From NCBI RefSeq assembly GCF_963921235.1, contig NC_086108.1, positions 9,486,001 through 9,550,000 on the forward strand: DNA of 64,000 nucleotides. Direction: 5' to 3'. Made by a program: the position numbers and the translations under genes. The notes under the pieces are model-generated. The model did no database searches, was not told the origin of the DNA, and saw only the letters and a list, made by a program, of their open reading frames with translations. Below are positions 1 through 64,000 of the stretch, one piece after another. Position 1 is the stretch's first letter, and each line of letters opens with the position of its first letter. Origin of the DNA: Mobula hypostoma. Lineage: Eukaryota.

Positions 1-1374
1 CACTGTCGTGCAGTTTTATAAAAAAGTCAGCTGGTATGTTGTTCCAGGTACCTGGGAGAACCTGCCACAGATCTTCTGCAGACTTTGGCTGATCAGGGCT
101 CTGTGGAGGCCATACCACCTGAAACCTTGTTAAGCAAAAATCTAGGGTGCCTAAGACTTTTGCACAGTAATGTATGTCCCTGCAAGTCTTGGCATTCTGG
201 GTTTCACAGAGGAAGCTTGCTCCTCAGGTGTGCAACCACTACAGCAGCACATACACTGTTGCTACAAAATAGATTTCAATCTTTACAAATCTGATGGCTT
301 CGGGAGGGTCATTTGGACAGATGTAAAAGAGAGCTGAGATGTAACCTCTTTACACAGTACTCGGAATGAGCTGCCAGAGGAATGGTTGAGGTGGGTACAA
401 TTCCAAAATTACGATAGGTACATAGACGGACTGAATGTGGGCAACTGACACTAGCAGGCAAGACTGCTGTGGGCAGCGTGGACCAGATGGACCTGTTTGC
501 TTGCTGTGTGACTCCAGGACTCTGCTTCCTACTGATTTGTTAAAACTGGAAGTGGTGGTGAAGCGAAGAGAGAAAGAACTACATTGTGGTAACATTAGTA
601 TATGTTGAATACATTCAGATCCAATCCTTGTAGGTTAATATCTTCAGAATACCCAAGAAATTGTAACAATCTCCCCAAACGCAAGTCATAGATAAAGCTC
701 GTTTATCCTATGGTCACTACAATTTCCCTTTAGGACTTCTACATCTTCATTGAGGTGACGTTACACCACAACAATTTTCCCATAAATACACTACCAGCAT
801 TTATTGCCCAGCCAATATGGTGATGATTAACTGGAGTGTTGAACCTTTGCAGCTTTCAGTGAAGGAGTGGTGCTCCAGCACTTAGTCCCCTAATCAATAT
901 GTCCAAGCAGAAAATCTGAAGGTGAATGTGCAGGTGAAGGATTTCCTCATCTGCACCCTCCTCAGTAGCGGCTGTCAGAGACCCCAGTAAGTAACTGTGG
1001 TGTGTTCTATACATAGCACTACAGGAAGTGAATATTTAGGGTGACAGTGCTTTTTTCCTGCCCTGGATGGTACCAAACACATTATTGTCGAGTAACTATG
1101 AACAGTTTCCGCCAATATTCACATCACTTCACCTTACAGATGGAGGAATGACTGAAGAGTGAAATGAGGAATGACTGGGTGCTCAAGTGAGACACTTGAG
1201 CACCCAGCTTCTGACCTGCTTCTTTATCCAGTGTGTCTATGCTTGATGCAGTCAACTTTCTGTACAATGGTGTAATCTCAAATTCTGATGGGCAGTAACA
1301 ACATACATCCTTTTCCCAAGTGATTTCCACTCAGCCCGTAGAATTCAAGGTGGAATCCATGGTGGAAGACCTAC

Positions 1375-1458
1375 CTCCTAAGGCATGCTCTGTCATACTG
1401 AGGCAAAGGGACTCCAATCTCGTGTTAATCTCCGGTTCCGTCACTGGCACTTGACATT
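1375..1458 (-). CDS. SAMD4B: SAMD4B-like near-terminal coding exon (84 bp)
   Basis: taccag|AA...GGAG|gtagg; [28 protein letters not shown]. The usual last exon (DGxDxTSTI) was not found in 1-1374. Confidence 0.92.
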
Positions 1459-2018
1459 CTGGTAAAATAGCAAAAAAACCTTAGTAAACCAAAACAGTGA
1501 ATACCAAAATCTGTCCTGTCCTTCCGTTTCTGTGGTCAAAGGCTGCTGAGTATTCTGGGATTTATTTCCAGTGATGTTAACAGCTGTTCTTTCTGGGTGA
1601 AACAAATCTGAGTCCCTTAGAAGGTGCAAATACAGTCTGATTATGCACGGAGCGTTTTGCATGTGATTAGCTTTCTGGTGCAGATTTTCATCTGATCTAC
1701 ATCTCCTCAGGTTCCCCAATATCAAACTAAAACCTCTCAACTTTCTACTCTACAATGGAACATCTCACTCCCTCTGTGAATGGTGCTGCAGCAAAAGCCT
1801 TGCACTCAACGTCAGTAAGACAGAAGAACAGACTGTGGACTTTAGTAAGGGTAAGACAAGGGAACACACATCAGTCCTCAGAGAGGGATCAGAAGTGAAG
1901 AGAGTTAGCAATTTCAAGTTCCTGGGTGTCAATATCTCTGAGGATCTAACCTGGGTCCAACATACTGATGCAGCTACAAAGGCAGGAAAACAGCGGCTAT
2001 ATTTCATTAAGAGCTTGA

Positions 2019-2267
2019 CGAGCAACACACATAAAAGTTGCTGGTGAACGCAGCAGGCCAGGCAGCATCTCTAGGAAGAGGTACAGTCGACGTTTCAGGC
2101 CAAGACCCTTCGTCAGGACTAACTCTTCCTTCAGTTAGTCGTGACGAAGGGTCTGGGCCTGAAACGTCGACTGCACCTCTTCCTAGAGATGCTGCCTGGC
2201 CTGCTGCGTTCACCAGCAACTTTGATGTGTGTTGCTTGAATTTCCAGCATCTGCAGAATTCCTGTTG
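2019..2267. mobile_element. Fold-back Penelope-like terminal-repeat insertion with hammerhead motifs
   Basis: Inverted arms 2021-2123 and 2134-2236 with a 10-nt spacer; TSD TAAGAGCTTGA at 2008-2018 and 2268-2278; interrupts a Rex1-like frame (YFIKSL|RRSG). Confidence 0.85.
2085..2120 (-). ncRNA. Minimal type-I hammerhead ribozyme motif, intact core
   Basis: AGTC-CTGACGA-AGG(GTCTTGG)CCT-GAAA-C-GTC-GACT: stem I AGTC/GACT, core CUGANGA, stem II, GAAA, GUC cleavage triplet; no monomeric stem III. Confidence 0.75.
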
Positions 2268-2714
2268 TAAGAGCTTGAGGAGATCTGGTCTGTCACTTGG
2301 AAACTTCTACTGTGGAGAGCATTCAAACTGGTTGCATCACCATCCGGTATGGGGGGGGGCGGCAACCGTACAGGATCAAAATAAGCTGCAGAGTTGTAAA
2401 CATAGTCAGCTCCATCATGGCACTAATCTCTGTAGTATTACGGACATCTTCAAGGACTGATGCCTTAAAAAACCAGCATCCATCATTAAGGACTCCCACC
2501 CCCCCACCCAGCTCACGCCTTGTCTCATAGCTACCAAAAGCAAGGAGGTACAGGAGCCTGAAGACCCACACTCAACGATTCTGGAAGAACTTCTTCCCCT
2601 CTGCCATCTGATTTCTGAATGGTTATTGAACCCATGAACACTACCTCACTAATTATTTTTTTCTATTTTTGCACTAATTTAACTATTTAAAAAAAATACA
2701 CACACACACATACA

Positions 2715-4315
2715 TAGATACAAGAAAAAATTTGTGACCCTTTGCATTTACCCGGTTTTCTACATTAATTACTCATAAAATGTGGTCTGATCTTCATCTA
2801 AGTCACAATAATAGAGAAACAATCTGCCTAACCTAATAACACAAACAATTGTACTTTTCATGTCTTTATTGAACACACTGTTTAATCATTCAGTCCAGGC
2901 TGGGAAAAACCTGAACCCTTGTATTTAAACTGACAGAATCTCCTTCAGCAGCAATAACCTCCAATCGTTTCCAGTAGCTACCAATCAGACTTGAACAATT
3001 GCAAAGAGGAATTTTAAACCATTCCTCTATACAAAACTGTTTTAGTTCATCAATATTTCTGAAATACCTTGCATAAACAGTCCCCTTCATGTCATGCCCC
3101 AGCAGCTCAATTGGGTTAAGGTCTGGACGTTGATTTGGCCAATCTAAAACATGAATTTTCTTCTTTTTAAACCATTCTGTTGAATTACTCTTGTGTTTCG
3201 GATCATTATCTTGTTGCATTATTGGACTTCTATTAAGCTTCAGGTGACAGACTGCTACCCAGACGTTCTCCTGTAAAATGTCTCAATATAATTTTGATTC
3301 ACTGTTCCCTCAACAACTGCAAGTTGTCCAGGCCCTGATGCAGCAAAACAGCTCCAAACCATGATGCTCCTTCCACCATGCTCCACAGTCCGGATGAAGT
3401 TTTGGTGTTGGTGTGCAGTCCCCTTTTCCCTCCAAACATAGCAGTGTGCATTTCTCCCAAAAGGTTTGGATTCTGTCTCATCTATCCACAGAAGATTGTC
3501 CCAGTTATGCTGTGGAACATCCAGATAGTCTTTTGCAAACTTAAGACATGCAGCAATGTGTTTTTTTGGAGAGCAGCAGTTTCCTCTATGGTGTCCTTCC
3601 ATGAACACTTCTCCTGCTCAGTGTTTTTCTTATAGTGGACACATGAACAGAGGCTTCAGCAAGTTCTAGAGATTTCTGCAGGTCCTTTGCTGTTACCCTT
3701 GGGTTCTTTGTCACCTCCTTCAGCATTGCACGTTGTGCTCTTGGTGTGATCTTTGCAGGACACCCACTCCCAGGGAGAGTAGCAACAGTACTGAGATTCC
3801 ACCATTTGTAGACAGTTTCTCTTACTGTGGATTGATGAACACTCTGGTCTGTAGAAATGCTTTTGTAGTTTCCAGTTTCATGCATCTCTACAATTCTTCT
3901 AAGGTCCTCAGAGTTGTTTTGATCGAGGCATGGTGCACATAAACTGATCTATCTTGAGAAAAGCATGCTCTGCCAGTAACCTGACTTTGTGTGTCTTTTT
4001 TTTAAAATATAGGGCAGGGTACCTCTACACTGCACACCTCTAATCTCATCTCATTGATTGGACCCCTGACTCCAAATAGCTTTTGTAGAGGGCGTTACCC
4101 CAGAGGTTCAGATACTTATTTAAACCTAGACTGTGATTGTTTAAATGGTGTTCTCAGTATTGACAAGAAGTAGTACAATTGTTTGTGTTAATAGTTTAGG
4201 AAGATTGTGTTTGCCCATTATTGAGACTTAGATGAAGACCAGACCACAGTTTATGAGTAATTAATATAGAAAATCAGGTAATTGCAAAGGGTCTGTAAAC
4301 TCTTCCTTGCAACTG
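2715..4315 (-). mobile_element. Tc1-family DNA transposon (~1.6 kb, ~200-bp TIRs), decayed
   Basis: Long inverted repeats at ~2715-2920 and ~4105-4315 (right end ...TTGCAACTG|TA); inserted at a TA within a Rex1-like tail. Confidence 0.9.
2890..3931 (-). pseudogene. Tc1 transposase, frameshifted
   Basis: ATG MPRSKQL at 3931; fragments carry WIDET, VEHGGRSIMVWSCF, QQDNDPKH and DLNPIE motifs in different frames. Confidence 0.92.
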
Positions 4316-4528
4316 TATACTTACTGTAAACCACAACTTTTTTCTCTATCATTATGTATTGCATTGTACTGTTGCAGCAAAGACAACAAATTTCATGACA
4401 CATACTGGCGATATTCGGCCTGATTCTAATTCTGATACAGGATCTCCAAGTATTTTAAAACTTTGCCATTTCTTTATTTCTTTCCAGAGAAGAAAGAAGA
4501 GATGATCAGAAGCTGACCAGCTACAAAC

Positions 4529-4655
4529 CTGCCTGCTGGAACATCAGGATGGTTTGCGGAGAGGTGTGCACAGGGAGAGAGTAGGTTCGTTGCACAGAGC
4601 TGCGACTTTGACTCGGCATGCTATTACTGCCACCAGGATTGGCAAACCACAGGTT
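4529..4655 (-). CDS. SAMD4B: SAMD4B-like coding exon (127 bp)
   Basis: taacag|AAC...GCAG|gtttg; [42 protein letters not shown]; phase 0/1. Confidence 0.94.
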
Positions 4656-6201
4656 CTGTTAGGAAAGGGAAGATGTGCTTAGCTCAGCATGGTTGAATTT
4701 CCTCTCAATAGAAGCTTAAATATTATCCGTTGAAAGAACATAATCATACATTCTCGCAGTCACACAAAACAGTGTTATCAATGATAAAACTTGGTTACCT
4801 GAGCTTCTTCGATAGCTATAACCCCAGAACTTGAATTCCTTTTTGAGCGTGGATACACTCAGCTCATTCAAAGCAATGCATTTCCCCTTTCAACCCCATT
4901 TTTCTGCCTTTTCACAGTAACATACAAGACCATGAACTACAGGAGTAGGCCAATTGACCCATCGGGTTCTCCCCGTCACTTCACCACGGCTGCTCCATTT
5001 CCTCCTCAGCCCCAATCTCCTGCTTTCTCCCTCTATCCCTTCATGCCCAGACTAATCAACAATTTAAAACCCTCTAACTTAAATATATCCAATGACTTGG
5101 CAATGAATTCCACAGATTCACCACTGTCAGGCTAAAGAAATTCCTCTTCACCTCCATTCTAAATGGACACATCTCTATTCTGAGGCCCTGTCCCCTGGTT
5201 TGAGACTCCCTCACCGTAAGAAACATCCTCTCCACATCTACTCTATAGAGGCCTTTCAATGAAGTGACCCCCATTCTTCTGAATTCCTGTGAGTATGGGC
5301 CTACAGCCATCAAACGCTCCTCACATGATAAGTCTTTCAATCCTGGAATCATTATGGTGAACCTCCTTTGAACCCTCTCCACATTTGCTAATCAAGAACA
5401 TATCAACCCCTGCTTTAAATATATCCAATGACTTGGCCTCCACAGCCGTCTGTGGCAATGAATTCCACAGATTCACCTCTCTCTGGCTGAAGAAATTCCT
5501 CCTCATCTCCGTTCTAAAGGGCTGTCATTGCACTCAAAATTGAGGGGTTTAGATAGGGTAAACGCAGGTGGACTTTTTCCACTGAGGTTGGGTGAGACTA
5601 AAATTAGAGATGGGTTAAGAGTGAAAGGTGAAAAGCTGAAGGGGAAAGTGAGGGGAAACTTCTTCATTCAGAGGGTGGTGAGAGTGTGGAATGAGCTGCC
5701 AGCGCAAATTGCGTATTCAAGCTCAATTTCAATATTTAATTGAAGTACATGGATTGTAGGGGTGGAGGGCTATTGTCCAGCAGCAGGTAGATTGGAGTAG
5801 GCAGTTTAATGGTTCAGCATAGACTAGATGGACTGAAGGGCCTGTTCTGTGTTGTACTTATCTATCGCTCTATTTTGGAGTTGTGCCCTCTGGTCGTAGA
5901 CTCTCCCACTACTGAAAACATCCTCCCTGTGTCTACTCTATCTAGGCTTTTCAATATTCGGTATTTTTCAATGAGATCCCTCTCTCATTCTTCTAAACTC
6001 CAGCTGGGCTCAGTGGGCTGGAAGGGCCTATTATCATGCAGTACCTCTGAATAAATAAATAAATACAACCTAATTTGAAATTCAGACTATGAGATTAACC
6101 TGGTGAATGGTTCAGCCAAACTGAAAGTATCTGCATCAAAACAGACCTTCCAAATGTATTCACTTTGCACACAAACGCTACTTCATAATAAACACACTAA
6201 C

Positions 6202-6403
6202 CTGCCTGCCTTGGCTTGCCAGTGGGTTAAGTGTGTGTCTTGGAGAAACACCACCCAGATTAGCAGCCGATGTGCCAATCAGACCCATGCGGTTTGTAGA
6301 AAGACCCCTTGGAGGGACCTGGAATGGCCGCTGGCCTCGTCGGTTCAGGCCACCAACCACAGAACCGGCTGTGGGGAGGGAACTGGACTGACCAAAGCCC
6401 CAG
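6202..6403 (-). CDS. SAMD4B: SAMD4B-like coding exon (202 bp)
   Basis: ttttccag|C...CAG|gttag; [32 protein letters not shown]...[18 protein letters not shown]; phase 2/0. Confidence 0.92.
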
Positions 6404-6464
6404 CTGGAAAACAAGAGCACAAAAACATTTCTGTAAACAAGCACAAATCTGACAGTGTAATGAA

Positions 6465-6720
6465 TGACAACACCTTACTGGGCAGTATGAGCGGCATTAA
6501 CTCCACTTGGCGCTTCCAAACCCAGCTGCGGTAACAGGAGGGTTGGGCTTGGCGCTAGCAACCCCATCCCTTAAAAACCCAGCGCTGCAGAAATGCCAAC
6601 AGAAGACTTATGAAGTTGTGTGGTGAAAGCAGAAGCCACAGGATCGATTAACCTCTGGCCCAGGACAGAGGACTCTGGTGAGCTGCTGTTGGTGAAGGGT
6701 TTAAGATGATGATGAGTGGC
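6465..6720 (+). mobile_element. RTE-type bipartite non-autonomous fragment
   Basis: GGGTTGGGC..GCTAGCAACCCCATCCC..AAAAACCC joined to CTGGCCCAGGACAGAGGACTCTGG and an (ATG)n tail. Confidence 0.45.
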
Positions 6721-7277
6721 ATTGTTAAAGCCACATTTTATCAAAAGATCCTTAACTCCATGTTGTTTTTTTTTAAATGGTTTTACTTTTCCCGTCATTC
6801 ACTCTTACTGGGGCAACAGGTATCCCAAATTTCAGAACTGAATCCTCTCCTGTAAAGCTCCCCCACATGTACAGTATGTTCTACCACAGCAGGGTTAGTG
6901 AGCCATTTCCCGTTAGAGGAGCACAGACGATATGGATGGCCAACTTGAATGTAAACAGGATTTTAAATATCGCTTAATCCCACATTTTCACCTGTTTCAA
7001 GGGTTTGAGGAAATCTAGAGCCAGAATGTCTATCCTGTTTCTAAAGAGACTGAGTGGCTCAACAGACAGCCCAGAATGGGCCGAACAGCAGGATGTCCCA
7101 GCACAAACCTAGGCCAGCAGTCCAACGTGGGCAGATTAGGTAATGCACCAATTCAGAGAGGTCTGATAAAGTTGTGTTGTTTCTTCTGGAGTGTCAGAGG
7201 CTGAGGGACAAATTGACAAAGGTCTATAAAATTATGAGAAAAGACAGATAGGGTGGAAATGTCAAATAACCAGAGGG

Positions 7278-7708
7278 ACACACACAAAACGGTGGAGGAA
7301 CTCAGCAGGCCAGGCAGCACCTATGTTAAAAAGTACAGTCTACGTTTCAGGCTGAAATCCTTTGGCAAGACTGGAGGAAAAAAGGCTGAGAAATAGATTT
7401 AAAAGGTGGGGGGAGAGGAGTGGGAACCACCAGGTGATAGGTGAAACTTGGAGGGGGAGGGATGAAGTAAAAAGCTGGGAAGTTGATTAGTGAAAGAGAC
7501 AGAGGCCATGGAAGAAAGAAAAAGTGGGAAGAGCACCAGAGGGAGGTGATGGGCAGGCAAGGAGATGAGGTGAGAAAGGGAAAGGGGGATGGGAAATTGG
7601 GGGGGGGGGCGTGACTTGGGGGTATTACCAGAAGTTTGAGAAATCAATATTCATGTCATCAGGCTGGAGGCTACCCAAACGGAATCCAAGGTTTTGTTCC
7701 TCCAACTG
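7278..7708 (-). mobile_element. Penelope-like 3' fragment inserted in a CR1
   Basis: Minus strand LEEQNLGFRLGSLQPDDMNIDFSNFW*; degraded hammerhead at ~7337-7372; TSD AACCAGAGGG at 7268-7277 and 7709-7718. Confidence 0.82.
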
Positions 7709-9087
7709 AACCAGAGGGTATAGGTTTGCACAAGGAAGCACTGTACGAGGCATTTAGATAGTAAGGAGCTTGTATGCATAGGTTTCCTCCGGGTGCTCTG
7801 GTTTCCTCCCACGGTCCAAAGACGTACCAGTTGGTAGGTTAATTGGTCATTGTAAATTGTCCCATGATTCGGCTAGGATTGAATCAGGGGATTGCTGGGG
7901 TGGCGCAGTTGAAAGCGCTAGAAGGGCTTATTTCATACTGCATATCTATAAGTAAAATTTAAAATGTGAACCTGCAGGAAATGGAGGGATATAGACCACA
8001 TGCAGACAGATGGGATTGACATAAATCTAGCATCATGATCATACAGACATTGTGGCCTGATGGGCCTGTTCTTGTGTTATACTGTCCGATCTTCTATTCT
8101 GTTAACACAGTGGAGGCTCATGAGAATGATACCGGGAATGAAAGGGTTAATGTACAAGGTGCACTGGATGGCTCTGGAGTTTAGAAGAATAGGGGGATCT
8201 TAATAAAACCAACTGAATATTGAAAGGCCTGAAATAGTGGAGGCGGAAAGGCTGTTTTCTACAGGTTGTGGAGTCTTGAGTGATGTCATTTTATTACTGA
8301 GATGAGGAGGAATTTCTTTCGCAGATGATGGTGAATCTGTGGAATTCATTGCCATAGACGGCTGTGGAAGCCAAATCATTGGGTATATTTAAAGCGGAAG
8401 TTGATAGGATCCTGACTAGTAAGGGTGTCAAAGGTTACAGCGAGATGGTAGGAGAATGGGGTAGGGAGGAATAATAAATCAGCCGTGATGGAACGGCAGA
8501 GCACACGATGGGCCAAATGACCCAATTTTGTTCCTTGGTCTTAATACAAAAGTTTGTTAGACGGAGCTTACTGTGTGTGAATTGTTCGTAGTAACACAAG
8601 AGTATAAATGGCCATGTGCCATTTGTATGATGTCGTTTGTGATACTGAGCAAAGGAAATGATTGCAGCACTTCCTTTCATAATGCACTCGACTTTCAGCA
8701 GAGATGGCACCTCAGGAATTAGAAATGATTAATTCATTGAAATGTAACGGAACCAAAAGGCATTAAAGTCACTTTTGCACTCTTTGTTTTAAGAAACTGG
8801 CCAAACCTGCATTAGTCTGGGATAGAATGAATCATCCTCAAGTTGGGTTCCTTAAAAAAGGCAGGCAGAGAACCCAAACCATTTCATATGGGGAGTAAAT
8901 TCACAGGAGATGTGAGGGACAAGTTTTTAAAAAAATATACAGAGTGGTGGGTGCCTGGAATGGTGGTACAGGCAGATACATTGGGACTTTTATGAGACAT
9001 TTAGATAGGCACATGAATGTGAGGAAGATGGAGGGATATGAACATGGCGTAGGCAGAAGGGATTAGTTTCGCTGGCCGCTTGATTAC

Positions 9088-9900
9088 TAATGATGCCGCA
9101 GCAAAAACCTTGCACTCACCTTCAGATTGCACAAACATCTGATTGTGCACTTCAGAAAGGGTAAAACAAGGGAACACACACTATTCCTCATACAGGGATC
9201 AGAAATGGACAGAGTAAGCAATTTCAAGTTTCTGGGAGTCAATATCTCTGAGGTTTTAATCTGGACCCAACATATCGATGCAGCTACAAAGAAGGAACAG
9301 CAGCAGTCATATTTCATTAGGAGTTTCAGGAGATTTGGTATGTCACCAAAACACTTCAAAATTTTTACAAATGTACCATGGAGAGCATTCTAACTGGCTG
9401 CATCCCCATCTGGTATGGTGGGGGGAAGCAGAGGGGTTATTACGGAAGATCAAAGTCAGCTGAAGAGAGTTCTCAACTTGGGTCAGCTGCATCATGGGCA
9501 CTAGCCTCCATAGTATCTACGACATCAAGGAGCAGTGCCTCAAAAAAACGGTATCCATCATTAAAGACCCTTCACCCATGACATGCCTTGTTCTCATTGT
9601 TAACATCAGGAAGGAGATACAGAAGTGTGAAGGCACACACTCGATCCTGGAACAGCTTCTTCCCCTGTGCCATCAGATTTTGAAATGGACCTTGAACCCA
9701 TGAACACCTCACTACCTTTTTTATTTCTATTTTTGCACTACTTATTTAACTATTTATATATAAATAAATTATATATGAACACACACACACACACACACAC
9801 ACACTGTAATTCACAGGTTTTTTTTCTCTATTACGTATTGCAATATACTGCTGATACAAAGTCAACAGAATTCTGGTGGTATTAAACCAGACTCTGATTG
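9088..9900 (+). mobile_element. Rex1-like LINE 3' fragment (further copies at ~27570-28085, 37205-37790, 40140-40975, 44930-45780, 54050-54900, 55245-55620, 56970-57775, 63490-64000)
   Basis: VSNFKFLGVNISEVLIW...YFIRSFRRFG; shared HHPGHALFSLLPSGR-type block and AAACCTGATTCTGA-type tail across copies. Confidence 0.75.
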
Positions 9901-11504
9901 GGTTCGGTACAACATAGCGGACTGAATGGCCTGTCCCTGTGCTGCACTGTCCTACATCCTCCTGATAGTCCTCATTCTAATCTCATCGTGCTGTTGTCAT
10001 AACAGGGCTTTGAACTGCCAACGCAACAGGGATTCAATTTCTCTGGTTAGAAAACCTTCTGGACAAATCAAAGCTGGCATAATAGATCTGGTACAAGTGC
10101 TTTAGACCCTCACATTTTAATTATAATATGCTGAATGGCAGTAAACGTTATGTAGCATTTGAAACTCACTTCTTATTAAAAAAACTCACCTGAATGAATA
10201 CATCTTTTGTTCTCAATGTCAATCATTTATCCTATAAATAGTATCAAACTGTGGTGTTCATTAATTTGGAGAATCAGGTAATACATAGTTTGGGCGTGCC
10301 TGTTTCACTGACAGATTCAAACAGATGTGATTGCAAGATTCAAATCCAATTTGCTACAAAACATTCTTTCTGAATATTCTGGAACTTTAAACATTTAGTG
10401 GCAGAGCATTCTATAGGATCCAGATTAGTGCCTAAATAATTGGTTGTATTGCCCACTATATTTCCCCTTTCCATTCATGTTAAATGTGCCAAGTGTAAAG
10501 CAAAAACTAAGACTTCTGATTAGATCAGCATCACGGGAGATTGAAACCCAGACAACTGGCACAGCTGCAGGAGGCCTCTGCACTCAAACGATCTATCACT
10601 CTCCGAGTCAGTGTTTGCTGATTCTCGAGTCGGCAGAACTCCAATAAGCGTCACTGCACACTGTAACATCGAAACAGTGAGCTGTGGGTCTCCCTTCTCG
10701 GTATGGCAGCAGCGACATCTCTCTCTCCCCCTCATTAGTGGGAGAGCCTGTTGAGATGTCGCACTCTTAGGATGGACAGTGGTTTTTGATGGACTCTAGA
10801 GGCTTTGCTGTTGCTGAAGCAAGTAGGGGGAGGAGAAGGGGGGGTGATGTTTTGCTGCTACTTGTGCACGGGAGGGGGCAGGGGGGCTTTGGGATTCTAA
10901 CATTTTTCTGTCACTCATTCTTTAGATTTTTGTTTCTGTTTCATGGATGTCTGTGAAGAGTAAGAATTTCAGGTTGTATACTGTATACATTCTCTGATAT
11001 TAAATTGAACCATCGAACCACTGAAAACCTTCGGATTAGTTCAGCAGGTTAGTCCAGTAACTATGGTGGGGTGGAATGGCAGCACAATGCTTTGCAGGTC
11101 CAGCGACTTGGGTTCAATTCTCAGTGCTCTCTGCAAGGAATCTGTATGTCCTTCCTGTGACCACATAGGTCTGGGTGCTCCAGTTTTCTCCCACATTCCA
11201 AAGATGTATCAGTTACTAGGTTAATTGGTCAAATGGGTGCAATTTGATGGTACAGACTCTTTGGGGGCCAGAAGAGCCTGTTATCATGTTGTATTTCTAT
11301 AAAATAAAAAATAATAATAAGCGTGCCGATACTGTATATTATTCTTAACTTCTACAGTAATATTTGACATTGCACCCTATCAAATACTCTTTGGCATCCA
11401 ACCCCTCCCCAACTCAGTCCTCTTTACCCCCAACTCTCCACCACAGTCACCTCTTTTTTGTTTAAAAGAACCATCCTCAAAGAATGCTAACAAGTTCATC
11501 GAAT

Positions 11505-11745
11505 CAACACACAAGATGCTGGAGAAACTCAGGTCAGGCAGCATCTAAGGAAATGAATCTCAGGAAGTCTATGTTTCAGGATGAGACCTTTCTTCAGGAC
11601 TGGAAAGGAAGGGGGAAAATGCTAGAATAAAAAGGTGGGAGGAAGCAGGGAATGATGAAGGAGGCTAGCTAGAAGGTGATAGGTGAAGCCAGGTGGGTTG
11701 GAAAGTAAAGGGCTGGAGAGGAAGGAATTCTAGAGAGGAGAGCTT
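11505..11745 (-). mobile_element. Penelope-like pLTR fragment (similar copies at ~15420-15555 -, ~15695-16142 +, ~21428-21690 -, ~24537-24636 +)
   Basis: Shared ACACAAAATGCTGGAGGAACTCAGCAGG...GCAGCATC block and variably decayed CTGANGA...GAAAC motif. Confidence 0.72.
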
Positions 11746-11954
11746 ATCAAATGGTTTCCATGTTAACTCTGCTTGACTGTCTTCAGATTTTTGAAAGGTC
11801 TTGCTTTATTTGAATAATAGATTTCAGTATTTTCCCCAATGACAGATGTTAGTCTTGTTGGTTTTGTCTCCTGGCAAAAAAAAACAAGCAGGTGGAAGAC
11901 TCTTCCAGAAATGTCATTAAATACCTGAAGTTACCCTTGGCAGGGAAAGCTCAC

Positions 11955-12070
11955 CTTCTCTGGCGAACACCTGGCATCTCCAGTAAGGCTTTTCTAGGAA
12001 AGGACCTGAACAGCTTAAACATCTGCTGCTTCCACGAGAAGAGTCTTTTCTTCTGTGTTTCCGTAAATGC
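11955..12070 (-). CDS. SAMD4B: SAMD4B-like coding exon (116 bp)
   Basis: ttccag|GCA...AG|gtgag; [38 protein letters not shown]; phase 0/2. Confidence 0.94.
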
Positions 12071-13057
12071 CTGGAACCAAACACACGGAGAGATGAGCCT
12101 TAGCTTGGGAAAGACAGCAGAGAAACCCAATACCTACATGATGTGCAAGGTGACATTTGAAACATCATAAACACAGATGCAACACCAGGAACCTTGCAGA
12201 AGTCAAGGTAGATCAGGTTCTGTGATGATTCATCCACTAATATTTGCTTTGCAGAGTGGGAAAATGGTGCAAATTTGAACCACAGTGATTTGCAGTACTG
12301 AACAGCTGAACACGCTAAGGAACATTTTATTCATTTCTTTAGTGATACAGTGTGGTAACAGGCTCTTCCGGTGCAACAAGCCGTGCTGCCCAATTACAAT
12401 CCATATGATCAATTTACCTACTGTACTAACCCGTACATCCCTGGAATGCTGGAGGAAACCCACAGGTCACAGTGAGAAGGTACAAAATCTTCACAACGAT
12501 GATAAATGAACTGGGTTGCTGGGGCTATGCACAAACTGTGCCACCCTTAATCTATCCTTTTCTAAAAGCTGGAACACAGCATACAATTAAAGGGATTGAC
12601 AAGAGTCATCCTTTGCAGTGCGGGTTGATGGCTCCTTGATTAGTAAAGGGATCAAGTGGGGAGATGGCAGGAGAACAGAGTTGAGAGGGAAAATAAAACA
12701 TCTATGATGGTATGGAGACCAGACTCAATGGGCCAAATAACCTACTTCTGCTCTTATGTTTTATGGTTTAAATTGTAGGGTTCTGAGCATCATAGGGGAA
12801 CTGACCAGAAGTAAAAGTACATATATGTCATTTTGAGATTCACTTTCTTGCAGGCATTTACAGGAAAATAAAATTCAATAGAATTTATGAAAAACTATAC
12901 ATAAACAAAGACTGACAAAAACAATTTGCAGAAGACAAATCATGCAAATAATAAAATAGATAAATAATACTGAGAACATGAGTTGTAGAGTCATTAAAAG
13001 TGAGTCTGCAGGTTGTGAATAATAAATATGTAAATAAATAATACAAAGAATGTGACT

Positions 13058-13615
13058 GAAGTTACCCACACTGGTTCAGGAGCCTGATGGTTGTGGGGTA
13101 ATAACTGTTCCTGAACCTGGTGGTGTGGGACCTGAGGCTGATTGTGGTGAGTGAAGTTATCCACACTGGTTTAGGAGCCTGATGGTTGTGGGGTAACAAC
13201 TGTTCCTGAACCTGGTGGTGTAGGACCTGAGGCTCATTGTGGTGAGTGAAGTTATCCACACTGGTTCAGGAGCCTGATGGTTGTGGGGTGATAACTGTTC
13301 CTGAACCTGGTGGTGTGGGACCTGAGGCTCTGTGTAGTGAGTGAAGTTATCCACACTGGTTCAGGAGCCTGATGGTTGTGGGGTAATAACTGTTCCTGAA
13401 CCTGGTGGTGTGGGACCTGAGGCTCATTGTGGTGAGTGAAGTTATCCACACTGGTTTAGGAGCCTGATGGTTGTGGGGTAACAACTGTTCCTGAACCTGG
13501 TGGTGTAGGACCTGAGGCTCATTGTGGTGAGTGAAGTTATCCACACTGGTTCAGGAGCCTGATGGTTGTGGGGTAATAACTATTCTTGAACCTGGTGGTG
13601 TAGGGCCCAAGGCTC
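13058..13615. repeat. Tandem array, 95-bp unit, ~5.9 copies, derived from a minus-strand Rex1-like 3' region
   Basis: Units start at 13058, 13153, 13248, 13343, 13438 and 13533; each encodes LRS(H/Y)TTRFRNSxYPTTIRLLN-like sequence on the minus strand. Confidence 0.95.
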
Positions 13616-14056
13616 CTGTACCTCCTATGCGATGGAGGGATGCAGGAGTAGTACGAGTAGATAGTTCGCTGAAAGCATTGTCACAAACTGTCAGGGTGAT
13701 GAAGGTGTTTGGCACACAGGCCTTCAGTCAAAGAATTGAGTACAGGAGTTTGAACCTTGTTGGCAAGGTCTGGAAGATTGTGTAGAGCTTCAGTCGCCCT
13801 GTTATGGACAGATGTCAATAAACTGGCAAGAGTCCAAAGAACAATGTCCTCAGAAAGTGAGGGTCTGAGTGATAGGAGAGGGTGCGCAGGCTAAGACTTT
13901 ATTCACAAACACAAGAGACTCTGCAGATGCTGGAAATCCAGAAATACACACACAAAATGCTGGAGGAACTCAGCAGGCCAGGCAGCATCTATGGAAAAGG
14001 AAAAAAAGTCGATATTTCAGCCTGAGATCCTTCATCTTTGACTGCTTACTCTTTTC

Positions 14057-14450
14057 CTTTTCTTTTTGGTGTGTGCCTGCGTACGTGCGAGTCTGTGCAT
14101 GTGCGTGCGTGTGTACGTGATGATGTCTTTTTCATGGCTTTTACAAGGGGGGGAGGGGGGAGAGGGGAGAGGGGAGAGAGCGAGAGCGAGATAGAGAGAG
14201 ACACACACAGACAGAGAGACAGAGACAGAGACAGACACACAGACAGAGACAGACTGACTGACCGGCACACCACTCCTCACACAGACATTTTCACAGTACT
14301 TTTACCTTTTATTTTAGGAGGTTGAGTTGCGATCTCGTCATTCAACCCAGCACGGATGGAAAGTGTACTCGGGAGTGGACCCGACTGGTTTCGAACCTGG
14401 GAACCTCCGCTCCCAGGTCTGGTGCCGATGTCATTACGCCACCAGCTGGC
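14057..14450 (-). mobile_element. tRNA-derived SINE with an internal GA/CA microsatellite
   Basis: Minus-strand head GCCAGCTGGTGGCGTAATGA (A box) ...GGTTCGAAACC (B box); A-rich tail; 15-bp TSD CTGCTTACTCTTTTC at 14042-14056 and 14451-14465. Confidence 0.85.
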
Positions 14451-14559
14451 CTGCTTACTCTTTTCTATAGATGCTGCCTGTCCTGCTGAGTACCTCAAGC
14501 CTTTTGTGTGTGTGTTGCCTAGGATTTTATTCCTTGGGATGAAGACTGAGGGGTGAGCT

Positions 14560-14928
14560 ATCATCAGCATTATGTGCTGTGTCATATGACATAGGCAATT
14601 ATGGTCAATGACCAAGATTGTTTTTGGCAAACGTTTCTACAGAAGTGATTTACCACTGCCTTCTTCTAGGCAGTGTCTATACAAGACAGGTGACTCCAGC
14701 CATTAACAATACTCTTCAGAGATTGTCTACCTGGTGTCAGTGGTCGCATAACCAGGACTTGTGATATGTACCAGCTGCTCATGCGACCATCTACCACCTG
14801 CTCCCATGGCTTCACGTGACCCTGATTTTGAGGAGCAGGGGGTAAACAAGTGCTACACTTCGCCAAAGGGTGACCCTGCAGCAAGCAGAGGGAAGAAGCA
14901 CCTTACGCCTCCTTTGGCAGAGGTGTAG
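14560..14928 (-). mobile_element. RTE-type non-autonomous SINE-like element (other copies at ~26612-26987 - and ~23964-24180 +)
   Basis: Three similar copies; GGCAAACCACTTCTGTAGAA-like RTE 3' motif and (ATG)n tail. Confidence 0.6.
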
Positions 14929-16348
14929 GCTCAGGACAGACTTTGACTTTTTGGCAGAGGTTATACAGTTTTGAAGAACATTGGTAAGTGTATACAGTCT
15001 TTATTGAAGGGAAAGGGACCCAAAAACTAGAGAGCACAGGTTTAAGGTTTAAGTGAGGGTGGTGGGGGGGGGGGGGCAACTTCTTTGTTCGGAGGATAGT
15101 GTCTATATGGAATGAGTTACAAGAGAATGATCAAAATTTAAAAAGGCATGATGATGAATACATCTAGAGGAAAGGTTTAGAGGAAGAGTTCTCAACTTTA
15201 ATGACATTAGTCAAAGACAGAGTATGAAGGGCATATTTTCTCCATACCTTGGCCAACATCTCTGTCCCTCAAGTGTGGACTATCTGGCAACTTTAAGCTA
15301 TCCAAACTGGCTTGCATATTTGTCAACAAAGCAAGCACCTTGACTACACTTCAAAAGGTGGTTCATTGACTGCAATCTTTTTATGAAGTACAGGAAGATA
15401 CAATATAGTAAACTTTAAACGCGAGAGATTCTGCAGATGCTGGAAATCCAGAGCAAGACACACACAAAGTGCTGCAGTCACTCAGCAAGTCAGACAGCAT
15501 CTATGCAGGGGAAGAAATAATCGATGTTTCAAGAGGAGACCCTTCATCGGGACTCAGAAAATAGTAAAATTTCTACCTCCTCTCCTTTTCATCAATTGCT
15601 AGGGCTGGAAAAAGGTATTTAGAAACAGGATCAATGCCCGTTTCATTTCGGTTTCAGAAGAAACATTACATCAGATGGAACAGAAGAATGTTTCCCAGTG
15701 GCCACCCATTTCTATTCTGACATGTCAGTCCACGGCCTCTTCTACAGCCATGATGAGGCCCGCACTCAGGTTGGAGGAGCAACATGTTATATTCTGTCAG
15801 GGTAGCCTCCAACATGATGGGATGAACATTCATTTCTCGAACTTTTGGTAGTTGCCCTCCTCTCCTTCACTATTCCCCATTCCTGTTTCTCTTTCACACC
15901 TTCTCTTCTTACCTGCCCATCACCTCCTTCTGGTGCACCTCCTCCTTCCTTTTCTTCCATGGTCTTCTGTCCTCTCCTATCAAATTCCCCCTCCTCCAGT
16001 CCTTTCTCTCTTTCACTAATCAACTTCCCAGCTCCTCACCTCACCCCCTCCTCTGGTTTCACCTATCACCTGCCACCTCGTACGTTTTCCTCCCCTCCAC
16101 CCACCTTCTTGGTCTGACTTTTCCCCATCCTTTTCAGTCCTGTATTTCACAATTTTCTTTTTTTCTCTGTTACTATGTATTACATTGAACTGCTGCTGCA
16201 AAGTCAACAAATTTCACAACATATGCCGGTGATATTATACCTGATTTTGATTTTGTGTGTGCTGCAGGAGAATGAATAGCATTAGAATGCACAGCAGAAG
16301 AACGTACACGTCAGCCAACAGTGATTGTCGTAACCTGCAGATACCCAC

Positions 16349-16434
16349 CTCATGTGCCAAGCACTTCTCAAGGAGCTGCAAGTAAGAGCTTATGTTTTCT
16401 TCATCTGGTCTGGACACTAGCAGCTGAGTGCACA
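16349..16434 (-). CDS. SAMD4B: SAMD4B-like coding exon (86 bp)
   Basis: cctcaag|TG...GAG|gtggg; [29 protein letters not shown]; phase 1/0. Confidence 0.94.
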
Positions 16435-17452
16435 CTTGAGGAAAAGAGAGAGATTACAGTGTTAGAATCTCTGCTCCCTTCAACCAAATTTTATCAACAC
16501 AGAAAACATACCCATTTCTCTCCTCTGCATTTTTTAAAGCACAGAGTATACTTTATTTCTGCATCCTACTCTGACCTCTGCCTCCCACACTATTCCAAAG
16601 AAGCTTAGCACAAGTTCAAGAGAACCACACCCAATCTTCTGACTAAGCACATTTCAGTGCTGAAGACAACATTTTTAGATAAGCAGACATTCTCGTTTTC
16701 GAATGTACATTCGCAACATTGCGTCCTTTCATCTGAGAGGGGGTACTACCCCTTCCCCCACCCCCCCGACACAACCGATGTTATTCACAAAACCTTGCAA
16801 CCCTCTTTCAGCCACACTTCTACCACCAGCACTTGAGAATTACTCTAAACTTATCACTAATCATTTACTTTCCCTCCACCCACCCCGCTGCCTGTTGCTG
16901 CAACTTAACCCTCGTAGTATCTTACTTTTTTGCCCCGATAAAGTCTGAAACATTAACTCTCTCCTTAGATAATGGCTGATCTATTCTGCAATTTTAGTGT
17001 GACACTATTACAGTTCGGGGCATCGGAGTTCAATTCCAATGCCCTCTGTACTGTGGAATGCATGGATTTCCTCCCACAGTCCAAAGGCATATTATTTTGG
17101 TTAAATGGTCATTGTAAACTGTCCGGAGATTAGGTTAAGAGTTAAATTGGAGTTGTTAGGGGTCGTGGATGGCGTGGCTCGAAGGACCTATTCTGCACTG
17201 TATCTCTAAATAAATAAACTGCCTTTGACCTATACTTGACCTAGGCAAAGGAATTTAAGAAACAAGGAAGGCTACATCCATCGTTAAGGATCCCCATCAT
17301 CCAGGACGTGCCCTCTTCTCATTGTTTCCAACAGGGGAGATGGTACAGGAATCTGAAGGTACACACTCAACGATTCAGGAACAGCTTCTTCCCCTCCATT
17401 ATTAGATTTCTGAATAGACAAGAAACCCATGAACACTACTTCATTTTTTTAA

Positions 17453-18807
17453 TAGTGAAACCCTGCTATAACACGATTGTTTGGGTCCATAGAATGTCAT
17501 CGCGAAAAAATCAGGGTTGTTGTTACTGTAGAGATGATCCTCTGATCTAAGGGCTGGACTTTGGATGTAGTGTTCTTGGGGAGATAAGAAACTCGGATCT
17601 TTCTGTCACGGCTTACTAGGTTGGCAGCTGGCAGATGCACGGAACAGTTGTCAAACGAAAGGAGAGCTTTGGGTTCTAGCTTTTGCTTAGCAAATCAGCG
17701 CAGATGGCAGGGGCAAAAGTTTTGTGAAACCAATCCTCAAAAGATGACACTTGTCATCCAAGCATTGCTGCTGTGCGTGTACTCAAACAGTAACTTCATG
17801 TTGACATGGTGGAAACAGCGGGGCGAGCGAGATTTGCCAATCATGAGCAGTTTTAACTTGTGTTCCAATCTTGCTTGCACAAAACAACAACATCATGCGA
17901 CCTTTGTGTTGTTTGAACCCCTCACGTCGGTGGGCGTCATCTTTGCTAGCCAGTGTACGGTCTGGGATCATCTTGTAGCAGAGGCCTGTTTTGTCACAGT
18001 TGTACACTTGTTCTTCCACGTAGCCACCTTCTTCTAAGCAAGTTTTTAGTTCAGCCGGGTATTCGCTTGCGGCGGCACTGTCGGCTGAGCAAATTTCTCC
18101 TGACACTAACACTTGAGAAATCCCGTGACGGCGTTTAAACCGGTCTAGCCATCCATTGCTAGCTTTGAACTGTGAGGGTTCTCTGCTGATCTGCTTGTCA
18201 AACTTCTTGGCTTGAGCTTTGAGAATAGGACCGGAAATTGGAAGGCCTTCTGAGCGAGCTTGAACAAACCACTCGTACAGGGAGTCATCGAGGCTGACAT
18301 CTTTTGCTGCCTTCAGGCGGTTAGCTTTTAGTCCTGCTTCTTCTTCAACTTTGCAACGCGACGCACATAACTGTTCTTCGTGAGATTTCCAGCCATGAAG
18401 TGTTGATTCTGGTATCCCCAGGTTTCGTGCAACTTGAGTTTGACTTTTAGTCTTGATCGCGTCAAGTGCGTGAAGCTTATCTTTCACAGAAAAAGATTTT
18501 CTTTTTCTAGCAGTTTGTTCCATTTTGACCAAAAAAAACGTCCAATGACTCACACCAAAATGCTGGTGGAACGCAGCAGGCCAGGCAGCATCTGGTCGAG
18601 ACCCTTCATCAGGACTAACGGAAAAAAGAGACAGTGAGAGATTTGAAAGTGGGAGGGAGAGGGAGGGACCCAAAATGATAGAAGACGACAAGAGGGGAAG
18701 GGATGAAGCCAAGAGCTGGGAAGTTGATTGGCAAAAGCGATACAAGGCTGGGGAAGGGGGAGTATGGACTGACATGGACATGGAGTCCAATGACTCATCG
18801 TGTTATA
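17453..18807 (-). mobile_element. Tigger/pogo-family DNA transposon, decayed and interrupted by a PLE fragment
   Basis: Transposase from ATG 18523: CENP-B-type HTH (MEQTARKRKSFSVKDK...FKASNGWLDRFKRRHGI) and NCDKTG, then frameshifted NAWMT, FDN and QPLDQ down to ~17525. TIR-like TAGTGAAACCCTGCTATAACACGA at 17453; partial inverted match at 18798-18807. Confidence 0.88.
18553..18784 (-). mobile_element. Penelope-like pLTR fragment inserted upstream of the Tigger ORF
   Basis: TSD GTCCAATGACTCA at 18540-18552 and 18785-18797; the GAAAC-GTC half of the hammerhead is deleted. Confidence 0.8.
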
Positions 18808-20058
18808 TTCACATTCAAAATCTGAGAGTCATCGAAAAGTACTGCACAGAATTAGGCCCATTTGGTCTGTGCCAAATCGTTCAATCTGCCTACTTCCCCT
18901 GGACCTGCACTGGGCTCATCACCCTCCATACCCTTAACATCTACGTACCTATCCAAACTTCTCTTAAACGTTGAAATCGGGATAACATTCACCACTTGTG
19001 CTGGCAACTTGTTCTACCCTCTCATGACCCTCCAAATGAAGTTTCCTCTCATACTTCCCTTAAACTTTTAACCTTTCACCCTTAATTAATGAACTCTGGT
19101 TGAAGTTCCACCCAACCTCAGTGCAAAAAGCCTGCTTGGCATTACCCTATCTATACCCCTCATAATTTTGTATACCTCCATCAAATCTCCTATCTTCTAC
19201 ATTCCAAGGAATAAAGTCCTAACCTTTTGAGGGCCAATGGGTTAAATAGCCCAAGTGCAAGCTTTAATTGTAAATGGAAATATTAATTGATCTGTGAACC
19301 TCATAGCAAATTGCAAAAACTATTGGTTTCTCAGCACCAATACGGGAGAAAGGCTCCTTTTATTCCCCCTCTTTGCCTCCTACCAATCACCCAATGCTCT
19401 ATCCATCTTACTATCTCTCCTGTAATACCATGGGCTCTTGGTAAGCAGCCTCCTGTGTGGTACCTTCTCAAAGGCCTCTGAAAATTCATGTGTTTCCAAG
19501 TGCCCAAAACCACGTCCTTAACAATTGACTCTAACATCCTCCCAACCACTGAGATTGGGCTAACTGCTCTATGATTTTATTTCTTCTGCCTCTCTCCCTT
19601 CTTGAAGAGTGGAGTGTCATTTGCAATTTTGCAAGTCCTCTGAAAGCATGCCAGAATCCACTGATCCCTAGTTTGACTATGAGATGACCATGACTGTTTC
19701 TCTCCTCCCTTCTCTTGACTCCTCTTTGATTGTTTTCCACTCTTAACACTTAGGTTCACACTTCACTCTTGACTTCTGAAGAACCTATAGATCACAAAAG
19801 CAACAGGATTCAATGGTACCAAGGAGCAAGGGAGGGACCAAATAAGTTTAGTGCCTCATTCTTAACTTCCAAAGATCACAAAAGCATCAGGATCCAACAG
19901 CACCAAGATACGAGGAACCAAAGTACCAATGCCAAGAAACAGCCTCAAAACTCTCAATTGCTACATTTATATTTGTGTTCCCTGATGCTTTTGGAAACTC
20001 AGGATCAATAGTAATCATACCTAACTTTCCTCACTCTAAAGGAAAGTTAGGAACTAAC

Positions 20059-20368
20059 CTTTCCCCATGACTCTGGTGAATTGTCCAGGAATGTCACCTT
20101 CTGATATGGGGGCTGTGGCGGACTCTCCGTCACATGTTGAGACGCTCTGGGATTGAAAGCTGACAGATGTCGACTCCTTCTCGGCAGCTGCCTTCGTTGC
20201 CCGGCTGTCCGTTCCCAGACCAGCCGCGCTGTTGGAAGAGTTGCTGGAATCTGTGTCATGCCCCTCTTTGAGGGTCATTTGAGGTGGGGTGTAGGCTTTG
20301 ATAGGAGTTATAATTATTTGTTGTAGCTCCTGAAGGGCATTTCGCAGGTTTCCTCCTTCGAGAATATC
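20059..20368 (-). CDS. SAMD4B: SAMD4B-like coding exon (310 bp)
   Basis: aacag|GAT...AAAG|gttag; DILEGGNLRNALQELQQIIITPIKAY...CDGESATAPISEGDIPGQFTRVMGK; phase 0/1. Confidence 0.93.
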
Positions 20369-20699
20369 CTGTTAAGAATTAACAATACAACCAATTGTCC
20401 ATTAATTTCCATACACGATGCACTGTATTTATTTTCTGTTTTATAACATGTAGGATGGTAGAAGGTTATTTTTGTAATTGGAAAACTGTGACAAGTGATG
20501 CACTATAGGGATCAGTGCCATGACTCTGTTATAGAACATGGAACAGTACAGGGGAGGAACAGGTCCTTCGGCCAACAACGTTGTGCCGAACTAGTTAAAA
20601 AGCAAATCAAACACTAATCCCTCCTACCACACCAATGTCTCTTAAAAGCCTCTAATGTATTTGCCTCTACCATCATATCAGGCATCCACCAGTCTGAGT

Positions 20700-21022
20700 A
20701 ATAAAAGAGGATGCTGTCCAAGTTGCATGCCATCTTGGACAATGTCTCCCATCCACTACATAATGTACTGGTTGGGCACAGGAGTACATTCAGCCAGAGA
20801 CTCATTCCACCGAGATGCAACACTGAGCGTCATAGGAAGTCATTCCTGCCTGTGGCCATCAAACTTTACATCTTCTCCCTTGGAGGATCAGACACCCTGA
20901 GCCAAAAGGCTGGTCCTGGACTTATCTCCTGGCATAATTTACATATTACTATTTAATTATTTATGGTGCAAATGTAACGAAAACCAATTTCCCCCGGGAT
21001 CAATAAAGTAAGACTATGACTA
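20700..21022 (+). mobile_element. Rex1-like LINE extreme 3' end (different subfamily) inserted in a CR1
   Basis: LHAILDNVSHPLH...RCNTERHRKSFLPVAIKLY; tail CCCCGGGATCAATAAAGTA(AGACTATGACTA). Confidence 0.7.
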
Positions 21023-22146
21023 AATCTTACCCCTCACATCCCCTTTGAATCTACCCCCTCTCACCTTCAATGCATGCCCTCTGGTATTAGACATTTCAAC
21101 CCTGGGAAACAGATACTCTCTGTTCTCTATCTATGCCTCTCATAATCTCACAAACCTTTATCAGACCTCCCCTCAGCCTCTGCCACTCCAATGAAAACAA
21201 TTTAAGTTTGTCTGACTTCTCATGATAGCACACGTCCTCTAAACCAGGCAGCAACCTGATAAACCTCTTTCGCATCTTCTCCAAAGCCTCAACATCCTTC
21301 CTACAGTGGGGCAACCAGACCTGTATGCAATACTCCAGATGTGGCCTAACCAGAATTCTTGCAAGTTGCAACATAACCTCTTGAGTTTTAAACTCAATAC
21401 CTTGTATATAAAAGCAAGCATTTCATAACAACACACACAAAAATGCTGGAGGAACTCAGCAGGCCAGGCAGCACCTATGGAAAAGAGTACAGTGAATGTT
21501 TCAGGCTGAGACCCTTCCTCACAACTGGAGAACAAAAAGGGTGAGGAATCAGAGTTAGAAGGTGGGAGGGACAGAGGAAGAAACACAAGGTGATAGGTGA
21601 AACAGAGAAGGGGGTGAAGTAAAGAGCTGGGAAATTGATTGGTGAAAGAGATAAAGGGCTGTAGAAGAGGGAAATATAATAGGGGAGGCATACAACAGCA
21701 GAGTGGATCAGTCATTGCTTCACAGTGTCAGAGACTCAGATTTGCCTGCCACGAATTCAGGCAATTACCGTCAGTGTATGGATTTTGTCCCACATTCCAA
21801 AGATGAACAGATTGGTAAGTTGATTGACCACTTGAATTGCCCCTGGTGTGTAGGTGGCAGAATCTGAGGATGAGGATAGGATGAGTGAGCTAGGGCTTTT
21901 CTCGTTGGAGTGAAGGAGAATGAGAAATGACTTGATACAAGATAAGAGGCAGAGACTGAGTTGACAGCCAGTGACTTTTTCCCCAGGGAAGAAATGGCTA
22001 ATACAAGGGGGCAAAACTTTAAGGTGATTAAATGAAAGTATGAGGAGGATCTTGTAAGTTTTTTTTTTCATTTTTACTCAGAATGGTAGGTGCATGAAAC
22101 ACCCTGCCAGGGGTGGTGGTAGAGGCAGATATATTATGGGCATTTA

Positions 22147-23133
22147 ATGCAGACAAGCAGGATAGACAAAGGAGTATCCATTGATGTTGAGTACTTGGAC
22201 TTTCAGAAGTCCTTTGACAAGGTGCCACACGAGGCTGCTTAACAAGCTACCAGCCCATGGTATTACAGGGAAGATTCTAGCATGGATAAAGCAGTGGCTG
22301 ATTGGCAGGAGGAAAAGTGTGGGAATAAAGGGAGCCTTTTCTGGTTGGCTGCTGGCGACTTGTGTTGTTCCACAGGGGTCTGTGTTGGGACCGATTCTTT
22401 TAATGTTGTACGTCAGTGATTTGGGTGATGGAATTGATAGCATCGTTGGAAAGTTTGCAGACGATATGAAGATAGAAGGAGGGACAGGAAGTTGAGGAAG
22501 TACAGAGGCTACAGAAGAACTTGGACAGATTAGGAGAATGGGCAAAGAAATGGCAGATAGATTACGGTGTTAAGAAGTGTACAGTCATGCACTTTGGCAG
22601 AAGAAATGAAAGGATTGACTATTTTCTAAGTGGAGAGAAAATACAAAAAACTCAGGTGCAAAGGGATTTGAGTCCTTGGGCAGGATTCCCTAAAGGTTAA
22701 TTTGCAGGTTGAATCTGTGGTGAGGAAGGCAAAGTGCATTCATTTTAAGAGGACAAGAATATAAAAGGAAGGATATAATGTTGAGGCTTTATAAAGCCCC
22801 AGTGAGGCCTCACTTGGAGTATTAGAAGCAGTTTTGAAACCCTCATCTTAGAAACGATGTGCTGAAACTGGACAGGGATCAAAGGAGGTTCACAAAAATG
22901 ATTCCAGGGTTGAATGCCTTGTCATATGAAGAGTGTTTGATGATTCTGGGCTTCTACTCACTAGAATTCACAGGAATATGTGGTGACCTTACTGAAATCT
23001 ATCAAGTGGTGAAAGGCCTTGATGTGGAGAGGATGTTGGGAATCCTATAGTGGGAATGTCTATGACCAGAGGACACAACCTCAGAACAGAGGGGTGTCCT
23101 TTTAGAATGGAGATAAAGAGGAATTTCTTTAGC

Positions 23134-23178
<45 letters not shown>

Positions 23179-23350
23179 CGTGCGTGTATAGCAGAGGTTG
23201 ACAGATTCTTGATTGGTCAGGGCATAAAGAGATACAGGGAGAAGACAGGAGATTGGGGCTGAGAGGAAAATTGGATCAGCAATGATGAAATAGCAGAGCG
23301 GACTTGATGGGCTAAATGGTCTAATTCTACTCCTATATCTTATGGTCTTA
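22147..23350 (+). mobile_element. CR1-clade LINE 3' half, decayed
   Basis: LDFQKSFDKVPH, VPQGSVLGPIL, KFADDMK RT motifs; RPHLEY and QRRFTKMIPG; CR1 tail CTCCTATATCTTATGGTCTTA. Confidence 0.88.
23138..23187. repeat. (GT)n microsatellite (a (CA)n is at ~9779-9804)
   Basis: Directly visible. Confidence 0.95.
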
Positions 23351-24284
23351 TTTAAGATAGAAAAATATGGTTGTGTAAGATGGAAGGGTTAGATTGATCT
23401 TAGAGTAGGTTAAAAGGTCAACACAACATTGTGAGCCAAAGCGCTTGTTCTGTGCTGTAGTGTTCTATGCGTGGGGAAGTGCTGAGGTAGGAGTTCCCAA
23501 CTTGGGGTCCACAGACCCCTTCCTTAATTGTGTTGGACCATGGCATAAAAAAGGTTAGGAACCCGTGATATTAGTGCAGATTCGTGGATCGAAGGACCTA
23601 TTTATTTTTACGAGGTGATTAGGCTCTGGAACTCATCACCTAAAGATACGAATTCCATTTACTGTGGGGAGGTCAAATTCTCGGATTTTAAAAAAATTGT
23701 AAAGAGTCTCTCATATCTCTGAGAACTTGAATCACCAAGATGATGAAGGCTGCAAACCAACTGCTAGTAAATACAATTAGTATCAATGGTTACTTGGTCA
23801 ATGTGGACATGATTGGCCAAGTTAATGGTTGGTTAGTGGATCATATCGTGAGACTATAACAGGTGGTATCTAGAAATGAGGGGATGGTCATTTTATTGAG
23901 GTTGTCCCCTCAGCAGGAATTAAGAGTAGCAAATCACAAATAGCTGTAAGATAATAAGGACTAGAGAGGTGGAGATACAGTACATCTTTACTAAAGGAGG
24001 TGCAAGGCAGACAATCTCTGAAGAGTATTTATAATGGCTGGGTCACCCGTCCTGTAAAGATACTGCCCAGAAGGCGGCAATGGCAAATCACCTCTGCAGA
24101 AAAATTTGCCAAAAACTATTAGTGTCAATGGAAAGACCACAATCATTTACGTCACATGACACAGTACATAATGATGATGAATAGTGGGAAATATTGACTG
24201 GGACTACCATAGGGCTAAGGGCTTGGCGGGGGTGTTAAAGCCATCCAGAAGGTGTTCCAATAGCACCAATGACCTTTTGCACAA

Positions 24285-26145
24285 GAAGGGAGAACACTCA
24301 GTCTGTTACTGGGCAATAAGGCAGGCCAAGTGACTGAGGGATCAGTGGGGAAAGCACTTTGGGAGCATTGACCATAATTCTATTAATATTAACACAGTTG
24401 TGGAAAGCCCACTGACACACTGCATCCTATAACCAATTAATTGTGGATCCAGTTTGGCAGCTTGTGGTGGATCCTAAGGGCTGTGACAATCAGGGTTAGT
24501 TTCTGATGACTGACACCCTATCACAAGCTTTACTGGTCCAGCCCTGATGAAGGGTCTTAGCCTGAAACATTGATGTTTATTCATCTCCGTAGATGCTGTC
24601 CGACCTGCTGGGTTCTTCCAGCATTTTGTGTGTGCAGTTGTGGAAAAAGACAGGACTAGTCCACAAGTAAGGGGGCAAGGCTAATTTTGATGGATTAGAC
24701 AGAAACCCACAAAAGGGCATCCGACAAGTCAGAGATGAGTTGAGGGTCAACACGTTCCTGTTAAGAGTTCCTGGCAAAATTTGGGAACTCTTGTTGATGT
24801 GGGACATTGAAGCTTGGGTCAGGAAAAAGGAATGTCAGGTAAAGGATCAAGCAAATCCTTTGAGTATAAGGGACATAGAAGTGGATTTAAGAGGGGAAAT
24901 AGGAGGAAGGGGATTTAAAAAAAAAGAGGATGAGATAACTTTGTCGGACAAGGTAAAAGAGAAACCAAGAGATTCTATAAATATAAAGAGCATACAGATA
25001 ACATGGACACAAACAGATCCTTAAGAATGTGGTCATCTTTGTGGAGTCCCAAAAGATGGGTGAGGTCTTAAATAAATATTTCTCGTCTATCTTTACTGTG
25101 GAGAAGGTCATGGAAGCTCAGGAATTCAGGGAAGAGAATAGTGATATCTTGAAACATATTTATGTTACAAAAAAAGGTTGGTGGATAAATCTCAGGGCGA
25201 GCCAACTGCATCCTAGAACATTGTGGGAAGGCAGAGATATTTTTAAATCACTGTTTGCTACAGGTAGGGTATTGCAAGACTGAAGGATAGCTAATGTGTC
25301 TGTATTCAAGATAGACCACAAGAACAAGTTATGGAACTTTAGGCCAATAAGTCCAACATCAGCAGTAGGAAAATTACTGCAGGGGATACTGAAACATACA
25401 TTCTACCTGCATTTGGAAAGGCAAGGGCTGATGAGGGATAGTCAACCTGGGTTTGTGTGTGGGAAATCGTGAATTGTGAATTTAATTTGAGTTTTTCATG
25501 AAGAGATGACCAAGAGAATTAGAGGGCAGGGTGGTAGACATTTACACAAACTTCAGCAAGACCTTTGTTAGAAGTTCCAGAGTAGGTTGCTCTGGAAGCT
25601 TAGATCACATAGGATCCAGGACAAGTTAGCCAACCAGATACAAAATTGGCTTCATGGCAAGAGTCTCATGGTAATAGAGGATTGCTTTCACATTGGTGGC
25701 CTGTGACCGGCAGTGTAATGTAGGGATCATAATAGGTCTACTACTGTTTGCCAACTATATTGTTTTAGATGAGAATGTAGTTGGCATTGTTGGAAGTGTG
25801 GATAACACCAAAATTGGTGATAGAGTGGACAGTGAAGGTTTTCGAAGGTTTCAACAAGATCTGGATCATCTCGGAGAGTGGAGAGAGAAAACTTAATTCA
25901 GACCAGTGCACACTATGGCAACTTGGGAAGTAAACCAAGGCAAAATTTACACAGTAAATGGCAGGGCCTGGAAAATACTGTAGAACAGATCTAGGGGTAC
26001 AAGTACATACCTTCCCAGAAGTGACAAGGAGTACACAGGGCAGTAAATAAAAAATCTGTTACATTTCCCCTCGTTGGTCAGAACACAGAGTGCAAGAATT
26101 GAATGTCATGTTACAGTTGTACAAGATGTAGTGAAATTGTACATG
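24285..26145 (+). mobile_element. Highly decayed CR1 ORF2 (further CR1 fragments at ~4925-6000, 8115-8540, 18825-19670, 20450-21420, 29030-29465, 38600-39040, 42380-43105, 48600-48880, 52800-53660, 61540-62420)
   Basis: EVLNKYFSSIFT, NFRPISPTS and DNTKIG motifs; copies share RRNFFSQRVVNLWNSLP-type 3' sequence. Confidence 0.75.
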
Positions 26146-26431
26146 GGAAGACTGATCAACAGCTACAGGAAACATTTGGTGGAAATTATTGCAGCTAAAG
26201 GAGATTCTAGCAGTTATTAAATACAAGGTTCACATACAGCCTGGACTATGAATGATTAAACAATGTGTTCAATAAAGACATGAAAAGTACTATTGCTTGT
26301 GTGTTATTAGTTTAGGCAGATTGTGTTTGTCTATTATTGTGACTTAAATGATGATCAGACCACATTTTATGAGTAACTATTGCAGAAAAACAGATAATTG
26401 CTAAGGATTCACAAACTTTTTCTTGCAACTG
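26146..26431 (+). mobile_element. 3' end and TIR fragment of the same Tc1 family (another TIR fragment at ~55651-55765)
   Basis: Matches the TIR of 2715-4315 and ends TTTTTCTTGCAACTG|TA. Confidence 0.8.
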
Positions 26432-27353
26432 TATATAAAATCATCAGGGGCAAACATAACAGAATGGTCACAGTCTTTCTTTCCAGAGTAGAGGCAGCTC
26501 AAACTAGGAAAGGAGAAAAATTAAAGGGGATTCGATGGGGCTTATTTCCCCCCATAGAGGGGACAGATATATGGAACCTGCTACCAGAAGAACTGGTAGA
26601 AATGGCCACGATTCATCATCATTACATGCTGTGTTGTATGATGTGTGTGATCATGGTCTATGACCATGATTGCTCGTCAAAATTTTCTACACATGTGATT
26701 TGCCATTGCCTTCTTCTGGGCAGTATCCTTGCAAGACAGGTGATCCCAGCCATTAACAATACTCTTCAGAGATTGTCTGCCTGGCATCAGTGGTCACATA
26801 ACCAGGACTTGTGATATGTACCACCTGCTCATATGACCATCCACCATCTGCTCCCATAGCTCCATGTGACCATGATCAGGGGGGCTAAGCAGGTGCTACA
26901 TCTTGCCCAAGGGTGACCCGCAGGCTGGTGGAGGGAAGGAGCACCTTACACTTCCTTTGGTAGAGATGTTTCTTTACCCCACCACCCATAAATTACAAAG
27001 ACAACATTTAGACAGGTGCATGGATGGGAACAGTTTAAAACAGGGGTTACCAACTATTTTTTAAGCCATGGACCAATATTGTTAAGAAAGGGGTCTGTGG
27101 ACCCCAGGTTGGGAATCCCTGGTTTGGAAGTATATGGACCAAATGGGCTTGGCTAAGACATGGAGAAGCTGGGGCTGTTTCTGCGCTGTGTAATTACAAA
27201 CTGCATAACAGCAGGAGCAATAAGGCCATTGCAATATTCACAACCTGGGCTACCATCTGCTGAGTGGTCTTACGGGCAAGTTAAAAGCCAGTTTGTATTG
27301 GTGATTTTATCTATAGGACCAGGGGAAGGGAAGAAAAAAATTCTTTGACTCAC

Positions 27354-27440
27354 CTTTTCCAATGATTTTAGCACACCTTGCCGCTCACGTAATTTCTGAA
27401 TGCTCAGAGCTATCTTGTGCCGTGCTCCCTTTGTGACATT
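27354..27440 (-). CDS. SAMD4B: SAMD4B-like coding exon, second half of the SAM domain (87 bp)
   Basis: tgcag|AAT...AAG|gtgag; [29 protein letters not shown]; phase 0/0. Confidence 0.95.
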
Positions 27441-28587
27441 CTGCACAAGAACACATTCCGTGAGATGTTGCAGAGATAGGTGACCATGGAGAAAACAAGA
27501 ATACAAGTTCCCATCCTTATCTATTAGATGAGTGGCTCGAATCCTGACTTCCATTGCTATCTCTAAGGACTCACCATGTTCTCCACATTTCTGCAGATGT
27601 ACCGTGGAGAACATTCTCACTGCATCATGTCATGTATGGGGGTGGGGGGGGGGAGGGCTACTGCAGAGAGTTGTAAACTCAGTCAGCTCCATCGTGGGCA
27701 CTAGCCTCCATAGTATCCAGGACATCTTCAAGGAGCTGTGCCTTACAAAGGCAGCGTTCCTTATTAAGGAATCTCCCCTCACCCAGGACATGCCCTCTTC
27801 TCATTTCTGCCATCCGAAAGGAGGTACAGGAGCCTGAAGACACACACTCAGTGATTCAGGAACAGCTTCTTCCCCTCTGCCATCTGATTTCTGAATGGAC
27901 AATGAATCCATGAACACAGCTCACTACTTCTTTATTTCTATTTTTGCACTACTTACTTAACTATTTATAAAAATATACTTTCTGCAATTTAGTTTTTTTT
28001 CCCCTCTATTATTATGTATTGCATTCTACTGCTGCCACAAATTTCACAACATATGCCGGTGATATTAAACCTGATTCTGATTCTGTGCTCTGTTGCAGAT
28101 TCCTCCAACTACTCTAATTTATCAAGGTGCAGGTGACTGGCCTCTGTATATTGCCCCTAGTGTGCAGGTGAGTAGTGGAATCTCGTGCTCTTGAGGGAGG
28201 AAGTTGGTTGGAAGTTGATAGGGATGTGGAGAGAATAGGTCATGGGTGGGGGAGGGGGGGTCTCACAGAGATTCATAGGTTGAAAGCCTTACATCCAAAG
28301 GAAATAAGAAGCAAGCCTGGATGGAAGCCAGACATGGGCTCGTGTGTGGCACCTCACCCCAACTCCAGCAGTAACCAGGATCACACAAGAATGGTCACTG
28401 AGTTCACTATGGTCCACTGATATATTGGAGAGCTTTAAGCAGCTATAGAACAGTGCCCCATAATGTTATCATTGGTGGATAAGGGAGAAGGAAATAAAAC
28501 AGAACAGAATATTGCTCAGGGACACTACACTTCTACTTAAGAGTAAAAAAGAGCATCACCCAAGAACATCTCAAACACTTCCAAATG

Positions 28588-29006
28588 TCATGTCACGGCT
28601 CTGTCTGTCTAAGTAGGCAATGAATGCGCCTGCCTGGGGTGCAGACCTGGGTGATGAATATGGAGATCCTGGGCTGCCCAGACATCAAGATCCCCCACTC
28701 AGCCTCACGGATATGGTCCAAAGGAATGCGAAGCAGTACATTTAGCATCAGCTTGGCTGCAGGAGCTGCTGGAAGGTGACGTGATACGCCATCCAACCGC
28801 CTTAGGGGCTCCACTCCGGATTTGTGTAGGGTTTTCTCTTTAGCCTTCTCTTCTCCCGAAGATACCCACAAGGCGGTGGGATCCGTAACCCTGGATAGGG
28901 GCCCATACCGGGTACTGTCAGCCGGAGCCAGCTGAGCCCAGGACTCGTGTAAGGCAGGGTCGTCATGCCCTGTCGTAGTGACATATGGAGCCACTACCCA
29001 CTACCC
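28588..29006. mobile_element. Unclassified GC-rich non-coding retroposon insertion
   Basis: 13-bp TSD ACACTTCCAAATG at 28575-28587 and 29007-29019; on its minus strand it shares motif blocks with 29794-30285. Confidence 0.7.
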
Positions 29007-29793
29007 ACACTTCCAAATGAACGATACAAATAAAGAGCGTTTGATGGTTCTGTGCCTGTACTCATTGATGTTTAGAAGAATGAGGAAGGGGAAATCTCAT
29101 TGAAAGCTATTGAATCTTGAAAGGCCTAGATAGAGAGGATTTGGAGGGGATGTTTCCTATAGTGGGAGAGTCTAGGACCAGAGGCACAGCCTCAGAGTAC
29201 AAAGATATCCCTTTAGAATGGAGCTCAGGAGGAATTTCTTTAGCTAGGAGGTGGTGAATCTGTAGAATTCATTGCCACAGAAGGTTGTGACACCCAAGTC
29301 ATTGGGTATATTTAAAGAGGAGGTCGATAATTTCTGGATTAGTCAGGACTATGGGGAGAAGGCAGGAGATTAGGTTTGCGGGGGAAAGTGGAGCTGCTAT
29401 GTTGGAATGGTGAGCAGACTCAGTAAGCCAAATGGCTTAATTCTGCTGCAATGCCTTATGCTCAAATACTTACTAATGGAAAATCAGATACATATCTGGA
29501 TTAACTCAATATATCCTCCTGGGTTATATGTATGACAAAACTTTAGCAATCTGTCACATGGGGCACCACAGTAGCCGCAGATAGCAGAGCGCTATTATAG
29601 CTCAGGGCATTCTGGGGTTTGGAGTTCAATTACGGTGCCGTTCTGGTTGTCCTCCTTGTGAAATACGTGGGTTTTCCCTGGATGCTCTGGTTTTCTCCCA
29701 CAGTCCAAAGATGTATGGGTTAGGTTAACTGGTCACTGTAAATTGTCCCATGATTCAAGTTATGGTTATTAGGATTCTTTAAGGTGTCACAGT

Positions 29794-30285
29794 CAGGGGT
29801 GGTAATGGGGATAAGCTCCCACTACTTATAAAATGCCCCCAATGGCGTGCACCTCAAATAGCCACTGACAACCAAGTCCAGCTCCTGATTTTCATGTGTG
29901 GCTTAGTTACTAAGCCTGGTGGAACTGTTTTTACTGACAGGAGAAGGGGGCAAAGGTGGGTTACTGATGCCTTAAAAACCTTGTGGCTGTACACACTCGT
30001 GGGGAAGTCTTTGGGAGTAAACCCTGAGGGAAGAATCTACAGTTGGAGTCCCTAAGGCAATCCTACATTGAGTTCAACGCTGACTGGCAACTCCTGCGAC
30101 ACTGTTGGTACCAAACTATATTGGTCTCTGGCATTCCTTGGGTTCACTAGATGCATTGGGGGGGGGGAGGAGGGGAGATTGCTATATGGGTAACAGCTTG
30201 CTCTCCATATTGTACTGCTCAGGCTTGCATATCTAGACAGCTAGGACGCAGTATCTACAGACAACCCTGACTGATGAAGGCCTCA
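29794..30285 (+). mobile_element. Unclassified non-coding retroposon-like element inserted in a V-SINE
   Basis: Interrupts the V-SINE at 29560-30395; blocks AAACCCT..GGAGTCCCTAAGGC, CTCCTGC, GCATTCCTT and CTCCATATT. Confidence 0.5.
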
Positions 30286-30396
30286 GTCAGTCCTTTGGGT
30301 CTGTGGGGTTGCTGGGGCCGCATGGCTGGAAGGGCTGGAAGGGCCGACTCTGAGCTGTACCACTAAACAAATAGATACTAAATAAAAATAAAAATG

Positions 30397-30591
30397 TGTG
30401 GCGACCCACTTTCTGACACCCACGAACCGGCTCACGAAACAGCGCGCGCAGGCAGAGGGCAGGCCGCAAAAAGGGCGGGAACGGGAAGGCTTTAAAGCGG
30501 GCCGCGAAGTTTGAATAAACCTCTTTCATCGCAACTCCAACTCACCGACTCCGTGTGGTTATTCTAGCGCTGTGTGTAGCACATCGCTACA
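30397..30591 (+). repeat. 5' LTR of the Gypsy element
   Basis: TGTGGCGA...TCGCTACA termini; TTTAAA and AATAAA (30514-30519) inside; 4 mismatches vs the 3' LTR. Confidence 0.96.
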
Positions 30592-30593
30592 AT

Positions 30594-30607
30594 TGGTGAC
30601 CCCGACG
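30594..30607 (+). other. Primer-binding site, tRNA-Trp
   Basis: TGGTGACCCCGACG, 2 nt after the 5' LTR, complementary to the 3' end of vertebrate tRNA-Trp (...CGUCGGGGUCACCA). Confidence 0.85.
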
Positions 30608-30631
30608 GCCCAAACGATATTTGGACCAGAG

Positions 30632-33600
30632 ATGACCGATGCCGCATCTGTTCACGCAGTTTCGTTACAACTGCCAGGCTTCAGGACGCTGCGACCCCAT
30701 TTATGGTTCGAACAGGCAGAAGCACAATTCCACATTCGGCAGATAACCTCGGAGTCCACTCGCTACTACTACGTGCTGAGCTCCCTCGACCAGGAGACTG
30801 TTGCACAAGTTAAGGAGTTTATACAGTCGCCCCCGGAGGACGGCAAATACACAGCATTCAAAACCCTGCTCATAAGGACTTTCGGACTCTCACGGCGCGA
30901 ACGAGCACGCCGCTTAATGCACCTGGATGGTTTGGGAGACAGGCCGCCGTCAACATTAATGAACGAGATGCTGGCCCTGGCTGAAAGACACAAACCCTGC
31001 CTCATGTTTGAGCAGGCGTTCCTAGAGCAACTGCCTGAGGACATATGCCTGCTGCTGTCCGACGCAGATTTCAGCAAACCCTGGGAGGTGGCGGCCCGAG
31101 CAGATGTGCTGTGGAATGCCAGGAAAGAGAGAGGGGCATCCGTCGCACAGATCACCAAGCCGCGTGCCCAACGACAGACCAGACCAGGCCCGGCAGCAGA
31201 GCCTACAAAACCCGGCGACGGGAGTGAGGAGCCCAATGAACAATGGTGTTTCTACCACCAGCGGTGGGGCACGGAGGCCCACCGCTGCAGACCGCCCTGC
31301 AAATTCCTGGGAAATGCCAAGGCCCAGCCGCTGCCGATCGCTACGGCGGCTGGCCATCAGGACAGTCTCCTGTACGTCTGGGACAAGCAGTCGAGACGCC
31401 GCTTTTTGGTCGACACCGGAGCGGAGATCAGCATCTTACCTCCAACGAGTTACGACACCCGCAACAGAGAACCGGGACCCACCCTGAGGGCCGCTAATGG
31501 CAGCACAATACGAACCTACGGCACCCGCACGGTGCGGCTACAGTTCAGCTCCAGCTGGTTCACGTGGGACTTCACACTGGCCGCCGTGGCCCAACCACTC
31601 CTGGGCACGGATTTTCTACGAGCCCACAGCCTGCTGGTCGACTTGCAAAGGAAGCGATTAGTCCATGCCAAGACTTTTCAAACGTTCTCCCTGGGTGAAG
31701 CACAGTTGCCAGCCCCACACCTGGACTCCATCACGCTGTCCGACGATGAATTCACCAGGGTCCTGGCGGATTTCCCATCAGTACTGACACCGCAGTTCAC
31801 GGCAGCCATGCCCAGACACGGAGTACAGCACCACATCCCGACCCAGGGACCACCCCTCCACGCCCGTGCTTGAAGGCTTCCCCCGGACAAGCTCCGACTG
31901 GCGAAGGAGGAGTTCAAGAAGATGGAGGAATTAGGGATCATACGACGGTCCGACAGCCCATGGGCCTCCCTCCTTCACATGGTGCCCAAGGCAACGGGGG
32001 GCTGGAGACCATGAGGTGACTACCGCAGACTGAACGAGGCTACAACGCCAGACCGCTACCCTGTGCCGCACATTCAAGACTTCGCAGCAAACCTACACGG
32101 CGCAAGGATCTTTTCCAAGGTAGACCTCGTCCGGGGATACCATCAAATCCCTGTACATCCGGACGACATCCCCAAAACAGCACTTATCACCCCGTTCGGA
32201 CTTTTCGAATTCCTCCGAATGCCGTTTGGTCTAAAGAACGCCGCACAGACTTTCCAGCGGCTAATGGACGCGGTGGGACACGACCTGGACTTTGCATTCA
32301 TCTATTTGGACGACATCCTCATAGCGAGCAGTAGTCGGCAGGAGCATCTGTCCCACCTCCGCCAGCTCTACTCCCGCCTGAGTGAATTCGGCCTTACAAT
32401 CAATCCAGCCAAATGCCAGTTTGGACTCGACACCATCGACTTCCTGGGCCACAGGATTACTAAAGACGGGGCAACCCCGCTGCCCGCCAAGGTAGACGCG
32501 GTCCGCCACTTCCCCCGACCCAACACAATCAAAGGCTTGCAGGAATTCGTGGGTATGGTGAATTTCTACCACTGTTTCCTCCCCTCAGCAGCCCGAACGA
32601 TGCGCCCCTTGTTCACTCTAATGTCGGGTAAGGGCAAGGACATTACCTGGAACCAAGAGGCCGCAACCGCTTTCATTAAAACCAAAGAAGCCTTGGCAAA
32701 CGCCGCGATGCTAGTGCACCCCAGAACGGACGTTCCTACTGCCCTCACGGTGGACGCATCCAACACAGCAGTCGGTGGAGTGCTGGAACAACTCATCGAG
32801 GGTCGCTGGCAACCCCTGGCGTTCTTCAGCAAACACCTACGACCACCGGAACTCAAATACAGTGCTTTCGACCGGGAGCTATTGGCACTATACCTGGCAA
32901 TCCGGCATTTCAGGTACTTCTTAGAAGGTAGGCCCTTCACCGCGTTCACCGACCACAAACTGCTTACCTTTGCGTTCACTAAGGTGTCCGACCCCTGGTC
33001 GTCCCGCCAGCAGCAACATCTGTCCTACATCTCCGAGTACACGACGGACATCCGGCATGTCTCTGGAAAGAACAATGTCGTGGCAGACGCACTTTCCAGA
33101 CCTACTATACAGGCCCTGTCCCAGGGGGTGGACTATGCAGCGCTGGCAGAGGCACAGCAGGCAGACGCTGAGATCCCCAGTTACAGGACTGCAGTCTCCG
33201 GTTTGCAGCTCCAAGACCTCCCCGTAGGCCCAGGTGAGAGGACCCTCCTGTGTGACGTAGCTACTGGCCAACCCCGCCCCGTCGTCCCAGCAGCCTGGCG
33301 CCGGCGGGTGTTCGAATCCATTCACAACTTAGCGCACCCCTCCATCAGGACAACCGTCCGGCTGGTCTCCAACAGGTTCGTGTGGCATGGACTGCGTAAA
33401 CAGGTCAGTGAATGGGCCAAAACGTGTATGCAGTGCCAAACGGCCAAGGTGCAGCGGCACACCAAGGCTCCACCGCAGCGGTTCGAACCCACCCGTTGGA
33501 GGTTTGACCACATCCATGTGGATATCGTGGGGCCCCTGCCAGTGTCACGAGGAGCGCGGTACCTCCTAACTATGATAGACCGGTTCACCAGATGGCCAGA

Positions 33601-34495
33601 GGCAGTCCCACTCAGCGACACCACCTCCGAATCCTGCGCCCGAGCACTGATCGCAACCTGGGTAGCACGCTTTGGGGTACCGGCCCACATTACCTCCGAC
33701 AGGGGCGCCCAGTTCACCTCCAGCCTGTGGTCGGCTATGGCCAGACTTTTAGAAACACAGCTACACCACACAACTGCCTACCACCCACAGTCGAACGGAC
33801 TAGTGGAGCGCTTCCACCGTCACCTGAAATCGGCTCTCATGGCCCGCCTGGAGGGGCCTAACTGGGTGGACGAACTTCCCTGGGTCCTGCTCGGAATCCG
33901 CACGGCGCCCAAAGAGGATCTACACACCTCGTCGGCCGAGTTGGTGTACGGCGCGCCCCTGGTCGTCCCAGGAGAGTTCATACCAGCCCCAAGGGGGCAA
34001 GAGGAAGAACCCACAGCAGTCCTGGACAGACTACGGGAGAGGCTCGGTAACCTGGCCCCCATACCCACTTCACAGCACGGACAGAGCCCGACCTGCGTAC
34101 CCAAAGACCTGCAGAACTGTAAGTTTCTTTTTGTACGACGGGGCGGACACCGGGCACCGCTACAGCGGCCCTACGAGAGGCCGTTTAAGGTGATCAGCAA
34201 CAACGGGTCCACGTTCGTGCTGGACATTGGGGGGAGAGAGGAGGTTTTCACGGTGGACCGACTCAAACCGGCCCATGTGGACTTGGCGCAACCGGTCCAG
34301 GCTCAGGCACCACGGCGCAGGGGCAGACCTCCCAAACAGAGGCCGATCCAGACTGTGGACATTGGGGGAGGTATCGCCGGTTCTGGGGGGGCGTTATGTG
34401 GCGACCCACTTTCTGACACCCACGAACCAGCTCACGAAACAGCGCGCGCAGGCAGAGGGCAGGCAGCAAAAAGGGCGGGAACGGGAAGGCTTTAA
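30632..34495 (+). pseudogene. Gypsy gag-pol in one frame with two premature TGA stops (31871-31873, 32012-32014)
   Basis: Gag with a CFYH...C..PC knuckle; protease FLVDTGA; RT YLDD; RNase H TVDAS/DRELLA/ADALSR; integrase HNLAH-CMQC with HVD/SDRG/VER. ORFs 30572-31873 and 32063-34495 are in the same frame. Confidence 0.93.
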
Positions 34496-34591
34496 AGCAG
34501 GCCGCGAAGTTTGAATAAATCTCTTTCATCGCAACTCCAACTCACCGACTCCGTGTGGTTATTCTAGCGCTGTGTGTAGCACATCGCTACA
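34397..34591 (+). repeat. 3' LTR of the Gypsy element
   Basis: 191/195 identical to 30397-30591; followed by TSD AATG. Confidence 0.96.
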
Positions 34592-34693
34592 AATGTACAT
34601 TTACCACACTGCAGTTCATTAAAGTGTGAATAGACAATAGACAAATTATTTTGATTACCCAATAAATAAAGGACAGACAATTTATCCACAAAC

Positions 34694-34803
34694 CTGAGAT
34701 TCCAATTGGTGTTCAGTCAGGTTCATCATCTCTTCATACGTTAGCTGTGAGAAGAGCGACGCATATTTGTGTAGCCGAAGACTTTTCAACCAAGTGGGCA
34801 CAT
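34694..34803 (-). CDS. SAMD4B: SAMD4B-like coding exon, first half of the RNA-binding SAM domain (110 bp)
   Basis: atcacag|AT...TCTCAG|gtttg; [37 protein letters not shown] (not in the ORF track); phase 1/0. Confidence 0.95.
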
Positions 34804-36745
34804 CTGTGATAAAAATGAGAAACCAAAAAATCTCACTTCAGAAACAGAGGGAAAACTATCATTAGTTGACGGACCTGTTACAATAAATAATTCAATTGTA
34901 TAATAGCAATTATAGTTATAGAGTAGATACTGAAGTTTAGTTATCCACCTACTAACCAGTCACATCTCAATTTAACTGTCAACACCATTCACTACATTCA
35001 TAGCTAGAATCCATCCAAATGTGTTCCAACACTATTACAACCCAACTGACCAGAAATTTGAAGACTGATACTCCCAAGAAAGATTTCATAATATATGCCA
35101 ATAGATTATACTTACCCACAGGAGGGAAAAGAGAAAATAAAACACCCAAACCTCTTCCACAGACCTAACACAATTGATTCACAGAATCAACAAACAATGA
35201 TGTTGCCGAGGCCACTGAATTTCAGCACGGAGGAATAACTGAGTAGGTTGGATGTTATGCTAAAACAATGCAGAACCAGTGTGGACAGCTTCACTCACCA
35301 CAGCTCTGAACTGATCATTGAACATAACCTATGGACTCAATTTCAAAGACTCTACAAGTCATGTTCTCAGAATTACTTATTTAATATTATTAGGTTCTTT
35401 TTGTATTTACAGTTTGTCTTCTTTTGCACATTGATTTGTTTGTTCAAAGTTTAAAGTAATTTTTATTATCAAAGTACATAAACCTCACCATATATAACCA
35501 AGATAATTTTTTCGTGGGCATATTCAACAAATCTATAGTATAATAACCATAACAGAAACAATGAAAAACTGAACCAACTTGGATGTTTAACCAGAGTGTA
35601 GAAGACAACAAGCTGCAAACACGAAAAGAGGAAATAATAATAAAAATAAATAAGCAATAAATATCAAGAACATAAGATGGCGTGAGTCCATTGGATGTGG
35701 AAACATTTCAATGATGGGACAAGTGAAGTTATCCCCTGTGGTTCAAGAGCCTGATGGTTGAGGGGTAATTAACTGTTCCTGATCCTGGTGGTGGTGTCCA
35801 GAGTCCTGGGTGTAGTTTTCCATTGATGCTATTATACTACTTTGATCTACTGTAAATGCCTGAAAGAAAATGAATCTCAGGGTATTATTCTGTAACGTGC
35901 AAGTACTTTGATAATAAATTTACTTTGAACTTTGAAGAGAGTTACAGAGAAGTTATGCATCAATAACTTCGGAATCTAGATTTTACAGTTCATTTTAGTA
36001 AACACCATCTTGGGTCAATCCAAAGAATGTAGGGGTCCCAAACTAATTGAGTTTGTCTAGCTGAAGCAGAAAGCATCTTATGGTACTGGATGCGCTGTGA
36101 CACACAAGGCTAGAGGTGAAAGGTTAAAGATTGGGATCAGGCTAGATCTTAGATAAGCAAGCACAGTCTGACTGATTATAGTTCATGGACTCAGCAACAA
36201 GAGGCTTGACATGGAGCATGCCGTGCAAGTGATGACTATTTAAAGGCAGAAAAAGTCAGTGATTACTTCTGCTTTAGTGCAGTTTTCCAGTAAAATCACA
36301 GTAACAAAACCAGAAAAATCAACAGACAGTTGAGCCCTTGTCATATCTAGCATAAACAAATCTGCATACTGTGAAATACCAAGTAGATAACCATCACAAA
36401 GTGAAGCTCTGTTAATGCATACATTAAACCTCTTATGACAGATTACTAACAAATTATACATAAGGAGAAAACTAGCAGACATTGGATTATGTATTTCCCC
36501 TTTTCGAGTAGTTAATGACTACTAGTTGATATTGTTATTGGTTCATTATTGCCACCTGTACCAAGATTGCCTTGCATACTGTTGAGATAGATCAAATCTT
36601 ATCGTACAAGAGTTAGATAACAGTGCGATAGAAGCTGTCCTTGAACTTGGTGGCTTGATATTCAAATTTAACTCTTGCTACAAAAGTGCCTGTCGCAAGT
36701 CTCAAAATATGAGGCTGACAAAAATTCAAAGTACTTTCCAAGTAT

Positions 36746-36985
36746 CACACATCAAAGTTGCTGGTGAACGCAGCAGGCCAGGCAGCATCTCTAGGAAGAG
36801 GTACAGTCGACATTTCAGGCCGAGACCCTTCATCAGGACTAACCCTTCCTTCAGTTAGTCCTGATGAAGGGTCTGGGCCTGAAACGTCGACCGTACCTCT
36901 TCCTAGAGATGCTGCCTGACCTGGTTCACCAGCAACTTTGATGTGTGTTGCTTGAATTTCCAGCATCTGCAGAATTCCTGTTGTT
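36746..36985. mobile_element. Second fold-back Penelope-like insertion with hammerhead motifs
   Basis: Same arms and near-identical spacer as 2019-2267; 14-bp TSD TACTTTCCAAGTAT at 36732-36745 and 36986-36999. Confidence 0.87.
36857..36892 (+). ncRNA. Minimal hammerhead motif, intact core (antisense partner at 36805-36840 on the minus strand)
   Basis: AGTC-CTGATGA-AGG(GTCTGGG)CCT-GAAA-C-GTC-GACC; the minus copy reads AGTC-CTGATGA-AGGGTCTCGGCCT-GAAA-T-GTC-GACT. Confidence 0.73.
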
Positions 36986-50103: not shown

Positions 50104-50675
50104 TTCCGGTAGACTTCCGGTAGCGCTCATGGAGTGAAGTCGCGTTCTTGACTCGCTCCATTACCTCTGAGTTTTTTCTCTCTATGGTCAGCTATACTTT
50201 AATTAACTATTAAGGCATCAATTTTTACAATATTTTGAATTAAACTGAATTCTCTGACAATTGGATGATACTGAGATCGGCTATGTCTAAGAACGGGAAA
50301 GACGGCAAGGATGGTAAACCTCCGGTTAAACCGAAAGCTACGGATCTCCCTCCGACTGAATCACCGGTGACTTTGGAAGCTATATCGGAGTTAATTCAGA
50401 GGGAAATTTCAACCTCTGTTAGGGAGATGATTCGTACAGAAATTATGGGCTCTGTTAAAGACCTGATTCATATGGAAATCTCAACTAAGTTCCAGAAAAT
50501 TGCCGATTTAATTGATAAGATGCAAACATGTATTGCGGAACATCAGTCGGCTATATCTGGTCTTCAAAAATCCGCGCAACAAAGTGAGCTTAAGATGGGG
50601 AAAGTCGAAGAAACAATTAATGTAATGAAGAAGAAACTTGACTTTTTGACTTTTAAAAACTCTGACTTGGAATCT
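50104..50675 (+). mobile_element. L1-like LINE 5' end (5' UTR and ORF1 N-terminus), 3'-truncated
   Basis: Starts with GACTTCCGGT; uninterrupted ORF 50265-50684 with a coiled-coil ending DLES, where L1 ORF1 usually continues as DLEnRSRRxN; CpG-rich. Confidence 0.7.
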
Positions 50676-51094
50676 AGCACTTAACATTCTTACCCTTGAA
50701 AACACAGTACACTCCACCCATGCTTCCCAAGTTTATAGAATTATATTAGGTCACCACGCAACCTCTTACATGCCAGAGAAAACAACCCAAGTTTATCTAA
50801 TTTCTCGCTGTAGCTCATGCACTCCAATCTAGGTTATTTCCTGGTAAACCTTTTCTGCAAACTTCCCAAAGTTTCCACATCCTTCCTGTAATGGGGTGTC
50901 CCGAACTGCACACGTTACTCCCAGTGTGGCCTGAGCAAACTTTCATACAGATGCAACATTACTCCTCTTACTGCCAAAGAAGGCAATCGTGCCCTGTTCC
51001 TTTTATTAATAAAAAAATCTTGATCTATTTGTGTGGTCACTTTCAGTGAGCTATGGATTTGGATTGATAACTCAGTAGAGGTGACTTTATATGT

Positions 51095-51716
51095 AATAAA
51101 GTGGTCACTGAGTGTATGTTCGTGATCTTCTGCTGCTGTAGCCACTTCGAGATCCAATGTGTTGCATGTTCAGAGATGCTCCTCTGCACACCACGCATAA
51201 CCACACATGACCCGTGGTTATTAGAGTTACTGTCGCCTTCCTGTCAGCTTGAATCAGTCTGGCCATTCTCCTCTGATCTCTCTCATACTTTTGGCCAAAG
51301 AGCTGCCACTCACTGGATTTCCCCCCCCCCTCCCGTATTTAAAGAGTTTCACACCATTCTCTGTAAACTCTAGACCAGGGGATGCTAATCTGGAATCCAC
51401 AGACTGCTCGGTTACTGATAAAGCTCCATGGCCTAAAAAAAAAAGTTGGGAACTCCTGCTCTAGAGACTGTTGTGTATGAAAATCCCAGGAGGTCAGTTT
51501 AGAGATACTCAAATGACCCCATCTGGCACCAACAATCATTCCATGGTCTAAGTCACTTAGATCACATTCCTTCCCCATTCTCCTGTTTGGTCTGAACAAC
51601 AGATCCTCTTGACCAAGTCTGTATGCTTTTATTCATTGAACTGTTGCCACACAAACAGCTGATCAGATATTTGCTTTAACAAGCAGATGTACCTAATAAA
51701 GTGGCCACTGAGTGTA
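51095..51716 (-). mobile_element. Tc1-like non-autonomous element containing a nested hAT MITE
   Basis: AATAAAGTGGYCACTGAGTGTA occurs twice; remnant MGKECDLSDLDHGMIVGARW. Confidence 0.7.
51376..51458. mobile_element. ~83-bp hAT (Charlie-type) MITE (similar copies at ~23488-23567 and ~27041-27122)
   Basis: CAGGGG...CTCCTG termini with 8-bp TSD CTCTAGAC/CTCTAGAG. Confidence 0.72.
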
Positions 51717-54700
51717 ATTTCACATTGAACAACTATTAGCCACGCTGCTGGGAGGCACAAACCACACAGTGCTCCAGAGACTGTGGGTGTATTATTTCAG
51801 AGCTATTCTCACTCCAAATTCAACTAGAACAGTGGTCCCCAACCTCCGGGCCGTGGACCGATACACTGCCGTGAAGAATGCAGCGGTGCAGCAGTAGCCA
51901 GAACACACCCAGTACATCTTTAAGAAAAAAGCCGAAATAAACAAGCTATTTAATTAGGTGCTGCCCGGCACGTAAATGTCGGCCCAGATCAGAGGCGATT
52001 GCCGATTGCGTCTGTCACCATACAACCCCGAGATTGTATTTTGCCTCAAAACCTCCTTATGCAATTGGATCCTGGATTGAAGTTATGATCACAAGATGAT
52101 TTGCACATGGTACCTTGGCTTTGCCATCATATACAACTGCTATGAAACACTGACACCAAAGCAGATGATGAATAAGATTCACCTTGTAATATTCTCAGTT
52201 GATTAATGTGCTGGACGGCCCAAAAACTCAAGATGAAACGTTCACGCTTTTGCTTCACACAGCTACCACAAAACCAGGGTATTTCTAGCATTTTGCTTTT
52301 ATCCCAGAATTCCAGTATCTGCAGCAGGTTGTGTCTGGAGGTTTCCTACTTGGAAGGCAGAAGTTTAGCACAGTCCACCTTGTGCCATGTTTCGAATGGT
52401 GCACTGGGCCAAACATCTTCCAGAATAAGCTGCTGGCTATGCCTGACAACGGACTGGTTCAGGGACTGAGTTCCTGCTGTCTTCTTGCTCCTGCCATCAG
52501 GAAGAGGTGTAAGAGCCTCAAGACTCTCAGCACCAGGCTCAAGATCAGTTACTATCTCTCAACCATCAGGCTCTTGAACCAAAAAGGATAACTTCACTCA
52601 ATTTCACATTTCCCATCATTGAAATGTTCCCACAACCTATGGTCTCACTTTCAAGGACTCTTCATCTCATGATCTCGATATTAATTGCTTATTTATTATT
52701 TCTTTCTTTTGTATTTGCAGTTTGTTATCTTCTACACTCTTGTTGAACACCCTAGTTGTGCTGTTTTTCATTGATTCTGTTATGGTTATTATGTTATAGA
52801 TAGAGTCAAAGAAAAGTACAGCACAGAAAAAGGCCTTTCGGCCCATCCAGTCAGTGCCGAACCATTTTAAACTGACTATTCCCATTGACCTGCACTGGGA
52901 CATAGCCCTCCATACCTACCATCCATGTACCCATCCAAACTTTCCTTAAATATTAAACTCAAGCTTGCGTACATAGCTCATGAAGACACTTGTACCACAC
53001 TCTCAAATATCTTTCTGAAATATTCTCTCAATTTTCTACATTCCAAGGAAAAACGTCCTAACCTATTCAATCTTCCCTTATAACTCAAGTCTTCCAGACC
53101 TGGCAACATCCTTGTAAATTTTCTCTAAACTCTTTCAATCTTATTTATATCTTTCCTGTAGGTAGATAAACAAAACAGCACACAATTCTCCAGATTAGAC
53201 CTCACCAATGTCTCATAAAACTTCAACATAACATCTCATCCCTTGTACAAAATACTTTGATTATGAAGGCCAATGTGCCAAAAGCTTTCTTTATGACCCT
53301 ATCTCCCTGTGATGCCACTTTCAATGAATTGTGGACCTGTATTCCCTGATCCCTTTGTTCTATCACACTCCTCTGTGCCTTAGCATTCACTGAGTAAGAC
53401 CTACACCTCGCACTTGTCTGCATTAAATTCTATCTGCTATACTTCAGCCCATTTTTCCAGCTGGTCCAGATCCTGCTGCAAGCCATGACGACCTTCCTTA
53501 CCATCCACTACACCACCAATCTTAGTGTCATCAGCAAACTTGCTGATTCAGTTAACCACATTATCATCTGGATCATCCATATAGATGACAAACAAATGCC
53601 TTGCTAAATACCATGTAGACAACATCACTACATCATCTATTTCCTGGTAACTTCCTCGAAAAACGTTTTTTTTGAGCAAAGTGAGTGTGTGCGCGCGTGC
53701 GTGTGTGTGTAATGCTGTTAGTCTGTTGGCAAGAGATACCACATCTGCAATTTGTAGAAGAGGACAGGACTAATGATGACATGTAGCAGAAACGAATGGG
53801 CTTCCATCAAGAGAAACTAATACTGCCCAGATGTCATCTTGTTCTGTCCCAATGTTAATCTTTTCCAATTTCTTTTCAAGACTGAACATTTGTGCAGGAA
53901 TACAGAAAAATAAACCATAGCAAATATTGGCATTGGCAATAAAAAAAGAAGAGCTTGTCTGGTCACTGCAGGAAAACTAGATGTTTAAAAAAAGGTATTA
54001 CATAACATCTTAGGTCTTGCATTCAGCCAAGAAAGTAAGACCTAATTTTTATCGAGGGATCAGAAGTGGAGGGAGTGATCAATTTCAAGTTCCTGGGTAT
54101 CAATATCTCTGAGGACCTAACCTGGTTGCAACATATTGATGCAACTATACAGGCAACAAATCAGTGGCTATATTTCATTAGGAAATAGAGGAGATTTGGT
54201 TTGTCAACAAAAACGCTCAAATTTCTACAGATGTACCGTGGAGAGCATTCTGATACACTGCATCACCATCTGGTAAGGGGGGAGGGGGAGTTGGCGGAGG
54301 CTTTTTCCACTGAGCTTGGGTGGGACCACAACCAGAGGTCAAGGGTTAAGGATGAAAGGTGAAAAGTTTAAAGGGAACATGCGGGGGAACTAGAGACTTC
54401 ACTCAGAGGGTGGTGAGAGTGTGGTACGAATGCCTTCACAAGCTACGTATGCAAGCTTGAATTTAACAGTTAAGATACTGCACACGATCAAAGTAAGTTG
54501 TGGAAAATTGTAAAATTAGTCAGCTTCATCCTGGGTACTAGCCTCCGCAGTATCCAGGACATCTTCAAGAAGCAGTGCCTTAGGATGGCGGCATCCATCA
54601 TTAAGCACCCCCACCATCCAGGTCATGCCCTCTTCTCACTGTTGCCATCAGGGAAGTACAGAAGCCTGCAGGCACACCGTCAGCGCTTCACAAACAGCCT

Positions 54701-56180
54701 CTTCCCCTCTGCTATCCGATTTCTGAATGAACATTGAACACTACCTCACTACTTTCTTTTTGCACTATTTTAATTTAACTATTGAATAGACATATACACT
54801 TTAATTTCTATATTTTTCATGTATTGCAATATGCTGCTGCCTCAAAGTCAACAAATTTCATGATATATGCTGGTGATATTACACCTGATTCTGATGCTGA
54901 CTACAATAGCAATGGTGGCACCCTAAGTTTTTACTTTGAAGTATTTGATTTGGGGTGCTCTGTTTGCAATCACTGAAATGTAAATTATCAGTTTTCTGTA
55001 CATATTTAAAATTGACTGTAATAAAATCCCACAATGTTTAATACCAAGATAGAATCAGGAAATCATTTTCTACAGAAATGAAACTCTTCAAGTATTCAAC
55101 CTATACTTTTTCCAGTTAATAAACGTTCAAATTAAAACCTCACCATGTCAAGGTAGTTTTCTAGCACAAGTTTTCAGACTTTAAAGGAGGTTATGCTGTG
55201 ACTTAAAAGAGGTAAAGTGCTCACTTTGCTTTCTAAAACGTTGACAAATTTCCAAAGATGTGTAGTGGAGTGTATATTGAGTGGCTGAAACACCAATGAA
55301 CTTGAATGGAAAATTGTATAAAAGAAAGTGATACAGCCCATCATGGGTAAAGCCTTCCCAACCACTGAGCACATCTACATAAATGCTGTGGCAGGAAAGT
55401 AGCATCCATCATCAGATATCACCATCACTCATGCTCTCTTCTCACTGTTGCCATGAGGTAGAAGATACAGGGGCTTCAGGACTCGCACCAATAGGTTCAG
55501 GAACAGTTACTACCCCTCAACCATCAAGCTCTTGAACAAAAGGGTATAACTACAATCACTTGCCCCATCATTAATATGTTTAAGACAACCAATGATCTCT
55601 TTATCTTTATCTTATTATCTTATGTTCTTGGGGTTGTATATAGCGATGAACAGATTGTGTTTGTCTATTACTGAGATTTAGATCAAGATCAGACTACATT
55701 TTATGAATAATTAATTCAGAAAACTAGGTAATTGCAAAGGGTTCACAAACTTTTTCTTGCAACTGTACTTCGACAAATTATTTTAAAGATTGGAGTTGGG
55801 CAAAAAGGGCGTGACTGCAGCTTTTCAGTGGATCTGCTATTTCAGTACTGCGTGCCTCCACTGAATTCCTGACTACCCCCAATTTAACAGTAAATGTCTT
55901 CACTCCTAGCCAAAAATAGCCACACTACTTGAAAACAGCAGCTGAACAATTTCCCAACCAGTAGAAATGTAAATGCTCCATAATAAAAACCAACAAGTAG
56001 AGCTTTCCTGTGCTTTGCAAGGATTGAAATTTAGCTATGTAATTGCATTTGCTGACAGGTTTGTTTTTTTTTGAGGTACACATGGTTTTATTTGTTTTGT
56101 GGCTGCCTGGAGAAGATGAATCTTACGAGTTGAATACTGCATATATACTTTCATAATAAATGCATTTTGAGCTTTCATTT

Positions 56181-56438
56181 GCAAAACTCTGGAGGAACTC
56201 AGCAGGCCGAGCAGCATCCATAGAAAGGAATAAGCCGAAGTTTCAGGCTGAAACCCTTCAACGGGACCAAAAAGAAAGATCTGCCTTCTTTTCCCTTTTT
56301 TCCCTGTCCTGATGAAGGGTTGCAGCCTGAAACAGTGACTGTTTATTCCTTTCCATAGATGCTGCCTTAACCTGCTGAATTCCTCCAGCATTTTGTGAAT
56401 GTTGCTCTAGATTTCCAACAAATGCAGAATCTCGTGTT
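56181..56438. mobile_element. Older fold-back Penelope-like terminal repeat
   Basis: Inverted GGAGGAACTCAGCAGG / CCTGCTGAATTCCTCC arms; plus-strand CTGATGA-AGGGTTGCAGCCT-GAAA at 56309-56332 with a mutated cleavage triplet. Confidence 0.7.
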
Positions 56439-58515
56439 CGACATTTTCATTTTTATAATCAACCGATTGCCTCCAAAAGGAAGTATTTGCTAGCAATAAT
56501 ATCTAACTAACATGGTCTTACCTGAGACCATGGTATATTAAACAATTTTAAAGGCCCAGACATTTTATTTGAAAGTTGCAAACAAAAGTTTGGAAAGACA
56601 TCACTAACTTTTACAAATGTAGATACATAGCAAAATCACATTTTTACAAAAACGCAGTTAGTGAAAACAGATGGACATGACAAAGTCTCTTGCATCAGGA
56701 ACAGCTGGTCAGAAGAATCATTAAAATTGGTTATATTTGAGTTGGACATTAACATCTCCAGATGAGATTACCATGCTCAGAAATGCTTGTCTGTTACCTT
56801 CAGGGTTCCCTGACAAGATTAACTTATTTTTAAAAACAAACTACAACCACCTGGTACATATTTGCTTTAGATAAGATTGCAATCCAATCCAGCTTCAGTG
56901 AACTGCAGAGAAGTATTAAGGGTGTTCATTCATCCTGTCCTCTAATCCCAGCAAAATCTATAAATATACTTATGACACAACTATTGTAGGCAGAATTTCA
57001 GATGGTGACAAGGAGTCATACAGGAGTGGGACAGATCAGCTGGTTGAGTGATGTCACAGCAACAACCTTGCACTCAACATCAATAAGACCAAGAAATTGT
57101 GGATTTCAGGAAGGGGAAGTTGAGGAAACATACACCAGTCCTCATAGAGGAATCAGCAGAGGAAAGGGCAAACGGTTTCAAGATCTTGAGGATCTATCCT
57201 GGGTGCAACATATTGATGGAATTAGAAATAACGCACACTGGTGGCTACATTTCATCAGGAGTTTGAGGAGACTTGGTATGTTACCAAAACCCCACAAATT
57301 TGTACAGGCGTACAGTGGAGAGCAGTCTAACTGGTTGCATCACCGTCTGGTACTGTACAGAGTGGCCACTGCACAGGATCGGTAAAAGCTGCAAAAAGTT
57401 GTAAACTTGGCCAGCTCTATCATGGGCACTGGCCTCCCAGCATGAAGGTCACCTTAAAAAGGGCAGCATCCATCATAAAGGACCCTCATCATCCAGGACA
57501 TGCCCTCTTCTCATTGCTACCATCAGGAAGGACGTACAGGAGCCCAAAGACACACACTCAACAATTCAGGAACAGCTTCTTCCCCTCTGCCATCAGAATA
57601 GACACAGAAGCCATTACAGTTTATTTTCTCTTTATACACTACTTATTTTTTATATACATATTTCTTATTGTAAGATAGCGTTTCTTTTAAAAAGTCATTA
57701 TGTATTGCATTGTGCTGCTGTTGCAAAATAACAAATTTCATGATATATGCCAATGATATTAAACCTGATTCTGATTACATCATATCTGACGAGTCAGTCA
57801 GGAACATGCTGTTGAAGAGGGAGTTTACCAATGAAGTAGGTAATTTCTCAACTAGAGATGAGCTTTATTTGTCACATGCACTTCAAAACATACAGTGAAA
57901 TGCATTGATTGTGTCACCAAACAACTCAGTGCAAGTTTGCTGGGGGGAGCTTGCAAGTGCCACAAAGAAGCACATCAAAGAATCAGCCAGGACCTTCAGC
58001 CCATCTAGTCTATACCGGATTGTTATTCTGCCAAGCCCCATCAATCCACACTTGGACCATTGCCCTCCATACCCATCCCACCTATGCACTTCTCCAAACA
58101 TCTCTTCAATGTCACAATCATGTCGCTTCTGATGCCAAAATAGTGTGCCCACAATTATGAACCCCGACTTTTACATTGGTGGAAAGTGGAAGAAAACAGG
58201 AACATTGGAAGAAACACACTCAGTTACAGGGAGATGATACAAACCCCTTTAGAGGCAGTGGCAGGAATTGAATCCGGATCTTACAGCTAACATTCTGACC
58301 GCTACGCCGTACTATCCCTAGGGAAGGACACAATGGACGAATTACTTTCCAGAATAAAAAGCTGAAGAGGGGAGAAACAATGGGTAACAACCACACAGGC
58401 ACTGCCACTCTGTAGAATACCTGTACTTAATAAACACAAAATACTAAGCTCTGCGTACAAGATTAACACATTAGTACTGAAATTGGCCATTTGCTCCATG
58501 CCAGATAATATTTCA

Positions 58516-59475
58516 CTACACTATTGATGCTGCCCTCAACTACATCGCCCCCATTTCCTGAACATCCACGCTCAGTTCATCTTCCTGCCACCTTAACAGT
58601 TATAGAGTTCCTTTTGTCCTTACCTACCACACCATGAGCTTCCGCATCCAACACATCATCCTCTGCAACTTCCACCATCTCCAAAGGATCCTACTACTAA
58701 ACGTATCTTTGCTACCCTCCCACTCTCCCAGCTTTCTGCAAGGATTATTCCCTCCATGATTCCTTTGTCCACTCATCCCTCCCCACTAATCTCTCTCCCA
58801 GTACTTAACCCTGCAAGCAGCCTAAGTGCAACCTACCCATTCACCTCGTCCTTCACCTCCATTCAGGGTACCAAATAGTCCTTGAAGGTGAGGCAACACT
58901 TCACCTGCGAATCTGCTGAGGTCATCTATTGTGCTCCTGACGTGGGCCCCTTTACATTGATGAAACCATTTGTAAATTGGGGGACTGCTTCATCGAGGAC
59001 CTCTGCTCCAACCACCAAAAGTGGAACTTCCTGGTGGCCGAACATTTTAATTGCAATTCCCTTTCCGACATGTCAGTCCTCTTGTGCCGCGGTAAGGTCA
59101 CCCTCTGGATGGAGGAGCAACAACTTATATTCTTGTCTGGGTACCCTCCAAACTGATGGCATGAAAATCAGTACCTCCTTCCAGTAACAAAAAAAAAATC
59201 CCCCCCCCCCTTCTGTTCCCCACTCTGGCCTTTCACTTTTCACCTGCCTATCACCTCCCCCTGGTGCCCCTCCTCCTTCCCTCTCTCATGTCCACCCTCC
59301 ACTCCTACTCAGCCCTTTATCATTTGTACTCACCTGGCTTCACCTATTATCTTCTAGCTACCCTGCCCCTCGCCCACAATTTTATTCTGGCAACTACCCC
59401 CCACCCCCCCAAACCTTCCTTCTCAGTCCTGAAGAAGGGTTTCGGTTTCTTCATTAAAGCTGCCTGACCTGGTAA
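58516..59475 (+). mobile_element. Penelope-like element, decayed linker and GIY-YIG endonuclease region plus pLTR
   Basis: Fragments RVPFVLTYH, IQHIILCNFHHLQ, KVRQHFTCESAEVIYC, LYIDET, EEQQLIF, LGTLQTDGM; truncated CAGTCCTGAAGAAGGG at ~59424. Confidence 0.82.
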
Positions 59476-59749
59476 GTTCTGCCACGGTTTGTGGCTCTGC
59501 TGCTGATGTTACCCTGGATATCCAGTGATAAGGGAAAACAGCAAGAAAACTATTGAATCTCTGCTCCAAAATGCCTGCATTGATGACGATTAAATAGCAT
59601 GAGCATACAGAAACTAATCTCATGGCAGGTGGTCCTCTCGTATGTACCTTTAATCTTTATACATCAAATGCTGGTAAGATAATTTATCATCAAAATAGCT
59701 TGGTTTGTAATAGCACAGCACAACAAAGATTTTGCTTCCAGAATACTTC

Positions 59750-60493
59750 TGGGTGTATCTTATGGATTTTGGGCTACTGATCATGAAAATCACCATGAAA
59801 TTTCCCCATCACGCACCATTTTTTTGAAATGGCCTATTTTTGTTATTTCAATTCATAATTCAAGCCAAGATTAAAGGCGGCATTTTTGTTGGTCCACAAA
59901 TCAAACAGCTCATCAATGACAGACAATTCGAAGAATCTCAAGTGGGACCGGAAAATATCGCATGGAGGAATTCAAGGATATTGTTGAAAATATTCTTGGC
60001 AACTACAGAGCACCCAACTACGTGCAGCTGGTTGACAACATGCTTCAAGCATACAAAATCATGAAGTGCAATATGTCACTAGATTCATTTTCTGCATTCC
60101 TGTTCAGACTTCTTCCCTGTCAATCTTGGCGCTGTCAGTGATGAGCGTGGTGAAAGGTTTCACCAGGACATTGTGGTCATGGAGAAACGGTATCAGGGCA
60201 ACTGGAATCCATCAATGCTGGCTGATTATTGTTGGACATTTAAGTGATAAGCCTCAGACACCGAGTATGAACAAAAATAACCAAGATTTTTAGCTTCGTT
60301 GTAACTATTGCAAAGCCTCAGCACTATTATGCAATTAAACGCATTATATTCAATAAAAGTTAATTTCTTGTTTCTCCAAATTCCTACTTGTTACAAGTAG
60401 TCTGAAATTGTATTTATGTTTAGCTTCAAGCGGACTATCAGAAACAGAAAAAAATTCTGAGGAAGCAACATTTTAAAATAATTTTGTCTAATG
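59750..60493 (+). mobile_element. DNA transposon transposase C-terminal fragment, Chapaev/CMC-like (second copy at ~46920-47480)
   Basis: KIKGGIFVGPQIK, FLGNYRAPNY, IHFLHS.DFFP.NLGAVSDERGERFHQD, MEKRYQGNWNPSMLADYCW; family assignment from recall only. Confidence 0.6.
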
Positions 60494-62865
60494 TAGTCAG
60501 TGAATTTGCTAACAATAAGCTACAATATTTGTGACTCGACTCGGTTATGAAGTACACGACATAAAAATTAAATAGTGGGTCTGTCCACAGCAAGAATAAA
60601 ATGGCAGGCAGATGTCAGCAGTCAGTTCCTATTGCAACATTTCTTAAGAAGGGAGCAACTGCACCCCCCCCCCCCCCGAGGGGCCGCACACATTGCATAA
60701 ACGAGCAGTCATTACATCCCAGACTAATCGGACTGGGCTGCTGCCAATAAAACATCTGACAGTGACACCTGACCATATCCGACCAAAGTCCATCAGTTTC
60801 ACATTCACAGACAGGCCTCAAATGTATAATTTCATTTGATTGCATGAAGGAGAAAAAAAAAACAGCTGTTGGTTTGTTCTGCATTCAGACATTTTTGTCC
60901 TTGTCTATATATAGACTGACGCCACAGGCATGGTTGGGTACTGAATGTTCTTTGTAGCTTTTATAACGCACATGTTTTCTATTATACAACATCTGCAACA
61001 GACATTGAGATGTTTTAATGTTATTTTCTCCCTCCTTTTGAAATTACCCCTCCTCAGCAAGAAGGTGGATGATGGAGATGCTTTCACACCTCTGCTACTG
61101 CCACGCTAAAACTAACATCAAATACATCATTCTGGGGTGATTTTCTAGACTGTTTATCTTTCCAAGGAAGTTCCACTCTGCCTTTCTCTCCCCTCCCCCC
61201 CAACCCAGATGATGTAGCCAAGTTCAGAAATGTGTGGTGCAAATTCCTAACCTATTTTGACTCTGTTAGCTCACTGCACTGCCTAAATACTTCTGCTAAA
61301 ATATCCCAGAGGAGGAACTGATGGAACAAGAGCACGGTTCTTAAAATCATGGCATCACTGTCAGACATTTCTAGTTTTCTATTATTCTTCACAGACTGGT
61401 TTGAGATTATTCAAGCCAAGCAAACACACCAGTTTTCCGACACTGACTGCTTTACTGAGGTACTCTCTCCCTGCAGAACCTGCCTATTTCTTTGAGTGAG
61501 TCAAGGTAGCAGTGACAGACTTGGACCATCAGTTATAGATACAGAATTCGGCCATTTGGCCCATTGAGACTGCTCTGTCATTTCATCATGACTGATCCAT
61601 TTCCCTCCCAGGCCCAATCTCCTGCCTTTTCCCCACAACCTTTCATGCCCTGACTAATTAAGAATCTATCAACCTCTGCCTTAAATATACTCAATGACTT
61701 GGTTTCAAAGCCACCTGTGGCAGTGAGTTTCACAGATATACCACTCTGTGGCTAAAGGAATGGCTCCTCATCTCTGTTCTAAATGGACATCCCTCTATTC
61801 TGAGGTTGTGCCCTTTGGTCTTAGAATCCCTACCATATTAAAAAAATCCTCTCCACATCCATCCTATTGAGGACATTCAACATTCGCTAAGTTTCAATGA
61901 CATACCCCCTCATTCTTGAATTCCAGTGAGTACTGACCTAAAGCTATCAAACACTCCTTACATGATAAGCCTTTCAATCATGGAATCATTTTTTGTGAAC
62001 CTCCTTTGAACTCTCTCCAATGTTAGTACATCCTTTCTTAGATAATGGACCCAAAAGTGCTCACAATACTCCAAGTGAGGCGTTAACAGTGCCTTATAAA
62101 GCCTCAGCATTAGATCCTTGCTTTGATATTTTAGTCCCCTTGAAATGAATGCTAACATCGCATTTGCCTTTCTCCCCACCGACTTAACCTGCAAATTAAC
62201 TTCCAGGGAATCCTGCACAAGGACAAGTTGACTCGCACTTAAATCCTTTACCGCTTCAGGATCGGCCTATTAGGACAGCACTTGTACAAGACTGGACTAT
62301 AAGACATTAAATTCAGCCCATTGATTCTTGTCATTCCATCATGGCTGATTTATTACCCCTCTCCTGTCTTCTCCCTGCAACTATGAAGCCCTTACCAATT
62401 AGAATCTGTCAAACCACTGCTTTAACTATATCTATGAAATAGGTGCAAAGTTCACATTTATTAACTAGTACTCAAAATAACAAGTGTATTGTAACAAATT
62501 TTATTTACTTATTGAGTTACAGCGTGGAATAGCCCCATCCGAGGCTTCAAGCCGCACTGCCCAGCAATCCCTCAATTTAACCCTAGCCTAATCGCTGGAC
62601 AGTTTACAATTAACCTACCAACCTGGTAGGTCTTTGGACTGTGGGAGGAAACCGGAGCATCTGGAGGAAACCCACAAGCTCACGGAGAAATCATACTAAC
62701 TCCTTACAGGCAGCAGCAGGAATTGAACACGGATTGCCTGTACTGTAAAGCATTGTGCTAATCACTATGCTACCATGCCACCTCAATGCCGGCAACATTA
62801 AGTTACGGCGAGCTGGGCACAACACTTCTTTGTCAAAAACTTCAATAATTAAATGTCAACCTTAC

Positions 62866-63381
62866 CTGCACTAGTATTGCTTCCAATGTTGTTGATTGCG
62901 GATGGCACTGACACAGATGTATGCAGAGGCAAATGCCCATTCTCACAGGTCATTGGCTTGTCCTGCCAGGCAGGAACAGTGACACACATGCCGCTGTCTG
63001 CTCGGTTCTGCCACTCATTCAGCTTGTCCTCAACGTTCTGTCTTTGATTTTGGTTGTACGCTCCTGTGTAGATAGAGTCTGCCCGCCCAACACCTGATGA
63101 GCTGTAGTTGCTCGACATGTGCTCCTCCAGGTGAGTTAGCCATAAGGCCAGGGAACTCCGGTCGTCCAGCGAGGTGGCAGGATGAATTAGTGCATAGGAC
63201 AGGAGCTGCCTACTCTCTTCTATAAACAGGTTGCTATCGATTGAGTAAGCCAGCACCTTTTGCAGCAGCTTCATGTACTCAGACTTTGCTTCTATATTCC
63301 CAGGCTGAAGTAGAGGAAGATGGGAAAGCAGCTGTAGAACAACCTTCTCCTTAGGGTCTTGATGCCATTGACTGATGAAAG
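62866..63381 (-). CDS. SAMD4B: Smaug homolog (SAMD4B-like), internal coding exon, N-terminal region (516 bp)
   Basis: Acceptor tttttcag|CT and donor G|gtaag, phase 1/1. Translates [81 protein letters not shown]..., recognisable SAMD4 sequence. Family call is firm; A vs B paralog is less so. Confidence 0.93.
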
Positions 63382-64000
63382 CTGAAAAAAAAATACAGTT
63401 ACTTAAATTTTCGGAAATAAATCACTTCCTGTCAAGTTTACTCTTCCACTTGCCTTCAGATATAACCTACAATCATTTCAATTACAGCTACAGTGGAGTA
63501 GGCCCAGTACATCCCTGGAGAGTAAAGCCCTCCAAACCATTGAGCACATCTATATGAACTGCTGTCATAGGAATGTAGCAGTCATCATCAGAGAACCCCA
63601 CCACCCAGGCCATGCTCTCCTCTTGCTGCTGCCAGCAGGTAGAAGGTACAGGAGCCTCAGGATGCACCACCAGATTCCAGAACAGTTACTACCCCACACC
63701 ATCAGGCTCTTGAACAAAGGAGATAACTACACTCACTTTCTCCATCACTGAGATGCTCCCACAACCAAACATCTCACTTTAAAGACTCTTTATCTCATGT
63801 TCTTGATACTTATTGCTATTTATTAATGTTTGCATTTGCACAGTTTCTGTCTTCTACACTCTGGATGATCTTTCATTGATCCTGTTATAGTTACTATTCT
63901 CTAGTGCCACAACTTTTGAACATTGCTTTGTCAGTCTGTTACTTAAATTATTTCATAAATTCTATTGTACTTCTTTATTTTCCTGTAAACGCCTGCAAAA

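What the first reader, a model, noticed from the sequence alone, without database searches (positions are those of the whole stretch)
2008..2278. TSD-flanked fold-back retroelement with hammerhead ribozyme motifs on both strands
Seen: a ~250-bp insertion with two 103-bp inverted arms. The minus strand reads AGTC-CUGACGA-stemII-GAAA-C-GUC-GACT, a complete hammerhead core with predicted cleavage after 2089. The plus arm has the same motif with C3 changed to G. Established: Penelope-like elements carry minimal type-I hammerheads that lack a monomeric stem III and are thought to cleave as dimers; here the self-complementary ACGU could supply it. Inference: any transcript through the unit contains one ribozyme motif plus its near-perfect antisense, so it would form a self-masking ~100-bp hairpin. 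The intact copy is in the SAMD4 pre-mRNA sense, ~630 nt upstream of a 3' splice site.
Basis: partly seen in the sequence, partly recalled or inferred. Interest (0 to 1): 0.75.

Follow-up and report, generated by a model that had tools for sequence, protein, structure and literature searches.

The report
Fold-back stub of a Penelope retrotransposon
This hairpin-shaped insertion in a shark-or-ray SAMD4 intron is real but ordinary: it is two back-to-back stumps of a very abundant Penelope-like jumping gene, likely joined as the element landed, and the tiny ribozyme motif it carries is the one known for this group and is predicted to be folded shut.

Summary
In detail: 104-nt inverted arms, an 11-nt (up to 15-nt) target duplication, an intact minimal hammerhead core on the minus (SAMD4-sense) strand, and C3G on the plus arm. 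It is not a separate fold-back element. It is the shortest kind of insertion made by a 3.5-kb Neptune/Nematis-type Penelope-like element (PLE) that has at least 37,882 arm copies in this genome. The inverted-copy-plus-one-tail layout and the dimer-type hammerhead are already in print. C3G is private to this copy. Of 60 unselected insertions, 31 are head-to-head pairs, and 29 of the 30 scorable pairs carry exactly one tail. Junctions vary from copy to copy, so the hairpin is likely built anew at each insertion. Nothing supports a role in SAMD4. Two side results bear on how PLEs integrate: either arm can be the longer one and some pairs differ at family-variant sites, which favours priming from both nicked strands; and 26 of 60 copies stop within 12 nt of the hammerhead's 5' edge. 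The scan has flagged the same kind of stub before, in this and other genomes. Interest low.

The parts
2008..2018 (+). Left target-site duplication (11 nt exact; extends to 2022 with one mismatch)
   Evidence: empty-site form in other copies of the host repeat
2021..2124 (-). Tail-less arm: inverted, 5'-truncated end (pLTR) of the PLE; sense to the SAMD4 pre-mRNA
2085..2120 (-). Minimal type-I hammerhead motif with intact core; predicted cut after 2089; no stem III; stem II closed by G-U
2118..2139 (+). Junction: the parent's own 7-bp palindrome around an 8-nt loop (2125-2132) that is parent sense sequence
2133..2236 (+). Tail-bearing arm: 5'-truncated pLTR; hammerhead motif 2137-2172 with private C3G at 2141
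2237..2267 (+). 31-nt PLE 'tail', present on one arm only; in full-length copies it runs on into the ORF
2268..2278 (+). Right target-site duplication (extends to 2282)
1913..2457 (+). Host: decayed older interspersed repeat split by the insertion (approximate bounds); weak PF09004 match; LINE origin is recalled, not shown
1459..4528 (-). SAMD4 (Smaug-1) intron holding the insertion, between exons 4529-4658 and 1376-1458

Best explanation
The insert is two 5'-truncated ends of a 3.5-kb Penelope-like retrotransposon set head to head in a SAMD4 intron, likely joined during one integration event and likely inert since. Shown: the arm sequence is the end (pLTR) of an element with one ORF of reverse transcriptase, CX4CxxC linker and GIY-YIG endonuclease; the hairpin, single tail and target duplication recur across the family with variable arm lengths and junctions. 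Inferred mechanism (about 55-60%): the endonuclease nicks both target strands about 14 nt apart; each nick primes reverse transcription, one at the tail start site and one about 35 nt upstream; both cDNAs stop near the 5' edge of the hammerhead; they join through the parent's 7-nt palindrome. The hammerhead is a passenger from the pLTR. Any function it has belongs to the parent's tandem transcripts. In a transcript through this stub it is predicted to be paired with its antisense arm and unable to fold.
For: Family size: 37,882 exact matches of a 24-mer, reversed control 0; 34,611 exact matches of a 32-mer that includes CUGACGA. Parent: arms continue upstream into shared sequence of variable length; tandem units about 3.5 kb apart; a 1016-aa open frame with DKG, CX4CxxC and GIY-CC-YIG motifs (Pfam RVT_1 and GIY-YIG, both under cut-off; 933 homologs). 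Anatomy of 60 unselected insertions: 31 head-to-head, 3 non-overlapping inversions, 26 single; 29 of 30 scorable pairs have exactly one tail; the tail-less arm reaches further 5' in 13, the tail arm in 9, equal in 7. 1,533 short fold-backs with heterogeneous junctions; this exact junction in 71. Arms agree within copies at 345 of 362 subfamily-diagnostic sites against a shuffled mean of 0.62, 0 of 10,000 shuffles reaching it. Target duplications of 10 nt or more in 55 of 61, median 14. The layout is described in PMC8557442/bioRxiv 2021.04.23.441226 and PMC3846280. Two RT start sites that define the tail, extension of both target strands, loss of activity with C3G, and no need of the hammerhead for insertion in vitro are in PMC11167929.
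Against: High within-copy agreement of arms is also what self-primed fold-back would give, and asymmetric junctions could come from later central deletions. Differences at family-variant sites (50 of 612, against 216 of 9,365 other sites and 131 expected for random arms) could include recurrent mutation or gene conversion. Clade was assigned from motifs, without a tree. The 60 insertions all come from the first 7.6 Mb of one contig. No raw RNA reads were available and no cleavage assay exists for this motif.
Confidence: 0.87

Rival explanations
1. Same element, but the second arm is made by self-priming: one cDNA folds back on a short palindrome and copies itself, and the tail and junction are trimmed afterwards (the reading of Arkhipova et al. 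2013). This differs from the best explanation only in the joining step; the confidence given is for that step.
For: Arms share subfamily variants at 345 of 362 sites. This junction uses a natural 7-bp palindrome of the parent. PMC3846280 reads junction palindromes as self-priming.
Against: In 13 of 29 single-tail pairs the tail-less arm holds upstream sequence the tail arm lacks, while the tail arm holds a tail the other lacks, so neither can be a plain copy of the other. In this window the arms differ at two diagnostic sites whose alleles both occur elsewhere (42T/92T in 4 of 93 arms, 42C/92G in 39 of 93). One long pair differs at 11 of 53 informative sites (L163).
Confidence: 0.35
2. The fold-back unit is itself a non-autonomous mobile element (MITE- or retrozyme-like) that is transcribed as a hairpin and re-inserted whole.
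For: At least 71 copies share this exact junction; the 30 closest copies match over nearly the full 249 nt at 93-100% and nearly all have target duplications.
Against: The junction is a palindrome of the parent, so it can recur independently. Among 30 exact-junction loci the loop belongs to the tail-less arm in 14, to the tail arm in about 15, 1 unresolved. These copies span several parent subfamilies. Only 1 of the first 50 listed short fold-backs has this junction. No A-to-G cluster in this copy; 2 of 63 copies have 3-4 such changes.
Confidence: 0.06
3. The intact, SAMD4-sense hammerhead or the 104-bp hairpin has been co-opted to cut, edit or tune the SAMD4 pre-mRNA.
For: The core on the SAMD4-sense strand is intact and a 104-bp intronic hairpin is a plausible ADAR or Dicer substrate (general knowledge). 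Among 77 older-type copies the non-CpG core is more conserved than the adjacent spacer (0.86 vs 0.73; difference 0.13, bootstrap 0.08-0.17).
Against: That conservation reflects the source elements, not this locus; 115 of 126 young arms have an intact core simply by being young. The antisense arm is transcribed first on the minus strand and pairs with the core as it emerges. Single minimal hammerheads showed no cleavage and dimers little (PMC4209133); the anole motif needed the PLE protein. The nearest similar stub in the gene is 34 kb away.
Confidence: 0.04

Closest known systems
Insertion units of endonuclease-bearing Penelope-like elements: inverted 5'-truncated copy, 30-40-bp tail at one end, target duplication (PMC8557442; PMC3846280; PMC2377424)
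   Same: Head-to-head inverted copy, 31-nt tail on one arm, target duplication, palindrome at the junction, tandem full-length copies elsewhere.
   Different: Both arms are truncated to about 105-145 nt so no ORF lies between them; duplications here are 13-15 nt in most copies against 8-10 nt in the rotifer examples.
[quoted passage not shown]
   Same: Type-I core, no stem III, palindromic 15.2-16.2, extra nucleotide before stem II, 4-5-bp helix I; that paper already notes pairs of motifs 100-700 bp apart on opposite strands.
   Different: Stem II is about 4 bp and closed by G-U in this young subfamily (G-C in 32 and G-U in 27 of the 77 older copies); the two cores are only about 25 nt apart.
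Neptune/Nematis clades of PLEs; Poseidon element PAc of Anolis (PMC11167929)
   Same: Single ORF RT + C-terminal GIY-YIG; two preferred 3' ends about 35 nt apart matching two RT start sites; hammerhead at the pLTR-ORF junction.
   Different: CX4CxxC linker is present (absent in Poseidon); the likely start codon lies about 130 nt downstream of the hammerhead, not in stem II.
Non-LTR retrozymes (bioRxiv 10.64898/2026.07.22.740005)
   Same: Short non-coding PLE-derived sequence with a type-I hammerhead.
   Different: Retrozymes are head-to-tail tandem arrays; this is a single head-to-head unit with no sign of copying as a unit.

Membership tests
EN+ Penelope-like element (parent) | Single ORF with RT and C-terminal GIY-YIG endonuclease | tested here: met
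   1016-aa frame in L133; Pfam RVT_1 and GIY-YIG hits under their cut-offs; 933 homologs. This copy reads YIND at the catalytic motif; L061, L062 and L131 read YIDD.
EN+ Penelope-like element (parent) | DKG motif; two cysteines between GIY and YIG | tested here: met
   DKG at 421; GVIYCVRCSRCGLLYIG at 919; definitions
EN+ Penelope-like element (parent) | Tandem copies forming pseudo-LTRs with a hammerhead | tested here: met
   L113, L116, L117, L123, L124, L130 have the arm and tail directly upstream of the ORF; three arm copies about 3.5 kb apart in L131
EN+ Penelope-like element (insertion) | Inverted 5'-truncated copy with a 30-40-bp tail on one end, target duplication | tested here: met
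EN+ Penelope-like element (parent) | RT groups with PLE RTs in a tree | not tested
   No named reference sequences came back
Neptune or Nematis clade | CX2-5CxxC linker between RT and EN | tested here: met
   CKRNKCYTC at 883; does not separate Neptune from Nematis. Only Neptune and Poseidon were reported in vertebrates.
Minimal hammerhead (min-HHR) | Core CUGANGA / GAAA / UH, extra base before stem II, palindromic 15.2-16.2, helix I of 4-5 bp | tested here: met
   Minus arm; the register with the bulged A pairs in 86% of older copies against 45% for the alternative
Minimal hammerhead (min-HHR) | Conserved G10.1-C11.1 pair; helix II of 7-8 bp as in the Schistosoma examples | tested here: not met
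   G-U closing pair and about 4 bp in this copy
Minimal hammerhead (min-HHR) | Self-cleavage as a dimer | not testable with these tools
   Needs an assay; genomic run-off test at the cut site was inconclusive
Rfam hammerhead families | Match to a curated covariance model | tested here: not met
   No hammerhead family among 6 matches at E<=10 over 1500-2800
Non-LTR retrozyme | Head-to-tail tandem units each with a hammerhead | tested here: not met
   Single head-to-head unit; definition
Non-autonomous fold-back element copied as a unit | One fixed internal junction and fixed ends shared by descent | tested here: not met

The most novel reading that the evidence does not exclude
These stubs are a genome-scale record of an undescribed PLE integration step: a dimeric RT-endonuclease primes reverse transcription from both target nicks, using each of the two start sites once and sometimes two different RNAs, and nearly half of all cDNAs stop at the 5' edge of the uncleaved hammerhead (an RNA start or an RT stop), which is why animal genomes fill with solo and mirror-paired minimal hammerheads.
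Probability: 0.45. Interest if true: 0.45.

Novelty: new member of a known kind. Interest (0 to 1): 0.2.

Why it matters
As a locus it matters little: it is one of tens of thousands of dead stumps. As a data set the family is useful, because how PLEs build inverted copies and tails is stated to be unresolved (PMC8557442, PMC11167929), and this young, abundant family gives countable predictions: one tail per pair, either arm longer, 14-nt stagger, a stop hot spot at the ribozyme's 5' edge. It also warns that genome scans will keep reporting these stubs as 'two-strand ribozyme switches' or miRNA precursors.

Tried and rejected
Rfam: no hammerhead match; mir-4650 and mir-2766 hits are below gathering score and reflect the hairpin. 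PHAT family search of the genome rang nowhere, controls included, so it says nothing. No RNA holder on record was listed for the locus; the runs laid are contigs of uncertain kind and organism, so editing, strand and RNA ends could not be read. Splicing at the branch-point/polypyrimidine/AG run just upstream of the hammerhead: no CT..AC joint there among the 15 of 132 joints shown, and 5 short single copies whose duplication could be placed at the junction abut it with no upstream exon (L057, L135, L146, L204, L215 of 26 listed; the script failed on 16). Run-off at the hammerhead cut site: copies starting exactly there number 362 against 43, 96 and 58 at neighbouring positions, but matched purine-flank controls give 148 and 81 and most of the 30 inspected cases are fold-back junctions with GA/GAC/GACT microhomology; about two-fold over the best control, so inconclusive. 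A first, insensitive search for older copies was replaced. Literature searches for twin priming or both-strand priming in PLEs and for PLEs in elasmobranchs listed no paper that appeared from title and abstract to cover it; subscription papers are mostly absent from the library.

Full report
Numbering. q1 is window 2133, the first base of the plus arm; the core C3 is q9 (2141), the predicted cut follows q36, the tail-less end lies near q100-105 and the tail ends near q136-140.

Observation. The insert has arms 2021-2124 and 2133-2236 (104 nt, 4 mismatches, 8-nt loop), a 31-nt one-sided tail and a direct repeat at 2008-2018/2268-2278 that extends to 15 nt with one mismatch. Other copies of the host repeat carry that stretch once and continue into the right flank, so it is a true target duplication. 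The minus strand carries an intact minimal hammerhead with the cut predicted after 2089; the plus arm has C3G. The gene is SAMD4/Smaug-1 of a cartilaginous fish: the 41-aa exon query hit 24 of 34 candidate proteins, the named ones Smaug/SAMD4, and skate and shark proteins map to ten minus-strand stretches of the window. The join 4529 to 1458 with GT-AG ends is present in contigs of 3 of 4 runs laid; whether those animals carry the insert is unknown.

What it is. A 24-mer of the arm has 37,882 exact matches in the 3.48-Gb assembly, control 0. In the first 30 of these the arm continues upstream into shared sequence of very variable length. Following that sequence led to full-length copies in tandem about 3.5 kb apart and to a 1016-aa frame with DKG, RT motifs, a CX4CxxC linker and GIY-CC-YIG. 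By the definitions in PMC8557442 (passages) this is an endonuclease-bearing PLE of Neptune or Nematis type; no tree was built. In full-length copies arm and tail run on into the ORF start, as described for other PLEs.

The fold-back is an insertion product, not an element. I took 60 of the 70 remaining matches listed, leaving out six second members of pairs, three already held and the last one. Of these 60, 31 are head-to-head pairs with arms from about 50 nt to about 2 kb, 3 are non-overlapping inversions and 26 are single. Of 30 scorable pairs, 29 have exactly one tail. Short fold-backs number at least 1,533 with many different junctions; this window's junction occurs exactly 71 times and uses a 7-bp palindrome already present in one parent subfamily. 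In 63 non-redundant short fold-backs (75 loci plus one window copy, 12 duplicates and 1 without a pair dropped; 30 chosen for likeness to this copy, the rest by junction pattern) a tail was found on exactly one arm in 61, and arms agreed at 345 of 362 diagnostic sites against 0.62 in shuffles. Target duplications were 10 nt or longer in 55 of 61, median 14. The inverted copy, one-sided 30-40-bp tail and duplication are described in bioRxiv 2021.04.23.441226 (passages), PMC3846280 (passages) and PMC2377424 (passages).

The ribozyme. PMC4209133 (parts 1-2 of 4 read) defines the minimal motif, the dimeric stem III from palindromic 15.2-16.2, pairs on opposite strands 100-700 bp apart, no monomer activity and low dimer activity. 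PMC11167929 (parts 1-2 of 4 and passages) shows C3G abolishes cleavage, cleavage needs the PLE protein, and insertion in vitro does not need cleavage. PMC6765202 (passages) reviews the dimer work. Here C3 is altered in 2 of 126 arms and C3G in this copy only; 115 of 126 arms and both arms of 53 of 63 copies are intact, so the one-live, one-dead layout is decay. Among 77 of 113 older-type copies kept for an alignable stem II, the non-CpG core is more conserved than the next spacer (0.86 vs 0.73) and N7 (0.50), and equal to the downstream block used as search seed (0.87); 18 of 77 have an intact core. That fits selection on source elements. The young subfamily closes stem II with G-U. Folding predicts the core paired in any SAMD4-sense transcript through the unit, and even the lone motif prefers a closed hairpin (-11.6 vs -6.8 kcal/mol).

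How it was likely made. Shown: one tail per pair; either arm can reach further 5' (13 tail-less, 9 tail, 7 equal); 14-nt duplications. Arms are usually closer to each other than random copies but differ at family-variant sites more than at other sites (50 of 612 vs 216 of 9,365, random expectation 131; 33 pairs). In this window's copy they differ at q42 and q92, with both allele pairs found elsewhere, and at q23. Inferred: both target nicks prime reverse transcription, one at each of the two start sites, mostly on one RNA or one tandem transcript and sometimes on two; the cDNAs join by microhomology. This fits the both-strand extension, two start sites and predicted dimer reported in PMC11167929, whose main text mentions 'inverted' only in a methods sense. 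Self-priming followed by trimming (PMC3846280) remains possible, and recurrent mutation or conversion could add to the differences. Also shown: 26 of 60 anchor arms have their 5' end in q0-11, against 1 in each neighbouring 12-nt bin. This is the 5' strand of helix I, which overlaps an initiator-like TCAGTT and a branch-point/polypyrimidine/AG run (motif names recalled). An RNA start, or an RT stop as the cDNA hairpin closes, would each explain it; I could not separate them. Run-off at the cut site itself was at most about two-fold over a matched control and confounded.

Against my reading. The exact junction recurs 71 times, and a few fold-backs may have been copied whole. Contig data cannot exclude editing or cleavage in the pre-mRNA. 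The sample of 60 comes from one 7.6-Mb region.

Earlier notes. My reading was recorded before any were seen, and the pair analysis came, which listed 15 findings (8 shown) in at least 12 genomes with the same verdict. One of them prompted the A-to-G check, negative for this copy. bioRxiv 10.64898/2026.07.22.740005 was seen as part 1 of 5 and passages. No supplements were read; the alignment and sequence files of PMC4209133, PMC8557442 and PMC11167929 may already hold chondrichthyan families or 5'-end distributions that bear on novelty.

Verdict. Real, correctly described, and an ordinary truncated head-to-head insertion of a PLE; new member of a known kind; interest 0.2.

Noticed in passing
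window 36739-36983: Second fold-back stub of the same young subfamily in another SAMD4 intron, different junction, 14-nt target duplication; plus arm core intact, minus arm has C15.2U.
   Followed up: partly
window 30515-31873 and 32015-34495 (+): Two long open frames of an LTR retrotransposon (gag-like DUF7041 and protease; RT, RNase H, integrase) antisense within a SAMD4 intron.
   Followed up: no
window 17783-18802 (-): 339-aa frame with CENP-B N-terminal and Tc5 transposase DNA-binding domains; a short PLE fold-back near 18549-18630 lies inside it.
   Followed up: no
whole window: 16 distinct PLE arm copies, young and old, found by the profile: 9 sense and 7 antisense to SAMD4, no orientation bias.
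   Followed up: partly
window 2118-2139 and parent copies such as L031, L041: Directly upstream of helix I the parent has a near-ideal branch point, polypyrimidine run and AG, overlapping an initiator-like TCAGTT. In Drosophila Penelope an intron ends at the same place (PMC4209133). No spliced form was seen.
   Followed up: partly
L134-L193 (G000 C1): 26 of 60 copies are truncated within 12 nt at the 5' edge of the hammerhead.
   Followed up: yes
L152, L153, L190: Non-overlapping 5' inversions resembling L1 twin priming in 3 of 60 insertions.
   Followed up: no
L131 (G000:C21:74006500-74016400): Tandem array of full-length units about 3.5 kb apart; two units share the same frame break.
   Followed up: no
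window 1331-1458 (-): The SAMD4 exon frame stays open for 15 codons past the splice donor to a stop; the usual last coding exon was not found in the window or 10 kb beyond by tblastn.
   Followed up: no
L005, L016: Two of 63 fold-backs show 3-4 A-to-G type changes on one strand, too few to call editing.
   Followed up: partly
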